Below are positions 1 to 64,000 of a stretch of 64,000 bases of DNA, piece after piece. A program made the translations under genes and the position numbers. The DNA is from an uncultured virus (IMG/VR IMGVR_UViG_3300009152_002325) (taxonomy: Duplodnaviria > Heunggongvirae > Uroviricota > Caudoviricetes), in IMG/VR virus record IMGVR_UViG_3300009152_002325; one strand, 5' to 3'. Every line of letters begins with the position of its first letter. Within the stretch, counting starts at the first letter, position 1. The notes beneath the pieces were generated by a model. That model was not told where the DNA came from. It saw nothing but the letters and a program-made list of their open reading frames with translations, and made no database searches.

Positions 1-87
1 TACAGCAGCACTTGCAGGTGTTGCTACCATTGTGCCCAAAGTCATGGCTGCAACCATGGCTAGTGCGATTTTCTTAAATGAGTTCAT
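1..87 (-). CDS. N-terminus of a secreted/surface protein (runs off the window)
   Basis: Not in ORF track; reads MNSFKKIALAMVAAMTLGTMVATPASAAV, a Sec signal peptide with ASA cleavage site; AAGGAG RBS upstream. Confidence 0.8.
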   Translation of the reverse strand, partial: MNSFKKIALAMVAAMTLGTMVATPASAAV

Positions 88-135
88 TTAATTTATTCTC
101 CTTATTTCCTCTGTATTCTTTGCGAATACAGAATT

Positions 136-330
136 TTAGTGTAGTGCATTTATTTTTACATGGAATGAACATGGGTCTCCACCCTCATTCCATTCTTGTT
201 CTTCTTCATCTGTTAAAGGTGGCCCATCATGTGTATCGCAAAATACATCAGATATCCAGCCTCTGTCGTAACCACTTTTGAGCCATATCTCAAACTCTAA
301 ATGATCTGAATCTATATTCTCTAGATCCAT
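136..330 (-). CDS. Hypothetical protein
   Basis: 64 aa, CDTHDG and DPC motifs, packed in the minus-strand operon. Confidence 0.7.
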   Translation of the reverse strand: MDLENIDSDHLEFEIWLKSGYDRGWISDVFCDTHDGPPLTDEEEQEWNEGGDPCSFHVKINALH

Positions 331-623
331 TCTGAAAGCTCTTCTAGCATAATATGCTTAGGTTTTGCACCAGTAATAGTTTTTACTGGCTTCCCCGACT
401 TAAATAGTACCATATAAGGGATAGAAGTTACAGAGTATTCTGCTGATTTTATAGGATTCTCATCAACATTTAACTTACCGACCCATAATCCACGTTCTGC
501 AGATATCTCGTCTAGTATTGGAGATACTTGCTTGCATGGTCCGCACCATGGAGCCCAAAAGTCGACAAGAACTATATTATGAGAATCTAGAACCCTATCG
601 AAGCTTTCATCTGTAACTATCAA
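321..623 (-). CDS. trxA: Thioredoxin
   Basis: VDFWAPWCGPCK active site, SIP cis-Pro motif, 100 aa. Confidence 0.95.
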   Translation of the reverse strand: MIVTDESFDRVLDSHNIVLVDFWAPWCGPCKQVSPILDEISAERGLWVGKLNVDENPIKSAEYSVTSIPYMVLFKSGKPVKTITGAKPKHIMLEELSEWI

Positions 624-624
624 C

Positions 625-834
625 TTACTCTCCTTTTAATTCATCCGCTGCTTTATTAAACTTATCCATAAATTTTTGGATTACCCAAATTGCGGTTTCT
701 CCTGCGTTAACAGACATTGCCCTAGAGGCCTCTTCTGTTCTGTCTTCAACTGCAAGGGCGTTGTACCATTTCTGGTACAACTCCTCACCAATCTCTTTGA
801 TTATTTCTTCAAGTACTGTTAGCTTTTTATCCAT
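625..834 (-). CDS. Hypothetical protein
   Basis: 69 aa helical ORF, overlapping the subtilase stop. Confidence 0.7.
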   Translation of the reverse strand: MDKKLTVLEEIIKEIGEELYQKWYNALAVEDRTEEASRAMSVNAGETAIWVIQKFMDKFNKAADELKGE

Positions 835-1807
835 TGATTACTTTACTCAACTTAAATAGATAAACGTTTTGCCCATAAGAATTGTCTACTGGATCAGACG
901 CCGACTTCATTAATGAAATTATCTGTGTTGATGTCAATGTGGGCCTTGATGCTTTTATGGAGACATACTTTGCAGCGATTACTTGAACAGAAACAGATGT
1001 TCCATAAGAATATCCGCTGACATTTCCAGGATAAATTGTTGGCTGTTGTACCTCACCCCATAGATCTACAAGATTTGCATCGTAGTTGCTGACTAAAGAA
1101 ACTTGAGGCTTATCTAAATTTAGAGTTTCGACTCCACCAACTGCAATTGATTGGCTAATACAGGCTGGCCATTCAATCTTGCCATTCATTTTTGGGTTTC
1201 CAGCGCTATTTCCAGAAGGGAAAAATACTGGTACCCCAGAATTATTTAAATTAGAAACTACTGTGTCAACTGCTGTTGGTAAGCAATATGCAGATGATGC
1301 GCTTCGATTAATAACTGGAGCATTTGTAGCATGAGATGAAGCAACTGCAACAATGTTATACTTTAACTTATTATTATTTACCCATGTTAAAGCATTTACA
1401 AGGGTGTTGAGTCCATAAGTCTGGACATCGCCCTTTGAGGTGTTGCCAACAATTCTAATAAATATAATATTTACATTTGGATTAGCTGCTATGGCTGCTG
1501 AAACCATTTGAGTTCCGTGATTAAAGTTGTTTGTTGCTAGAAACTTCATTGGTAAAACTGCTGATCCTGGGCCTTCCATAAAGTTTTTTCCATTTGGACA
1601 AGATGACCAGTCGAGAATACAAACTTCAGCAACAATACGTGGCTTAATAGACTCAATTGATGTATCTAGAGCCGTATCAAGAATAGCTAGTGTTGGTACT
1701 GATGTAGTTGACTTTAATGTATTTGTTTTTAAGGCTGCCTGTGCAGGCATTGAGGTGATTGCGATTGTTGTGGCAATTAATGCCATAGTAGTTATTAGTT
1801 TTTTCAT
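827..1807 (-). CDS. Secreted subtilisin-like serine protease (S8)
   Basis: Signal peptide MKKLITT...AQA; triad motifs AILDT, HGT, GTS and oxyanion SGN; start moved to ATG 1807. Confidence 0.85.
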   Translation of the reverse strand: MKKLITTMALIATTIAITSMPAQAALKTNTLKSTTSVPTLAILDTALDTSIESIKPRIVAEVCILDWSSCPNGKNFMEGPGSAVLPMKFLATNNFNHGTQMVSAAIAANPNVNIIFIRIVGNTSKGDVQTYGLNTLVNALTWVNNNKLKYNIVAVASSHATNAPVINRSASSAYCLPTAVDTVVSNLNNSGVPVFFPSGNSAGNPKMNGKIEWPACISQSIAVGGVETLNLDKPQVSLVSNYDANLVDLWGEVQQPTIYPGNVSGYSYGTSVSVQVIAAKYVSIKASRPTLTSTQIISLMKSASDPVDNSYGQNVYLFKLSKVING

Positions 1808-1814
1808 AAAGCTA

Positions 1815-1843
1815 ATCTTACTAAATAGTGCAGTGTTTGTCAA
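1815..1843 (-). promoter_or_regulatory. Sigma70/HrdB-type promoter, probably leaderless
   Basis: TTGACA-N17-TAAGAT then 7 nt to the ATG at 1807. Confidence 0.7.
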
Positions 1844-1847
1844 CAGA

Positions 1848-2027
1848 TTAAGAGTTCTGATTTGGGTTCTTGCGTGGATACCACTTACCAGAATCCATAT
1901 TTCTTGCTTCTGCCGCTTGGGTCTGTACGTTTATAATGTTGCTCATTATTTCGTGCATTATATCTAATTCAATTCTAATTTTGTACAGTTCAAGTTCTAG
2001 CATGTCAATTCTTCTTTGCGATCTCAT
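1848..2027 (-). CDS. Hypothetical protein (59 aa, below ORF-track cutoff)
   Basis: MRSQRRIDMLELELYKIRIELD...NQNS*; ATGA overlap with upstream gene. Confidence 0.7.
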   Translation of the reverse strand: MRSQRRIDMLELELYKIRIELDIMHEIMSNIINVQTQAAEARNMDSGKWYPRKNPNQNS

Positions 2028-2236
2028 TCTTCTTCTTCTCTATCCAGTGGCGTTGGTGCTGTTGCCAGTGTGCCACAATTAGCACACTCCATATCTAAAA
2101 AATAAGTTGCAATTTCACAACTATCAAAAATAACTTTAAGGTTCCATATTTCACAACCGCATGGACATACATGTGTTGGTACACCTCTTATGTCCATTGA
2201 TTTTGAATAGTCTGGTCTTAAGTCGTTTATATCCAT
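2024..2236 (-). CDS. Small zinc-binding hypothetical protein
   Basis: CPCGC...CANCG motifs. Confidence 0.75.
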   Translation of the reverse strand: MDINDLRPDYSKSMDIRGVPTHVCPCGCEIWNLKVIFDSCEIATYFLDMECANCGTLATAPTPLDREEEE

Positions 2237-2250
2237 TAACTAATTATACA

Positions 2251-2808
2251 CTAAACTTGAATGTATGTATAGGGGGCAGCTACGCTCATATTAAACTCAG
2301 TTGCTGCTTCTAATGCTGCCTTAAGCCTCAGTCTTGGGTTCTTTTGATTCTTTGTAGCATGAAGTGCACCTAATGCTATCTGTCCGCCGCTTCCTTCTGC
2401 CATATAGTTTACTATGTTTTCTCCAACATGGAAGTCTTCATCTATAGTAAAGATTCTGCCTTCAAGACCTACTATAAAAATTCCACCAGTATCTTCCTCA
2501 GATGATGATCCAATGCTTCCGTATCCATGCTCTTTAAATGCAGCCTTAACAGAATCAACAAACTTAGTTCTCATAAACTTATCTAATCCAGAATTAGTTT
2601 TTGTTGGTGTGTATTTTGGTGGAGTCCACATATACTGAAGAATTTGCCCCATGCGAAATGAATCTGTAAATGCAATAGCATACTGACCAACTTTAAAACA
2701 CTTTGGCTCTTTACGAGATAGGATCCATCCGCTCTTATCATCTGAGGCGGCATGATCTGAGCCCATATACACAACACCATTTTGGGCAATAGCAACAATA
2801 CAAGTCAT
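2251..2808 (-). CDS. Ntn-hydrolase, HslV/proteasome beta-like protease
   Basis: N-terminal M-T-CIVA, GSD, K, GSGG.IALGAL motifs typical of the HslV/proteasome fold. Confidence 0.8.
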   Translation of the reverse strand: MTCIVAIAQNGVVYMGSDHAASDDKSGWILSRKEPKCFKVGQYAIAFTDSFRMGQILQYMWTPPKYTPTKTNSGLDKFMRTKFVDSVKAAFKEHGYGSIGSSSEEDTGGIFIVGLEGRIFTIDEDFHVGENIVNYMAEGSGGQIALGALHATKNQKNPRLRLKAALEAATEFNMSVAAPYTYIQV

Positions 2809-2829
2809 ACCCTTATTGTACTATTTTAA

Positions 2830-3144
2830 TTATTCTGTGTCCAGCATCTCATGATATTCTAAATGATTTAATTGATTCATTACACTATCTAATTCAGATC
2901 TCATTTCAATTAAGTCCTGTATGGCTTTATAATACTTATCTTTCCAATCAGTTAATTCTTTTTCCAACTGATATAACTCTATTTTAAGGTCTTTTATATC
3001 TAATCTAAGCTGGTCTTTTTCTTTTTCTTCCCGCCTAATTCTTTCCTTTTTGGCGTCCCTAATTCCAGCAACAATAGCAGTTCCAAAACCACTTAGGCTT
3101 GCCGCTAATATTGATACTAATATGGTTATGTATGATATCTGCAT
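2830..3144 (-). CDS. Membrane-anchored coiled-coil protein
   Basis: N-terminal hydrophobic helix followed by heptad-rich charged region. Confidence 0.7.
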   Translation of the reverse strand: MQISYITILVSILAASLSGFGTAIVAGIRDAKKERIRREEKEKDQLRLDIKDLKIELYQLEKELTDWKDKYYKAIQDLIEMRSELDSVMNQLNHLEYHEMLDTE

Positions 3145-3173
3145 TATATATCATATTATACCTTATACTCAGT

Positions 3174-3413
3174 CTAAATTAATAACTCTGAAGCTGTTAT
3201 TTCAGCGCCAATGTATTTTCTTTTTTGTATAAAATCTTTAACTAATTCATGTCCAAATTGCCTTCCAGCAATTAAAACTACCCACCTTGGTTCAAGTTTA
3301 TCATCTATGCATGTCTGACATAAAAATAAATTAATTGGCAAAAGAGATGACTTCTTTAAGTTTAATTTATTTTTTGTTTTGTTGCATGAATAACATAATA
3401 TTTTTTCGCTCAA
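3174..3413 (-). CDS. Hypothetical zinc-binding protein
   Basis: CYSC...CQTC. Confidence 0.7.
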   Translation of the reverse strand: MSEKILCYSCNKTKNKLNLKKSSLLPINLFLCQTCIDDKLEPRWVVLIAGRQFGHELVKDFIQKRKYIGAEITASELLI

Positions 3414-3718
3414 TTTGTTGGTTTCCCTTCAAGTTCTACTCGAACACCATAAGACTCAAGTAGTTTTTTAACCTTTGTAACATAATCAATAACTTTTTCT
3501 TTTTCTACCCCGTCAAACTGAATGAAGTTATCCTCATACAATCTTAATGCCAGAAAGTCTGGATACTTTACTATATCCATTAAAAGAAACATGGGCTTCT
3601 TTAGTTCCCATACCCTTTTTTTCATTTCTTCTGTGTAGAACACTGGCTTATTTGGTTCACCAGTCCACTGGTTCATTCCATATTTAAAGTGTTTGTTGTC
3701 ATATACATTAGATACCAT
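3410..3718 (-). CDS. Hypothetical protein
   Basis: 102 aa, overlaps both neighbours. Confidence 0.7.
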   Translation of the reverse strand: MVSNVYDNKHFKYGMNQWTGEPNKPVFYTEEMKKRVWELKKPMFLLMDIVKYPDFLALRLYEDNFIQFDGVEKEKVIDYVTKVKKLLESYGVRVELEGKPTN

Positions 3719-4019
3719 GCTTCACCTTTAGTTGCTTCCATACTTCTTTAGTTTTGTGCACATTCTTTATCTTATCAACAAGCCCAGAAGAAAGAAATAC
3801 CCCGCCCCAAACTCCGTATTCATCTTGCTCTACTCCAGATTTGTAGCACATGCTGATAACTGGGCATGACAAGCAACATTGATCAATTGCATTAGCCATT
3901 TGAACATCTGACTCATACTTATCAAAGAATAAATTTGTGTCCATGCCATTGCATGCTGCTAAATCCCACCATCTTATAGAATCTTGGTCTGAATTTAATT
4001 TATTTAAAATGTCTGACAT
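3708..4019 (-). CDS. whiB: WhiB family Fe-S transcription factor
   Basis: AAC...LFF...CLSCPV..C...GVWGG, the four-Cys WhiB signature. Confidence 0.92.
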   Translation of the reverse strand: MSDILNKLNSDQDSIRWWDLAACNGMDTNLFFDKYESDVQMANAIDQCCLSCPVISMCYKSGVEQDEYGVWGGVFLSSGLVDKIKNVHKTKEVWKQLKVKHGI

Positions 4020-4221
4020 GTTTTAGCGGAATTGACCATATACCTTTGGAATTAACTGGAAACTCATTTGCGATTCCCCAGGAATTATTTCTATAAATAC
4101 CCTTGAGATTAAAATACCCGCTACTATTTTTTTCCCACGCTATTAAATTATAGTTGTTCCAGTAAAAATTATCTGATCTTTTAATCAGAATTTCTACGCC
4201 TCGCTCTGTTAAGTTTAGCAT
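4000..4221 (-). CDS. Hypothetical protein
   Basis: 73 aa Trp-rich ORF downstream of a promoter. Confidence 0.7.
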   Translation of the reverse strand: MLNLTERGVEILIKRSDNFYWNNYNLIAWEKNSSGYFNLKGIYRNNSWGIANEFPVNSKGIWSIPLKHVRHFK

Positions 4222-4244
4222 ATTTAAATTGCCTTATCTATACA

Positions 4245-4274
4245 ATTATACATTACGACAGCAAGAGAAGTCAA
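4245..4274 (-). promoter_or_regulatory. Sigma70-type promoter
   Basis: TTGACT-N18-TATAAT upstream of the whiB operon. Confidence 0.6.
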
Positions 4275-4275
4275 G

Positions 4276-4422
4276 CTATTTTTTCTCTTTTATACTCGCA
4301 ATTTTTACTGATTGAACCTCTTCATCAGTACCAAATATTTCATTAACATAGTCTCTGGCATCATCTTCATTAAAAGCTTCAATGACTGCTGTTATCTCTA
4401 TCTTAATAGAATATTTATTCAT
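4276..4422 (-). CDS. Hypothetical protein (48 aa, not in ORF track)
   Basis: MNKYSIKIEITAVIEAFNEDDARDY...EKK*; TAATG coupling to the CHAP gene. Confidence 0.7.
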   Translation of the reverse strand: MNKYSIKIEITAVIEAFNEDDARDYVNEIFGTDEEVQSVKIASIKEKK

Positions 4423-4991
4423 TACTTCCCGCAGGTAGGACAAACTTTTGTCTTAGGCTTAGTAGCCTTTTTTTCTTCTGGCTTTGCTGCTGCCCCAAAC
4501 TTTGGACGACCAAATCCTACTATAGAAATCATTACTCCAGCTTTATTTTTCTTGTATGCACGAAGCTGTTTGCAAACTTCTCCGCCATTTCTTTGGCTTC
4601 CAGACTTCTTTGAGGATGTGTTTCCTTCTATACACCAAACAGTTCCATCTTCATTATCTTTAACAACAATTCCTACGTGAGATACTCTATCAACACCATC
4701 TGATGGAAAATCAAAGTAGGCGATATCGCCTGGCTCTGGATCTGCAATGTCTCCATCAATCCACGAACCTGCTTTTTTAAATGCTGTTACTCCTGCTGGA
4801 GTGTAAACTGTATTAGGAATTTTTACGGACGCTTCGTTCCCGCACCAATTTACGAAACTTCCGCACCATGGTTGGAAGTTAGCTTTAGTGTAAGCACCGT
4901 ACTTAGTTTCGTTATCCTTTGGACCTTCGATGGTCCCAATCTCTGCAGTAGCAACTTCAATTAAACGTGCTGCTGTACCTTGTTCTGCCAT
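4422..4991 (-). CDS. CHAP-domain endolysin/amidase
   Basis: PWCGSFV catalytic Cys, SHVGIV His, IEGNT; C-terminal CPTCGK; start moved to ATG 4991. Confidence 0.88.
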   Translation of the reverse strand: MAEQGTAARLIEVATAEIGTIEGPKDNETKYGAYTKANFQPWCGSFVNWCGNEASVKIPNTVYTPAGVTAFKKAGSWIDGDIADPEPGDIAYFDFPSDGVDRVSHVGIVVKDNEDGTVWCIEGNTSSKKSGSQRNGGEVCKQLRAYKKNKAGVMISIVGFGRPKFGAAAKPEEKKATKPKTKVCPTCGK

Positions 4992-5401
4992 TAGTCTTTG
5001 TCCCAATCTGTGTCAACTGGCTGCTCTTCTGGCATTTGTCCATCTGGCTTAGCTGCCAAGCGAGCTGCAGTTGCATCAATTTCTGCTTCTAATTTTTTAT
5101 CTGCCTGTGTATTTTTTGCATCTACTTCTTTATTTTGTATCTGTGCTGCCATAATATCTTTAGCGCCTGAGTTACCAATTAGAATTCCTGCAAGTGTTCC
5201 TGTAATAAATGTTGCAATGCTACCTAGAACATTGAAGAACATTTTGTCATTTTCTGACTGAGCTCCAATAGGTTGTGTTACAAACAACAGCCCATAGATA
5301 ATTCCAAGAGCTGTCATAAAAAGAATACTTCCAAGAGTTATTCCTAGAATAAACTTTAATCGAGCATCTAAATCTGCGGGCGTTAGTTTTTGTTTAGCCA
5401 T
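4991..5401 (-). CDS. Two-TM membrane protein, holin-like
   Basis: Two hydrophobic helices and charged tail, directly upstream of the CHAP lysin. Confidence 0.6.
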   Translation of the reverse strand: MAKQKLTPADLDARLKFILGITLGSILFMTALGIIYGLLFVTQPIGAQSENDKMFFNVLGSIATFITGTLAGILIGNSGAKDIMAAQIQNKEVDAKNTQADKKLEAEIDATAARLAAKPDGQMPEEQPVDTDWDKD

Positions 5402-5615
5402 TTGTTATTTCCTGTTCTGGTGTGTTAGGTGTAATTTTTATTACATCTTCTGTGCAAGTCTGCGTAGCTTCGCATTCTGGAGGATTACATTCTGCAATTT
5501 CCCAATTTTTAGGATCTTGGCATGGATATCGGTATCTATTTAAAGAGTCTGGTGAACATGCACTTAATGATATCATTAGTAAGCTTGCTAAAGCAATATA
5601 AAATATTTTCCTCAT
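5394..5615 (-). CDS. Small lipoprotein
   Basis: MRKIFYIALASLLMISLSAC lipobox plus four further Cys. Confidence 0.75.
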   Translation of the reverse strand: MRKIFYIALASLLMISLSACSPDSLNRYRYPCQDPKNWEIAECNPPECEATQTCTEDVIKITPNTPEQEITNG

Positions 5616-5629
5616 AGTACAATTATACA

Positions 5630-5860
5630 CTATTTATCGTCTTTTCTAAGTGGTATAGTTATTAGCCAAATTACAGTAGTTATTAATACTGCAATTCCAA
5701 CAATATCTCTAGCTGAGCCCGTCAAAGTTAGCCATGCGATAAAGAAGCCTAGGAGGGTGAATGCCTGGGCAATTAGCTCCATTCCCGCGTCTTTAAACCA
5801 TTTAGCCAAGCCCTTAATTGCCTTGCCTATAAGATTAAACATCTTTTTGATTATCTTCAT
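5630..5860 (-). CDS. Small two-TM membrane protein
   Basis: Two hydrophobic segments, GGAGG RBS. Confidence 0.75.
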   Translation of the reverse strand: MKIIKKMFNLIGKAIKGLAKWFKDAGMELIAQAFTLLGFFIAWLTLTGSARDIVGIAVLITTVIWLITIPLRKDDK

Positions 5861-8025
5861 TTGTTCCTCCTTATGACTGCCCCTGCAATTTGTGATACGA
5901 TGATCACTGGGACAATTACTTCTTGCGCTTTTTCTCTCTGATCATCTGTCATGTCCATACCTAATTCAGAGAAATTAGATAGTAGTTCTACTGGGTCCAC
6001 CGCAAATACAGTTCCAAGCGGGTCTGCCAAGAATGCTTCTGCTTGCACTTCTGTTGTTGCATCTGCTAATGTAAATGGCATTGGGGTATCTCCTGCATCC
6101 ACCGCTCTTTCTGCAAACTCAACAAATGCTTCTGCAACTGCAGGATCTGATTTCATTGCCTCTGCGACCTTTGCGACTTCTGCTGTAGAAATACCAAGGT
6201 CTGCTGCAACTTCAGCCTTTGCCTCTTGTGTTAAAGACTTAAGTGTTTGGCTAACTGCTGCTGTTTGCTCAACAGAAAGTTTAACTAATTTATTGTCCTT
6301 GCTTGTAAGGTTTGCTATAACTCCAGAAAGATCTTCTGAATTTCCTGTACCCTTTTGTGGGATAAGTGCTGCCAATTCTGCATCCTTAATTACTGGATCA
6401 ATATTTTCTGCTGGCTTGAAGTCTGGTCTTGGAAGTGGTTTAGGCTCTGGAGAAGGCTCAACAGGAGGCTCTGGAGAAGGCTCTGGCTTTGGTTCAGGAC
6501 TTGGGGAAGGGGTAGGTTTAGGCTCTTCTGGCTTTGGCTTATCTGTTGGTTCTGGCTTTGGCTTATCGGTAGGCTCTGGCTTTGGCTTATCTGTTGGTTC
6601 TGGCTTAGGCTCAGGCTCTGTGGGCTTTGGACCTGGCTGTGTAGGCTTTGGTCCTGGTTCTTCTGTAGCAGTATTGTTAGTTGGCTTAGGCTCAGGCTTA
6701 TCTGTTGGTGGGGGAGAAGGTTTTGGCTTTTCTGGTTCAGCAGTTGGCTTTGTGGAAGGTTCTGGTTTTGGTTGGTTTGCTGCAGCATTGGCTGCTGCTT
6801 GAGCAATTGCTCTTTGAATTTCTCTTTGTGATTGTTCATCATAGTAACGCCATGCGTCATCAATGGCGCTATTCACATCAAGGACTGCGTTGTTAAAATT
6901 GGATATGGAATTATTTTTTTCAGATAAAGCGTCTTCTGTATCGTTAACAGCATTTTCATACTCAGATGTTTTATTGGTTAACTCCTGATTATATGAATTT
7001 AATGTTGCAACTTCTTGATTATATACATTTAGTTTATCATTATATTCCTGCTGTGCTGATTGCTTTGCACCTAGTGCTGCTTGATACTCAGCAGTCTGTG
7101 TTGCAGTTGGTCCAGATCCAGAAGAAAATGTGTTTAAATTACAACTAAAGTTTTGTCCCCACACTCTTGGATTTCCAGCATAGTCACAACCTGCTCCAGT
7201 CCATCCTCCAGGAATTCCCCATCCAAGATGATAGGATCCTGGCCCTCCACCGTTGTACCACCAAATCTCTACATCAAAAACTTTATCGCTTGTTACATCA
7301 TATACAGGAGAATAAGCACTCCAAGTTGTTCCTTGCTCCCGCCAATTATTAATCGCAAGTTCTCCATCAATGTACATTCTAAAACCATCATCTGTATATC
7401 CTGCAAAGTATGCCTGTGTAAACCATGAAGGAACTGTTATCTGTCCAGTAAATTTAACAATAAAATTCTGATACCGATTTCCACAAACTGGCAGTTGCAT
7501 ATAGTTTGAATTCCATGTACCACTACATAGCAATTGATCTGTGGCTGCTTGCCCATTAACTCTAATCAGGCTATAAACATCGTATTGTAGTCCTGCCACA
7601 CCAGAATTATTTAAGGCTTGTTGGGCTGTTTGTAGATTAATGTTGGCTATACTAAGGGCATCGTAGGCATTATCTCTATGTTCAAGGGCTAGGGCTACTG
7701 TTGCTGTCTGTCCGTCTACATTTGACTGGGCAAGATCCATATCTTCTAAAGATATTTCTTCTGCATCTACTGCATCTTCGTAGGCTTCATAGGCAGCATC
7801 TCTAACATCCCGCAGATTTTTAGCATACATAAACTTATTTTCTGCTATGTCAATCATATTAATTAGACCGTCTTTATAGTCTAGCTTATCTACGGCTGAA
7901 TTTAAATTTTCAATCTTTTTTGCGGCTATTGTTAGGGGATCATCAGAATACGCGGGGGACATAAAAAGCCATCCAAATGCAAGCATTGTGGCTGCTGTTA
8001 TTCTAAATAACTTATTCCTTGTCAA
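5857..8025 (-). CDS. Secreted, membrane-anchored PA14-domain protein with coiled coil and Pro-rich stalk
   Basis: Signal peptide; FIVKFTGQI...TDDGFRMYIDG...INNW..Q...WYNGGG PA14 motifs; PEPK repeats; C-terminal hydrophobic segment + RRNK. Confidence 0.82.
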   Translation of the reverse strand: MTRNKLFRITAATMLAFGWLFMSPAYSDDPLTIAAKKIENLNSAVDKLDYKDGLINMIDIAENKFMYAKNLRDVRDAAYEAYEDAVDAEEISLEDMDLAQSNVDGQTATVALALEHRDNAYDALSIANINLQTAQQALNNSGVAGLQYDVYSLIRVNGQAATDQLLCSGTWNSNYMQLPVCGNRYQNFIVKFTGQITVPSWFTQAYFAGYTDDGFRMYIDGELAINNWREQGTTWSAYSPVYDVTSDKVFDVEIWWYNGGGPGSYHLGWGIPGGWTGAGCDYAGNPRVWGQNFSCNLNTFSSGSGPTATQTAEYQAALGAKQSAQQEYNDKLNVYNQEVATLNSYNQELTNKTSEYENAVNDTEDALSEKNNSISNFNNAVLDVNSAIDDAWRYYDEQSQREIQRAIAQAAANAAANQPKPEPSTKPTAEPEKPKPSPPPTDKPEPKPTNNTATEEPGPKPTQPGPKPTEPEPKPEPTDKPKPEPTDKPKPEPTDKPKPEEPKPTPSPSPEPKPEPSPEPPVEPSPEPKPLPRPDFKPAENIDPVIKDAELAALIPQKGTGNSEDLSGVIANLTSKDNKLVKLSVEQTAAVSQTLKSLTQEAKAEVAADLGISTAEVAKVAEAMKSDPAVAEAFVEFAERAVDAGDTPMPFTLADATTEVQAEAFLADPLGTVFAVDPVELLSNFSELGMDMTDDQREKAQEVIVPVIIVSQIAGAVIRRNK
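6527..6606. repeat. 24-bp tandem repeat (3.3 copies) encoding PEPTDKPK
   Basis: TCTGGCTTTGGCTTATCTGTTGGT units at 6527, 6551 (variant), 6575. Confidence 0.9.
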
Positions 8026-8038
8026 GTAGGGCCCCTAA

Positions 8039-8070
8039 GTAAACAATATGTTTACATAGTAATTATACCA
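8039..8070 (-). promoter_or_regulatory. Extended -10 promoter with downstream inverted repeat
   Basis: TGGTATAAT (8062-8070) followed by GTAAACA-N3-TGTTTAC (8039-8055). Confidence 0.55.
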
Positions 8071-8075
8071 CTTAG

Positions 8076-8264
8076 CTATTTAGGATTATCTGTTTTATAA
8101 AAGCCATTACCCTTAAATTGCACACCAACTGTAGTAAAAAATCGTGTCATTTTAGACTCACATTCTACGCATGTATAACCAGGGTCATCTTCAGTCATTG
8201 ATCTGTGTACTGACATTTTTGGATGTGCATCATCATATGAACATTTATATTCGTATACTGGCAT
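8076..8264 (-). CDS. FmdB-family zinc ribbon protein
   Basis: MPVYEYKC...CVEC...FKGNGFYKTD signature. Confidence 0.9.
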   Translation of the reverse strand: MPVYEYKCSYDDAHPKMSVHRSMTEDDPGYTCVECESKMTRFFTTVGVQFKGNGFYKTDNPK

Positions 8265-8671
8265 TACTTACCGCTTTTTTTCCTCGCCTTAGCTAAGGCG
8301 TCAAAGTCTTTAATTTTTGTTTCTCCCATATAGCCCCATGCATGTCCGTCTTCAATCATCTTTTGATTAATAGATTTATCTGATCCGTCCAAGAAAACCC
8401 AACCTAAAATGCGACCATATTTTTCTGATGAGTCCATTTTTTCTGTTTTAATAACAACAGTTTTGGCTGAGTCAATTGCATTCTTAAGGTAAGCCTTTGC
8501 TTCAAGGCCTAGTGCCTTCTCCATCTTGTCTGCTGTGCGGCTTTCTGGAGTGTCTATCCCAGCCAATCGTACTCTTGAGCTAAACGATATATCAAACCCA
8601 AGATCGATATCAACATCAATTGTATCTCCGTCTACAACTTTACTTACTTTCTTTACATAATATTCAAACAT
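8264..8671 (-). CDS. Thermonuclease (SNase-like) family nuclease
   Basis: VVDGDTI, VRLAGIDTPE, KYGRILG motifs; start moved to 8671. Confidence 0.9.
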   Translation of the reverse strand: MFEYYVKKVSKVVDGDTIDVDIDLGFDISFSSRVRLAGIDTPESRTADKMEKALGLEAKAYLKNAIDSAKTVVIKTEKMDSSEKYGRILGWVFLDGSDKSINQKMIEDGHAWGYMGETKIKDFDALAKARKKSGK

Positions 8672-8874
8672 TATTTTCTCCCCCATTTAATTTTATTCCA
8701 ACCACGCTCATGGAAGTAATAAAGAATTGTTTTTGTAAATACCTCAAAACTTGCGATTGCTCCAGCCGTAACTGGCTCTTTGGTTATTGCCCAAGATATT
8801 ACAAAGGTGTCTGCTGTACCAATGATACGCCAAGTAATTGCTTTTAATGCTGATCTTTGTTTACTTACGTTCAT
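8671..8874 (-). CDS. DUF2061-family small membrane protein
   Basis: RSALKAITWRIIGT.DT...LYYFHERGW. Confidence 0.85.
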   Translation of the reverse strand: MNVSKQRSALKAITWRIIGTADTFVISWAITKEPVTAGAIASFEVFTKTILYYFHERGWNKIKWGRK

Positions 8875-8983
8875 CTTTATCCTCAGAAAAAAGTCTTTCT
8901 TCTGCTTCGTTCATTGCCTTTCCAGCATTTTCTAATTGTTTAAAGACCCATTTCCCTACGTTTTTCAGTTGCTGAAATAGCAT
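8861..8983 (-). CDS. Possible 40-aa hypothetical protein
   Basis: MLFQQLKNVGKWVFKQLENAGKAMNEAEERLFSEDKDERK* fills the gap, overlapping both neighbours. Confidence 0.35.
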   Translation of the reverse strand: MLFQQLKNVGKWVFKQLENAGKAMNEAEERLFSEDKDERK

Positions 8984-9701
8984 GAATCGTTGCCCCCAAA
9001 TCTACTTGTTCAATCTTGTATCCTACATCACGACCATACACAATGTTAGTAATGTTGGGTAGTCTTAATACTAATGCTCCATCCATAAATTCATCTTTAG
9101 CAATATACTCTTTAACCTGATCGAACTTAAGCGGATCTTTTTCACTTGTGTTGTATGTATTACGGACTCCAAGCAGAACCTGATCTGTTCTTTTGCCCGC
9201 CTCTTTGTATAAAGCGTGGTGACCCTCATGCCATGGCTGGTATCTTCCAAGCATTAGAGTTGTTGGTGCAGACCAGTCATGCAGATTAAAATATTTAATT
9301 ATTACAGTTGCTTTTTGTTCAGCAGATAGCCTATGATCTTCAAATGTTGAATCAAATTCTGTTGGTCGCTCAAACATTTTGTTTGTGTCTTCAAAGCGGC
9401 CCTCTTCAATTGTATCCATAAAAATAAGAATGTCTGGCTTTCCGAATGCTGCACGTGTAAGCTCTGTTGGGCAAACAAAATCAACAATGACTGGAGCAAC
9501 ACCTTGTTTAGATATCAATCTGGCCATCTCGCCCATGCGTCTTGCTTGCTCTAATCTATCTTCTGGTGTGAACCCTAGGTCGGAGTTTACTGTAGCACGA
9601 ACCTCGTCTGCATTAAGATGAATAGCGTTAATTCTTTCTTTCAAAGCCTTTGCAAGTTCTGTTTTGCCAGATCCTGGTAGACCAATTATTTGTATAATCA
9701 T
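8940..9701 (-). CDS. cysC: Adenylyl-sulfate (APS) kinase fused to an HxGH nucleotidyltransferase domain
   Basis: GLPGSGKT P-loop, LNADEVR...DLGF.PEDR CysC motif; C-terminal GRYQPWHEGH; start moved to ATG 9701 (GAAAGGA RBS). Confidence 0.85.
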   Translation of the reverse strand: MIIQIIGLPGSGKTELAKALKERINAIHLNADEVRATVNSDLGFTPEDRLEQARRMGEMARLISKQGVAPVIVDFVCPTELTRAAFGKPDILIFMDTIEEGRFEDTNKMFERPTEFDSTFEDHRLSAEQKATVIIKYFNLHDWSAPTTLMLGRYQPWHEGHHALYKEAGKRTDQVLLGVRNTYNTSEKDPLKFDQVKEYIAKDEFMDGALVLRLPNITNIVYGRDVGYKIEQVDLGATIHAISATEKRREMGL

Positions 9702-9720
9702 GGTGTTCCTTTCCACTAAA

Positions 9721-10359
9721 CTATAGTACCATAGGGCTGGGAGCATAGTCAAACTTATTTATTTCCCAAGACCAGTCTTTATATATCTCTTCAATATGTC
9801 TTGGTTTAAAAATATCTACGGGCTTAATGTCTTTAGGCTTGTACATTTTTTCTTTGGCATTAATTACTATTGAGTCTATGCCCACATCATTTAATGTCTT
9901 GTTAATTTGATCTAGGCCATTCTCATACTTATATACATTTTTTGCCATCACTACGTCATCTTTTGCATATATATTCCTTGACTTGTGGCTAGTAATCTTA
10001 TTTAGTATAGTCTTATTACTAAAGTATTTATCTACATCTGATTCAGATGGACTATCTATACCGCTCCAAGAAAATGACATATACATATGAGATAAAACTA
10101 CATCGAATGGGTTTCTTACAAAAACAACGGACTCCGCTTTATCAAGAACCTCCTTGCCCAACAGACCCTCAAGCTCAATGTAAGTGATATGATTATGAAA
10201 GTTATTAAAGTTCCTTGGCTTATGCAATAAATTTTCTGGATAAATTGGTGTAACAATTGCAGAATCATCTAAAACTTGTGATAGCTCAACCTCTAGGGAT
10301 GTGCTACCAACTTTATAATTTTTTAATAGCAAAAAGTTATGCTTTGCTGAATAGATCAT
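9721..10359 (-). CDS. PAPS-dependent sulfotransferase family protein
   Basis: 5'-PSB-like KVGSTS and 3'-PB-like VRNPFDVVLS motifs. Confidence 0.75.
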   Translation of the reverse strand: MIYSAKHNFLLLKNYKVGSTSLEVELSQVLDDSAIVTPIYPENLLHKPRNFNNFHNHITYIELEGLLGKEVLDKAESVVFVRNPFDVVLSHMYMSFSWSGIDSPSESDVDKYFSNKTILNKITSHKSRNIYAKDDVVMAKNVYKYENGLDQINKTLNDVGIDSIVINAKEKMYKPKDIKPVDIFKPRHIEEIYKDWSWEINKFDYAPSPMVL

Positions 10360-10916
10360 TTAATAAACTTGTTAGGCAATATATCTAGCAAAAGATGAAT
10401 TCGCTCTGTGCTTCCATTGTTTTCTACGCTATGCAGGAGGCTGTTATTTATTTCCCAACATTCTCCCACCTTCATGTTTTTGCTTTCTTTATTAACAAAG
10501 AAAAGTACATCTTCATTTGTTGTTATTGGAATGTGGTGCCTTCTAACTGCCCCCAAATAGTCCATTTTATCCGTATGCTCTCCAACATTTTTATTTCCAG
10601 GAAGCTTAATAAAAAGACATTTGCCAACCCTACCATCATGAATTAACTCAAGACTTTTAACAATTGGAGAAACAAGATCAATCATAACTGACTGACTATC
10701 ATTTATTTTTAAAGCATATTTATTGCCGAGGAACCAGTTAGTTGTATGGTCATAAATAAATATAGAGTTGGTTTCTTTATGCACTTCGTATGACATTTGT
10801 CTTTCTTTGTCTACAAACCACTCATCGGAATATTGCAATATGTGATCTGATATTTTTGATACGTCGAACTTCCCGTGAAACTTATAGTTAAATGGCTCAT
10901 CTATTTTGCTAATCAT
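10356..10916 (-). CDS. Asp/Asn beta-hydroxylase-like 2OG-Fe(II) oxygenase
   Basis: HTD...RHHIPI.TN...GECWEINN...HSVEN....RIHLLLD. Confidence 0.85.
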   Translation of the reverse strand: MISKIDEPFNYKFHGKFDVSKISDHILQYSDEWFVDKERQMSYEVHKETNSIFIYDHTTNWFLGNKYALKINDSQSVMIDLVSPIVKSLELIHDGRVGKCLFIKLPGNKNVGEHTDKMDYLGAVRRHHIPITTNEDVLFFVNKESKNMKVGECWEINNSLLHSVENNGSTERIHLLLDILPNKFIK

Positions 10917-11965
10917 CTATGACCAGACTCTAAGCTAGACATTGATGAAACCTCAATGTAGGTAGAATTTTGTCTAAAGTCTAATAGGTTTTCTGATCCA
11001 GAGTAAGATAAAGCGCTCTTTAAGTTGTTCAAAAGCATATTCAAAGAGTACTCTACTGGGCCTTTTGGGCTAACAAAGCCTGAAACTCCTTCAACATATA
11101 CATTTTTTAAATCTTTAACTATGTCTGGGTTATTATCTCTTTGAACCTCCATTGAAGCAGAACCTCTAAATACATGCCTACCGTCTTTGTCAGTATCACA
11201 TTCATCATGACCAGAGAAAAAGGATCCCATCATTACAGCAGAAGCACCAGCAGCCAGAGCTTTTGCAACATCTCCGTTGTTCTTAATACCTCCATCAGAT
11301 ATTATTCCATTTACATTTTTTATATCAATTCCATCATAAACATCCATAACAGATGCAAGGACTGGGACCCCGAATCCTGTAACAACTCTAGTTGTGCATG
11401 CTGCACCACCGCCTATGCCGACTCTTACTGAATCTGCACCAGCATCCATTAAGCTTTTATAAGCCTCATAGGAAGAAACATTTCCAACCATAATGTGCAC
11501 ATCAGAATCTACTGTGCTTCTAAGCTCTCTTACTGCGTCAACAACAATTTGTAAATGCCCAAACGCAACCTCCAAAAGCAATACTGTTACTCCAAGATCC
11601 TTTAAGTCTTTAATGCATCTTGCATCCCTAGACTCTTCAATAGATATGGCAAAGCCAATTAAATTTTTATCGACATTTGCAGGGATTGTCTTTAGCCTAT
11701 TAATTCTTTCTTCAAAGTTAGCGTACCTTGGCAGGATTGCCATTCCGCCAAATGATGTGACCTTTTCTATCATAGAGTTACTTGTAATAAAATCCATAGG
11801 AGCCATAATTATAGGGGCTTTTAAATTAATAAAAGCTTCTGGTCTAATTGGATTTCCAATTACAGTATCTAATTTTATAGCACCTCTTGTTATTATGTTA
11901 GACTTTTGAGGTACAAGAAGTATGTCATCAAAGCATACTGATCTAGTGTTTGTATCTTTTCTCAT
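10913..11965 (-). CDS. IMP dehydrogenase/GMP reductase family protein, no CBS domain
   Basis: FDDILLVP, APMD, GIGGGAACTTR catalytic Cys loop, SDGGI, VMMGS, FRGSAS, EGV. Confidence 0.9.
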   Translation of the reverse strand: MRKDTNTRSVCFDDILLVPQKSNIITRGAIKLDTVIGNPIRPEAFINLKAPIIMAPMDFITSNSMIEKVTSFGGMAILPRYANFEERINRLKTIPANVDKNLIGFAISIEESRDARCIKDLKDLGVTVLLLEVAFGHLQIVVDAVRELRSTVDSDVHIMVGNVSSYEAYKSLMDAGADSVRVGIGGGAACTTRVVTGFGVPVLASVMDVYDGIDIKNVNGIISDGGIKNNGDVAKALAAGASAVMMGSFFSGHDECDTDKDGRHVFRGSASMEVQRDNNPDIVKDLKNVYVEGVSGFVSPKGPVEYSLNMLLNNLKSALSYSGSENLLDFRQNSTYIEVSSMSSLESGHR

Positions 11966-12228
11966 TCATCCTCCTTCAACTCATGTCTTTTATTAAACTT
12001 TATCCATGATCCATAATGAATATTGATAGATGGAGATAGGCCATTTTTTATTGCTGTTAAAATATCTAGATTAGGATTTTCTATATCCCTGGTTGCTAGA
12101 TATTCTTGGCCAGTCTCCATGTCTATCAATTTCCATTTGTTAGGACACTTGGTATATATTGTAACAGTTATAGGGTAATCATATTCTTTAGCAGAAGTTC
12201 CGTCTAATAGTTTTCTATATTTCCCCAC
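11962..12228 (-). CDS. Hypothetical protein
   Basis: 88 aa, TKCPNKWKLIDMETG. Confidence 0.7.
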   Translation of the reverse strand: MGKYRKLLDGTSAKEYDYPITVTIYTKCPNKWKLIDMETGQEYLATRDIENPNLDILTAIKNGLSPSINIHYGSWIKFNKRHELKEDE

Positions 12229-12239
12229 ACTGTCCCCTT

Positions 12240-12752
12240 TTAAGCAGACAATATTTTTGACAAAGCATTGATGGTTGCTGCAATTCTTCCGATATCACGC
12301 AATTGCTCAACACTGTACCCCTCTTGCTTCAATGTTTCATAATGTGCTTTAACACAAAAATGACACTTTCCAATTATGGAAGAAGCCAGTGAGTATGCTT
12401 CGAACTTAGCCTTTGTGGTTCCACCGTGAGATGAAATGGCATTCATTCTCAATTGTGCTGGCAGCCCTTTAAGATTAGCATCGTCTGCCATCTCTATAAA
12501 GGGATACCACACATTGTTTTGAGCCATGATAGATCCAGCAGAAAGAGCAGCATTTTTTTCAACTTCATTTGTTGCGCTTGCTACAATAAAAGAAAGTAGT
12601 TTTGCGTTCCCTGTAGCAAAAGCTGCTGCGATTGCAATATATGTTGCATCATCAGGATCAATAGTAGACCTATTAATAACGGCATCCAGATTTAACTTTA
12701 TATCTTTTGCATAATCTGGAATTGATTCTTTAAGCTGTTCTACCCATGTCAT
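12240..12752 (-). CDS. ahpD: Alkyl hydroperoxide reductase AhpD
   Basis: PDYAKDIKLNL, MAQNNVWY, CHFCVKAH (CxxC..H); TAATG-coupled to ahpC. Confidence 0.93.
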   Translation of the reverse strand: MTWVEQLKESIPDYAKDIKLNLDAVINRSTIDPDDATYIAIAAAFATGNAKLLSFIVASATNEVEKNAALSAGSIMAQNNVWYPFIEMADDANLKGLPAQLRMNAISSHGGTTKAKFEAYSLASSIIGKCHFCVKAHYETLKQEGYSVEQLRDIGRIAATINALSKILSA

Positions 12753-13288
12753 TATAGAGTTTCTCCTCCGAGTGGTCTGTTGCAAGCACATAGCTCACCA
12801 GTTTGTAGTGCATCCAAAACACGTAAAGCTTCATCTGCATTACGTCCAACATCTAGGTTATTGCATGTGACATGCTGGATAACATTATCTGGATCGATAA
12901 TAAATGTTGCACGATATGTTACGCCAGATGGATGGTGCACACCGAGATCGTTTGCTAGTGCATGTGATGTGTCTGCAAATGACCATGAGTTTGTCTTCTT
13001 TAAATCTTCATGAGCATTTCGCCATGCGACCTTACAGAATTCATTATCTACAGATCCAGTTAACAAAACAGTGTCTCTGTCATTAAAATCATTTACTAAT
13101 GCATCATACGCAACAATTTCGGTTGGGCATACAAAAGTAAAGTCTTTTGGATAAAACGCAATAATTTTCCATTTGCCTGGAAAAGAATCTTGTGTAATTA
13201 CTTCAAATGAGGAATCATCATATGACAATGCCCCAGGTTTAACTCCAGTAACAGCAAAGTTACCTATCTTATCTCCTACAGTTTTCAT
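12752..13288 (-). CDS. ahpC: Peroxiredoxin AhpC
   Basis: FYPKDFTFVCPTE and GELCACN, actinobacterial three-Cys type. Confidence 0.95.
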   Translation of the reverse strand: MKTVGDKIGNFAVTGVKPGALSYDDSSFEVITQDSFPGKWKIIAFYPKDFTFVCPTEIVAYDALVNDFNDRDTVLLTGSVDNEFCKVAWRNAHEDLKKTNSWSFADTSHALANDLGVHHPSGVTYRATFIIDPDNVIQHVTCNNLDVGRNADEALRVLDALQTGELCACNRPLGGETL

Positions 13289-13321
13289 TTATTCTCCTTA
13301 TATAAGTTGGATATTCATCCG

Positions 13322-13394
13322 CTGGGGGTATAGGACTCGAACCTATGGCCTAGAAGTTAACAGCTTCCCGCTCTGCCGACTGAGCTAACCCCCA
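13322..13394 (-). tRNA. tRNA-Asn(GTT)
   Basis: Cloverleaf: TGGGGGT/ACCCCCA acceptor, loop CTGTTAA, TTCGAGT T-loop. Confidence 0.92.
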
Positions 13395-13397
13395 TTG

Positions 13398-13470
13398 TGT
13401 CCCCAGATGGTTTCGAACCATCGACCCGCAGATTAAAAGTCTGCTGCTCTACCAACTGAGCTATAGGAAC
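13398..13470 (-). tRNA. tRNA-Lys(TTT)
   Basis: GCAGA-CTTTTAA-TCTGC anticodon arm, GGTTCGAAACC T-arm. Confidence 0.93.
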
Positions 13471-13478
13471 ATTTCAAG

Positions 13479-13550
13479 CACCCCTGGCTGGATTCGAACC
13501 AGCGGCCAACAGATTAGAAGTCTGTTGCTCTTCCTCTGAGCTACAGAGGT
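13479..13550 (-). tRNA. tRNA-Arg(TCT)
   Basis: ACAGA-CTTCTAA-TCTGT anticodon arm, GGTTCGAATCC T-arm. Confidence 0.92.
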
Positions 13551-13553
13551 ATA

Positions 13554-13886
13554 TTAAATATCAAAGTCTTCAATGTTATCTAACGGAACGATTCCTTTTC
13601 TTTTAGCAATTTCGTATCCCTCTAGCGTAAAATTAAATGTAGCATTTAGATTTTCATCATATTCTACCTGCATTAAATCATTATCCATTAAGTCAAGCAG
13701 CTCTGCATCTATGTATTGCTCGTGAGCTTCCCATAGATCTGGAGCTAATTCCCGTGTTCTTTCTTCATTCAACTCAAAAATTGCTTCCCCGTCTGAGGTA
13801 AATCCAGCAATTCTTATTGCACCTATATCTAAATAATGTTGAATTTTATCCATTATTTCTTCTTCATCATCAAACTCATCGAACAT
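13554..13886 (-). CDS. Acidic hypothetical protein
   Basis: 110 aa between tRNAs. Confidence 0.75.
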   Translation of the reverse strand: MFDEFDDEEEIMDKIQHYLDIGAIRIAGFTSDGEAIFELNEERTRELAPDLWEAHEQYIDAELLDLMDNDLMQVEYDENLNATFNFTLEGYEIAKRKGIVPLDNIEDFDI

Positions 13887-13898
13887 ATTTCCCCCTTG

Positions 13899-13972
13899 TG
13901 CAACAGGTAGGACTTGAACCTACGATTACCGAATTATGAGTTCGGGGCTTTAACCAACTAAGCTACTGTTGC
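13899..13972 (-). tRNA. tRNA with CAT anticodon (elongator Met or Ile2)
   Basis: GCAACAG/CTGTTGC acceptor, CCGAA-CTCATAA-TTCGG; lacks the initiator GGG/CCC stem. Confidence 0.88.
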
Positions 13973-13981
13973 CTAGTTGAA

Positions 13982-14230
13982 TTATAGTATTTTACTATCA
14001 GTTTTGTCAATAGATTGCTCAACTATTTGCTGAACATACTCTGAAAAGTGCTTTCTAATACTTCCTGGTGGCCTGTGACCTATATCAGACCATACTCTTT
14101 TATATTCATGGATGTTGTCAAACGTTGTTGGGCAGACTAGAACTCCACCATATTCTTTTAGCCTTGTTGGAAGAGGTACGTGCTTACTGCAACACTTACA
14201 CTCTTTAGCTTTTTCTTGATATATGCTCAT
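13982..14230 (-). CDS. Hypothetical zinc-binding protein
   Basis: CKCC...CPT. Confidence 0.7.
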   Translation of the reverse strand: MSIYQEKAKECKCCSKHVPLPTRLKEYGGVLVCPTTFDNIHEYKRVWSDIGHRPPGSIRKHFSEYVQQIVEQSIDKTDSKIL

Positions 14231-16017
14231 ACTATTTCCATTCCACTTAGTGCATCAGAAAGATCTCTTGGCATTGGAGAAGGTGCTCTAATTAGATTAG
14301 GGCTATCTACGACTAAAGATTCTCTATATTGTTTTTTGACAGATGAATAATCGTGCACCTCTATATCTCCGAATGCCGCTCTAGTCAAACTAATTGCATT
14401 ATAAATAGATCCACAAACTGCGTCAGCTAAGTCCTTTGAACCTTTTCTAGGGTGGTCAACCTTATCACGCATAATTCTTAGCTCTAGCAGTTCATCTACA
14501 AGAAGTGGTATGTGTGGTCCGTTTAATCTTTCTTCTAATACAACCATCGCCATATCGTCGTAATGCTTTTTAGCTACAGATAAAGTTTCCGTATTAATGC
14601 CGTATTGCTTTAGCTGCTGCATCATATCGTGAGAGTTCCATCGGTCAAAGGTGCATATTCTAATGTTAAACCCTCTTGACCTTAAAGACAAAATGTAATC
14701 TCTTACTTCACCAAAGTCTACTGACTTATCTGAAGTCGGCGTCCAATACATTACTGCATCTACTTTAACTATTGGTGCTGGCTGAGAATAGGTATCAGTA
14801 ACCTTTACGCTAACAAACTTTTCAATATGGGCCATAGACACAGCACAGTGGTCATGCTTTTGGGCTAAGTCAACATGGATAAAGTATTCTTTATCTTCTT
14901 CTGGCTGAAACCACTCTTCAAATCTTCCAAACCCATCTACGGCTATTGAGAGATCATTAAATGCCATCTCAATTTTTTCACGAGATTTAAAGAAGGCATC
15001 AATTGCTTCTGGTGGCATGCAAGCAAATCTTCCTAGTGCATCTGTTACGTCTCTATAGAATGCAATTTTAAAATCCTCAATGCTTCTTGTGGGGTTAACT
15101 TCCCAGGTTGGTCTGCGGATAGCATAAACTCTAGGATACTTGTAGGAAATGATTTGATCCTCATCCCAGAAAATTTCAAATTCATTTCCAACGGTATGGT
15201 CTGGTAGTTCTGGATCTAGCTTAAACTTATGTGACCTAGATATAATTTCTTTTTCAGATATAATATCTTCATATCTTTGCTGGATATAATCATTCTTAAA
15301 TCTTGGAAAGGATAGAAGGATTACTTTGCCGTAATCTGGGAAACGAGAATCTACAGAAGCCCTGTACATATCATAGATGCCGCTTGCTGTTTTTGCTTGA
15401 TCGTGACCGCTTGTGCTGTCTAAAGCAAAGCCAGAGATTTCATCTAGCACCGCAACAAGAACGTTGTATCCTTCAAATGCTTCTCTTTCTGAGTGACCAG
15501 AGTACACAGTTACGTTCTTATCAAATTTAATTTCTGAAGCTTTTTCAAAGTACTTGCCAGCAAACCAAGGGGAGTGTGTGACTCTATTTTTAAAGCCCTT
15601 AAAGAAAACGTTGTTTGCTTGCTGAGCATTAATAGCAATGTTAATTATATCGATTGAGTCTCCAGGAGGCTTACCATAATAAGATGCTGGGTCCTTAAGG
15701 CATAATAGTAAATATACTATATAGGCTACAGATATGGTAGAGCAATAATCTTTACCGCTGCCCTTACCTAATTGTGCAACAACTTCATTGGCTGTCTGCT
15801 TATATCTTACAGATCCTTCTAATTCACCAAATAGTTTAATTAAAGTTGATTCTTTATATATCTGAGATGATTTTTCTATAAGAGTATACTGATGATCAGA
15901 TAAGCTTGGTAATCCTAAGTAATTCTTATCTGTTACAAAAGTTTTAAGATCTACTGGTCTTTCATCAAACTCTTCGCCATCTAAGATATCAATGAGGTCA
16001 TTAAAATCAAACTCCAC
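14227..16017 (-). CDS. terL: Terminase large subunit
   Basis: LGKGSGKD Walker A, VLDE Walker B, LLSFPR motif III, HVDLA and DHP..GSKDLADA nuclease motifs. Confidence 0.92.
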   Translation of the reverse strand: MEFDFNDLIDILDGEEFDERPVDLKTFVTDKNYLGLPSLSDHQYTLIEKSSQIYKESTLIKLFGELEGSVRYKQTANEVVAQLGKGSGKDYCSTISVAYIVYLLLCLKDPASYYGKPPGDSIDIINIAINAQQANNVFFKGFKNRVTHSPWFAGKYFEKASEIKFDKNVTVYSGHSEREAFEGYNVLVAVLDEISGFALDSTSGHDQAKTASGIYDMYRASVDSRFPDYGKVILLSFPRFKNDYIQQRYEDIISEKEIISRSHKFKLDPELPDHTVGNEFEIFWDEDQIISYKYPRVYAIRRPTWEVNPTRSIEDFKIAFYRDVTDALGRFACMPPEAIDAFFKSREKIEMAFNDLSIAVDGFGRFEEWFQPEEDKEYFIHVDLAQKHDHCAVSMAHIEKFVSVKVTDTYSQPAPIVKVDAVMYWTPTSDKSVDFGEVRDYILSLRSRGFNIRICTFDRWNSHDMMQQLKQYGINTETLSVAKKHYDDMAMVVLEERLNGPHIPLLVDELLELRIMRDKVDHPRKGSKDLADAVCGSIYNAISLTRAAFGDIEVHDYSSVKKQYRESLVVDSPNLIRAPSPMPRDLSDALSGMEIV

Positions 16018-16543
16018 TGACTTCCTCGATAATCTCTATGGGCTCAACAATTCCAGTAATTTGAGACAAACGTTTAGCAACTTCCATCTTACACTTGGGG
16101 CATGATGCTGTTACTTCTTTTAATATTCTTACTAATACTTCTTGTTTTCTTTCTGACTCTGCAATCTGTCCCGCAAGTTCTGCGTTATCAAGCAGTCCAA
16201 CTTCTTGAAGCATTCCAATTCTTTTTCCTTCAATGTCAGCAATTAGCTTTAGCGCTCCAGATTTAACACTGAGCTGTCCAGCCTGATCTGCATCTTCAAC
16301 TGTCTTCCAAGCTTCTTTAATAAGCATTGCATAGTGTTGGTCTGCGCCAGAGATAGCCTCCTTAGCACGTTCACGAGCTGATGTGTCGTTATGTACGACG
16401 TTCTTCCACTCATCTATCAACCCAATAACATCTGCCCTCTTAAGGCCTGTTAGGGTAGCAATCTGGGTGGGGTTGTTTCCTCTAAGTAGCTCTTCAACTA
16501 CTTTGTTCATGCGATCAAAATGATCAGCTAATTCAATTTCCAT
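16007..16543 (-). CDS. HTH protein, probable terminase small subunit
   Basis: N-terminal HTH (PTQIATLTGLKRADV), helical body, immediately upstream of terL. Confidence 0.65.
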   Translation of the reverse strand: MEIELADHFDRMNKVVEELLRGNNPTQIATLTGLKRADVIGLIDEWKNVVHNDTSARERAKEAISGADQHYAMLIKEAWKTVEDADQAGQLSVKSGALKLIADIEGKRIGMLQEVGLLDNAELAGQIAESERKQEVLVRILKEVTASCPKCKMEVAKRLSQITGIVEPIEIIEEVSGV

Positions 16544-16560
16544 ATGACTTTATTATACTT

Positions 16561-16902
16561 CTAGTCGACTGAAATAGCAAATTCCTTAGCAACCTTTAAT
16601 AATATAAGGTACCCAATAAGGTCGTCGATATCATTATCTCCTGGATATTCTTCACCCTTAATTAATCTATTTAGTTTATCATCAATTCTAACGTATAGCT
16701 GCTCTTTTGGCCCCGCCTTTGAAAATATACGAACTGGGTCCAATGCGGAGTTCCCATAGGAAATATTCTTTTTAATAAGCATGTGAGCAATTTCAAGGCA
16801 AGTATTTAAAATTTCATGTCCTGCTTCAGTGCCAACTGTAAGCATATAAAGATCATCATACCTAAACTCTTTTGAATCTTCAAAAACTGGGGTTAGCTTC
16901 AT
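16561..16902 (-). CDS. DUF1599/nucleotide-modification-associated domain protein
   Basis: KKNISYG...VRIDDKLNR...DLIGYLIL all-alpha motif. Confidence 0.7.
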   Translation of the reverse strand: MKLTPVFEDSKEFRYDDLYMLTVGTEAGHEILNTCLEIAHMLIKKNISYGNSALDPVRIFSKAGPKEQLYVRIDDKLNRLIKGEEYPGDNDIDDLIGYLILLKVAKEFAISVD

Positions 16903-17039
16903 TTAATTAAACCTTTTTCTTTTAGAGCTCTATATATGGTCATAACTGTTACGCCACATTCGCTAGCAATTTCTTCCATACTTTTTCTCTGTATAACATA
17001 TCTTCTATGCAACCAGTCTTTATTCTTGTACAATTTCAC
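16899..17039 (-). CDS. Small HTH DNA-binding protein (46 aa, not in ORF track)
   Basis: GTG start; KLYKNKDWLHRRYVIQRKSMEEIASECGVTVMTIYRALKEKGLIK*; 4-nt overlaps on both sides. Confidence 0.8.
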   Translation of the reverse strand: MKLYKNKDWLHRRYVIQRKSMEEIASECGVTVMTIYRALKEKGLIK

Positions 17040-17602
17040 CTCTTTGTCAACACTTCATTTGCGTAATGGGCAATACCAAAACTATCTGCCACATCAAAAT
17101 CAACTACACTTAATCCATACTTCTTATTAAAGTAATCAGCAGTTCTTTGCTTTCTCATATTACGTAACTTATTCTTATACCATGAATCAGCATATCCTGG
17201 ATTCAATAATCTTATTGCTTCCTTCTCATCTTTTGTTGGATTCTTATTTCCAATATGAGCCTGCCAAGCACTAGGGGATATAGTAATAACGGAAGCGCCA
17301 GTAGACATAAGTTCAGCAATAACAACACCATACACATAAGACAATTTTATCACAGCATCAGGTGATCTGACAAGTATTGCTCCTTCAACTGCTATATAAT
17401 CTGATTTTAGTTCATCCAGCATTAGTGCAGTCTTTACTTTGGCATCATAGATTTTTTCATATATATCATTTCCAACTATATTGATCTTGCCCCATTTTAC
17501 TGGCCTGTTATCTTCAATTAAGCAGAATGCAACAGATGAAGTAGATGCATCAATTCCAAGCACCCTACTTGCTTTTGTTTTAGCTAATTTGGCCAGAGTC
17601 AT
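17036..17602 (-). CDS. RuvC-like Holliday junction resolvase
   Basis: VLGIDAS, IAVEG, DVADSFGIA acidic tetrad. Confidence 0.85.
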   Translation of the reverse strand: MTLAKLAKTKASRVLGIDASTSSVAFCLIEDNRPVKWGKINIVGNDIYEKIYDAKVKTALMLDELKSDYIAVEGAILVRSPDAVIKLSYVYGVVIAELMSTGASVITISPSAWQAHIGNKNPTKDEKEAIRLLNPGYADSWYKNKLRNMRKQRTADYFNKKYGLSVVDFDVADSFGIAHYANEVLTKR

Positions 17603-17873
17603 TTAGCATCCTCAAAACTTTTTCTTTATCTGAAGTAGAGATACTCTTATCACACTTTGCACAAACTGTTGAGGTATTATATCTACTTAGACTAGAGTTG
17701 CACTTCTTACAGTGTCTTTTTTGTCCAGATCGAATAGCTTTTTTTTCATAATACTTTTCCATGATTTTTTTATTTGTAGCCACTCTGCAGCATTCGTCAG
17801 AGCAATACTTTTGATTATGAGTTTTTGGAGTAAACTCTTTATCATTTAAACAATCTGAATTAGCGCATATCAC
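17580..17873 (-). CDS. Cys-rich zinc-finger hypothetical protein
   Basis: C..C, YCSDEC, CKKC, CAKC. Confidence 0.75.
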   Translation of the reverse strand: MICANSDCLNDKEFTPKTHNQKYCSDECCRVATNKKIMEKYYEKKAIRSGQKRHCKKCNSSLSRYNTSTVCAKCDKSISTSDKEKVLRMLNDSGQIS

Positions 17874-18661
17874 AGCGTAGGTACCTTAAATCTTTCTATT
17901 TGTACTGTGCCAGTAGGGGTATCTTTTGAATAGCATTGCTTTTTAATTGGGCAATAGGTGCACGGCATCTTTGTTTTTGTAGCACCTTCAGGCTTCATTG
18001 GTAAATCGCCATCCTTAAAATTGTCCCAAACCTCACGCATCCAAAGGAAAGCATCCTCAATTATTTGCTTATTCTTTTCATTCATAACTACTGGGATAAT
18101 CAGTACCTCTTGTGTATTTTTATTCTCATAAAGGAAGAAGCCTTCTTTTGCATCTTTGAGTTTCATGTATGTCAAAAGCTGTAGCATATGATTTGCAGAT
18201 GGGCTCATCTCCGCCTGCCTTGCATCCCAAACCTCTTGCTTAGCAGTTTTAATTTCTCCGATTACTGTTTCACCATCATACTCCATAATTAAGTCAATAA
18301 AGCCACGGATAGGAGGATATTCATTAATGATCTCTTCTTCTTCCGCTTTCCATTGAGGCATTGTTTTAATTAAGTTTTGAAGTCTTTCATGAGCCTGAGT
18401 TCCCTGGGCCATGTTGGCAACAGCAACTGCATCGTTATTATCAATGAACATTGCTCCAGAAAATGCCATGTACCAGTACCTAGGACATGTTCCATGCCCA
18501 TAACCAAGGGAGCTCGGACTAAATGATTTCTTAGTCATGTCTCCATCAGCTCTTTTAGTATTCTTATAAGACTCATCAAGCATCTCAGCAAATAATTCTG
18601 GGTCAAAGAACTTACCAGTATGTTTTTTAAACTTTAGATTTTTTACTATATTTCTGCCCAT
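17870..18661 (-). CDS. Cas4-like PD-(D/E)XK exonuclease
   Basis: CPR, GT..HE, GFID, GEIKT, QL..Y, CTYCP....C Fe-S motif. Confidence 0.85.
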   Translation of the reverse strand: MGRNIVKNLKFKKHTGKFFDPELFAEMLDESYKNTKRADGDMTKKSFSPSSLGYGHGTCPRYWYMAFSGAMFIDNNDAVAVANMAQGTQAHERLQNLIKTMPQWKAEEEEIINEYPPIRGFIDLIMEYDGETVIGEIKTAKQEVWDARQAEMSPSANHMLQLLTYMKLKDAKEGFFLYENKNTQEVLIIPVVMNEKNKQIIEDAFLWMREVWDNFKDGDLPMKPEGATKTKMPCTYCPIKKQCYSKDTPTGTVQIERFKVPTL

Positions 18662-18999
18662 TATAAATTATACCTAACGACATACTTAAGTGCATCTACA
18701 AGTTTGTCTATGGACTCCTTTGCTGAGTAATATATATTTTTCTTGTTATTGTTTGCTGTTCCAGCTTTATCTTTTGCTATTGTTGAATAGTAGGATGCCA
18801 TCATAGCAAACTTAGTGGACATCGCCTGAAGCTCTATAATAAGCTGAGGCGCTTTGGCAGCAGGTACATCTGGGTTCAACAACAATTTAACTATAACAGC
18901 CAATGCTCTATCTAATTGAGCATCGTTCATATATTCATGAAGGTCGTTAAACTCAGTAATAGAGTTAATCAACTCTAGTGTATTTTTATCCTCTGTCAT
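18661..18999 (-). CDS. Hypothetical protein
   Basis: 112 aa helical ORF in recombination operon. Confidence 0.75.
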   Translation of the reverse strand: MTEDKNTLELINSITEFNDLHEYMNDAQLDRALAVIVKLLLNPDVPAAKAPQLIIELQAMSTKFAMMASYYSTIAKDKAGTANNNKKNIYYSAKESIDKLVDALKYVVRYNL

Positions 19000-19090
19000 T
19001 TTTAATCTTCTTGTCCCATCTATCCATCAGAAGACCGACTCCGTACCCAAGTACGAAGCCGATCATTATTCCATAGGTAAATAATACCAT
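18986..19090 (-). CDS. Small single-TM protein (34 aa, not in ORF track)
   Basis: MVLFTYGIMIGFVLGYGVGLLMDRWDKKIKNDRG*; TAATG-coupled to ssb. Confidence 0.65.
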   Translation of the reverse strand: MVLFTYGIMIGFVLGYGVGLLMDRWDKKIKNDRG

Positions 19091-19482
19091 TAAAAAGGAA
19101 CCTCTGCATAAGTTTTATATGATGGGAACTGATCATTGTTAGGCGCCTTATCCTTAGATAAAGTATATGCGGTTACAGAAATTGAATCAGCATTAATCTC
19201 ATAAGAGGCTCGCTTAACTCCATCTTTATCTGTCCAGTTTTCTTCATATATCTTTCCTACAATAATAACTTCCATGCCCTTTTTAATTACAGACTTTGAT
19301 TGCTCTGCAAGTGTACGCCAAGCTTTGACTGTCCACCAAGATGTGTTCTTATCTTCCCACTCTCCAGTAGTATCATTCTTAACACGATCATTAGTTGCTA
19401 CCCTAAAACGAAGACCATTTGATCCTACAGTTTCTGGTTCACTACCAACTCTTCCTACAATTGTAATAATTGGATTAGCCAT
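19090..19482 (-). CDS. ssb: Single-stranded DNA-binding protein (bacterial type)
   Basis: ITIVGR, FRVATN, W..LAE, KG..VIIVG OB-fold, C-terminal VPF. Confidence 0.92.
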   Translation of the reverse strand: MANPIITIVGRVGSEPETVGSNGLRFRVATNDRVKNDTTGEWEDKNTSWWTVKAWRTLAEQSKSVIKKGMEVIIVGKIYEENWTDKDGVKRASYEINADSISVTAYTLSKDKAPNNDQFPSYKTYAEVPF

Positions 19483-19783
19483 TTTTATTTTCCTCCCAAA
19501 ATGTGATAAGTTCTTCTAGAACTGACCACTCTATGATTCCAAGACGGACCTTGGAATCCCCACCGATAATAATTTTAAGGGCTGGATGCATATCCCTGCT
19601 AACCTTAAAAGTATCTGTACAGATTTTAGCCCATACATCTTTATTCAAATTAAATGAGGCTTTAGATTCTTTGTAGTCTACTACGAAGTTTCTCCATTTA
19701 GCATCACCCTTTTGATATTCGCCACGGCCACTATTTTTTTGTGCCTTAGCGCCATCTCTTTTTACTTCTGCTCTTTCCGACAT
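19475..19783 (-). CDS. Hjc-like PD-(D/E)XK resolvase/endonuclease
   Basis: E...NSG....KGD......VDYK. Confidence 0.65.
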   Translation of the reverse strand: MSERAEVKRDGAKAQKNSGRGEYQKGDAKWRNFVVDYKESKASFNLNKDVWAKICTDTFKVSRDMHPALKIIIGGDSKVRLGIIEWSVLEELITFWEENKNG

Positions 19784-19974
19784 CAGTTTAGTTTGTACCT
19801 TGTCTCATGACCATCAGGACACTTCCAATACATCTCTAAAGTTACTTGATTAAAATTATAGAATGGAGAAGACAGATCGCATTTACTGCACGGCCTTTCT
19901 TGATCTATTTTTTCAACTCGGCTATCCTGTATGTCTTCTGGCTTAGAAGTAAAAAACTCATTAATTTTTGGCAT
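19783..19974 (-). CDS. Small zinc-binding hypothetical protein
   Basis: CSKC...CPDGH. Confidence 0.7.
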   Translation of the reverse strand: MPKINEFFTSKPEDIQDSRVEKIDQERPCSKCDLSSPFYNFNQVTLEMYWKCPDGHETRYKLN

Positions 19975-20965
19975 CTATCTCCCTTTTTAGATCTTCAAGC
20001 ACTTCTTTATTATCACGAAGATACTGAACTGCTTTTGCACGACCCTGAAGCCTTTCTTTATTAATAGTATACCAAGCTCCGCCTTTTTCAACAACGCCGC
20101 ACATTTCCGCAACGTCTAATGTTTCTCCAACATAATCTATACCAAGAGCTTCCCCTTGGTAGTAAAAGTCGTACTGTCCTGATAGATTTGGGGGGCCGAC
20201 TTTGTTGTAATCAACAATCCAGTTAACTGGCCTTCCAACCCTTTGTTCAATAATCTTGTCGCCAACTTTAATGCCAGCCTTGATAGCATTAGCTTCAGCT
20301 TCCGAAGACCATAGCTTAATGACCGTGGAAGAGAAGAACTTAACTGCCATGCCACCTGTGGGGATGTGACTAGCATGCATAGATCCAAATTGATTTCGTT
20401 GCTGTGAGATGAGAACAAGTAGTGTGTTTTTGTTTGCATAGTTTAACATCTTGACTGCGTGGGTCATATCCTTTGCTTCTGCGCCGATTTGCTTTGTATC
20501 TTGCAAATCTTTCATTTCATTTCCATCTTTTTCGAAGTAAATAGCTGGAAGAAGTGCAGATATGGAATCAACTACAATTAGATCTACACCCGCCTCCATA
20601 AGTTTTGTTGCAACATCAACCATATCGTTAACTGTTTTTGCTGGTGAATAGATTAGCTCCTTAGAGTTTACTCCTAGCTTTTCAGCCCACTCTGGGTCAT
20701 AGGAATGCTCTGCGTCGATCCAAGCACATGTCTTGCCTTCTTTTTGCGCTAAGGCAATCATCTGCAAACAAAACGAAGACTTTCCTGCGGACTTATTTCC
20801 CCATACAAGTATCTGTCTACCGTAAGCAAAACCTCCATTTAATGCAAAGTTTAGTCCGATACTTGGGGTAGGCTGTCTGTCTATCTGAATGTCGACAGCT
20901 GATTGAACCCTTGCTCTAGTCTTTGGGTCTAGTTTTGCTAAGATATCGTCTAGTTGCATGTCCAT
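19961..20965 (-). CDS. recA: RecA/UvsX-like recombinase
   Basis: GNKSAGKS Walker A, IDAEH, VVDSI, TGGMAVKF, KGGAWY. Confidence 0.93.
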   Translation of the reverse strand: MDMQLDDILAKLDPKTRARVQSAVDIQIDRQPTPSIGLNFALNGGFAYGRQILVWGNKSAGKSSFCLQMIALAQKEGKTCAWIDAEHSYDPEWAEKLGVNSKELIYSPAKTVNDMVDVATKLMEAGVDLIVVDSISALLPAIYFEKDGNEMKDLQDTKQIGAEAKDMTHAVKMLNYANKNTLLVLISQQRNQFGSMHASHIPTGGMAVKFFSSTVIKLWSSEAEANAIKAGIKVGDKIIEQRVGRPVNWIVDYNKVGPPNLSGQYDFYYQGEALGIDYVGETLDVAEMCGVVEKGGAWYTINKERLQGRAKAVQYLRDNKEVLEDLKREIDAKN

Positions 20966-20970
20966 AATAA

Positions 20971-21195
20971 TTAATTGTTAGCCAGTTCTTCATCGGACTC
21001 TGAAGTTTTAGGCTCTAGCTTAAACTCAAATGACAACGACTCATCATTGTAGGAAACTGAAAGCTGAGTGTCCTCATTGTTAGAATTAATAAAGTCTTCT
21101 GTAGAAATTTCAATTGATCCAATTTTATTTAGGATTGCAACTAACACCCTAGATGCATTCATTGTCTTAAAAATATCTTCTGTGCTATCTGTCAT
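20971..21195 (-). CDS. Hypothetical protein
   Basis: 74 aa acidic ORF. Confidence 0.7.
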   Translation of the reverse strand: MTDSTEDIFKTMNASRVLVAILNKIGSIEISTEDFINSNNEDTQLSVSYNDESLSFEFKLEPKTSESDEELANN

Positions 21196-24100
21196 TTTAC
21201 TTCCTTAACCATAAGTGTTCCATCTTCTAAAGTTTTTAGAACTGGTTCGCATATCATTCCTTCTCGCATTTTTGCCAACGATAATGGGTACATGCTTGAG
21301 AATACAATTGCTCTATTTAGATTCTTATCTTTATCTGACAGAACCAGGTGTGCCATAGTCTTGCCAGCTTTTGTTTTGTATGGTGTATAGCTTATCACAA
21401 ACCTTTGATTTTCGTCAATAGGATAAGACTGTGCATACAGGTATTTAACAAAAGCATCTTCAGAGTCTTTATTAATTAAATCAACCTCTACATATCTAGA
21501 TATTCTATTGTCACCAACAAGAACAAAATACATTTTGTTTGTTTCTATTTTTGTTTGTTCTATATCAAACAAACCAACCGATCCGCTTTCGTCAACAAGT
21601 TCGATTCTTGACCAGCCAGATCCACGCTTTATTGCCTTAGCCATTCCGAACATAACAAATGATCCGAGCTCTTCAAATTCATCAATTGGTCTTGCTTGAG
21701 CTTTAATTTTTGGATCTAGGTTAGATAGATTAAATGATGGTATACCTAAAAATTCGTAATAAGACTCGGCTTCTTTACCGCTTCTAGGGTTATCATCAAA
21801 AGCAGCACCGCCAATAGCGTTAAGAGAAGAGATGGCCCTAGAATTAATGCCACTGCCCTTTTGGGATGCTTTATCAACAAAGTCTTTATAGTTTTCATAG
21901 GGTCTCTTTTCAATAATTTTATTTGCAATACTGTCTGAAATAAATTTAATCTCTGCCAATCCAAATCTAATTGAATCTTTTTGCAACGAGAAGTTTACAT
22001 CAGATTCATTTACATGGGGAAGCTTTACTTTAATCCCAAGTCTTTTTGCTTCAATCAAATAACCTGTTCTGGCGTCTTTGTCGCCTTCGTTTTTGAGGAT
22101 CGAGAATAAAAATTCCAAAGGATAATAGCACTTAAGCCAAGCGGTATAATAAGAAAGCATAGAATAAGCGACAGCGTGACTACGATTGAATGAGTATCCA
22201 GCGTGAGCTTCGAATGTTTTCCAGAGATTGTCGGCTTCTTCTGCGCTGATATGCTTTTTAGCGCCCTGAATAAATTTATCTTTGAATGGACTGAGTTCTT
22301 TTGCATCTTGCTTTTTACCAATAACCTTTCTAACCTTGTCAGCCTCTGACCAAGTCATTCCTCCTAGGTGTACGCATGCTTGCATAACCTGCTCTTGATA
22401 TATAATCACCCCGTATGTATTTTCTGTAAAAGGTTTCATAATTGGATGGATATAATTAACTGCTTCATTACCGTGCTTGCGCTTAATATAAGATGCTCCA
22501 ACTGTATTCATAGCTCCTGGTCTAACCAAGGCATTTGATGCAGCCAAGTCTTCAAACTTATCTACACGCATTTTTATAAGTAGGTTAGTGTATGGAGTTG
22601 CTTCAGCTTGGAAGATACCCTTTGTGTAACCATCATTAAAAATCTTGTATACATTCTCATCATCTAAAGCAATATCGTAAAGATTTATATCTTTATTGTA
22701 TCTATCTTTAATTGACTTTAATGTATCAGAGATCACAGATAAAGTCTTAAGACCTAGGGCATCTAGCTTAATAAGACCTATATCTGCAACCGTATCCATA
22801 TCGTATGCCACGACTGGAATTCTTCCAGACACTTCATCATTAGCATCAGCTCTGGACTCTATTGGTGCATACTTTCTTAAATCATCTTTTGCAACCACAA
22901 CACCAGCAGCATGAACTCCAACACTTCGAATCTTTCCACGAAGTCTTTCTGCAAGCCAAGTTACCTCTGGATACTTTGCTCTAAATTCTTTTGTATTAGG
23001 AGAATCCATAAAGTCTTCGAAGGTGTCAATTGATTTCATTGCACGATTAACATCAGATAGGGGCACCATAAACACACGGGCAGCATCTCTAATTACACCC
23101 TTGTCTTTAAAGTAGGTGTATGTGGAAATAGAAGCAACGTGCTTAAACTTCTTCTTTAAATAATCTTTAACTTCTTTACGGCGACGGTCTTCAAAGTCGG
23201 TATCAATATCTGGAAAGTCATTACGCTCAGGGTTAATAAATCGGAAGAAAAGTAGGTCATACTTAATTGGATCTACATCTGTAATACCAAGAGCGTAGCA
23301 AACCAATGAGCCAGCTGCAGAACCACGTCCTGGACCAACCATAATGTTGTTTGATTTTGCCCATGTAATCATATCGGCTACAACTAGGAAATATGAGGCA
23401 AATGCCTTATCTTTAATTATAGATAACTCTTCTGCAATTCTATCCAAGTAGACCTGATCTTTGTCCAGAGATAGTCTTTTAAGGCCTTCTAAGGCCATAT
23501 CAGACAGTTTCTTGTCAGCATTGGTCTTTGGGATAGGTAGCAGATCTAATCCTTTATGGAAGTCATATTCTTCAATCTTATTAGCAATTTCCATTGTATT
23601 ATCATATATATCTGTACGACTAATACCTGCTTTATTAAAGTCCGCCTCAATTTCAGACCTGCTTTGAATAAATAGATTATAATCTTGAAATGATATTCTG
23701 CGGTCTGGATATAAGTAATTAAATCTATCCATCATATCTGGCATTTTTCTAGACATTTCAAAGTCTGCATCTTTGTCTGACTTAGGGGATGTTGATAGAA
23801 TAAGCATTGCCTCTTCTAATACTCTATCTTCTTTTTTAGCAAAGTGGGCATCTCCTGTTGCCACCGCTTTAATTTTTAATTCATCTGCAAGCTCTAAAAG
23901 CTTTGAGTTTATTTCTTCTGGATTGTGAGATTGAACCTCAACATAAAAATCTTTACCGAAAGTTTTCTGAAAATCTTTGAGAACCATCTTAGCTTCAGAG
24001 AACTCGCCTTTCTCGATAGCCTTAGAGATAAGCCCATTAAGGCATCCAGAGAGTACAATAATACCTTCCGCATATTCCTTAAGCACCTCCCTATCAATAC

Positions 24101-24461
24101 GTGGCTTATGATAAAAGCCTTCTGTCCACGCAAGTTCTTGTAGGGTATTGATATTCTCTAGACCCTTTTTATTCTTAGCTAAAATAATAATATGATTATA
24201 CGCCTGAATTGATTTATCTGTCTTAGAAGATCTATCAAATCTATCTGTTGGAGATATATAAGCTTCGACTCCAAGAATAGGCTTTACCCCTAGCTTCTTT
24301 GCTGCAATCTGCATATCACGATGAGAAGACAATGTGCCGTGGTCTGTTATAGCAATTGCTGTCTGTCCAGCATCTAAAGCTGCCTGACACAATTCTTCTG
24401 GAGAGTTTAGCCCATCCATAAGCGAGTAATAAGAGTGAACGTGTAAATGTGTAAAACTCAT
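21192..24461 (-). CDS. dnaE: DNA polymerase III alpha subunit
   Basis: HLHVHSYYSLMDG PHP, GPGRGSAAGS, PDIDTD, HAAG, YSFNRSH; start moved to 24461. Confidence 0.96.
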   Translation of the reverse strand: MSFTHLHVHSYYSLMDGLNSPEELCQAALDAGQTAIAITDHGTLSSHRDMQIAAKKLGVKPILGVEAYISPTDRFDRSSKTDKSIQAYNHIIILAKNKKGLENINTLQELAWTEGFYHKPRIDREVLKEYAEGIIVLSGCLNGLISKAIEKGEFSEAKMVLKDFQKTFGKDFYVEVQSHNPEEINSKLLELADELKIKAVATGDAHFAKKEDRVLEEAMLILSTSPKSDKDADFEMSRKMPDMMDRFNYLYPDRRISFQDYNLFIQSRSEIEADFNKAGISRTDIYDNTMEIANKIEEYDFHKGLDLLPIPKTNADKKLSDMALEGLKRLSLDKDQVYLDRIAEELSIIKDKAFASYFLVVADMITWAKSNNIMVGPGRGSAAGSLVCYALGITDVDPIKYDLLFFRFINPERNDFPDIDTDFEDRRRKEVKDYLKKKFKHVASISTYTYFKDKGVIRDAARVFMVPLSDVNRAMKSIDTFEDFMDSPNTKEFRAKYPEVTWLAERLRGKIRSVGVHAAGVVVAKDDLRKYAPIESRADANDEVSGRIPVVAYDMDTVADIGLIKLDALGLKTLSVISDTLKSIKDRYNKDINLYDIALDDENVYKIFNDGYTKGIFQAEATPYTNLLIKMRVDKFEDLAASNALVRPGAMNTVGASYIKRKHGNEAVNYIHPIMKPFTENTYGVIIYQEQVMQACVHLGGMTWSEADKVRKVIGKKQDAKELSPFKDKFIQGAKKHISAEEADNLWKTFEAHAGYSFNRSHAVAYSMLSYYTAWLKCYYPLEFLFSILKNEGDKDARTGYLIEAKRLGIKVKLPHVNESDVNFSLQKDSIRFGLAEIKFISDSIANKIIEKRPYENYKDFVDKASQKGSGINSRAISSLNAIGGAAFDDNPRSGKEAESYYEFLGIPSFNLSNLDPKIKAQARPIDEFEELGSFVMFGMAKAIKRGSGWSRIELVDESGSVGLFDIEQTKIETNKMYFVLVGDNRISRYVEVDLINKDSEDAFVKYLYAQSYPIDENQRFVISYTPYKTKAGKTMAHLVLSDKDKNLNRAIVFSSMYPLSLAKMREGMICEPVLKTLEDGTLMVKEVK

Positions 24462-24667
24462 TAGTATCCGCCTGTACATTCATTTCTAGTATGATATAAC
24501 CTAATTTTAGTTAATATCTTTTTTGTTGGTGCGTATAAATCTTCTTTGCAACATCCGCATTTCATATGCCATTCTCTAGCAAAGAAATCATATACTGCTC
24601 CGACATAATTCTTATATTTATTAAAAACAAAAGTCTCAAATGGATCTGGTATATCGTATGTTCTCAT
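24461..24667 (-). CDS. Hypothetical zinc-binding protein
   Basis: CGCC...H...C. Confidence 0.7.
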   Translation of the reverse strand: MRTYDIPDPFETFVFNKYKNYVGAVYDFFAREWHMKCGCCKEDLYAPTKKILTKIRLYHTRNECTGGY

Positions 24668-24688
24668 TATGCTATTTTACTAAATAAT

Positions 24689-24714
24689 GTGGAGGCGGTC
24701 AATACCGCCTCCAC
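24689..24714 (-). terminator. Intrinsic terminator-like hairpin
   Basis: GTGGAGGCGGT-CAAT-ACCGCCTCCAC, 11-bp perfect stem after the gp32-like gene. Confidence 0.75.
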
Positions 24715-24723
24715 TATTTAATA

Positions 24724-25398
24724 TTACCAGTCTACGCTGCTGCTTGTTGAAGAAGATTCTCTTTCTTCTGGAGATGACTCTCCAGTGTAAAAAGCTTCCT
24801 GCTCTGCGTATGGTACATTTCTAACTGCTGTCTTCTCTAAATCAAAAAGCTCTACTGCAGAGAAATCAAACGGTTTTTCATCTTTAGCTAAAGGGATGAT
24901 TGTATAGCTTGTATCTGTCTTAAGACCACTTCGCTTTACACGCCAAACCAAGTTGGTGATACTGCCCATTTCATTTGCATATTCAATTAGTGTTGGTGTA
25001 ATGGTTTTACCGCTTACGCCTTGAGAAAGAATTGCTACATAAGGCTCATTCTTTCCATCATCAACCAATACGTTAACGTATAGACGCTTTCTTGCACCCC
25101 ACCCAGCTTTAGGATCTTTTCGGTGCTGCTCTTGAGCCCAGTCACGGCCTTCGTCTTCCATTGTGTCTAGTGCTTTACGTCGATAATCTTTAGGGTTTGT
25201 ATGCTCAATTGCAAAAAATCCGCAACCTGCTTTTTCATTATAGTGTGGTGAGTCTGGATCAAGCTCCTGCAAAAAACGAATCTTTACGGCTTCCCCATCT
25301 TCAATCTTTAACCACTTTGCTTTGCTATCTTCTGAACTAGTGTATGTAACCTTGTCCATTGCTTTTGTCATTCCTGACAATCCTTTTACTATTCCCAT
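24724..25398 (-). CDS. Phage ssDNA-binding protein (T4 gp32-like)
   Basis: WLKI.DGE.VKIRFL, YVNVLV, R.GLKTDTSY, acidic/Ser tail ending VDW. Confidence 0.7.
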   Translation of the reverse strand: MGIVKGLSGMTKAMDKVTYTSSEDSKAKWLKIEDGEAVKIRFLQELDPDSPHYNEKAGCGFFAIEHTNPKDYRRKALDTMEDEGRDWAQEQHRKDPKAGWGARKRLYVNVLVDDGKNEPYVAILSQGVSGKTITPTLIEYANEMGSITNLVWRVKRSGLKTDTSYTIIPLAKDEKPFDFSAVELFDLEKTAVRNVPYAEQEAFYTGESSPEERESSSTSSSVDW

Positions 25399-25449
25399 TT
25401 TTTCTCCTTATGTATGTAACGGTATATATCCGTTTGTAACCACGTATTT

Positions 25450-26439
25450 TTAAGTTCTATATTCAAAATTAGATATGGCATTTGTTATACAAGCTTTAAT
25501 ATCCTCATCAGACATATCACCTGCATCTTTTACACCCTCTGGATATATTCTACCATAAGAATGCGATGCCCACAAGATGTTCTTATTGCTTAATTTATAA
25601 GCAATTGCTGAGCCTAAGTCTCTGCCAGCCTTGTCTGCATCAGTCATGATTATAACTGTATTGAAATATCTATTTAAAAGACCTAGGTTGTCTCCAGATA
25701 TATGACCTCCAAGGGTTGCCACAACATTAGGGAACCCAGCCTGATGCACACGGATTGCATCAAAGCTGGACTCTACGACTATAACTCTGTCGCCAATCTT
25801 TTTGGCACGATGAATATTAAACATTGTTTTGCTTCTTGGAAGATCCTTGCTATTCTTAAATCTTTTATCAGATATAGATCTGCCAACAACTCCTACTGCA
25901 ATTCCATCTGGACTATGCACTGGAACAGTTATCATATCCATATTTTCAGAATATCCTAAAGAGAAGTGTTCCATTGACTCTAAGTTAATTCCACGTGATT
26001 TTAAATATTCTTTTGCCTTATCGCTTTTGACCAGCCCATTGTATAAACTCTTTAATGTTTCTTCTGAAAACTCTACGAAGTCTGGCTTATCTTCAAGCAT
26101 GTCTTTAAGAGATTCATCAAAGTTTTCTAATGCTTCGGACTGCTTTGATTCAATAAACCTTAAAGACTGAAACTCATTTTTATTTAAAATTCTTTTAACT
26201 AGATCACTTAGAGTTCCTGCTTCTCCGCAAGAAGGGTTGAAGCAAATGTATGCACCTTTTGTTTTACTAATACTAAAACTTGAAGTATGTCTATTTGAAT
26301 GGAATGGACAATATGATAGATAATCGTTAGACGTCTCACCAACCATATCAATTCCAAGGCTTTGGATTATTGATTTAATATGGGCGGGGGTGTATTCCGA
26401 GCTATCAACTTGCCTTGAGTTATACCCTCTAATTGCCAT
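25450..26439 (-). CDS. DNA primase
   Basis: CPFH...CFNPSC zinc domain, VVES.FD TOPRIM, MTDADKAG, KDAGD. Confidence 0.92.
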   Translation of the reverse strand: MAIRGYNSRQVDSSEYTPAHIKSIIQSLGIDMVGETSNDYLSYCPFHSNRHTSSFSISKTKGAYICFNPSCGEAGTLSDLVKRILNKNEFQSLRFIESKQSEALENFDESLKDMLEDKPDFVEFSEETLKSLYNGLVKSDKAKEYLKSRGINLESMEHFSLGYSENMDMITVPVHSPDGIAVGVVGRSISDKRFKNSKDLPRSKTMFNIHRAKKIGDRVIVVESSFDAIRVHQAGFPNVVATLGGHISGDNLGLLNRYFNTVIIMTDADKAGRDLGSAIAYKLSNKNILWASHSYGRIYPEGVKDAGDMSDEDIKACITNAISNFEYRT

Positions 26440-26666
26440 GCCTTCTTCTTTCCTACATAGATTCCGTGGATAGTCATTAAGAACTTCCAAGTTTGTCCGT
26501 CAAATTCTACCGAAAAAGCTGGGTCTATGTCAAGCACCCTGGCATAACCAGAGTCTTTCATCTGACCAGTTAGTAGATCTTCGTACTGCTTTTTAATCCT
26601 AATCATATTAGAATCATCTAGAAACTCAACTTGTATTTGAAACCTTTTAATATTTTGATGTGTCAC
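26367..26666 (-). CDS. Hypothetical protein
   Basis: 99 aa between helicase and primase. Confidence 0.7.
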   Translation of the reverse strand: MTHQNIKRFQIQVEFLDDSNMIRIKKQYEDLLTGQMKDSGYARVLDIDPAFSVEFDGQTWKFLMTIHGIYVGKKKAWQLEGITQGKLIARNTPPPILNQ

Positions 26667-27898
26667 TTGCTCAACTCTGGAAGGTCTTCATAGATTGGAG
26701 TGATAACTCCTCTATTTATATCCCAGTCAAGGAAAAATCTAAAGTCATGTCCATGCCTGTTTTTTCTAGATACAACCTCAATCAAATCTGTATTAGCATG
26801 CTTGTGAATAGCAATAGCCATGTCAGCATCATACTCAATAGCCTTTGACCATGCAACTTGACTCATCATTGGTGGCTCTTTTTGATCTGAAATATCATCT
26901 GCAGTTGCTGCAGTAATATCAATGATTGGGATTCCGTTTGTAACTGCAAGCAGCTTAAAGTCTCTTGAGATATTTCTATTTCGCTCAACTTCAGAATTGC
27001 TTCGCTTGTTATCATTAAACAATTGATGATAGTCGAGAATTACAAGATCTGGTTTATGCTGATCAATCTTACCTTGAATAGTTGCTGGTGTTACTTCTCC
27101 AGCACCCTCATTAGAAACAAGAATAAAACTATTCTTTCCTTCAGTCTTCTTCTTACCCCATGTTTTAAAATCATCAATATTAATATCACCTTTTGAAAGA
27201 TCGCTTGCTCTAAACAATCCAGAACCTAGCATTGTATAAATTCTATCTCGCATATTTTCTGGGGCCATCTCAAGCGATACAATCATTGGCTTGAATCCTT
27301 GCTCCCATGCCTTGCATGCTAGGTATGACGTGAACCATGTCTTACCACGTCCAGGCCAACCTATAGCGACGATTAGATGTCCTGGAGCCATTCCAGTTGG
27401 GTACGCCTTATCAATAGCCTCAAAGCCTGTTAGGATTCCTGGGCTTCCTCCCATTGCTAATGATCGAGTTCTTACTGACTCATAGTGTCTTTCTGCTGAA
27501 TCTAAATCCGTAATGTCTAAGTCTTTAACATTATTTGTATATCGACTTAAGTTTGCCAACTGAGACTGCATTGTGCCAAGTACTCTTGATGGAGCATCGT
27601 CTTTTAAAGATGAGCCTGCCTGCAAAAGAATACCCTTAAGTTTGTTCCCAACAAATTCATTTTTAAGCTTGTCTAAGTAGTATCCCGTCTCACCTTTAGT
27701 TTCAACTGGCTCAAAATCTTTAAACTTATCCTGAAGAATTGTTACTTCTGGGACTGCTCTAAACTTATAGTAATATGACTTAAGGCCTTCCCAAATGTCT
27801 TTATGAGAAACAAATAGGTCGTCTGAGTTATCTGCAAGTATAGTGCTGATGTCTTTATTCTTGCATACCGCTGAGATTAGCTCGGCTTCCGTATTCAT
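26663..27898 (-). CDS. dnaB: DnaB-like replicative helicase
   Basis: GWPGRGKT Walker A, SLEM, ILDY, IEYDAD, KNRHG. Confidence 0.93.
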   Translation of the reverse strand: MNTEAELISAVCKNKDISTILADNSDDLFVSHKDIWEGLKSYYYKFRAVPEVTILQDKFKDFEPVETKGETGYYLDKLKNEFVGNKLKGILLQAGSSLKDDAPSRVLGTMQSQLANLSRYTNNVKDLDITDLDSAERHYESVRTRSLAMGGSPGILTGFEAIDKAYPTGMAPGHLIVAIGWPGRGKTWFTSYLACKAWEQGFKPMIVSLEMAPENMRDRIYTMLGSGLFRASDLSKGDINIDDFKTWGKKKTEGKNSFILVSNEGAGEVTPATIQGKIDQHKPDLVILDYHQLFNDNKRSNSEVERNRNISRDFKLLAVTNGIPIIDITAATADDISDQKEPPMMSQVAWSKAIEYDADMAIAIHKHANTDLIEVVSRKNRHGHDFRFFLDWDINRGVITPIYEDLPELSK

Positions 27899-28212
27899 TC
27901 GTTACCCTCAATCATCTTTTTTGTTTCCTGCAACAGACGGCTTCTGTTAGCTTTATCTTCTTTAATCTGCATCATCATGTCTTCTATTCTTTCAAAGTTA
28001 TTGTAGAAAAAATTAAGCGGATGCCTATTCTTACCAGTCTTAAAATAATACTCTAGTACATTCTTAGAACGCTCAAACCCTATGCTATCTAAAACATCTT
28101 GCATAGCCCACTTTTCTTTATATCTATTTATTGTTGGCTTTGTGTTATACATGCCCTCATATAAATTAGAGTATAAAGAAAGAAGGATATAGGGTTCCTT
28201 ATTTACTGCCAC
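27895..28212 (-). CDS. Hypothetical protein
   Basis: 105 aa upstream of helicase. Confidence 0.75.
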   Translation of the reverse strand: MAVNKEPYILLSLYSNLYEGMYNTKPTINRYKEKWAMQDVLDSIGFERSKNVLEYYFKTGKNRHPLNFFYNNFERIEDMMMQIKEDKANRSRLLQETKKMIEGNE

Positions 28213-28408
28213 GCAATTCCTCTTCCACTTCTTGTGTCTTTTGAATTAGCTTATCTTCAACAAATTTATACACACGATCAGTTGCCGCATCTACGCTTTC
28301 GCCGTCTCTGACAAAATCGTCTACGCCAATGCCAATCTTAATGCTTTCAAAATTTCCAAGGTTTCTGGTAAAAGATAAATCAACTCTAACCTGAGTCCCT
28401 CTATCCAT
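28199..28408 (-). CDS. Hypothetical protein
   Basis: TRNLGNFESIKI motif, 69 aa. Confidence 0.75.
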   Translation of the reverse strand: MDRGTQVRVDLSFTRNLGNFESIKIGIGVDDFVRDGESVDAATDRVYKFVEDKLIQKTQEVEEELRGSK

Positions 28409-28511
28409 TATGTGCCGCCTTTCTATGCCTAGTTAACGTGTCATGAGCAAATATGCCCCAACGTACTTCTATTTCTTTCTTACAAATATCACAAACAACA
28501 GCTCTGCTCAT
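28401..28511 (-). CDS. Mini C2H2 zinc-finger protein (36 aa, not in ORF track)
   Basis: MSRAVVCDICKKEIEVRWGIFAHDTLTRHRKAAHNG* fills the gap exactly. Confidence 0.7.
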   Translation of the reverse strand: MSRAVVCDICKKEIEVRWGIFAHDTLTRHRKAAHNG

Positions 28512-28513
28512 AC

Positions 28514-28996
28514 CTATTCCGCCTTCCAAACTGGTACAAAATTTCCTTCAGTGGTCTTAGTATACAATATAGTGTTGTGTTTGAGAAGAGCCCTCATCTC
28601 ATTTCTTGAAGGCATATTATTAGAATACCCTGATTCTAATATAAACTCATGAATGTCCATAATGTCCGATTCACTATACATAAACTTATACCATGTGCTT
28701 TCTGGATTACCTATCGGATATACTTTTTGTGGGTACCTTATCTTCCCGTCCAAAATATAATCTTCTATAGTAACCTTATGCTTGCCAAGCATTTGAGCTA
28801 CCTGACTAGTTGAATAAGCATTCTCCATAGTTTTTAATACTTGAGAATAAGAATACAGCAATCTTTTTTTATCAGGATAGCACCAAGCAACCATCTGGTC
28901 TTTAGATCTTGAATGACTTAATACTTTATGTATTTTGTTATTTAAGAAGAAATACCGAATGCTTTTAGCTGGCTGTTTTCTCTTTTTTCTATCCAT
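28514..28996 (-). CDS. HTH DNA-binding protein (MerR/excisionase-like)
   Basis: YSTSQVAQMLGKHKVTIEDYILDGKI. Confidence 0.75.
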   Translation of the reverse strand: MDRKKRKQPAKSIRYFFLNNKIHKVLSHSRSKDQMVAWCYPDKKRLLYSYSQVLKTMENAYSTSQVAQMLGKHKVTIEDYILDGKIRYPQKVYPIGNPESTWYKFMYSESDIMDIHEFILESGYSNNMPSRNEMRALLKHNTILYTKTTEGNFVPVWKAE

Positions 28997-29130
28997 TTAC
29001 CTAGTGCACTCGTATCCTTATTAATCATCCATCTTTTACCGCACATCATGCAGAAAAGTTCTACGTGTAATTTTTGTGAGAATACTCTATCTACAAAAAC
29101 TCTTCCTTGGCACTTATTGCATTTCATCAT
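28942..29130 (-). CDS. Small zinc-ribbon protein
   Basis: CNKC...CMMCG. Confidence 0.75.
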   Translation of the reverse strand: MMKCNKCQGRVFVDRVFSQKLHVELFCMMCGKRWMINKDTSALGKWIEKRENSQLKAFGISS

Positions 29131-29927
29131 AGTGTAAATAGCTTCCCATCAACAACACATGAGTAATCTGGTGCCACATGGATCATCTGAATATGTGGGT
29201 AATCATTTACAATATGTGCTATAGCAAATCCCTTTTGCCAATCATGGTGCTGCATATATTTCATTCCTGGGCCCTTTTCATCACACATGTGCCCAAGCTC
29301 GTAGCCACGAAGTGTTTCTCCTTCTCCATTATTTCTTAATTCATATGTAACTAAATGAGAAGCAATTCTATGAGAGTGACCTCTAATTAATGAAATTTGA
29401 AGATCTTCCATATCTTTGCGAACGGATCCAGTTGATGCAATTGAAAGCCCATGATGAACGTGAATGTCTCCAAAGCGACGCTTTGGCAATTCATTATAAT
29501 GAATATATTCATAACCTAATGAGTCTAGTCCCCAAAGAGCTTCGGGGGTAACTTCATTAATATAATCTGGCAACTTCGCATCTACATAATTAAAAATTCT
29601 AACATCGTGATTTCCCAATGCAGAAAATAGCTGTGCTTCTGGAAGCATCTCTCTGGTCTTTGTATAAAAATCTCTTGCACCCTTTGCTTCATGGCGCATC
29701 ATAGGAACAATTAAATCTCTGCTATCTGTCTTATGAAGATTTAAAAACTCTGCTGATCTTCCTTCTGTATACTTGCTATAGCAGGCTTGATCATCTGTAT
29801 CGCCAAGGTAATCAACAACGTCTGGCTTAAACCATTTCATAACCTTAAACCATAGGGCAATCATTTTATCGTCTTGATACGGAAACTGTTGGTCGGATGA
29901 AATCATCCACTTTAAATCGTTGCTCAT
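29127..29927 (-). CDS. Calcineurin-like metallophosphoesterase
   Basis: SDQQ, LGD..D, GNHD, HHG, GHSHR. Confidence 0.88.
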   Translation of the reverse strand: MSNDLKWMISSDQQFPYQDDKMIALWFKVMKWFKPDVVDYLGDTDDQACYSKYTEGRSAEFLNLHKTDSRDLIVPMMRHEAKGARDFYTKTREMLPEAQLFSALGNHDVRIFNYVDAKLPDYINEVTPEALWGLDSLGYEYIHYNELPKRRFGDIHVHHGLSIASTGSVRKDMEDLQISLIRGHSHRIASHLVTYELRNNGEGETLRGYELGHMCDEKGPGMKYMQHHDWQKGFAIAHIVNDYPHIQMIHVAPDYSCVVDGKLFTL

Positions 29928-29948
29928 TAAAACCCTTAATATATATAA

Positions 29949-30008
29949 AAGCCACGATATCGTGGCTTAATGTTATACCAATTGTAACATATTAAGCTGG
30001 TGTGTCAA
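29949..30008 (-). promoter_or_regulatory. Promoter and palindromes at head of replication operon
   Basis: TTGACA-N16-TACAAT (30008-29981) and perfect 20-bp palindrome AAGCCACGATATCGTGGCTT (29949-29968). Confidence 0.65.
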
Positions 30009-30019
30009 TAGTTGTAATG

Positions 30020-30448
30020 CTACAGTGTGGACGGCTTAATGCCAACGCTTACCCAATGGAAGTTAAATGCACCTAGCTTAACGTCTGAATAGACAACTAT
30101 CTTTGCTGTTCCGTTATTAGTTACCTCACCAGATATTGACCATCTGATATTGCTGGCTTTTGGATCCTTAAGCTTTGGCGATGCAACTATAAAAGCATCT
30201 GTGTACTCATCTCCCCAGCCAGGGTTTACGTCTACCGAAACGGGATCTGCTTTGGCAGTTATTCCATTTTCAAATCTAACCATGCCAGATCTTATATTAG
30301 GGATTCCAAGTGTTGTAAAATCACCTGCTGTAGTCTTACTTAAATTATAAGACTGATCTGATACTTCTTTTATTTTATCTATCTGAATTTGAAGATTCTC
30401 TAGCTTTTTTGGATCTGCTGGCTCTCCATCTGCAAAGACTTCGCCCAT
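30020..30448 (-). CDS. Hypothetical protein, possibly virion-associated
   Basis: Short helix plus beta-rich C-terminus, end of tail module. Confidence 0.65.
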   Translation of the reverse strand: MGEVFADGEPADPKKLENLQIQIDKIKEVSDQSYNLSKTTAGDFTTLGIPNIRSGMVRFENGITAKADPVSVDVNPGWGDEYTDAFIVASPKLKDPKASNIRWSISGEVTNNGTAKIVVYSDVKLGAFNFHWVSVGIKPSTL

Positions 30449-30449
30449 T

Positions 30450-30623
30450 TTATGCCTCCTCTAACTTAGAATCAATTGATTTAGCATAGCTTTCTTTTTC
30501 CTGCTGTGCATTTATTAATTCTGTTACTTCCGCCCTCAATATTGCAATCTGAGTTTCATATCCAGAGACTAGCTGTCCAATTCTTTCTTGCAGCGCATTA
30601 ACAATCAATTCTAATTTTTCCAT
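30450..30623 (-). CDS. Coiled-coil hypothetical protein (57 aa, not in ORF track)
   Basis: MEKLELIVNALQERIGQLVSGYETQIAILRAE...EEA*. Confidence 0.75.
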   Translation of the reverse strand: MEKLELIVNALQERIGQLVSGYETQIAILRAEVTELINAQQEKESYAKSIDSKLEEA

Positions 30624-30629
30624 TTTTAC

Positions 30630-30854
30630 CTACTCGGCTAGTGCATTTACGTCTGTAAGTTCTGAATTTAGAACAGACAGTTGATTATTACATTCTTCAA
30701 TAGCATTACTTAAATTTGTAACAGCTTCTTCTACTGGTTCACTCTTATTGTTTTCAACAACAAGATCTATTCCAAGGCTATACTTTTTATATTCTATAGA
30801 CTTGAGTCTTGCTTCAATAATTTGAATCTTGTCTTCTTTTTTTAATGTAGTCAT
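30630..30854 (-). CDS. Coiled-coil hypothetical protein
   Basis: 74 aa, GGAGG RBS, TGGTATAAT promoter upstream. Confidence 0.75.
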   Translation of the reverse strand: MTTLKKEDKIQIIEARLKSIEYKKYSLGIDLVVENNKSEPVEEAVTNLSNAIEECNNQLSVLNSELTDVNALAE

Positions 30855-30913
30855 TTTACTCCTCCTTGTTTATTATACCATTTAGGCACTATTAGTCAAT
30901 AGTATTAACTATT

Positions 30914-33667
30914 TTAATATCCGCCACCTGTATACAATCTAGTTCCAGATACTCCAGGGCTAGACCAGGCTCCATTTCCGTTAGCATTTTTTGCACGAAC
31001 ATAATAAGTCTGAGTGCCATTTGGCGCATTAGTCCATAGTGTAGTAGATACTGCTCCAACGCTAGTGTCTGGCGTTGATGTTGGAGATGGTGGCCCGCCG
31101 TACCATATGTCATATCCAGTTGCACCAGCTACTGCATTCCAAGATATCTGGACTCCGTCATAACGATCTGAAGAACAGGTTACTCCTGTAACTTGTGCTG
31201 GACCAGATGCAAAGAATGGTGGGAAGAATGGTGGGAAGAATGGTGGGAAGAACGGTGGGAAGAACGGTGGGAAGAACGGTGGGAAGAACGGTGGGAAGAA
31301 CGGTGAAGCTGTAGCATTAACTGTAACTGCAGCAGAACGTGAGGCAGTTGATGATCCACCTGAGTTAGTTGCCACTACGTCACAATATAAAGCGGACCCA
31401 TATAGGGTTCTGTAGTTTGCTGGAGGCCTGTATGTTTGTCCTGTGCTTGTAAATGGAGATACAATACTTGCTGGTGCAGCTGGGTAAACGCTTCCTTGAT
31501 CAAAGTATCTCCACTGATAAGAATACGATGATGGAGTATTTGTCCAGGTCCCATTAGTTGTTGTATAGGTTGTGGCTCCTTGAGTTCCAGTGCTAGGTGT
31601 TACAACTGGAGCTGTAAGTATTGTTGGAGCAACGACTGGCTTTATTGCTGCAATTAAAGTAAAGTTATCATCTACTCCATCTCTGCTAGTATTTCTAGTC
31701 ATTCCTGCTACTGCAAAGTTGTCTGATGTTTGCAATGTAGATTCAGCCCATGTTTGGGTAACAACATTATTATTATAAACAGCATTAGTGCTGTAAGAAT
31801 CTACCCCGTTACTAATAAAATTAACATCAACTATGTCTGAGTCATAATAAAATTTTGCTTGATATTCTGATATTTTTGTAGCATCTTGATACTGAGTGCC
31901 TTTCCATCTTATATAAAAATTTGTAGAGTCTGAATAATGATATAGGAAAGTTTGCACCTGGTCTCTCATTATAGGTGTTAAAAATACTCCAGTTATTGGT
32001 GGAGTTGATCCTGTTGACGTACTAGTTCCTATTCCAATAAAACCATTTGTTGATACATAAACATTTGTATTATTAGTAAAATTGCTTGGAAGAGTAACTC
32101 TTCTTTTAGCTAATGCCAACTGATTATTTGCATAGTAAGTATAGCTTAAAGAAGAAGTTGAGGATGTTGAAGTTGGCTTTGCTATAGAAGACAAGGAGGT
32201 CGGTGAGCCTGCAGTCCCAGCTCTAGTAGCTCCCGTCTGATTTAATCCAGAGTATGCCGTTACGCTATTTATAGATACAGTTGGATTAGAGGCCCCACCT
32301 ACTGTAATGGTAAGTGGCATTGAATTTGTGTTTGATATATATGTGCCATTTCCTCCTGATGCTCCAGACAAGTTCCAGCTTACAGCCCAGCTTTGGGCTC
32401 CAGTTGTTGTGCTGACATTAACATTTATTTTTCTTGAATTTCCTTTTGCCAAAGTCATTGTGCTTATTGGAGAATTTGAAGCAGAAGGAGATATGCTTAA
32501 AATCGCATCAGATGTACCTCCAGTAGCAACAAAATTTCCTGAAGAATTATATTGATTTAATGTTGTTACTGCTTGAGTAATTGGTGCAGATATTGTTCCC
32601 CCCGTATTAGATCCAGCACCATAACTCAAAAGATCATAGGACTCAGTATCAGAAGGAAAAGATGCAGCCATTTCAACAAGAACTGTGTTTGATGTGGAAG
32701 AAACTCTAGTTTGTGTAGGCGCAGAAGGCGTAGTTACAGAGCTTACATTTGTTAATGAATATGTAAATGTACTTGGAGCTGAGGCAACTACATTAGTAGT
32801 CACTACTGAGACTTCAACACCAGTTGCAATACCTAGATCATAATCTGTTCCAGAGTTCTGTCTTGTTTCTGTAACATATAAATATTTACCATTGTCTGCT
32901 TCTACTGGAGTGTAAGATGCTCCATTTGCAAGAAAAGTTCCACCGACTGTTGTGTTTGTTGAATTTCTATGCCATTGTACAAACGTGCTACGTGGTTTGT
33001 ATGCTTCTCCAGCTTCCCATGTTGATGAATATGTTATTGCTGTTCCAACTGACGGGCTATTTGTACTTAAGCTTGCTGTTAAATTTATAGGACTTTCTCT
33101 AATAACTTTTACTCTTGTTGAAAAAGACACACCATTGTATTGAGAGTTGGATGAATTGTTTGCTGTAACTTCAAATGCTAAATATTGCTCATCCGCATTT
33201 GCTGAGTTTGTTGATGTCCATATTGCATATGGTAATTGATCTTGTCCACTACCTGTAGAGTTTGGTGCTACAACAGACCAAGTTGTTCCGCTTCTTAAGG
33301 TTGTTAATAAGTCTGTACCGTTCTGATCGTAAAGTTTCCACTTGTATTGGTATGATGATGCATTCCATCCATTTAAATCCCAGTTAGCATTGTTTCCAAA
33401 ATAGGAGTCGCCTATTCTAACTACTGGATAAGTGGCATTAGGCATTCTGGCTGCATATGCATCTGATGCAAGGTATCCAATATATGGAACTCTTGTAGCA
33501 AAAATTCCTGACAGGGGCCAAACCTTAAGCCACTGAGTAGTATTTTTAATCCATACGCCAGCTGCCGCCTTCCATCCACCAGATCCAGTAGTACTCTTAA
33601 CAAAAAGATTAGTTATTTTTTTCCAACCACCAGAGCCCGTAGTGCTTTTAATAAAAATATCTGACAT
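30914..33667 (-). CDS. Tail fibre/adhesin-like protein with Ig-like and FN3-like domains and (PPFF)n tract
   Basis: Ser/Thr-rich beta protein; YQW Ig-like motifs; C-terminal ISWNAV.GATGY...YYVRAKN FN3. Confidence 0.75.
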   Translation of the reverse strand: MSDIFIKSTTGSGGWKKITNLFVKSTTGSGGWKAAAGVWIKNTTQWLKVWPLSGIFATRVPYIGYLASDAYAARMPNATYPVVRIGDSYFGNNANWDLNGWNASSYQYKWKLYDQNGTDLLTTLRSGTTWSVVAPNSTGSGQDQLPYAIWTSTNSANADEQYLAFEVTANNSSNSQYNGVSFSTRVKVIRESPINLTASLSTNSPSVGTAITYSSTWEAGEAYKPRSTFVQWHRNSTNTTVGGTFLANGASYTPVEADNGKYLYVTETRQNSGTDYDLGIATGVEVSVVTTNVVASAPSTFTYSLTNVSSVTTPSAPTQTRVSSTSNTVLVEMAASFPSDTESYDLLSYGAGSNTGGTISAPITQAVTTLNQYNSSGNFVATGGTSDAILSISPSASNSPISTMTLAKGNSRKINVNVSTTTGAQSWAVSWNLSGASGGNGTYISNTNSMPLTITVGGASNPTVSINSVTAYSGLNQTGATRAGTAGSPTSLSSIAKPTSTSSTSSLSYTYYANNQLALAKRRVTLPSNFTNNTNVYVSTNGFIGIGTSTSTGSTPPITGVFLTPIMRDQVQTFLYHYSDSTNFYIRWKGTQYQDATKISEYQAKFYYDSDIVDVNFISNGVDSYSTNAVYNNNVVTQTWAESTLQTSDNFAVAGMTRNTSRDGVDDNFTLIAAIKPVVAPTILTAPVVTPSTGTQGATTYTTTNGTWTNTPSSYSYQWRYFDQGSVYPAAPASIVSPFTSTGQTYRPPANYRTLYGSALYCDVVATNSGGSSTASRSAAVTVNATASPFFPPFFPPFFPPFFPPFFPPFFPPFFPPFFASGPAQVTGVTCSSDRYDGVQISWNAVAGATGYDIWYGGPPSPTSTPDTSVGAVSTTLWTNAPNGTQTYYVRAKNANGNGAWSSPGVSGTRLYTGGGY
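31212..31305. repeat. 12-bp tandem repeat (~8 copies) encoding (PPFF)n
   Basis: AAGAATGGTGGG x3, AAGAACGGTGGG x4, plus partial unit. Confidence 0.95.
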
Positions 33668-33675
33668 CTATTATC

Positions 33676-36600
33676 CTATGCGTACTGAATATATATGTCG
33701 CCACGGATGCCATCTGCAGCCGATGCTAGTTTAGGATCAGTACCCATACTTATATTTCTAAAAACTGGCTCAGTAAGAACTGCAGAAGAGAGATTTCTTA
33801 CATACAAAGAATTAAATGTAGCATAAGCTGAATCTATTGTCAGCCCTCCAATGCTATTACCTGATGCATTAGTTACCTGAAGAGAAACTGATGAAGATGA
33901 AAGATTTAACATTCCAGCAGAAGCTGGAAAAGCAGAATAATCTCCGCCAGCACCAGAAGCAATAATTGTTTGATTTCCTGCATACACAAATGCTCTTCCA
34001 ATAACAGCGGCGTTAGTTCCAAGCCATTCTAATTGATTGTTTGACGAATTCATTCTCAGGGATCCGTTAAAGTTTCCAGATGTCGATATAGTAGATCCAG
34101 TTATAGTGCCACCTGTTATTATTCCAGTAGAAGTTATATTTCCAGCAAACGTTCCGCTTGTGAATGTAGCTGCTCCAGATGTATTTATTGAAAATCCTGC
34201 GGAAGATATTCCAGCGGTACCTATTGTTATTGCTCCTGCACCAGCTGTTACATTTCCGAGAAATTCTCCTGCTGTGGCTTTAATTGTTCCTCTTACTTCA
34301 AGCACCTGCGTAGAATTTGAATACTTAACGTATGCAGAATCATTACCTATATTAAAAGCAGGATAAATTACTCCTGATTGATTTTCCCATCCAATAAAAA
34401 ATCCTGGTGTTGTACTTGCATAAGAGCTTTTTGCATATGTTGTTCCGCTCTGGATATAAGATGAATAGATAGAACCACCATCATTTAATTTTGTTATTAA
34501 GTTAGATACTAAAGATCCGTCTACGCCAAACTTAACTGCTTTTGCCAAAGCATTCGTTGCGTTCTGGTTGGCCGTTTGAATAGCAGTTTCAGCTGCAGTG
34601 AGATCTCCATCTTTTAATCTAACCCAGGCTGCTGGAGTTACAGATGTACTCCACACTTTAAAATAATTAAAATTAATATCAAACCAAATATCTCCAGCTT
34701 TAGGAGATAATGGAGCAGTGGCTGAAGATGTTGTTGTTGATTTTTTTTCGGCTTCAGTAAGAGCGCTTGCTGCTTTTGTATCTGCTGCAGTTATATCAGA
34801 ATCTTTCATTCTAGTCCATATAGTTCCATTATAAACTTTAAAATAATTAATTCCAGTATTTGTATCGTACCAGACATCACCTAAAATTGAATTTGTTGGT
34901 TGTGTTGGTCCATAAGTTGTTTTAGTTTTTTGATTTGCAACTGCTAATGCAGCAGCAGAATCTTGTGTTATTACCCATGCTGTTCCACTCCAAATTTTTA
35001 GCTGATTGCTATTTGCAGTATCTACCCAAGAATCTCCTTGCTTGTGCCCACCAGTTGGAACTGCGGGGGCAGTTCCTGAATAGTAAACCTTAGAAGAATC
35101 TGGGACTAAGCCTCCCAAAGAGGATCCAGATTCTAAAGTAACAACTCCAGATATAATTGCACCAGTTGCTCGCATCTGTCCATTGGCATTTACTTGGAAC
35201 CCAGCATGTCCAGATGCTGCACTATTTATTGCTGGTGTTTCGGTATTGCCAGACCATAAAACAATGTCTGTTCCAGCACTTACTCTTGGTTTTATTCCAA
35301 CATATGATCCAGAGTTTGTTGCAATAATAGATCCTGCTGAATTTAATGTAACTCCTCCTGCTGAAATTGTATTTGTGTCAACTGACCAGCTTCCAATTAA
35401 TGCTTTTACTGTTGTAAATGTTGGAGATCCAACTGCAGCATTTGAAATAATTTGAGTTGTTTCTGTTCCTGAAGCATCATATGCAAATAGCCCAAGGTGG
35501 TTCAGTGTAACTTTATTTAACACATTGTCAGCAGTTCTGGCAATAAAAGATCCACCACTAGTTACTGTTACATTTCCACTTATCTTTCCAGACCTAGCAT
35601 TAATATCACCAGTTAGATATAAATCAGTTCCATTGAAATACATGAACTGAGTATCTGTTCCAACTCTTAACTGTCCTGTTGTTAGCCAATAATTATTTTT
35701 GTTTCCCGTTTTATTTAATAGTATACCGTGATATCCAGTTGCTGGAGCAGCAGAGGTAGCTGGTGTTGTTGTAATGCTTGTGTTAATTGAATCTAATATT
35801 CCAGTACCAAATTTAAACTGGTCTCCAGTAGCGCCGCCGATTGATATGTATGATTTAAGTCTTGCAAGGGATCCTTCTGCTGTTGCTACTGAATCTTGTG
35901 CTGAAAAAGTTCCTGCTATTGAATATGTCTGAGTATTATTAAATTGATCAACAGAAGCAACTTGATAGTAATAAGTTGTATTTGGGATTAACCCCGAAAC
36001 AGTAAATGAAACTGAATTTCCTGTTGATGGATTGTCTACATACCCATACTCATAAACTTGATTTGATGTTTGTGTAGTCCATCTTATTCTATACCCTCTA
36101 CAATCTGTATCGTTAGATTTTGTAAAAGTTATTGTTGATTGAAGACTAAATCCAGTTTTATCATTTGCATCTACGGTAGCTGTTGCAGAAATATTTGTTG
36201 GATTTGTTGGGGCAGTAGTATCCGTTGGATCTATTTTGTCTGGAGTTACTGTTACAATATTACTATAGCCAGTAAATCCTCCTAGCTTTTTAGAAAACTT
36301 TGCCCTTACCAGCCTTGCTAAAGAATTAGTTGTAGCAATATAAGCTGGATTTGAAGATGTAACAAACGGAGTTGAGCTCCAAGTAACTCCTGAATCTGTG
36401 CTCTCTTCAATATAAATTTTATCAAATGCGGAGTTCGATGTATAAGAAACGTTATATGCCATTGGAGCTTTAACTGCAGATATAACTGGAGCAGTAAGTG
36501 GATCTGCATATTTTGTTAGGGCATACCCAGTTACAAGACTTGTCTGTAAATTTTTATCTCTAACATAAATAAAGCTGGCGTAGTCTATTTCAAATGCTGT

Positions 36601-37353
36601 AAACTGACCAAACACTTTTTGTAGCTGGTTAGCAGATATAGTAATTTTTTGTTCTAACGGTGGAAGTTTATCTTTTTCTACAGCCGTCCACCAAGTAGCA
36701 TCTACATCATTTGTTTCATCGAGTAGCTGTAGTCCAAATGAATCTGCCAGAGTATTATCATTAGTGGCATCTTTAAATGTAGGGTCAAATTTCCAAAACA
36801 GGGATAGGTTTCCAGATACATCCCATGTATGTCTTACATCATACACAGCCTTTGGCTGCTTTAGCATTGTTACGCAGAATTCATTTGAGAAAAGTGAAAA
36901 ATCTCCATTTTTTGATTCGGCTTGAAGTTTTACACAGTATGTTGTTTTCTGTGTAGCATTAATTTGTATGAGGCCAGATTTTGCAAAAGACGTTGCGTAT
37001 TGAACAAACTCTGTCCCAAAGTCTCCACCTTTAATCCAAATGTTTACCTGCTTAAAAATTGATTCTAAATACTCTGCGCCGCTTGAGTCTTTGCCGTTCC
37101 AGTTAATATAAAGTATTGAGTTAATTGCATAAAGGTCAGCTGAGACAAATTTAGGAGCGAGCAGGCCTTCTTGTTGAGATGTTGTAAAATTATATCTATC
37201 GGAATATTCGCTTGCGCCTTTTGTTTTATCTAAATAGGACCAGGCTACTTGCAGTGAATAGTCTGTCTCAAAATCCAGATCTGAAACAACTATATCCCAA
37301 TAGTCTCCGTCTTGGCTTTGGCTAATTCCTAAATCTGGATATTGTTCTGACAC
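33676..37353 (-). CDS. Minor tail/tail fibre protein with FN3 domains
   Basis: GLIPNTTYYYQVASVD FN3, three GD.W.D...K.W repeats, G.I.A beta repeats, C-terminal GDIYIQYA. Confidence 0.78.
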   Translation of the reverse strand: MSEQYPDLGISQSQDGDYWDIVVSDLDFETDYSLQVAWSYLDKTKGASEYSDRYNFTTSQQEGLLAPKFVSADLYAINSILYINWNGKDSSGAEYLESIFKQVNIWIKGGDFGTEFVQYATSFAKSGLIQINATQKTTYCVKLQAESKNGDFSLFSNEFCVTMLKQPKAVYDVRHTWDVSGNLSLFWKFDPTFKDATNDNTLADSFGLQLLDETNDVDATWWTAVEKDKLPPLEQKITISANQLQKVFGQFTAFEIDYASFIYVRDKNLQTSLVTGYALTKYADPLTAPVISAVKAPMAYNVSYTSNSAFDKIYIEESTDSGVTWSSTPFVTSSNPAYIATTNSLARLVRAKFSKKLGGFTGYSNIVTVTPDKIDPTDTTAPTNPTNISATATVDANDKTGFSLQSTITFTKSNDTDCRGYRIRWTTQTSNQVYEYGYVDNPSTGNSVSFTVSGLIPNTTYYYQVASVDQFNNTQTYSIAGTFSAQDSVATAEGSLARLKSYISIGGATGDQFKFGTGILDSINTSITTTPATSAAPATGYHGILLNKTGNKNNYWLTTGQLRVGTDTQFMYFNGTDLYLTGDINARSGKISGNVTVTSGGSFIARTADNVLNKVTLNHLGLFAYDASGTETTQIISNAAVGSPTFTTVKALIGSWSVDTNTISAGGVTLNSAGSIIATNSGSYVGIKPRVSAGTDIVLWSGNTETPAINSAASGHAGFQVNANGQMRATGAIISGVVTLESGSSLGGLVPDSSKVYYSGTAPAVPTGGHKQGDSWVDTANSNQLKIWSGTAWVITQDSAAALAVANQKTKTTYGPTQPTNSILGDVWYDTNTGINYFKVYNGTIWTRMKDSDITAADTKAASALTEAEKKSTTTSSATAPLSPKAGDIWFDINFNYFKVWSTSVTPAAWVRLKDGDLTAAETAIQTANQNATNALAKAVKFGVDGSLVSNLITKLNDGGSIYSSYIQSGTTYAKSSYASTTPGFFIGWENQSGVIYPAFNIGNDSAYVKYSNSTQVLEVRGTIKATAGEFLGNVTAGAGAITIGTAGISSAGFSINTSGAATFTSGTFAGNITSTGIITGGTITGSTISTSGNFNGSLRMNSSNNQLEWLGTNAAVIGRAFVYAGNQTIIASGAGGDYSAFPASAGMLNLSSSSVSLQVTNASGNSIGGLTIDSAYATFNSLYVRNLSSAVLTEPVFRNISMGTDPKLASAADGIRGDIYIQYA

Positions 37354-37354
37354 A

Positions 37355-38221
37355 CTAAACTCCGAACGATAGGTCTAGTTTAAATTCTATTGCTGCTTCT
37401 CTTCCATTTACTTTGATCAGAGTTGAATCTAATATAGATCTAGCAATTAATCCATATGCTGGATCAAACGTATCTTCTTCATTAATTCTTAATCCATCCA
37501 TAGATACATATGTTTGAGCAGATGTTGGAGTAACAACAATTCCTAACTTAACAACACTTTGTGGATTAAATGTTCCTACTGATACTCCAGTAGACATGTT
37601 TAAACTTTTAATATTATATCCGACTGAATGTCCAGTAAATGTAAACTGCATATAATCAGTGTCTGAGCTATACAGTCTAACCTTTAATGATGATAGGTTT
37701 GCGTCATTTGCCTTGTATGAAAAACATAATGTATCTGATGGATCATATCCAGATACATCTAGGCTTCCAAGTTCATAGGTGTACTCTCTAGCAGCCGCCG
37801 CATTTGAACCAAATATCAGCGAGCTGTCTCCAATTCTATAATTGGTTTGATCTAATGCTGGCTCAGGGTTCCATTTGTATGGCAACTCAAAGTTAGATAT
37901 AAACTTGCTATCGTATAAATTTCTCGTATAAGATTCTCCTGAGTATATTCCTATCTCATTAATCTTACCTGCAATATTTGTAGGAATTGTAGCAGAATAG
38001 ATAACTGTATATTTGGGTGGTGATACGGATGTGTCTACATCTATTCCACCCTGTCTAATTGGAACTCTATAAAATTCAAATCCTAATCTTGAGTTTGTAT
38101 CGGACAAAGGGTACTCAAGAGATGATCCAGTTGCAATACCTAATGCCATTTGCTTTGAATCAAAAGTTGAATTGCCTGCAACAAAATTGGTTAAAAATCG
38201 TTTACCAAATTTAGTTATCAT
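37355..38221 (-). CDS. Minor tail/baseplate-associated protein
   Basis: MITKFGKRFL...ALG...EFYRVP...INEIGIY, tail module position. Confidence 0.6.
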   Translation of the reverse strand: MITKFGKRFLTNFVAGNSTFDSKQMALGIATGSSLEYPLSDTNSRLGFEFYRVPIRQGGIDVDTSVSPPKYTVIYSATIPTNIAGKINEIGIYSGESYTRNLYDSKFISNFELPYKWNPEPALDQTNYRIGDSSLIFGSNAAAAREYTYELGSLDVSGYDPSDTLCFSYKANDANLSSLKVRLYSSDTDYMQFTFTGHSVGYNIKSLNMSTGVSVGTFNPQSVVKLGIVVTPTSAQTYVSMDGLRINEEDTFDPAYGLIARSILDSTLIKVNGREAAIEFKLDLSFGV

Positions 38222-38556
38222 GATCTTCCCCCCTGTGTATCTGACATTGTTAACGTGTAAAGGAATCCATCTATTTCCTCATCACTTGAATTATAAATTC
38301 TAAATTTTGCTCTTACTCTTTGTGTTTTAGAAGAATCATCATAAGTTTCAAATCCTTTAAACACTATGTCTGAAAGCTGTGGCCTTTTGACATTTGGAGG
38401 GAAAGATGGTCCTGGGCCTCCGCCGTCTGAGCCACCACTTGAAAATGGAAAAGGGTTTTCAAGCGCTCTTGTTTCCCTAATCTCACCCTTCCAGACTGCG
38501 GCAAGGCGTGGGCTATCGTCAAATATGACCGCAATTTTTCCTACTTCAATTCCCAT
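38218..38556 (-). CDS. Hypothetical protein (tail module)
   Basis: 112 aa, own extended -10 promoter. Confidence 0.65.
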   Translation of the reverse strand: MGIEVGKIAVIFDDSPRLAAVWKGEIRETRALENPFPFSSGGSDGGGPGPSFPPNVKRPQLSDIVFKGFETYDDSSKTQRVRAKFRIYNSSDEEIDGFLYTLTMSDTQGGRS

Positions 38557-38579
38557 TTATTTATTATACCATTACGTTA

Positions 38580-41500
38580 TTAGATAGCTCTACACGAAAT
38601 TGTGGTAGTAATCCCTTCTGAATATTCTAAAGTACACTTAGTTACTAGGTATTTAGCGCTAGATTCTGACATCCCCAATATTGGATACTTTATGCTAACA
38701 ATATCTCCAGCAGATATTAATGGGTTACCGAAAACTGTCATGTCAACAAACCTACCCTTATTTAAAGAGTTTGATTTAATCCAATTTGCAAGTTTTTCTG
38801 CATCTTGTTCATTCTGAATCCATGAAGACTCAAAGATTACAGATTCCTTATTTTGGGAATCTTCTGATTGGTCCGTCTTATATTCTATAGCAGAGGATCG
38901 GCTAATCTTATTTCCAAGTACATAGAAAGTTGTGTAATCGCTATCATGCAAAACAACCGAGGTGGATGTGTTGTTTAAAATATAAGTCTCCGCAGAAAAT
39001 GGCTGGAGCCTTTGATCAAGAACTGTGGCGTAAGGATTTTTGGAAGTTCTAAACATAATAGGCAGAGCGGGCCTTTCGTCTGGGTCATAAGCAATTTTTA
39101 CTTTTCTTATTTCTCTTGCAGTTGTTCCAAACTCAATTAGGGATCCATCTTGATCTGCTACGGTGTTTGCATTGTTATAAATTAAATCTCCGTATAACAT
39201 AGAGATTGTGTCGTCTGCATAAGAGCCAACATGTTTGTATGACGCCACTCTATTTCTTTCATTATAAAGAGTTTCATCAATACTCTTCCCGTATAGAAAA
39301 TCAAAGTAAACCTGGCCTTGACCGCAATGGACTGCTAAATTTTTTGTAACAGTAAGTGGTGGAATATATTGGCTTGTAGAATCGCTTCCAGCATCAACTG
39401 CTGTTAGTTTAAACCCATTAATAAAAACAGTAATTGTATTTTTAACCAATGTTCCTGATGTAGTTTGAGATTTAACAATCACATCTATATTGTAAGATTG
39501 ACCTGCATACACTCCAGCCAAAGTTTTTGGAGATGTTTGCTGACCATCTTTTAAAACAGTAATCTTTCCATTTTGAACTTTTACAATCATTATATCGTTT
39601 TCTAAAAGAGCATAGGCTGTAGTACGGACTAGAACGTAGTAACCATTTTGGCCAGTTGAGTCTAAGCAAAATGCAATACCTCCAACCTGCGATGGGCTTA
39701 CCAATTGACTATCAAAAAACATTCTAGTTCCACAAGCCATGTACAACGATCCTGTGTTAATTGTATTAAATGGCTTTAGTAACAGATTAAATGATTTTTT
39801 GTCTTTATCTAAACTTGATACCGTTATAAAGCTTTTAGCTATACTGTCAAGTTTTGAATTTGCTGGTGCTGTTATATATCCTGGAGGTACTGTTTCTTTT
39901 GCAATATCTGGAGTTGCCAGCTTAATTGAATAAGATTTAAATTTATTTGCATCATTTTCACCTATACCATTAACATAAGAGGTTAAGCTTTTCTTATGAT
40001 CTTTCTTAGATGTTCCAAGGGCATTTCTTGTTTTAATATTATATTCACCAGTTGGATAAAAATATTTAGACCCTGGTTTTGCCAAAGCTTCATACTTCCA
40101 AAAATCTGATTGGCTTTTCATTAGAACTCTAACTGGTGATCCACCTACTGCTGGTACATATTGATACCAAAGCCCGTCGTACTCAATAATCTCATCGTTA
40201 ATTAAAACATAACCACTAAAAGCATCTAACACCTTATCAATTCTTTCTGAATTTACTGTATTTGGAATTAGCTTAAACATTGGGCTGCTATCTACAATAT
40301 CGTCAGCCAGCCTGCCAGCTCCAAGAAACGAATCGGAAGATGTCCAAAGAGGCTGGCTAGAGGTGCTATTTACTGAAGTAGATGCTGAAGAGTATCTAAC
40401 GGTAACTTGATTTGCAGAAAATATTTCTCTTGATGACAAGCTGGCGATACTTGGTGCATAATCAACAACATCTCCGCTCTTAATTTCTTTGTCTGTAAAC
40501 ACCCAACTTGATGGAGTGGTTGCATCATAAATTACATTTCTGCTATAAAAGTTTAAAATATTATTTTCATCTACAAATGCGTTCATTTGAATATCTCTAC
40601 ATAATTCTTGTAATACTTCCCAAACTGTTTTATCACCGTCACACCACCAATAAAATAGAGATGGAATTGAATCATCATCAACTTTGCCATCAGTCATTTT
40701 TATATTAATATTATAAGTAGAAAAACCGACAGAATCAAGTACTCTTTTTATGACTGAAGTTACTGGTGAATCTTGAACTAATAATTGTGGGCACATGGTA
40801 TCTTGTAATATTTTTGCTGCATCAGTTGCATCAATAGAAGCTTCTCCAAATTCAGAAAGAGTCCATGAGTTAGTATAAAATACACCCTGAGTTACTTTTT
40901 CTAAAGACTCTCCTTCTCCAATATTAAGATATGGCTTTATAATTGCATTTTTAAATAAATACAGTTTTGTATTATCTATAGACTCTTTTACGTTATACTC
41001 CATAATTGATCTAGATGTATCACCATGTTGCCTAAATAAAGATAAGCTTAAATAGTTTGCTGTAATTACTCCAACTGGAACAATAGAGTCGCTATCTGCT
41101 GTTGTTTCTTTATTGACAGTAAATGATACTATATCTGAATCTAACGATACTACCCACCTTGGACTTAATTCAATTACACCTAGTAATTTACCATTCATTC
41201 TGTTTGTTGCAGTTAAAGTTATTTTCTTTAAATACTCAGTTGTAGTATATTCATCAGGTTCATCTGTTGACCATGCAGTTCCATTATAATATATTACTGC
41301 CTCCCCGCTTGAATTAAGCGTAGTGCCAGAAACAGATATTACTGTATTGTCTTCTTTGACTCCACTTATTGTCCAAGATAATGGGGTGTCGTGATTAGTT
41401 TCAAACCTTGCAACAATTTTATTTGCAGGAACTAATTTCACTGTAGTCTTTGCTTCGTTTGAAAAGTATTCTAAAGAGACACTAATGTTTGTATTTTTAG

Positions 41501-41876
41501 GAGCAAGCCAGTATTTATACGTCATCTCTGAGCCAGGATAATATAGTCTAGGCTTGCCCAAAAAAGCTACATCCCTAGGATTTTCATACAAATCTTGACG
41601 TGGTGAGTCTGTTTGTTTTTTAGTTACAGGATCCTGTGTATAAACTAAATATTTAATTCCTGGAGCTAATGGTCTAAAAGGTTTATATATTGTATCTATT
41701 GGAAACAACTTTTTAAAAGCAGCTGAATATGTATTAACTATATCTGCTGGGGTAGTTGTTGCTTTTATATATTCAACCATGGAGTTTAAGTTATATTCCA
41801 TTGTTGCGCTTGCAGAAATTGGTATTGATGACCCCCGCTTAATTAAATTCTTAGTTGTATCGCTTACGGTTATCAT
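38580..41876 (-). CDS. Large minor tail (hub/Tal-like) protein
   Basis: 1098 aa, second gene after TMP; VWEVLQELC..., GNPLISAGDIV hub-like motifs. Confidence 0.72.
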   Translation of the reverse strand: MITVSDTTKNLIKRGSSIPISASATMEYNLNSMVEYIKATTTPADIVNTYSAAFKKLFPIDTIYKPFRPLAPGIKYLVYTQDPVTKKQTDSPRQDLYENPRDVAFLGKPRLYYPGSEMTYKYWLAPKNTNISVSLEYFSNEAKTTVKLVPANKIVARFETNHDTPLSWTISGVKEDNTVISVSGTTLNSSGEAVIYYNGTAWSTDEPDEYTTTEYLKKITLTATNRMNGKLLGVIELSPRWVVSLDSDIVSFTVNKETTADSDSIVPVGVITANYLSLSLFRQHGDTSRSIMEYNVKESIDNTKLYLFKNAIIKPYLNIGEGESLEKVTQGVFYTNSWTLSEFGEASIDATDAAKILQDTMCPQLLVQDSPVTSVIKRVLDSVGFSTYNINIKMTDGKVDDDSIPSLFYWWCDGDKTVWEVLQELCRDIQMNAFVDENNILNFYSRNVIYDATTPSSWVFTDKEIKSGDVVDYAPSIASLSSREIFSANQVTVRYSSASTSVNSTSSQPLWTSSDSFLGAGRLADDIVDSSPMFKLIPNTVNSERIDKVLDAFSGYVLINDEIIEYDGLWYQYVPAVGGSPVRVLMKSQSDFWKYEALAKPGSKYFYPTGEYNIKTRNALGTSKKDHKKSLTSYVNGIGENDANKFKSYSIKLATPDIAKETVPPGYITAPANSKLDSIAKSFITVSSLDKDKKSFNLLLKPFNTINTGSLYMACGTRMFFDSQLVSPSQVGGIAFCLDSTGQNGYYVLVRTTAYALLENDIMIVKVQNGKITVLKDGQQTSPKTLAGVYAGQSYNIDVIVKSQTTSGTLVKNTITVFINGFKLTAVDAGSDSTSQYIPPLTVTKNLAVHCGQGQVYFDFLYGKSIDETLYNERNRVASYKHVGSYADDTISMLYGDLIYNNANTVADQDGSLIEFGTTAREIRKVKIAYDPDERPALPIMFRTSKNPYATVLDQRLQPFSAETYILNNTSTSVVLHDSDYTTFYVLGNKISRSSAIEYKTDQSEDSQNKESVIFESSWIQNEQDAEKLANWIKSNSLNKGRFVDMTVFGNPLISAGDIVSIKYPILGMSESSAKYLVTKCTLEYSEGITTTISCRAI

Positions 41877-42469
41877 ACCTGCTCCATTGATATAGATACG
41901 CTCCAGAAGGTCTGCAAGCCTCTTTTAAGGACAGTAAAGTCACATGAGGTAAACATTACCGTATAAGTATAATCATCAGCTAAGGTTCCAGCATCAGCAG
42001 TTATTAGGGATGGATTAAATACTGTTGGATTTAGTTTTATCCTAAAAGATCCTCTTCCTGCAGCTGATTCATAAAAATTCTTTATATCTTCTGCACCCCA
42101 GCCGCCATCTACTGTTTCATTTCTAAATGATGGCAGCATTTCCCAAGATGCACTTATGTTTAGCTTATCAGCAATAAAATATTTTCTTAGAGTTCCATTT
42201 GACATTCTTTGGCTAGACTCAATTCTATTTGTAGTTATAGCAAGTGGGTCTCTATTATGCTCTGTAACTCTTCTAAATTTTAAAACCGCTCTATCCTCGT
42301 ATGGTATCGGCCAAGTTTTTGTTAGAGCATCATAGGCAGGATAAACATTTCCTGGTGGAGTAATTGTTTCACCCTTGTAGTTAAAAGTATTGTTTGCAGT
42401 ATTAATTGCAAATGGGTCAAGTGCTTCAATATATAGCACAGATCCTTTTCCTAAGTTTTGAAAACTCAT
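41873..42469 (-). CDS. Distal tail (Dit-like) minor tail protein
   Basis: First gene after TMP; RMSNGTLR, W.VSISMEQV. Confidence 0.65.
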   Translation of the reverse strand: MSFQNLGKGSVLYIEALDPFAINTANNTFNYKGETITPPGNVYPAYDALTKTWPIPYEDRAVLKFRRVTEHNRDPLAITTNRIESSQRMSNGTLRKYFIADKLNISASWEMLPSFRNETVDGGWGAEDIKNFYESAAGRGSFRIKLNPTVFNPSLITADAGTLADDYTYTVMFTSCDFTVLKRGLQTFWSVSISMEQV

Positions 42470-45400
42470 TGCCCACCAACCCTTCTATTTACTCCTGCTG
42501 CCATTTCCTTTAATCTCATTTCTCTATGTATTTGAGTTGCAACATCTTGTGCTGTTACATTAGTTCCATTTAATTCTACGTTAATATTATATACTGAACC
42601 TGATACAGCCGCCGATGCATTTGGATTAAATGGGTTCATATTGGCTGGGATAACAGCTTCATCTTTATGAAGCATTGCCAACATATTTGCAGGAACCATA
42701 TTAATTCCATTTTCAAATTGAGGTACTCCCAATCTAGAAAATGCAGTGCTTATAGAGTTAGTAAGGTTTAATCCAGTGTTGTTTATGTATCCGCCAGCTG
42801 CATCACTTGTGTGCCCATAATTATTTTCTGACCAGATGTTTGACCCTGGGCGTGAATGTGGTGCCCTATTTGCAATCGGTGGGAGATAAGGGTTTTCCCA
42901 AGCCCAAGTAGCTGGGACATCGTTGCCTTGTTTCATCAAGCGAAGTAAGTCTTTGTTATCTATCATTTCTACATAGCTTCCGTGACCAAACGGGTACGAA
43001 TTGTATGTGCGATTTGGATTTTTTCTCCATGCCATTAATGACTCGTAATGCGCTTGATCTGCTGCTTTTATAGCTAGCCTCTGCTTTTCCATACGAGCTG
43101 CATGTTGTGCATCATAGGCTAACTGAGCTTCGCTTGGTTTTGGAACAGAATATGGTGTAGGAGTATAAGGTTTTCCAGGTATTAATTTTGAACGCAATGC
43201 TGCCAGCCTGCTATTTGCAGCATTAGATACCAGGGAGGCTAAAGTAACTTTGCCAGGGGATATGAATGGCATGTTAGGCATAATTCCTCCAATTGCTTCG
43301 GAGTAACCTACACCATCTGATGTTCTTTGCTTAGAATGCTTTATTCTAGTAATAGATGCGCCGTATTCATTCATAAATCTTGCTATGCCAAGCTTTCGGT
43401 GGTTGTGGTTTACTCCTATCAATCTAATTGTTCCAGTTATAGAATCCCAAGTTATATTGCCTGCAACTGAGCCGTCTGGAGCATACACTTCGATATTGTG
43501 CATTGGGCCAACCCACTCGTTTCCGTACATATTTTCTTGGATTCCTGAAATTCCGCTTTTAAAAGTTGACTCTGGTGGGTACTGATCTATTTGAGCTGGC
43601 TTAAATTTAAATGAATAATCTCCTTTAGGTGTTGGAAATGTTCCAGTATGCTCTGTAAGATTTCTAGCTTCTTTCAAAAGATCTTCATATTTAACAGTAC
43701 CTAATTTTTCAATTGGCGTAAACTTGCCAGCCTTTGCAAGCTTCTCTGCTTTAATCATTGCTGATTCATATGGGGATAATGCAGATGGCCCTAGTAAAGT
43801 TTCTTTAATCTTGGCATTTACTTTTATAGGAGTAAAAGCATCTACTGCAATTTTTGACGTGATTGGCTTAGTGATAGGCCTTGTAAGTTTTGATGCCAGC
43901 CCAAGTCCTGGCAATACTCCAAGAACGTCTGCAGCTACACCCAGATTCTGACTTCCAAAAATTTCTGGGCTTGTTTTATTTTTTAAATTGAATGCTGAAG
44001 TGTATCCAGTTAACATTTGTGCTGTTTGTAATGCCGCTAAATCTGTTTCAGATTGATCTATTTTAGGAGCTGATATATTTTTATTAAATGCCTTACTTGC
44101 TCCAAATCCAAACATGCCATTTGTAATTGATGCAAACACGTTTGCTGGATTAAATCTGCTAAAGAAGTTTCCATGCTTATGTCCTACTGGACCGCCTTTA
44201 TGGTATCCCTTGGCTTTATCTAGGTTATAACTAGTAATATAGTCTTTGAATTTTTTATATTGTACAGAATTTGGGAGCTCTTCTGGTTTAGATACATAAG
44301 CTGCTGGATTAAATTCTTGAAGTCCTTCTTGCCACATCTGGTAAATAGTTTTTGTTTTTTCAGGCATATTTGGAGAATTATCTATAAAGCCTTTTAGGAA
44401 TTGTGGATTAAGTCTTAAAGGAAGAGCTAAAGCATTTTGCTCAAACATTCTAAAAGTTTTAAAGTATCCTCTTAAATTATCTGTTCCTAGGCCTGGACCG
44501 TATGTATTGCCAATTTTTGAAGCCAGCATTTTATCTTTTAGGCTCTTGCTATTTACAAAGTTTAGGTATGCTTTAAATGTATTTTCGTCAGCAAAGGCTT
44601 CAGCTGCTCCGTTACTCCAAGCAATGCTATCAATGTCTTTTTGGCCAATTGCATAATCTTCCCAGGTTGCAAAACCAAGACCCTTTTGCTGTTTTTCTGC
44701 ATTTACATAGACAGATTCGTATCTATCTGCTAAATCATATTTACCAGATTTGCGTAACATTTCAAGTGTTCTTTTAAATGTGTTGTGCGTTTCAAAATCA
44801 AAATGATGCATTGTTTCATGCACTGCAGTTTGACCACTTGTTTTATGATTTGAATTAAGAAGAATATGCGGAAGCAAATTTTCATAATTAGAAGATTTAT
44901 CTGCAAACCTAGGGACATACTGCCCTGCAACGTTCCATGGTAATTTTTCTTCTTTTATTGCTGGTAAAGATACATCTCCAAGCACATCTGATAAAAACTT
45001 TTGCATGTTCTTAGCACTTATATTTTTGCCCTCATACTTAGCAGCATTAAAACTAGATAAAGGACCAGTTGGTGTTAGATTAATATCTGGTGTAACTAAT
45101 TTAGATTTTGCAGCAAGACCTGGTAATTTAGTTATCTTGCTAAGCCCTCCAATAAGTGGAAGTACGCCCAATACGTCTGCTGCGGTTCCTAGCTTCTGGC
45201 TTCCAGCAATTTCTGGGCTTGTGCTATTTTTTAAATTAAAAGCAGATGTATATCCAGAAAGAAGCTGTGCTGTTTGAAGAAGCGCTCTATCTTTTTCTTG
45301 CTGAGTCATAGTAGACTGAACATTAACATTCTGGTTTACAGCCTTAGATGCACCAAAGCTAAACATGCCAGAAAGCATTGAGGATATTGAATTTACTGGA

Positions 45401-48400
45401 TTAAATCTGCTAAACCAATTACCGTTTTTATTTTTATTGCCTACTGGGCCGCCATTAGCAAAGGTTAGCCATGAACCAGCGCCATAAACACCGTTTCCAA
45501 TTCCGCTCATAGAAGCACCAGAGCCTGCGTAACGCATTGGATCCTTGTCAAGACCCATTCCTGGTCCACTATACTTAACAGGCTGCTCGGCTATCTGATG
45601 CCAGTAATCTGAACGATTAGCTATTTTTCCGTCAAACCTAAGACCTGGTATCTCTGTTCCGCCCCAGATATCTTTACCCTTAGCAGGACCGTATCTTAGC
45701 GCTCCCCATCTTTGAGTATAAGGGCTTCCTGATGGGCTTCCATCACTCCAGTAATCTGGCATATCTTCAGGATATGACTTCCATTTGAATAGAGACCCTG
45801 GTAAATTTCTTCCGTGTCTATGACCAACTGGCCCTCCCTTATGCAACCTTTGTGCGTTTAATGCATCAAGTGTCTCTACGCCGTACTTTGCAACAGAAGA
45901 TGCTTTAATTACATATTCACCATCTGAAAGCATTGCTGGAATAGAATCTGATGTTCCAGTTCCTGGGCCTGTAACCTTACCGCCGATGGCATATGTTGGA
46001 CTAGTATTTTTTACAAACTTAACAGTTCCATCATTTAAAACTATGAATTCTTTTAGAATTCCATTAGACTCTTTTAAAGTAAATTGCTGTCCTGCTTTAT
46101 ATCCCTTTTCTTTTGCAAACTTATTGATCTTTCCTTGTTGGGACGGTAGCAATGTGTTTATAAGCATATCCATACCGAATACATCCTTTGATTTTCCGCC
46201 ATATACTGTTTTAGAGGTACCTTTTAGTGCAGCAACAATTTCTTCAGTCATTGTTTTTATCGAGTAGCCTTTACCTCCAGTAATCTGAGTAGCCATACTT
46301 GATACCAAAGCAACATCTCTATCAAGGATCTTCAATATATCTTTATTTAGAGTGGTAATTGTTGTTGAGGTTACACCACTGGTTGTAGAGGCAGGTGAAC
46401 CAGGAGATTCAACATAAACTTTCTTTATTGTTCCATCTTTATTAAAGTACTGGGCAAAAGATTCTCTTATGGCTTTTGCAGTTTCACTTGATCCAGTTCC
46501 TGCTGCGCCTACTTTTTTAAGCAGGTCGCTTAGCTTACCAACAAGCTCTCCCTCCGCTTTTCTTTTTGCTTCGCTTTCTGGCATCATGCTATTTGTTATT
46601 CTTAAAGCGGTTATCTCATCGTAAGTTGCTTTAAATCCTTTAACTACATCCATAACTGCAGCAGCACTTGTTGCATTATCTTGTCTGTTTTGGAAAGCAA
46701 TTGCTTTTTTATCAGCTGCAGCTTGCTTTGCATCTATTTTCTTTTGCTCAATAGCTTTTAGTCTAGCTGCTTCATCTTGTATTGCTTTTTCAGCTAAGTC
46801 TGCCTGTCTATTAGATGTAAGCTGGTCAATGTTTATTCTTGCTCTGGCTGCACCAGAAACATCTCCACGAGCAACAGCGTCTGCATACTCTATTTGAAGT
46901 TTTTGCAATTCTAATGCATAGTTAGATGCGTCTTGAGTTGCTCTTAAAGATTCTAATTTTTTATTTTTTTCATCTTCAATAAGGCTAATTTTTTTAGCAA
47001 TTAATTTTATTTCTTCTTGAATGTTTCTTTGTGAAACAGCAGCTGCTTTTTGTGAAGCAGCAGAGGTAGCTAAAATTGATTCTTGTAGTCTTTTTAATAC
47101 TTTACCAGTTGCTCCATATGTATTTTCACTATTGCCAGCAGCAGTTAAATCAGCAATTCCTGATCCAATTGCTGCAGTAAATCCAGCTAGCTTTATAGCT
47201 AAATCAGCATCAATACTCTTTAAGTCAATACTGATTCCAGAAGTAAACAGTTTAGTTTTTGCTATAATTGACTTTAATGTATCAAACTCATTTATAATCT
47301 TTTCTAGCTCTGGGCTCATCTCTTTCAAAGTCTGGTAAGTATCTTTGCCAATTGGAATATTAAATTCAGGTATATTCTTTTCTGTGCTTGCCAACATTGT
47401 TTGATATGCTTCAAACTCATCAATAAGATCTCCTTGAGCATTTTTTGTTCCAATGAGCGCTTGAGTGCCTGCGTTAACTATGCCAATCATGCTTTCAAAA
47501 CCAGATACCACCGCCTTTTTCTGTGCGTTAGCATCTGCAAAAGTTTGACCATAGCTATCAAATAGGTTCGTTGAGAAACTAATTGGATTAAGCAGATCGC
47601 TTGGTTGAAAGTCAATATTGTCTTTCCACAAAGAAAATGATGATTTATTTCCATTTATGGTTTTTACTAAGTTGCCAACAGCAAATTCTGCCGCAGAAGA
47701 TTTGTCTTCAATTGCGCCGAAGCCTTGATCGGCTAGCAACTTATAAGCCTGGGAGGCCTTTTTACTATTAGCAATAGCTCCATAAATCATCGAGTTTGCT
47801 TGCTCTACGCTTAATCCTCCTGCAACATATTGTGCTTTTTGATTATTTATTAATCTTTGAAGTTCTCCTGTGCTTGAAGTTCTATTAATTGATTCAATTA
47901 AGTCTTTAAGAACCTTGCCCTCTTCTTTTGCTTTTTTCATTTCATCTACAGACTGAGGTATGCCAGGCATACCGATTGAGTTATTTTTTGATCCCTGAGC
48001 AGCAGCATTTGCTAATTTTTGCTTTTCAATATAGTCTGAAAGGTACTGATTAAGATTAAAGTATTTAATTCCAGCTTGTTCGGCACCATCTGCAGTAATA
48101 GATAAACCCATTGCAGCATCTTGCTGAGCATTGTTGTATTTCTTCCATACATCAAGCCCTGTCAAAACAATTGCTAGAACTGTACCAAGGGCTTTAAACT
48201 TTGTAACAAAGTTACTGGCAGAAGCGCCTACTGCAGAAATTGCATCTTTAACACTTTTAAAAGCTTTAATTGATGCCACTACAGAAGTTGTGGTTGACTT
48301 TACTGCGCTTCCCATTGTTTTCCATGGCAACATAGGAATTATAGTGGTGGCACCCATAAGAGCTAATCCAGCCGTCATCCCGCTCATACCCAAAACTTTT

Positions 48401-51400
48401 TCCTGTTGCATTAATGACATGGCGCCCATAGAGCCAGCCATTCCGATACCCATTTGGGCACCCATGCCCATTCCGCCTCTTACCCTAGTGTCAATTCCTG
48501 CGGCTTTTGCAGCCTTTGTGTCATAGATCTTGCCACTTGCATCCATGAACTCTCTGCGTCTATAGCCATAAGTTCCTACTTTACGACTCTTGACTCCATC
48601 TTCTCCAGAGTCTTTCCAAGCGCCAACTGCTCCAACGTTTCCTACACCAGCGCCTGGGCCAGACATATACATAGGCATCATTTGTCCTGGATATGCGGCA
48701 GACAGCCTCTTAGACTGCTCTCTTAAAATTCCTTCTCTAATAGTTCTTGTAGTTGTTCTTGCAGAGTTTATTCGTTCTTTTGCATAATCTGCATAAGCTG
48801 AACTCAGATATTTTCCTGAATTCATAATTCCGTATCTTAATCCTACTGTGCCTAATTTAATTGAGTCAGTTAAAGATTTAAAAGATTTAGTTATTCCTGC
48901 TGGAAGCTGACCAATTTGTGAAAGTCTTAAGGTGTTTATAGCCTGCTGAGATTGTCCAGTTTGCGATGCACCAAATGCGTTTCCAAAAACTCCAGCTCCG
49001 CCAACATAAGGAATTTGTTGTACTTGCATTTGAGGATTACCCGAAGCTGTATATCCAGATCTAGATACAGGTGTTACTGATCGCTCAGCCTTTAATCTTT
49101 CCTGCTGAGCTCTTTTTGCTGGATTTCCTGATACTCTAGATCCATCTTTTTTACGTCCATAAGCATATCTACTTCTTTGAACAGGGCCTCCACCAACTGG
49201 GCCTCCAGCATTAAGATATTTTGGATTAACGTGCATTGCATGATACTTAGACCAATCAACATCCATTCCTTCTTCAAATCTCTTAAGCAATGCATCATAA
49301 GGCTTTCTATCTTTTTTAGGAAGAGACTTGATATATGACTTTAATTGTGGATATGCGGCTTCCATCTTTTCTTTAATCTTATCGCCATATTCTTTTGCAG
49401 TCATCTTTGCAATAATAGGAGCGGTATCACGAGCAAAATCTTTTCTAGATCCACCCTTGACTTGCAACAAGTTTGCCAGCGCCATCTCTTCCATAGAAGG
49501 CATAGTTTTTGCAAAATCATCATTCATAGATGCTTTAGCTAGGACCCCACCATTACCAACATCTGACAATCTTCTTCCGTGAACATTTGATCTAGACAAA
49601 TCTTTATTTGCAAGAATCATAGAAGCAATAAATTGATCCAGAACTTCATCTTGACTAAACTTTCCAGGCACTGATGTATTTGGATTAATGAAGCCTTCAT
49701 CGTAATCTGACTCTGCTCCAAGAAATCTAGACTTGCCAGTTGGGTCCAGTGGATTGCGAATTGATTTTGCAACTTGAACTGGAGTTTCAAGACCTAGGAT
49801 TCTTCCAATTTCTGTTCCACGCATTTCTGCTGTTAAGCTAGGTTCATTTGGAACCGCTTTAAAGAACACCTTTTTCTTTTCTTCGTTTTGATAAACCCCA
49901 GCAACTCCAGGAACTGGGAAACTTCTTCCTGTGCTTGGTGTTAGCAAATGACTATACGATGCTGGAATATATCCAGCAGGCGTTACAGCTGACATTTCAC
50001 GAGCTTGCTGCAAAATCTTAAGTTGTTGTGCTGGTGCTAATAGTCTTAGAGCTGGTGATACAAATCCATAATTTTTTCTGCTTCTTGATATATGACCACC
50101 TGGAATCATTCCGCCAGAATTCCATGCTCCCGATACAAGAACTGGTCTTGGAGGTCTTCCAGCCAATATCCATTTTGATCTTTTTACTGCTGCTTCTAAA
50201 AGCATGCCTAAAGAATTTTTTTGATCTTTATTTGCTCTTACTACTCTGCCAGATTCCCAGTCAGCCTTGCTTTTAATTTTCCCATCATCTTGTAGTGCTG
50301 CATATATATCGTCTACGCTTGCAAACTTGTCCAAACCTGTTTTCTTTAATGCTATGGCAAGGTTTTCTTTTGCATCTGCTGAACTTAAGTTTAAAACATC
50401 TCTTGATAACCCTATAGTTTCAAGTGTGCTCATTACATTATTTATACCAGCAGGTATTACAGCACCAACCCCCATATAACCACTGGTTGTATACCCAACT
50501 AAATCTTTACGTGCAAAATGTGCTTTGTCGTGCAGTCCACCAATAGATGGGGACCCATCAGATGCATTTAAAAATGTTGTTGGAGCAATTGCTGCTATAA
50601 GATCATGCACTCCAGCAAATTTTTTATTTGCTAGCATTGCTTTTCTAACGTCATTTAGTTGCCAGTTTAAAGCTTTGCTACTACTTCTTGGGTATACCGT
50701 TTTCCCATCTTTTTCGAAGCCCTCTGCATCTTTAACACGGGGAACCATGCCATCTCTTTCTAGTCCCTGGACCTGCTTAATTCTTATTTTTACAAAATTT
50801 TCATCGCTTCCGCCAGCTTGAGCCTTAGCCTTATCAAAATTGCTTGTTGCAATATTTATAGCTTTATCAATTGGCAACTTATTGTGATAAGATAATTCAG
50901 CGGCGTCAAGCATGATCATTCTTACTCTTATATCATCTTCATATCTTGGGTTATTAATAAACTTTAGATACTCTCTATACTGTCTCTTAAAGTTTTGTTC
51001 TTTCATTCTAGCTTGAGCAGATTTAGACATCTTTTTACCGTATGAATTTACGCCCTTCATTATCTGCCCGCCAAAACTATATCCGTTATTGGCTGCATCC
51101 ACTGCTGCATATAGATCAGGCATTCTTTGTATCTGAGGACCAAAGACTGTTTCCCGTGGAGTAAGTGCTGCTGTTATGCTTCCGCCATCGTTTAAGTAGG
51201 TAGATGGAGCCATTGCAACTAATGCAGCATTTGCTGGATCCATTGAGGCTTGCTGATTTAAAACATATCCGCCTAGAGGAACGCTTCCCAATCTATCATC
51301 ATAACCAATTGAAGAAGGTCCAGAAACCATAGTCTTGCTTGGACCAAATGATTCTATGTCTCCACCGATGTTAAACTTAGGCAGCCTTGTTGTCTGAATA

Positions 51401-54069
51401 CTATATGGTGCTCCAAAAGTTCTAACACCACGTAGTCTTCCAAATTCTTCCATGACAGAAGCATTTGTTTTTTTCTTATAAAGATCTCTTAATGTAAACT
51501 GACCATTTGCATCAACAACTGGTTGGTCCATCATAGGAGCTCTTGTTAAATCAATTCTTCTTCCTCGACCAGCGGCATATGCTGTTACTGCAGAGCCCAT
51601 ATCTGCTTCTATCTGTGCATTAAGTGCAAGTATTCTTGCCTTAGCTTGCTCAACTGTTATTTCTGCATTTCTCATTTGTTGCACAATAGATGCTGATTGC
51701 GTTGCGGCACTATCTGCAAATCTTTTAGTTATAGGCAGAATATCATCAAATGTGTCTAGCAGCTCTGCGCTTACAGTTCCACCCATAGCAATTGTCTTTT
51801 TGAGCATTGCAACTTCTTGTTCTGTCTGCATTCCTAGTGTTGCCATTAATGCATGGAACTTAGCTGCTTCTCCTGGAACAATTCCTGTTGATATTCCCTT
51901 TACGCTTGTTAGTCCTTCAATGTTTGGAAGCCTATCGTGCATGTACATTTGAGGAGTTCTTGATATGCCTCTATTAACTGGGATAGCTCCTGGGACTCCG
52001 CCAAATATAGTTGCAGGATTATTTAGATCTCTTGGTCTAATATGAGACATTGCTCTAGTGTTAGGATCTCCAACATATGGATCGTTAGGGTCTACAACTC
52101 TTCTTCCGCCAACCATCACTGGGTTACCAGCAACAGTGCTAACTCCTCCATTTACTGGAACTGCATTTTTCATTGATGCCGCTTGTAGACTTTGATAATC
52201 TAAAACAAGCTTTTGTAACGCATTGTGAAGAACTTGAGCTGCTGCTGCATCTGAATAAAATGCATTTTCAACCATAAGTGCTGCTTTTTCAGCAGCAATA
52301 ATTTCTGGAGTAAGCATCTTCCAGCCATTGGCCTTCATAAAGAATGCTCTTAGTTGAACAACTCCCTTAGTTATATATCCAAAGAAGTTTGCAAGCACAC
52401 CAGTTAACATAATAAGAGGACCAACCAGTGCTGTAAATCCAGCTAAAAATGTTAATCCCTTTTTAATTGGGTCAGGCAACTTAGTAAAGAAATCTAAAAT
52501 CTTTGTAGCTGCGCTTATAAGCTTGGTAGCAACTCCAAGAAACTCTTCTCCAACATCTGCAAGCTCTGCTTTAAGGCCTTCTATAGCCCTCTTGTATTTA
52601 CCAGATGCGGACTCTGTAACCATTTTTAATTCTCGGCTAGCAACTGCTGCTAAATCTGAAGTGCTTGCTTTCATTAAATCTAAAACTTGAAGAGTCTGGC
52701 TACCCTGCTTTCCTAAGTTGTTAAGCAATGCGCTCATTCTTGCAAATTGGAACTTACCAAACATTTGCTCCATTGCTCTTGCTTTACTTAATGGATCTAA
52801 ACCATCAAGAGCTTTCTGCAAATCCATAAGCAAGCCAGTTGTATTTCCAGTATTTTTTGCAACCATTCCCATTACATCTATGCCAAAATCTGACATCATG
52901 CCAACTGTTTGTTTTGTTGGGTTAATAAGTGATGCTAGACCAGACTTTAAAGCATTGGCGCCTTCTGATGCGCTAATTCCACCTTCTCTCATTGCAGTTA
53001 AATAGAGAGCTAAATCTTTAACACTTCCTCCAAGCTGTTGAATTACTGGTCCAGCTTTTGGGATAGCCTCTACTAGGTCATTAAGAGTTGTTGAAGTTTG
53101 GTTTTCAACTGCGTTGAGAAAGTTAATTGATTCAGTTAGTTGTTGAGTATTTTGCTTAAAAGCTGTCTGAATAGAAAGAGTTGCTTTCATTGCATCTTGT
53201 CTATCTACTTCACCGAGTATTGCTAGTCTTGTTGTTTCTGCAATTGATCCAAGGAGCTCGTCACCAGTTTGTCCTGTTGCCGCGATATCAGCACCTAGCG
53301 CAATAGTTTCTTTAAAAGATGCACCCATTGTCTTAGATAAAACTTTTGCTGTTTCAACAACTTCTTCTCTAATTGCTCTTAAATCTGAAGCGGATGTAGC
53401 TGCAAGACCGCCATAAACTTTTGTTAATCTTACAAGCTCTGCGTCTGCTTCTCTAAATGCTTTTCCAGCTGCCGCTCCAAACATAGTTAGAGGAACTGTG
53501 AGTCCTACGGTAAGCTGTCTACCTGCCCACTGAGTATTTTTACCCCAGTTAATTAAAGACCCTGCTCCTTCAGATAATGCACGATTCATAATCTGCATTT
53601 CCATGCGAGCTAATTTTCCGCTATTTGCTATTGCATCTAAGCCTCTAGGAATCATTACATTGTATTGCATTAAACCTTGAGCATTTCTGCCCAGAGGTTG
53701 CAGTACTGAATTTTGAAGCATTACCTGTTCTTTGGCAAGCTCCCTGATCATACCCTTTTGAGTTGTAGAGTGCTCTCTAAATGTTTGGAAATAGTTCTTA
53801 AGCTTTAGTCTACCAGCATCTAAGTTTTTACCAAATTTATCTACATCAGAATTAAGGTTTACAAAGTGGCTGGAGAACTGTCCGCTTCCAGTTAAGGTAT
53901 CTCTGAATAGATTATTTGCTAATTTTGTTGAAGAAGATATTGCTTTGTTTGATGCAAGGAGTTCTCTTTGTAGTTGCTGGAGACTAGCACTAGCCCTGTG
54001 TACTTCAGACACAAGGCTAGACAAGTCGGCTTTGGCGACTATACTGGTTACAATTTGTTCGTCAGCCAT
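42466..54069 (-). CDS. Giant tape measure protein with embedded enzyme-like domains
   Basis: Follows frameshifted chaperones; TP901-like N-terminal TMP core (GRQLTVGLTVPL, EGANALKS.L..L.NP); GPGTGTSDSIPAMLSDGEYVI motif; 3867 aa. Confidence 0.93.
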   Translation of the reverse strand: MADEQIVTSIVAKADLSSLVSEVHRASASLQQLQRELLASNKAISSSTKLANNLFRDTLTGSGQFSSHFVNLNSDVDKFGKNLDAGRLKLKNYFQTFREHSTTQKGMIRELAKEQVMLQNSVLQPLGRNAQGLMQYNVMIPRGLDAIANSGKLARMEMQIMNRALSEGAGSLINWGKNTQWAGRQLTVGLTVPLTMFGAAAGKAFREADAELVRLTKVYGGLAATSASDLRAIREEVVETAKVLSKTMGASFKETIALGADIAATGQTGDELLGSIAETTRLAILGEVDRQDAMKATLSIQTAFKQNTQQLTESINFLNAVENQTSTTLNDLVEAIPKAGPVIQQLGGSVKDLALYLTAMREGGISASEGANALKSGLASLINPTKQTVGMMSDFGIDVMGMVAKNTGNTTGLLMDLQKALDGLDPLSKARAMEQMFGKFQFARMSALLNNLGKQGSQTLQVLDLMKASTSDLAAVASRELKMVTESASGKYKRAIEGLKAELADVGEEFLGVATKLISAATKILDFFTKLPDPIKKGLTFLAGFTALVGPLIMLTGVLANFFGYITKGVVQLRAFFMKANGWKMLTPEIIAAEKAALMVENAFYSDAAAAQVLHNALQKLVLDYQSLQAASMKNAVPVNGGVSTVAGNPVMVGGRRVVDPNDPYVGDPNTRAMSHIRPRDLNNPATIFGGVPGAIPVNRGISRTPQMYMHDRLPNIEGLTSVKGISTGIVPGEAAKFHALMATLGMQTEQEVAMLKKTIAMGGTVSAELLDTFDDILPITKRFADSAATQSASIVQQMRNAEITVEQAKARILALNAQIEADMGSAVTAYAAGRGRRIDLTRAPMMDQPVVDANGQFTLRDLYKKKTNASVMEEFGRLRGVRTFGAPYSIQTTRLPKFNIGGDIESFGPSKTMVSGPSSIGYDDRLGSVPLGGYVLNQQASMDPANAALVAMAPSTYLNDGGSITAALTPRETVFGPQIQRMPDLYAAVDAANNGYSFGGQIMKGVNSYGKKMSKSAQARMKEQNFKRQYREYLKFINNPRYEDDIRVRMIMLDAAELSYHNKLPIDKAINIATSNFDKAKAQAGGSDENFVKIRIKQVQGLERDGMVPRVKDAEGFEKDGKTVYPRSSSKALNWQLNDVRKAMLANKKFAGVHDLIAAIAPTTFLNASDGSPSIGGLHDKAHFARKDLVGYTTSGYMGVGAVIPAGINNVMSTLETIGLSRDVLNLSSADAKENLAIALKKTGLDKFASVDDIYAALQDDGKIKSKADWESGRVVRANKDQKNSLGMLLEAAVKRSKWILAGRPPRPVLVSGAWNSGGMIPGGHISRSRKNYGFVSPALRLLAPAQQLKILQQAREMSAVTPAGYIPASYSHLLTPSTGRSFPVPGVAGVYQNEEKKKVFFKAVPNEPSLTAEMRGTEIGRILGLETPVQVAKSIRNPLDPTGKSRFLGAESDYDEGFINPNTSVPGKFSQDEVLDQFIASMILANKDLSRSNVHGRRLSDVGNGGVLAKASMNDDFAKTMPSMEEMALANLLQVKGGSRKDFARDTAPIIAKMTAKEYGDKIKEKMEAAYPQLKSYIKSLPKKDRKPYDALLKRFEEGMDVDWSKYHAMHVNPKYLNAGGPVGGGPVQRSRYAYGRKKDGSRVSGNPAKRAQQERLKAERSVTPVSRSGYTASGNPQMQVQQIPYVGGAGVFGNAFGASQTGQSQQAINTLRLSQIGQLPAGITKSFKSLTDSIKLGTVGLRYGIMNSGKYLSSAYADYAKERINSARTTTRTIREGILREQSKRLSAAYPGQMMPMYMSGPGAGVGNVGAVGAWKDSGEDGVKSRKVGTYGYRRREFMDASGKIYDTKAAKAAGIDTRVRGGMGMGAQMGIGMAGSMGAMSLMQQEKVLGMSGMTAGLALMGATTIIPMLPWKTMGSAVKSTTTSVVASIKAFKSVKDAISAVGASASNFVTKFKALGTVLAIVLTGLDVWKKYNNAQQDAAMGLSITADGAEQAGIKYFNLNQYLSDYIEKQKLANAAAQGSKNNSIGMPGIPQSVDEMKKAKEEGKVLKDLIESINRTSSTGELQRLINNQKAQYVAGGLSVEQANSMIYGAIANSKKASQAYKLLADQGFGAIEDKSSAAEFAVGNLVKTINGNKSSFSLWKDNIDFQPSDLLNPISFSTNLFDSYGQTFADANAQKKAVVSGFESMIGIVNAGTQALIGTKNAQGDLIDEFEAYQTMLASTEKNIPEFNIPIGKDTYQTLKEMSPELEKIINEFDTLKSIIAKTKLFTSGISIDLKSIDADLAIKLAGFTAAIGSGIADLTAAGNSENTYGATGKVLKRLQESILATSAASQKAAAVSQRNIQEEIKLIAKKISLIEDEKNKKLESLRATQDASNYALELQKLQIEYADAVARGDVSGAARARINIDQLTSNRQADLAEKAIQDEAARLKAIEQKKIDAKQAAADKKAIAFQNRQDNATSAAAVMDVVKGFKATYDEITALRITNSMMPESEAKRKAEGELVGKLSDLLKKVGAAGTGSSETAKAIRESFAQYFNKDGTIKKVYVESPGSPASTTSGVTSTTITTLNKDILKILDRDVALVSSMATQITGGKGYSIKTMTEEIVAALKGTSKTVYGGKSKDVFGMDMLINTLLPSQQGKINKFAKEKGYKAGQQFTLKESNGILKEFIVLNDGTVKFVKNTSPTYAIGGKVTGPGTGTSDSIPAMLSDGEYVIKASSVAKYGVETLDALNAQRLHKGGPVGHRHGRNLPGSLFKWKSYPEDMPDYWSDGSPSGSPYTQRWGALRYGPAKGKDIWGGTEIPGLRFDGKIANRSDYWHQIAEQPVKYSGPGMGLDKDPMRYAGSGASMSGIGNGVYGAGSWLTFANGGPVGNKNKNGNWFSRFNPVNSISSMLSGMFSFGASKAVNQNVNVQSTMTQQEKDRALLQTAQLLSGYTSAFNLKNSTSPEIAGSQKLGTAADVLGVLPLIGGLSKITKLPGLAAKSKLVTPDINLTPTGPLSSFNAAKYEGKNISAKNMQKFLSDVLGDVSLPAIKEEKLPWNVAGQYVPRFADKSSNYENLLPHILLNSNHKTSGQTAVHETMHHFDFETHNTFKRTLEMLRKSGKYDLADRYESVYVNAEKQQKGLGFATWEDYAIGQKDIDSIAWSNGAAEAFADENTFKAYLNFVNSKSLKDKMLASKIGNTYGPGLGTDNLRGYFKTFRMFEQNALALPLRLNPQFLKGFIDNSPNMPEKTKTIYQMWQEGLQEFNPAAYVSKPEELPNSVQYKKFKDYITSYNLDKAKGYHKGGPVGHKHGNFFSRFNPANVFASITNGMFGFGASKAFNKNISAPKIDQSETDLAALQTAQMLTGYTSAFNLKNKTSPEIFGSQNLGVAADVLGVLPGLGLASKLTRPITKPITSKIAVDAFTPIKVNAKIKETLLGPSALSPYESAMIKAEKLAKAGKFTPIEKLGTVKYEDLLKEARNLTEHTGTFPTPKGDYSFKFKPAQIDQYPPESTFKSGISGIQENMYGNEWVGPMHNIEVYAPDGSVAGNITWDSITGTIRLIGVNHNHRKLGIARFMNEYGASITRIKHSKQRTSDGVGYSEAIGGIMPNMPFISPGKVTLASLVSNAANSRLAALRSKLIPGKPYTPTPYSVPKPSEAQLAYDAQHAARMEKQRLAIKAADQAHYESLMAWRKNPNRTYNSYPFGHGSYVEMIDNKDLLRLMKQGNDVPATWAWENPYLPPIANRAPHSRPGSNIWSENNYGHTSDAAGGYINNTGLNLTNSISTAFSRLGVPQFENGINMVPANMLAMLHKDEAVIPANMNPFNPNASAAVSGSVYNINVELNGTNVTAQDVATQIHREMRLKEMAAGVNRRVGGQ

Positions 54070-54736
54070 TAATTACTCCTAGAATATCCTAACCCTGCGC
54101 CAATTCCAAATCCAGCTTGTGCTGCGAATGGCCCTTGTAATCCAACAACATCATCTGCTGATGCTGTTATACCAAGTGCTCTTCTTTGGATATCTTCAAA
54201 GGTAGAACCTTTTTTTTCTTCTTCTACATCATCATCTAATTGTATTCCTTTTAGTGATGCTGCAAACTTTCTTTGGTTGTGCTCTTTTAGGTTTATCGCT
54301 GTTATGGTTTGAACCAACTCTGGCATCGATAAATTTTCTTCTAGCTCTTCATAATTCTTCCAGTGTCCCAGAAGAAAAACTTGGCCTTCTAAAGCGGCTA
54401 AATCTAGTTCTGACCAGCCAGTACTGCTGCCGCTATCAGGTTTGGGTCGTCCATCTTAATTCCTCCGCAAACTTCAAGGATGCGGTTAATTGTTGGAACG
54501 TCTAATGCTTCTTCTAGCTTGTCTAGGTCTGCAACTAGATCTGGTAGCTGAGTTTCTATTGCAACTCCGCATGCTTCTACCAAAATACCAAGTGTTGCAG
54601 CTTCGTCTTCTGCGTCTTGAACTTTTTTAATTACTTCCATAAACTTTCGTAGTTGCTTGATTGATAATGGCTTGAGCTTTACTTTAGCTCCGCTTTGTAG
54701 TTCAATCTCTTCTACGTCATATACTGTTGTTGCCAT
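54069..54736 (-). CDS. Tail assembly chaperone, long frameshifted form (G-T)
   Basis: -1 frame from 54440 is open into the 54069..54326 ORF (PDSGSSTGWSELDLAALEGQVFLLGHWKNYEELEENLSMPEL...). Confidence 0.8.
54404..54736 (-). CDS. Tail assembly chaperone, short form (G)
   Basis: 110 aa between major tail and TMP; GGAGG RBS. Confidence 0.85.
   Translation of the reverse strand: MATTVYDVEEIELQSGAKVKLKPLSIKQLRKFMEVIKKVQDAEDEAATLGILVEACGVAIETQLPDLVADLDKLEEALDVPTINRILEVCGGIKMDDPNLIAAAVLAGQN
54440..54446 (-). other. -1 programmed frameshift slippery site C CCA AAC
   Basis: X XXY YYZ heptamer in frame near the 3' end of the chaperone ORF. Confidence 0.75.
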
Positions 54737-54796
54737 TGTATCCTCCTTAAGGATCGTCTAAATTATTATAGCATAATCATTATAAGGGTACAACAG

Positions 54797-54824
54797 CAAA
54801 GCCCCCAATTTCTTGGGGGCTTTG
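54797..54824 (-). terminator. Intrinsic terminator after major tail gene
   Basis: CAAAGCCCCCAA-TTTC-TTGGGGGCTTTG 12-bp stem. Confidence 0.8.
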
Positions 54825-54843
54825 ATATTAATTATTAATATAA

Positions 54844-55617
54844 TTAAGCTGATAGAACACGGTCAATAATTTTACCGTACTCTGAACCAATGTGGCTTGC
54901 TTCACCTGATGGGAGAAGACGGAATGTCACTGGGAATGTTGTTGCTGCTGTACGAGCCAAAGAGAACTGTGACTGCTCAACAGACAAAACACGACGTGCA
55001 TAGTATACACGCTCTGTTGTTATATTAGCGCCTGAATCATCTCTTGTTGGAGCTTGTCCAATTGCAATTAGTTGACGCTCTGTTGGAGCTGCACCTAGTG
55101 CGCCTGCTTCCAAGCCTAGTACGTCAACGTCAGAACCCTTTACTAGCGTTGATCCCTTTTGTCCAAATACTGCTAGGATATTTTCTAGAGTACCTTCTGC
55201 CATTTCTGTTGAAATTTGAACCTGCATAGCAGACTTGAAAAGCTTAGCTGTATCGAGCAACTGATCAACAGTTACTGAATCGAATGTTGGCTGGTAGCTG
55301 ATCTGAAGACCGTTATTTGTGTAACCTACGTTACGATATGCTCCACCCTTTTTTGGGTTAGATGCTGTAAACGGAGCTGTTGCTTGTGTAGTAGCTGTGT
55401 CTACAGATACCTTATTTAATGTATCTGTGTAAGACTCTCCTGCTAAGAATGCTGGTACGTAACGGTTTTTATCTGCAACGAAAGCATTTTCTGGGGTTGC
55501 CCCTGCTTCCATGCTATTATCATAACCATTTACGGTTGAATCTTCTACTGACAAAAATAGTGGTGATGCTCCAACAAGAATGTTGCGGGCGTCTCCTGTA
55601 TTTTGATATGTTGCCAT
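54844..55617 (-). CDS. Major tail protein
   Basis: NILVGA, VGYTNNGL, VDQLLD, EGTLENI, FPVTFRLLP; upstream of chaperones; start moved to 55617 (GGAGG RBS). Confidence 0.85.
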   Translation of the reverse strand: MATYQNTGDARNILVGASPLFLSVEDSTVNGYDNSMEAGATPENAFVADKNRYVPAFLAGESYTDTLNKVSVDTATTQATAPFTASNPKKGGAYRNVGYTNNGLQISYQPTFDSVTVDQLLDTAKLFKSAMQVQISTEMAEGTLENILAVFGQKGSTLVKGSDVDVLGLEAGALGAAPTERQLIAIGQAPTRDDSGANITTERVYYARRVLSVEQSQFSLARTAATTFPVTFRLLPSGEASHIGSEYGKIIDRVLSA

Positions 55618-55721
55618 AATTGTATTGCCTCCTGATTTCATATGAAATTAATATATATATTTTGGCTGGCTAGGCCCTTTCCTCTGTTCTAATTTTACTC
55701 TACTATATTATAAAAGGCAAA

Positions 55722-56231
55722 TTAGGCAAACCTGCCCTGGCCATTTGTTATCCTTGAATATTTGACCTCTAATATGACATCTGCTGCATAGAATCCTTGG
55801 ATTTCTTCTGATGGAGCTGTAGATGATATGTCTGCTATATGGATACTATGGAATTTGAATTTATCTGATAACCCCGCCCATTTATTCACATCTCTGGCAG
55901 ATTCATCCATTCTTCTGAATTCATCTGTTAGGAAGTTTCTTATTTCAACAATATCGATAAGTTCTGGAGAATATAGTGTTAGCAGTATTTGCTCGCAGCA
56001 TATCATCCAGTTATTCTCATAAGACATTCCTATCTTGTCGTAGACTATATGCTTCTTACCGCTTAAAAACTGATTCATCTCTGGTTGTTGCTGGACTGGA
56101 ACAATTGGCACAAGAGTCTCATTTAGATTATCTGAATAATATTCTTCCTCGTTGAATATGCCTAACCATGTAAGCCTGTTCCAAAGGAACTTTCTTATTT
56201 CAAACATTGCATCTAATTTATAATTAGCCAT
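55722..56231 (-). CDS. Probable tail terminator protein
   Basis: Position before major tail; start moved to MANYKLD. Confidence 0.6.
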   Translation of the reverse strand: MANYKLDAMFEIRKFLWNRLTWLGIFNEEEYYSDNLNETLVPIVPVQQQPEMNQFLSGKKHIVYDKIGMSYENNWMICCEQILLTLYSPELIDIVEIRNFLTDEFRRMDESARDVNKWAGLSDKFKFHSIHIADISSTAPSEEIQGFYAADVILEVKYSRITNGQGRFA

Positions 56232-57015
56232 GTGATAACCTCGCAAATGCTGATGATGTTGCAGCCTCAGCTTCACTTGCCAATTGATTTGGTGAGAAAC
56301 TATATTTAACTGATTTAACTTGTGCTGGTACACCCAGCGCTCTAGACAATGATGAATTAAATAATCTCTGGAATCCCGATTTTTTTATAGACATATTGAC
56401 TAGCTGTCCAGTAAAGAAATATCTATACTGTGCAAAGAAGGCGTTTTTGGTTGCCGCACCTCCTGGTTTTCTAACAGTAACGGATTCGCCTTTTGGCATA
56501 AATATTGTGTATCCGTCTACATCAAATACCAGCCTTTCAGAAAATCTTGGCCTTATGACTACAGTCTTTCCCTCTTCCATAACAGAAGCTTTTTTTACAA
56601 AGACGTGTTTATTGTTAGAGTTTTCAGATGGTACAAAAGACTTTGAGTCAGTTAGTTCGTAATTAATTTTTAATGATAATCCATCTGCAGGAAGCTTATT
56701 TAATTTAAATAGTCTTGCCTCGCTATCTCCTACTCTTCCCCATTCGTAAACATGGTGAAAAGATTTTGGAGATGTTCTTGCTTTTGCGTCTATATAGTCT
56801 GCAAAGTCGATCTGAACCTGATCAAATATGACACTTCTAAATGCTGATTGAAACTGTGGGTTAGCAGCAAGCTTAGCCATAACATTTGTTTTATAAAATA
56901 AAGCTGCAGATATCTGAGCAACTGTGCTGTCTTTTATTGCACCACTTACTGGCTTATTAGACATTAAATTAACTAATCCGCTTGCTGCTTTAATTGCTAA
57001 AATTTCAGATGCCAA
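56224..57015 (-). CDS. Neck/tail completion protein (hypothetical virion protein)
   Basis: HHVYEW motif; TTG start at 57015 with GGAG RBS. Confidence 0.6.
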   Translation of the reverse strand: MASEILAIKAASGLVNLMSNKPVSGAIKDSTVAQISAALFYKTNVMAKLAANPQFQSAFRSVIFDQVQIDFADYIDAKARTSPKSFHHVYEWGRVGDSEARLFKLNKLPADGLSLKINYELTDSKSFVPSENSNNKHVFVKKASVMEEGKTVVIRPRFSERLVFDVDGYTIFMPKGESVTVRKPGGAATKNAFFAQYRYFFTGQLVNMSIKKSGFQRLFNSSLSRALGVPAQVKSVKYSFSPNQLASEAEAATSSAFARLSHG

Positions 57016-57430
57016 TTTGTTGATTCTCCGCTCTTTCCAATGAAGAATTGTATCCAACAACATTTCCAAAAGGATCTGCTATTGGGGTTGTTCCCATAAC
57101 ATCAAATACAGTATCTGTATCATTTGGGTAATTTAATTCATACCATATTGGTTTCCCATTGACATCTCTAATATTCTTAACTTTATCTCTAGCAGTAAGT
57201 CTTTCAGATGTTCTAACTTCTATAGACTGATCATTAGAATATTTGTTAGAAAATTTTTGCTTGTCATTTCCTTTAGCCCCGCCCTGCGTAATAATTCCAC
57301 GAGCATAACAATCTAATGTTTTAATATAAGAAAACTCTCTAACCATTGCACCAGTGTTTGGATCCTGCCGTTCTGATTGACGGTAGACATCCATTTTCAT
57401 GGTCATTAAACCATCAACCACGTCAAACAT
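57005..57430 (-). CDS. Head-to-tail stopper
   Basis: 141 aa beta-rich, after adaptor. Confidence 0.65.
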   Translation of the reverse strand: MFDVVDGLMTMKMDVYRQSERQDPNTGAMVREFSYIKTLDCYARGIITQGGAKGNDKQKFSNKYSNDQSIEVRTSERLTARDKVKNIRDVNGKPIWYELNYPNDTDTVFDVMGTTPIADPFGNVVGYNSSLERAENQQIGI

Positions 57431-58413
57431 TACACCAGTACCATTTGTGTTATAACATAGTCTGCTAAAAGTTTATCTGCGTAAGAAGATCCTGTTCCGC
57501 TAAAAGCTTCAGAAGAATACTCAAAGTCCCAGTCTGTTGTGGAGATCTTTTTAACGTATCTATCTCTCCATACACGGTCTTTTGCAAAGTACATCTTCAT
57601 TAGCTCAACTGCTGCGTCTCTAACTTCATTTGGAATATAATCCCAGCCGAATCTTGCATAAACTTTATACGACTTTGATCTTCTAAAAATATTTGGGGAA
57701 GAGTCATTTATTGAAGGCGGTACCATTCCATTTGCAATATATACATCGTCATTAACGCCAGAAAAATGATTGGCTCTTATTCCAAATCCACTTACTGTAT
57801 TTTCAACAACTATGCCTAAGTTGTTAATGCTATTGATATTGTCTATAAGCAATTCATCATTGGCATATAGGGTATGTAGCCTATTTATTTTTTTAGGCAT
57901 TGAAAGTGTATCTGAATCACTTCCTATTGTAAAGAATCTATCATCATGCAAATAAAACTTTTGCCCTGTATGCCCTTCAATTATGTTTCTTGCGTATCTT
58001 TCTGCTAGCTTTAATTCCTGATGTGTTTTATGATTTGGATCATTTGCATCTGAACCAAGTCCCATTTCTTGTGCTGCTTCTTGTATATCGACATACGGAG
58101 TAATAACATCAAGGTAGGTTGTATTTGAATAGGATACGGAGTCGTATTGCCAATCCCATATTAATTTAAACTTTCTGTTTCTTGTTGTATGCTGTATTGG
58201 AAGGTATACGCTAAATGAGCCCTGATCTACTTCACTTGCTTCTGCTGTAACAGTAGCAATAATTGTTGAAGGACTAATTTGTGGAGAGACAACTGGATCA
58301 CCAGTTATATCATAAAATTTTACGATTACTGATGCGGTAGGCGTAACTGCTTCACCTTTTACGTAAAGCTTTGTTGTGGCTGCCGTGCTTGTATTCTGGT
58401 ATATCTCTGCCAT
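57430..58413 (-). CDS. Head-to-tail adaptor
   Basis: AR.IIE..TGQ.F, FGW.YIP.EV..AA, TG..YAD.LL..Y. Confidence 0.75.
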   Translation of the reverse strand: MAEIYQNTSTAATTKLYVKGEAVTPTASVIVKFYDITGDPVVSPQISPSTIIATVTAEASEVDQGSFSVYLPIQHTTRNRKFKLIWDWQYDSVSYSNTTYLDVITPYVDIQEAAQEMGLGSDANDPNHKTHQELKLAERYARNIIEGHTGQKFYLHDDRFFTIGSDSDTLSMPKKINRLHTLYANDELLIDNINSINNLGIVVENTVSGFGIRANHFSGVNDDVYIANGMVPPSINDSSPNIFRRSKSYKVYARFGWDYIPNEVRDAAVELMKMYFAKDRVWRDRYVKKISTTDWDFEYSSEAFSGTGSSYADKLLADYVITQMVLV

Positions 58414-58422
58414 TTGTTAGGC

Positions 58423-58821
58423 TTAGTTGTAATACTCCTGTACTTCTCTAGGTGTAGCCAATCTAAACCCTTCCTCCTTATCAAAAATTTCTTGAGCCAC
58501 ATCGGGCTTCATTGCTACAAATGGGTGCTCTATTGTAAATGTAAACCCTAGCGCATCATATCTATAGTTTGGTCGATCCATCTTTACAAGAACCATATCT
58601 TCATCAAGTTTTTGATTTGGATCCAGTCTAGGAAGAATTTCATCTGAGTCTTCTTTTGCATTTTCTATGTTCTTAAGTGTTCCTTGGTAAACTGACCAAG
58701 TTACTCCTTCTTCTGCAAGTGATGCGATAATATCTGCTTTGTTTTTTAGGCCGTCCACGTCAACTGCGAAGTCCGCTGCTAATGTTTTTAGTTCCTTGAC
58801 CTTAAGTGTGTCAAATGACAT
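58423..58821 (-). CDS. Hypothetical protein with N-terminal HeH/Rho-N-like motif
   Basis: LKVKELKTLA..F.VD.....KADIIA; start moved to 58821 (AAGGAG RBS). Confidence 0.65.
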   Translation of the reverse strand: MSFDTLKVKELKTLAADFAVDVDGLKNKADIIASLAEEGVTWSVYQGTLKNIENAKEDSDEILPRLDPNQKLDEDMVLVKMDRPNYRYDALGFTFTIEHPFVAMKPDVAQEIFDKEEGFRLATPREVQEYYN

Positions 58822-58872
58822 ATATATACTCCTTTGGTATGTATACAAATTATAGCACTATAAAATTAAAAT

Positions 58873-58903
58873 GAAAAGCCCCTAAAATTAATTAGGGGCC
58901 TTT
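58873..58903 (-). terminator. Intrinsic terminator after major capsid gene
   Basis: GCCCCTAA-N6-TTAGGGGC stem followed by TTTT on minus strand. Confidence 0.8.
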
Positions 58904-58923
58904 CCAGCAAGTTATTTCTTAAA

Positions 58924-59973
58924 TTAAGAAGCAACCTTAACGTCTTTAACGACTACCCATGCGTCTGCCTGCTCAATTTGGGTACCCACGCGAGTATACA
59001 TTGTATATTCGATTGAGTCCTTCTTTGGCCAGAAGAAGCGGTAAACAGTTACATCACGCTTGATACCAATAACAACGTTATTTGGGAATGTCAAGTGGAC
59101 GTCTCCGTGCTCTCCTGTTGGTGTTGCATATGATCCTACCTGAGTTTCCTTAAGTAGTGGAACTTCAACAATTGGAATACCAAATGCAAATGGTGCAACA
59201 TATCCTGCTGGACCACCTAGACCACCCTGGTCTCCACGGATGATGCTTGAAGCAATATCCTGTGGGTTAACGTTCTGGATGTTCTGTGAAGTTGAATACA
59301 AGTAATCTTGTATAAGGTTTGAGCCTGCAAGGAAGCGTAGGTCTGGACGACGCTGCTTGTACTTACGTGGCATTGCCTTAAGGGCCTTGTTGAAGATGTC
59401 ACGGGAAATTGCTGCACCCGCTCCAGCTACTACACGACCATTTGTCTTTGCAATCTTAACAACACCGTCGAATGACTTGTAAAGTGCATCTCCAGTTAGA
59501 GCTGTGTTACCGTTAAGAACTACGTCCTCAAGGTCGTTACCAGCCTGTGTTGCCATAAGTCTTGCAATGTGATCTTCTAGATCTGCACCTTCAATGTTAT
59601 CTTCTAGAGACTCAGTTGAAAGCTCCCAATCTAGACGAAGCTTCTTTGTTGTGAGAGAAATCTTTGAGAACTGTACAGCTGCATTTGAGCCAGTGTTCTC
59701 TGCTTCAGCTGCAAGCTTCATAAGCTTCTCACCGACGCCAATACGATCAATCTCTGTAGTGTCAGCTCTCATTCGAACTGTACGTGCTACCTTACCAATT
59801 ACTGTTGCATCGAACATGTAATCGAGGAATCTTGCGGATTGCTCAGGATTGAGCAAGCCTCCCTTACCCTCGGAACCTACGTGAATTCCGTTGGTAGGGT
59901 CCGCAGCGCCAGTCATTCCACCTGTTAGTGTTGTGCCTGCTTCTGCTGCTTTTGCTAATAGTTCATTACTCAT
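58924..59973 (-). CDS. Major capsid protein (HK97 fold)
   Basis: GGLLNPEQS.RF, LSTESLEDNIEG, FGIPIVEVP; after protease, followed by terminator. Confidence 0.92.
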   Translation of the reverse strand: MSNELLAKAAEAGTTLTGGMTGAADPTNGIHVGSEGKGGLLNPEQSARFLDYMFDATVIGKVARTVRMRADTTEIDRIGVGEKLMKLAAEAENTGSNAAVQFSKISLTTKKLRLDWELSTESLEDNIEGADLEDHIARLMATQAGNDLEDVVLNGNTALTGDALYKSFDGVVKIAKTNGRVVAGAGAAISRDIFNKALKAMPRKYKQRRPDLRFLAGSNLIQDYLYSTSQNIQNVNPQDIASSIIRGDQGGLGGPAGYVAPFAFGIPIVEVPLLKETQVGSYATPTGEHGDVHLTFPNNVVIGIKRDVTVYRFFWPKKDSIEYTMYTRVGTQIEQADAWVVVKDVKVAS

Positions 59974-59990
59974 TAGTTTTCACCATACCC

Positions 59991-61304
59991 TTATTTTGTT
60001 AATTCGCTAACGGAACCGAGGAAAGTGCCGTTCCATTTTGATTTTTTGATTGTTACTCCTGTTGACCCGCCAAGGTCAGAGGACTTCTTGATTGCAGTGT
60101 CTGATTCTACTGCGTCTACTCTTTTTTCAACTGTGTCCATGATGGACTTGATTGAATCAACTGCTGTTGAGAGTTCTGTGTGCTTTTCTGCTAATTCTGA
60201 AATTCTCAAATCGACATTCTTGCTAAAAGCTTCGACTGTTTCCTTGATTGTTGAAACCTGAGCAGCGTTTGCCTCAGAGGCCTTTTCCAAAGTCTCTGAG
60301 AAGAAACCCTTAAGGTCGCCTAGCATTTTAACAAAGTCAGGTGACTCCTGAGATGTTAGTTCTGCTGATTTTTCCAGAACTTCGGCAGAAGTTACTTCAG
60401 CTACAATTTCAGCAGAATCTTGTTCTACTGGGGCAACTTCTTCAATAATTTCTGCAGGTGTTTCTACAACTGCTTCTTCTACTACTGGAGTTGCTTCTGT
60501 TACATTAAGCTTTTCCACTTCATTTCCTCCTTCTGCAATTGCCGTATTTATATTTTGTGTTTCAGGCAATGTTTGCAATCTTGATCTACGTGAATCAAGA
60601 ATCTTCTCTATTTCTTTTCCTTTGTTTACGTCGTTTGACTCTACCCATCCAATGAGCTCTGTCTTTTTTCCAGTAACTGGAGACAAGTATTCTGATTCTG
60701 TTGACATAAAAACAGAATCGCTGTCTGCACAATAAAATATATTTTCCATTTTAACATCTGCTGCGATGCCTTTAAAAATCATTTGTCCGTTTACTTTTTC
60801 AATAGAAAAAATGTTACATAGTTCGTTTGCTGGTGAATCAACGATTGATAGTTCAACTAGTGCATAATCTTTAATAAATCTTACTGATGCTCCTGTTGAT
60901 TTGTTTACTTCGTTATCTGATTCAAGAATCTTTCCGCCGATTGAGAAACCAGTTAAAGTTCCGTCTAGAACTTTTTCCCATGTATCCTGGGCGCCTTTTG
61001 AAATGTATGCATCAACGTAAACTCCGTTGTAAAATTCTTTTGTTATTGGGTCGTAAAAAGTTTCTGGTCTGAATGAAGCAACCTTGCCAACTGCAAGTGG
61101 CTGATGCATTTCTCTTAGGTTTCCTCTGAAACCTTCAAACGCTTTCATACTTGCTTCTTGCGTAACGACGTCACCAGTCTGATCTAGGTTATCTAATGTT
61201 GCAAAACCTGAGACTGTTCTTTTTTCTCGATTGACCTTTGTAAATGGAACAGCTAAATTAATAGCATTTCCATTTGAAGACCAATGTGACTTTTCGATAA
61301 TCAT
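59991..61304 (-). CDS. Capsid maturation protease fused to scaffold
   Basis: LREMH, GFSIGG, ELSIVDSPAN; acidic linker and coiled-coil C-terminus. Confidence 0.9.
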   Translation of the reverse strand: MIIEKSHWSSNGNAINLAVPFTKVNREKRTVSGFATLDNLDQTGDVVTQEASMKAFEGFRGNLREMHQPLAVGKVASFRPETFYDPITKEFYNGVYVDAYISKGAQDTWEKVLDGTLTGFSIGGKILESDNEVNKSTGASVRFIKDYALVELSIVDSPANELCNIFSIEKVNGQMIFKGIAADVKMENIFYCADSDSVFMSTESEYLSPVTGKKTELIGWVESNDVNKGKEIEKILDSRRSRLQTLPETQNINTAIAEGGNEVEKLNVTEATPVVEEAVVETPAEIIEEVAPVEQDSAEIVAEVTSAEVLEKSAELTSQESPDFVKMLGDLKGFFSETLEKASEANAAQVSTIKETVEAFSKNVDLRISELAEKHTELSTAVDSIKSIMDTVEKRVDAVESDTAIKKSSDLGGSTGVTIKKSKWNGTFLGSVSELTK

Positions 61305-61360
61305 ATGTTATATATTATAGAGATTATTGTATCAAAAGGCAAATAACTAGTTGAGTAGGA

Positions 61361-62941
61361 CTAGTTGACTTGTCTTCCATCTCCTTTTGCATTTCTGCCC
61401 TCCCCAGATTTATCTGGGGAATTTGCTGATCTCTCTTGGTCACGAGTTCTACTTTGAGTAGCCTGAGCCTTAATTTCGGCTGCCTGGGCTGCAAGGTCTA
61501 CTGGGACATCTCCACCTTCTCGTGGGACCATTCCCATTCTTACTCTAATTTCATTTGGAGTAATTACCTGGAATCTAAGATATCTTTCATCTATTTTAGA
61601 CTGAGTATCTGCATCTGTTAGAGAAAGCTCATTGAACTTTAGATCCATTGCATCAGTCATTTCTTGAATTATTTTACTTAGCTTTTTTTCTAGATTTTGC
61701 TGTGCTGGAAGACAAACTTGCTCTTTAAATGTCTTATCTGCGTCTCTAGCTGCAGCCAAGTTAATCCCTGCTGGGGTGCCAATTTTATTAATTGGTACTC
61801 TGTGAGCCATTAATATTTCATCTCTATTTGAATTCCTATACTTTTCAAATGAACCTTCTTGCGCCCCTGCTTCAATTGGCTCCATTTTAAATTCAGTTTT
61901 TGAGTCTGGTGAGTCTGGTGGAAGTGGTATATATAAAGATCTGTGGTTCTTTCCCTTTAATCCGACCTGGAAAAATTCAAGCAATTTTCTTTCAGATTCT
62001 GGAGAAAGCTTTGCTCCCTTTACTGTAATAATGTATCGAGGGACCGCTTTATTTTCAAAATAATCTAAGTTATATTTACCAGCAAATTCGTTTCCAGCCA
62101 TTGCATTTTGTGCAGCAATTATATCTGGGATTCCATAATAGTTATTTTTTGGGGTGTACTTTTTTAAATGAATAATTTCGTTAGGTCTATCTTCTTGTCC
62201 TGCTATAGGGTTTATTGTTTCTGTATCCCCAAAGTTTCTAAAGAATACAGCCTTGCCGTAAAGAAGCTGTATAAAACCGTCTCTAAGGCGTCTCACACGC
62301 ATTGTCTTTGAGGGTATGTGGCCAATGTACCCAATCTTTCCAGTCGTCGTTCTACCGACCTCCAGATAGCCATTACCAGTAGCCTCTACGTCAGTATAGA
62401 ACTTAATAAGTGTTTCTTTAAAAGTTTCATCTTCGTTACAATCTTCAAGCCATTTATGCAAGTCTTGCTTAATTCTATTCAGCTTCTTACGTGCTCTTTC
62501 TAATTGCTTTTCATCATTAATTTCATCTAAGGCATCCGTTGTCTTTTTTGATTCAATAAAATCAAATCCAAGACCGACTATGTTTGCTACCTTTGCATTT
62601 ATAGCAGCGTAGTTGTATGGAGAAATTTCATAAATTGTTGATAGATAATCTAAGTTGTATTCTGGTTGAATTAGATCAAACGTGGCGTACCCGCTAACTG
62701 CTTGTTGATGTTGAAGCTGCTGGCTTACTGCGCCGTCTTTTCCAACAAAAGATTTTTGCAGATCTCTAGAAACTTTTCTTCTAAATGAAGCTCCCAGTCC
62801 TGAAAGCTTTAAAATATCTTCGCCCTCTATATCAAATAGATCGTCTGATTTTTGAGTGGTTGGATTATTAAATCTCATCCAGTCCGCCACGTTAGAAACC
62901 TCTATGTTATTAATAAGCATATCGTCTTCATTCTCAATCAT
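61361..62941 (-). CDS. Portal protein
   Basis: TGNGYLE, EIIH.K......YYG.P, YFEN.AVP, I..AHRVP, ITPNEIR. Confidence 0.92.
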   Translation of the reverse strand: MIENEDDMLINNIEVSNVADWMRFNNPTTQKSDDLFDIEGEDILKLSGLGASFRRKVSRDLQKSFVGKDGAVSQQLQHQQAVSGYATFDLIQPEYNLDYLSTIYEISPYNYAAINAKVANIVGLGFDFIESKKTTDALDEINDEKQLERARKKLNRIKQDLHKWLEDCNEDETFKETLIKFYTDVEATGNGYLEVGRTTTGKIGYIGHIPSKTMRVRRLRDGFIQLLYGKAVFFRNFGDTETINPIAGQEDRPNEIIHLKKYTPKNNYYGIPDIIAAQNAMAGNEFAGKYNLDYFENKAVPRYIITVKGAKLSPESERKLLEFFQVGLKGKNHRSLYIPLPPDSPDSKTEFKMEPIEAGAQEGSFEKYRNSNRDEILMAHRVPINKIGTPAGINLAAARDADKTFKEQVCLPAQQNLEKKLSKIIQEMTDAMDLKFNELSLTDADTQSKIDERYLRFQVITPNEIRVRMGMVPREGGDVPVDLAAQAAEIKAQATQSRTRDQERSANSPDKSGEGRNAKGDGRQVN

Positions 62942-63282
62942 TTTTTACCACCATTCAGCTTAGCCATCTCTTCTTTATGTACACTAATATCTAAAGGATC
63001 TGGAGTAAGTCCCCATCTTAATCTTTGCTTTTGATACTCAAACTCTTCGTCGTCAATTTGTCTGCTTCCCTCAATAAACTTAGGCTGGCCGACGTCAATT
63101 CCATAGTGAGCAACTGCTGATGCTAGCAGAGCAATTCTTTCTTTATTACCAATCATTGATGCTATTGATAGGAAGTTGTTGTCTTCATCTCCAACCCATC
63201 TGCCATCTGGCATCTCCCAGACATAAACACCCAATCTGGTATCCCCAGATTTCATTTGAGCATTAATTCTTTTTATGTCCAT
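62938..63282 (-). CDS. Hypothetical protein
   Basis: 114 aa directly upstream of portal. Confidence 0.75.
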   Translation of the reverse strand: MDIKRINAQMKSGDTRLGVYVWEMPDGRWVGDEDNNFLSIASMIGNKERIALLASAVAHYGIDVGQPKFIEGSRQIDDEEFEYQKQRLRWGLTPDPLDISVHKEEMAKLNGGKK

Positions 63283-63345
63283 AGTTAATTATTTTACCAT
63301 CTTTATGTCTACAAGTCCAGCCTTTTGTCACCTGACCTGACAAAA

Positions 63346-63999
63346 TTACAGAGTTTGGAACACTACCCTGTCTCTTGAATATGTTGACACGGGGCCTTGT
63401 GTCAATGACATTGACGATCCTTGCCCAACAGATAAAGGCTTTCCTATATAGAGGTCGTAATGCTCTTGGTGGCTAATTAGAGGATTTGTGTACAGTGCAA
63501 TATTTTGATATAAATTATCTTCGAGGACTCCAGTTCTTACTCCCAAAAGCTGCTTGCCATTAAACCAGATCTGACCACTTACTATTGAATTGGTTTTTAT
63601 TAATATATAGTTAGGCTCATCTATATATAAGTATGAGGATATATTTGTTGCTGAGGATGCATCTTGGCCATTAATATAGATATTGCTTATATTGGCTTTT
63701 GATATTGCTCCGCCTGCCGCCCAAGAAAGGTAGGTTTCTGTAGATCCAGTTTTGTTAAATATTAAGTGGCCACTAGATAATGATTTTGGAGTAAATATCA
63801 TTTCAATATTTCTAACATCTTCTGCTGAGTTTATAAAAAATGCTGAAGATTTTGGCCTTATACCGTTGTCATAGTTTCTGGTTCTAATTGGATATTTATT
63901 GTTGGACACATCAAAATCCCAAGTGCCCCCAATGGTTGGTTGCGAAGTAGATAGAGTACTTCCTCCATTATGAGAAAACATCTTCTTCTCAGAATGAAA
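63346..63999 (-). CDS. C-terminal part of a beta-rich, probably virion-associated protein (5' end outside window)
   Basis: Frame stays open from ATG 63981 to the window edge; LamG/ConA-like character is a weak impression. Confidence 0.6.
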   Translation of the reverse strand, partial: FHSEKKMFSHNGGSTLSTSQPTIGGTWDFDVSNNKYPIRTRNYDNGIRPKSSAFFINSAEDVRNIEMIFTPKSLSSGHLIFNKTGSTETYLSWAAGGAISKANISNIYINGQDASSATNISSYLYIDEPNYILIKTNSIVSGQIWFNGKQLLGVRTGVLEDNLYQNIALYTNPLISHQEHYDLYIGKPLSVGQGSSMSLTQGPVSTYSRDRVVFQTL

Positions 64000-64000
64000 A

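Follow-up and report, generated by a model that had tools for sequence, protein, structure and literature searches.

A tape measure protein module followed by exchangeable, predicted enzyme domains in lake siphophages

A giant tape measure gene and its C-terminal bay

The window, a 64,000-nt stretch of an uncultured virus (IMG/VR IMGVR_UViG_3300009152_002325), contains a giant gene for a protein of 3867 amino acids (42466..54069). This gene, its parts described below and the next tail gene lie on the minus strand. The protein is a tape measure protein (TMP) of the TP901 type, with matches to PF10145 (residues 240-438, E 3.2e-26) and TIGR01760 (E 2.2e-26). Its position fits a siphophage structural cluster: a Phage_TTP_17-like tail tube gene and two small ORFs in the chaperone position are found upstream, and a conserved next tail gene is found downstream at all 13 loci. 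In the window, this downstream gene (198 aa, 41873..42469) takes the distal-tail-gene position, has no Pfam match and overlaps the TMP stop, so that no space is left between the two for an immunity gene. The source phage is probably a lake siphophage with an actinobacterial host.

The C-terminal part of the TMP forms a bounded bay. It is opened by a joint domain (GGxV-GPGT-SDSIPA-GEYV, aa 2693-2741, 45847..45993) that is matched by 23 PHROG families, mostly tape measure proteins, and by the sequences of two solved phage TMPs (PDB 8zdo and 8rk3). Next comes a G/P/W-rich segment, cassette 0 (aa 2742-2869, 45463..45846), which is common to many relatives, where it is often found immediately upstream of the module described below. 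Cassette 0 is 50-98% identical in 11 other TMPs and found no match in Pfam or PHROG searches. The bay is closed by a conserved C-terminal TMP domain of 83 aa (42469..42717) with PHROG TMP matches, preceded by a segment that is confined to the source phage and three close relatives (aa 3616-3784, 42718..43224; pN 0.066 and pS 0.274 against L003). At the motif level, a kinase-like segment is also present at aa 1316-1618 of the same protein.

Two copies of a conserved module

A first-pass annotation of this DNA had described a duplicated module of about 100 residues. Both copies are indeed present in frame in the TMP gene, within 2 nt of the coordinates first proposed, and the peptides then quoted for each occur in the translation. 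Copy 1 (aa 2870-2975, 45145..45462) precedes a zincin-like cargo and copy 2 (aa 3289-3391, 43897..44205) precedes a GNAT cargo. The two share 64-66% protein identity (63.8-65.7%), with a local alignment score of 350 versus 38 +/- 6 (maximum 69) for 200 shuffles, and their DNA aligns over 141 nt at 74% identity with a spacing of 1248. As single contigs span both copies in three of the four sequencing runs examined, which come from different studies, the arrangement did not arise by misassembly. The two copies and their cargos all lie inside the TMP and are not separate genes, a point that the first-pass annotation did not contain.

The module spans about 105 residues and consists of a GG joint, an N-terminal helix, a near-invariant GYTSAFNLKN core (45208-45255 in copy 1) and a hydrophobic C-terminal end. 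In both copies, the last 18-mer ranks at the 99.6th percentile for hydrophobicity within the TMP. As no 19-residue window exceeds a Kyte-Doolittle value of 1.5 (maxima 1.27 and 1.37 for the two copies), the module does not qualify as a classical transmembrane helix. In both AlphaFold models, built from alignments of 12 and 9 rows, the module has pLDDT below 50. The similarity had been said to end just past DVLGVLP, and the conservation profile of 49 distinct module rows agrees: mean column conservation is 95% at residues 71-80, 84% at 91-100, 62% at 101-110 and 24% at 111-120. The module is conserved at the protein level, with a dN/dS of about 0.12-0.28 and synonymous sites near saturation.

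We found the module exclusively in the giant TMPs of one phage group (56 copies in 51 sequences), where it occurs once or twice per TMP at 385-2268 residues from the C-terminus in non-fragment sequences. A search of 1.84 billion representatives returned nine matches and a search of 50,697 phage records returned none, which rules out that the module is a generic TMP repeat. Among proteins of 203-2000 aa, 8000 scored candidates included two TMP fragments, which is weak evidence. The module had no significant match in Pfam, PHROGs or NCBIfam, and nothing scored above 0.84 in the ESM Atlas. Three further candidates (L022, L023 and L024) were rejected as spurious, with 14.5-18.6 bits versus 159-187; L024 comes from the end of an unrelated protein of bacterial origin.

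Predicted enzymes behind the two copies

Each copy is followed by a different enzyme-like domain, as first proposed. Cargo 1 (aa 2976-3288, 44206..45144) consists of a basic linker and a domain with an HExxH motif (44806-44820), the zinc-binding motif of the predicted metallopeptidase, in which H, E and H are invariant in 12 of 12 rows. A nearly invariant downstream Glu (within 44587-44607) is the probable third zinc ligand. HHalign aligns the domain, including its strands, with MPTase-PolyVal members (probability 75%, E 2.5e-5). Fold searches for the zincin fold, a three-stranded sheet with two helices, gave no match with a query model whose sheet region (residues 167-207) has pLDDT below 50, and no stand-alone zincin homologue of 152-487 aa was found among 522 candidates. 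Judging from these motifs and alignments, cargo 1 is probably a zincin-like metallopeptidase.

Cargo 2 (aa 3392-3615, 43225..43896) consists of a linker, a helical segment and a predicted minimal GNAT acetyltransferase core (about aa 3472-3582). The core is most similar in fold to acetyltransferases: the ESM Atlas gave 0.94 to viral Acetyltransf_1 clusters, the best 20 of 50 VIA rows were all acetyltransferases (Z 5.1-6.3; best match Z 6.3, rmsd 2.8, 81 aligned), and Foldseek placed GNATs on top (best E 0.013, none at E <= 0.001). These are moderate scores for a domain reduced to a minimal core. It carries an RxxGxA motif (43381-43401) that reads RKLGIA in the source phage and QKLGLA in P0015 and is degenerate in the L013 type; we take R/Q-x-x-G-x-G/A to be the acetyl-CoA motif of GNATs. 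Neither cargo was matched in Pfam, PHROG, NCBIfam or PDB-sequence searches.

These cargos could conceivably work outside the cytoplasm or during assembly, with the zincin maturing the TMP at its GG joints and the other cargos acting on the envelope. The TMPs of relatives contain CHAP, LysM and OmpA domains elsewhere, which fits such a role. However, the zincin profile matches just 14 places among 51 sequences, all of which have joints, so that the zincin is not a general maturase. Moreover, GNAT, kinase and ART folds depend on acetyl-CoA, ATP and NAD+, which are cytoplasmic cofactors. We therefore consider an extracytoplasmic or assembly role unlikely, even with the autoproteolysis proposed for polyvalent zincins (PMC5512222) and the wall hydrolases reported to be embedded in TMPs (PMC1796659).

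Cargo exchange behind the module

In 55 cassettes, the module is followed by seven unrelated classes of first domain in 12 architectures, and a cassette in relatives can hold as many as three domains. The classes were set by profiles and defined from these same cassettes, and an enzyme-like domain is found behind the module in 55 of 55. Tabulating the domains in relatives thus shows that the cargo is not constant. The ART-like and kinase-like labels of the relatives' cargos are based on the motifs of these enzymes. Profiles for the ART-like, kinase-like, HST and zincin domains gave nothing credible against PDB sequences, and PF18760 (ART-PolyVal) and PF03496 had no match in five records, so that the ART and kinase names stand at the motif level. 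Ghai and colleagues reportedly described ADP-ribosyltransferases in freshwater actinophages in 2017.

Comparisons between close relatives reveal where the exchange occurs. The N-terminal cores of three TMPs (P0004, L013 and P0002) are 97-99% identical to that of the source phage and the C-termini 90-100% identical, whereas the cargos share 24-33%. BLASTN identity to L013 and L008 is lost at 45201, within copy 1, and returns at 42717, the start of the C-terminal TMP domain, which is the right-hand breakpoint; a contig from run X19 has its joins at the same two places. In P0016, the module is 92-100% identical and the cargo windows 12-40%. In P0023, the first 75 module residues are 56-72% identical, the module end 96% and the cargo 76-92%. 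Breakpoints thus cluster in or just behind the module. On the module tree, cargo class changes 14 times, where six changes are the minimum sufficient and shuffled classes need 31-40. This means that cargo class tracks the module tree far beyond chance and that swaps are occasional. Behind the module head, 11 classes of tail occur; nine other head families with at least three members have one (eight families) or two (one family). These sequence comparisons support both cargo swapping behind the module and the module as a crossover anchor.

The first-pass annotation had suggested that cassettes were added by tandem duplication and cargo swapping. The swapping is borne out, but tandem duplication in the source lineage is not: the two copies group in separate clades and are almost saturated at synonymous sites, which argues against a recent duplication. 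Copy 2 was most likely gained by recombination.

The cassettes are very improbable as neutral filler, that is, as acquired fragments that merely lengthen the tail. Although the cargos have diverged too far for any library match, their catalytic motifs are intact, with catalytic residues retained at about 25% identity. Purifying selection is seen on both module and cargo, and the two-cassette form recurs in several lake studies.

A more serious alternative, to which we give a minority chance, is that the module has a structural role in the TMP, as a spacer or an assembly element such as a chaperone site or an oligomerisation element, and anchors recombination because it is conserved. It would then have no leader role, and the cargos, if delivered at all, would travel simply as part of the TMP. 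The clustering of breakpoints in or just behind the module fits this explanation, and strong protein conservation is compatible with any structural role. In addition, homologous GNAT, kinase-like and ART-like domains occur without the module in 11 of 73 profile matches. The GNAT homologue stands behind an unrelated leader in four relatives, so that the module is not required for this cargo; the second leader type, that of L013/P0004, showed no kinship with the module (0.9%) or with PT-TG (0.2%). A spacer is less easily reconciled with the restriction of the module to one phage group and its absence from other TMPs, with the variation in its copy number and its distance from the C-terminus, or with the enzyme-like domain behind every copy in the 55 cassettes from which the classes were defined.

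The module is not a recognisable pre-toxin domain

The junction had also been likened to the PT-TG pre-toxin junction of polymorphic toxins. A pre-cargo junction with swapped cargo is what we found, but kinship with PT-TG is largely refuted. HHalign gave a probability of 1.5-1.7% against an alignment of only six PT-TG members, and none of 13 module rows matched the Pfam model (PF14449) at E <= 10. PT-TG members have invariant G, T, R and A around TGE/TGQ, and a TG motif of the TGE(K)L type is missing from the module consensus.

A true polymorphic toxin system, in which virion-borne toxins kill non-immune bacteria or poison grazers, would share with this locus a constant region followed by exchanged, variable enzyme domains. 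The hydrophobic LPxxG turn at the module end also loosely resembles PT-TG members, and metallopeptidase and ART domains are found in MuF toxins as well (PMC5576092). However, the same report confines MuF toxins to temperate phages, and a tyrosine integrase is absent from both near-complete genomes. The cargo is never C-terminal: the conserved TMP domain follows the bay, and the module lies at least 385 aa from the TMP end in all 55 non-fragment cassettes. No immunity gene had been apparent at first, and none is found in the adjacent position at any of the 13 loci, where the TMP directly adjoins the next tail gene. No alternative or overlapping frame is conserved over the module; an antisense ORF (45005-45277) was rejected as a gene as it is not conserved. 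The search for orphan cassettes found only copies within TMPs in three of three records, two of them at least 90% complete, and no orphan in a 116.5-kb genome. None of the cargo classes was recognised as a nuclease. The polymorphic-toxin label is therefore poorly suited to this locus, and we regard a toxin system as quite improbable.

A proposed route for exchange and delivery

As the module fronts seven classes of enzyme-like domain in related phages, the tail probably delivers exchangeable, predicted enzymes into the host cell. We propose that the C-terminal bay of the TMP holds exchangeable enzyme cassettes with the module as their constant leader and that active enzymes are delivered, a chain of events that we favour, though by a modest measure, as a whole. 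Each unit would consist of a short GG joint, the module of about 105 aa, a basic linker and one to three enzyme-like domains. First, recombination among related phages exchanges the sequence behind the module. The left breakpoint lies within the module or at its end, and the right one at the C-terminal domain or the next GG joint. As in the source TMP, a complete second unit can also be gained. From the sequence comparisons, this exchange is close to certain. Second, the module is kept as protein, as shown above. Third, the TMP would be built into the tail and, by analogy with T5 and lambda, may be cut at the GG joints into pieces of module plus cargo. Fourth, these pieces would leave the tail before the DNA on infection, where the non-globular module with its hydrophobic end may act as a delivery leader that carries the cargo over the host membrane. 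Finally, the enzymes may modify host proteins, leading to takeover of the cell or a blunted defence, as proposed for polyvalent proteins. In the source phage, a protein acetyltransferase would act beside a zinc protease; relatives would use kinase-like and ADP-ribosyltransferase-like enzymes.

A bolder and more tentative version, which we think less likely than not, holds that the module is a translocation leader that the phage encodes for this very purpose: a portable tag with which any enzyme fused behind it would pass down the siphophage tail and cross the membrane of the actinobacterium. If so, these tails would be programmable devices for injecting several effectors, with a payload that is reshuffled among the phages of lakes, and would parallel in siphophages what effector-loading domains do in secretion systems.

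Comparison with known systems

TMPs are usually treated as rulers and DNA channels. Our literature search, which covered the main text of open full texts, found no account of the module or of a bay for swappable enzymes in the TMPs of freshwater phages. The array resembles phage polyvalent proteins, in which domains of the zincin, ART, kinase and GNAT types are named among the commonest (Iyer et al. 2017, PMC5512222). As in that description, several disparate domains (zincin-like, GNAT and kinase-like, with ART-like in relatives) are found in one large polypeptide encoded by a late virion gene, with no immunity gene. Polyvalent proteins are probably injected with the DNA, and TMP biology suggests the same here. 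We infer that the array is a TMP-borne analogue in which the module may serve as delivery leader for host-modifying enzymes. Unlike polyvalent proteins, the carrier is the TMP itself, a word ('tape') that occurs 0 times in the main text of PMC5512222, and the cargos stand behind a repeated, dedicated leader in a bounded bay. The cargos have no Pfam match to known polyvalent families (MPTase-PolyVal, ART-PolyVal, LPDs, MuF fusion), and the zincin reaches only the 75% HHalign probability to MPTase-PolyVal members.

PT-TG toxins (PF14449; Zhang et al. 2012, PMC3482391) and MuF toxins (Jamet et al. 2017, PMC5576092) are likewise described with a constant junction and an enzyme domain exchanged by recombination, and MuF toxins with virion association. 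They differ from this locus, where the carrier is a TMP, the cargo is internal and in tandem, there is no PT-TG kinship, and an immunity gene, orphan cassettes and an integrase were not found in the loci and genomes searched.

Cleavage at the joints, which we predict by analogy, has a reported counterpart in T5 pb2/pb2C (bioRxiv 10.1101/2022.09.20.507954) and lambda gpH*/gpHC (PMC12617516), where the TMP is cleaved near its C-terminus in a Gly-rich region. Each of those TMPs is cut once and carries no cargo. In T5 pb2, the last 92 residues (pb2C) start at an AEGG motif that resembles the xxxGG joints, a likeness at the motif level only, as the joint profile scored T5 pb2 no higher than shuffles.

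Enzymes fused to TMPs and used at infection, as proposed here, have been reported in gp96 of Thermus phage P23-45, a TMP with the virion RNA polymerase as an active enzyme (PMC10770324), and in the peptidoglycan hydrolase motifs of mycobacteriophage TMPs, such as TM4 motif 3 (PMC1796659). As described there, these are single, fixed domains for transcription or wall hydrolysis. In the lake phages, by contrast, the bay is a hypervariable slot of predicted protein-modifying domains behind a conserved leader. From such a bay it would appear that the long-tailed phages infecting freshwater actinobacteria load enzymes for host takeover or anti-defence in advance and exchange them. One module profile retrieves a catalogue of payloads, with seven classes to date and none matched by Pfam, and the leader opens siphophage protein delivery to the cytoplasm to direct test. 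Set beside these systems, the cargo-promiscuous leader is the new element of the source locus.

Organisation of the tape measure protein

The repeated module lies within a single 3867-aa ORF encoding a TP901-type tape measure protein (TMP; 42466-54069, minus strand) that contains the whole finding. The C-terminal third of this TMP, referred to here as the bay, is opened by a common GGxV-GPGT-SDSIPA joint domain and ends in a conserved C-terminal domain of 83 aa. The order within the bay is cassette 0, module copy 1 (aa 2870-2975; 45145-45462, minus strand) with cargo 1, and module copy 2 (aa 3289-3391; 43897-44205, minus strand) with cargo 2, and an xxxGGxV joint begins each cassette. Cassette 0 (45463-45846, minus strand) is a conserved, G/P/W-rich segment of 128 aa without a library match. 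It often immediately precedes the module, and is absent in P0017 and other related TMPs, where the joint domain is followed by the module.

As the first-pass annotation had proposed, the two copies are clear paralogues (64-66% protein identity; alignment score 350, shuffle maximum 69) whose similarity ends after DVLGVLP: conservation across relatives is highest in the GYTSAFNLKN core and is down to 24% ten residues past DVLGVLP. Single contigs spanned both copies in three of the four runs examined, each from a different study. The last 18 module residues rank in the 99.6th percentile of the TMP for hydrophobicity and do not reach the level of a classical transmembrane helix; AlphaFold models were of low confidence for both copies. 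The module is under purifying selection as a protein (dN/dS about 0.12-0.28), while at DNA level lineages share just about 68-78% identity. Its retention is therefore not simply a matter of DNA homology. A spacer-only role for the module is rather unlikely, and that the cassettes are neutral filler is scarcely credible.

The rest of the TMP contains further variable segments. A mid-TMP cassette (aa 1316-1618; 49216-50124, minus strand) has kinase-like motifs (Lys, 49849-49869; catalytic-loop-like, 49582-49608; DxG, 49546-49566) and occurs in many relatives at 35-98% identity, with no module ahead of it. Next to it is a further swappable slot (aa 997-1315; 50125-51081, minus strand), which is 79-97% identical to its counterparts in P0002, L008 and P0004 and about 30% identical over 110 aa to those in L003 and L013, whose cores are 98-99% identical. 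Other TMP cassettes of relatives include OmpA (L014:11546-12412 and P0042), CHAP (L017:5723-10001), a cytidylyltransferase-like domain (P0017) and, as a weak match, LysM (P0023).

Distribution and host

All true matches to the module were in giant TMPs, whole or fragmentary. IMG/VR yielded 17 loci, metagenomes four true and two spurious matches, and GTDB one locus, which was spurious; the module was absent from 50,697 GenBank phage records. Nine matches among 1.84 billion representatives comprised eight proteins of 2289-3891 aa and one 64-aa fragment. Among 135 long-protein candidates, 37 contained the module, the window TMP included; 33 of these had PF10145, and in the other four the N-terminal core is wholly or largely missing. 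Counts are based on 41 proteins (64-aa fragment left out) and on 11 true loci; the remainder of the 21 duplicated rows already kept. With identical rows removed, this pooled set held 56 modules in 51 sequences, five of which had two copies. One of the related TMPs, P0024, is labelled by NCBI as a cyanobacterial MAG protein; its 116.8-kb contig probably belongs to a phage and was binned with that MAG.

Portal, prohead protease, capsid, tail tube, DnaE, RecA, DnaB and primase genes on the minus strand identify the window as part of a tailed phage genome. The nearest related record (G001) is a 116.5-kb virus contig that is 97% complete and encodes WhiB (E 3.3e-13; only Corynebacterium matches among 14 control genomes), suggesting that the host is an actinobacterium. 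Neither of two near-complete genomes yielded a tyrosine integrase. Among the 20 runs listed with the DNA, 17 are labelled freshwater or lake water and three plain metagenome; the window itself may derive from one of four of these runs. The window also has a 722-aa PA14-domain ORF (5857-8025, minus strand) with a compositionally skewed middle of higher GC.

Cargos of this TMP

Cargo 1 has a GxY strand, an HExxH motif and a downstream Glu. All 12 aligned rows keep the H, E and H, including some that are just about 25% identical in the cargo, and the cargo 1 profile matched MPTase-PolyVal members, the one chosen target, with 75% probability (E 2.5e-5). As its AlphaFold model is without the N-terminal sheet and no fold match was found, the assignment as a putative zincin rests on sequence. 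Cargo 2 contains a minimal GNAT core: it matched viral Acetyltransf_1 clusters (ESM Atlas, 0.94), all 20 top rows of a VIA search were acetyltransferases (best Z 6.3), and the best Foldseek E was 0.013, no hit reaching 0.001. In run X10, one contig carries a diverged allele in place of the GNAT core (43395-43541), and in P0015 the first 250 cargo residues are 83% identical between flanks of 94-100%, suggesting that the enzyme core may be diversifying.

Origin of the two copies

The cassettes had been thought to arise by tandem duplication, which the module phylogeny does not support. Copy 1 groups with P0004, L013, P0017 and others (98/88), and copy 2 with P0007, L021, P0040 and P0042 (100/98). 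A single clade of both copies and their close relatives, a group named after the tree was seen, was rejected (AU p = 0.013). At synonymous sites the copies lie about as far apart (dS about 1.1) as those of different phages do. P0014 also holds two copies, arranged independently and with another second cassette. The copies are thus paralogues that were most likely united by acquisition of a second unit, rather than by recent duplication in place. P0034 and P0036 carry the module and GNAT as a single unit, and in four relatives a homologous GNAT sits behind an unrelated leader. This second leader family (L013:11216-11780; also P0004, P0016 and P0037) ends in a similar hydrophobic xxPGxG turn, with the homologue of cargo 2 behind it.

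Exchange of cargo at the module

We tabulated the domains that follow the module across relatives, and they were not constant. After one 214-aa fragment was dropped, 55 cassettes showed 12 architectures and seven first-domain classes: ART-like R-S-E (14), zincin (11), HST (8), GNAT (6), GPGxY (6), kinase-like (5) and HGG (5), the classes being homology groups with profiles built from these same cassettes. We take the ART and kinase names from motifs seen in the alignments; no library match confirmed either. As an internal control, the module was followed by 11 tail classes, against one (eight families) or two (one family) for nine other joint-adjacent head families. The module tree required 14 changes of cargo class (minimum 6; shuffled 31-40). 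Inheritance of cargo thus predominates, with replacement at repeated points.

Cargo differs strongly between TMPs that otherwise hardly differ (identity of 97-99% in the cores and 90-100% in the C-termini, against 24-33% in the cargos), in agreement with the cargo swapping first suggested. DNA identity to L013 and L008 is lost at 45201, inside module 1, and returns at 42717; the junctions of a contig in run X19 lie at 42717/44178 and 44208/45201. The switch point is directly after the module in P0016 and within it in P0023. These comparisons support the view that the module marks sites of payload exchange.

Proposed function and comparison with known systems

After such exchange, the TMP would be packaged in the tail and possibly cut at the joints. 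The module would lead the cargo into the cytoplasm, which supplies acetyl-CoA, ATP and NAD+. There the cargo enzymes would modify host proteins early in infection. We lean, with some reserve, towards this whole chain. Cleavage near the C-terminus is described for T5 (bioRxiv 10.1101/2022.09.20.507954) and lambda TMPs (PMC12617516). T5 pb2C (92 residues) begins at AEGG, resembling the joints here, and the joint profile scores T5 no higher than shuffles. P23-45 gp96 is a reported precedent for an active enzyme fused to a TMP (PMC10770324). That the cassettes instead have assembly or envelope roles seems unlikely to us.

The first-pass likeness to the pre-toxin domain PT-TG (PF14449) was not borne out: none of 13 module rows had a Pfam match, and HHalign against six members gave only 1.5-1.7%. 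Immunity genes and a C-terminal position are given as defining of polymorphic toxins (PMC3482391, PMC5576092). Cargo was always internal, with no terminal cargo seen. As already noted from the sequence, no immunity gene is apparent: the next tail gene directly follows the TMP in all 13 loci, with no conserved alternative frame found. Orphan module copies were absent from all three records searched. With neither a PT-TG match, a terminal cargo, an immunity-gene slot nor an orphan copy, a true toxin system is highly improbable; the system behaves as a polymorphic slot, yet it is not a member of the polymorphic-toxin class.

The cargo set resembles the repertoire of polyvalent proteins described in PMC5512222, the main text of which does not mention tape measure proteins. 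A published description of the module was not found in the literature searched (subscription papers and supplements were outside the search). Enzymes fused to TMPs and polyvalent proteins are already known. What is new is an unannotated leader family of ~105 aa which, in contrast to the other segments of these TMPs, is combined with many enzyme-like domains unrelated to one another, and which marks where crossovers fall.
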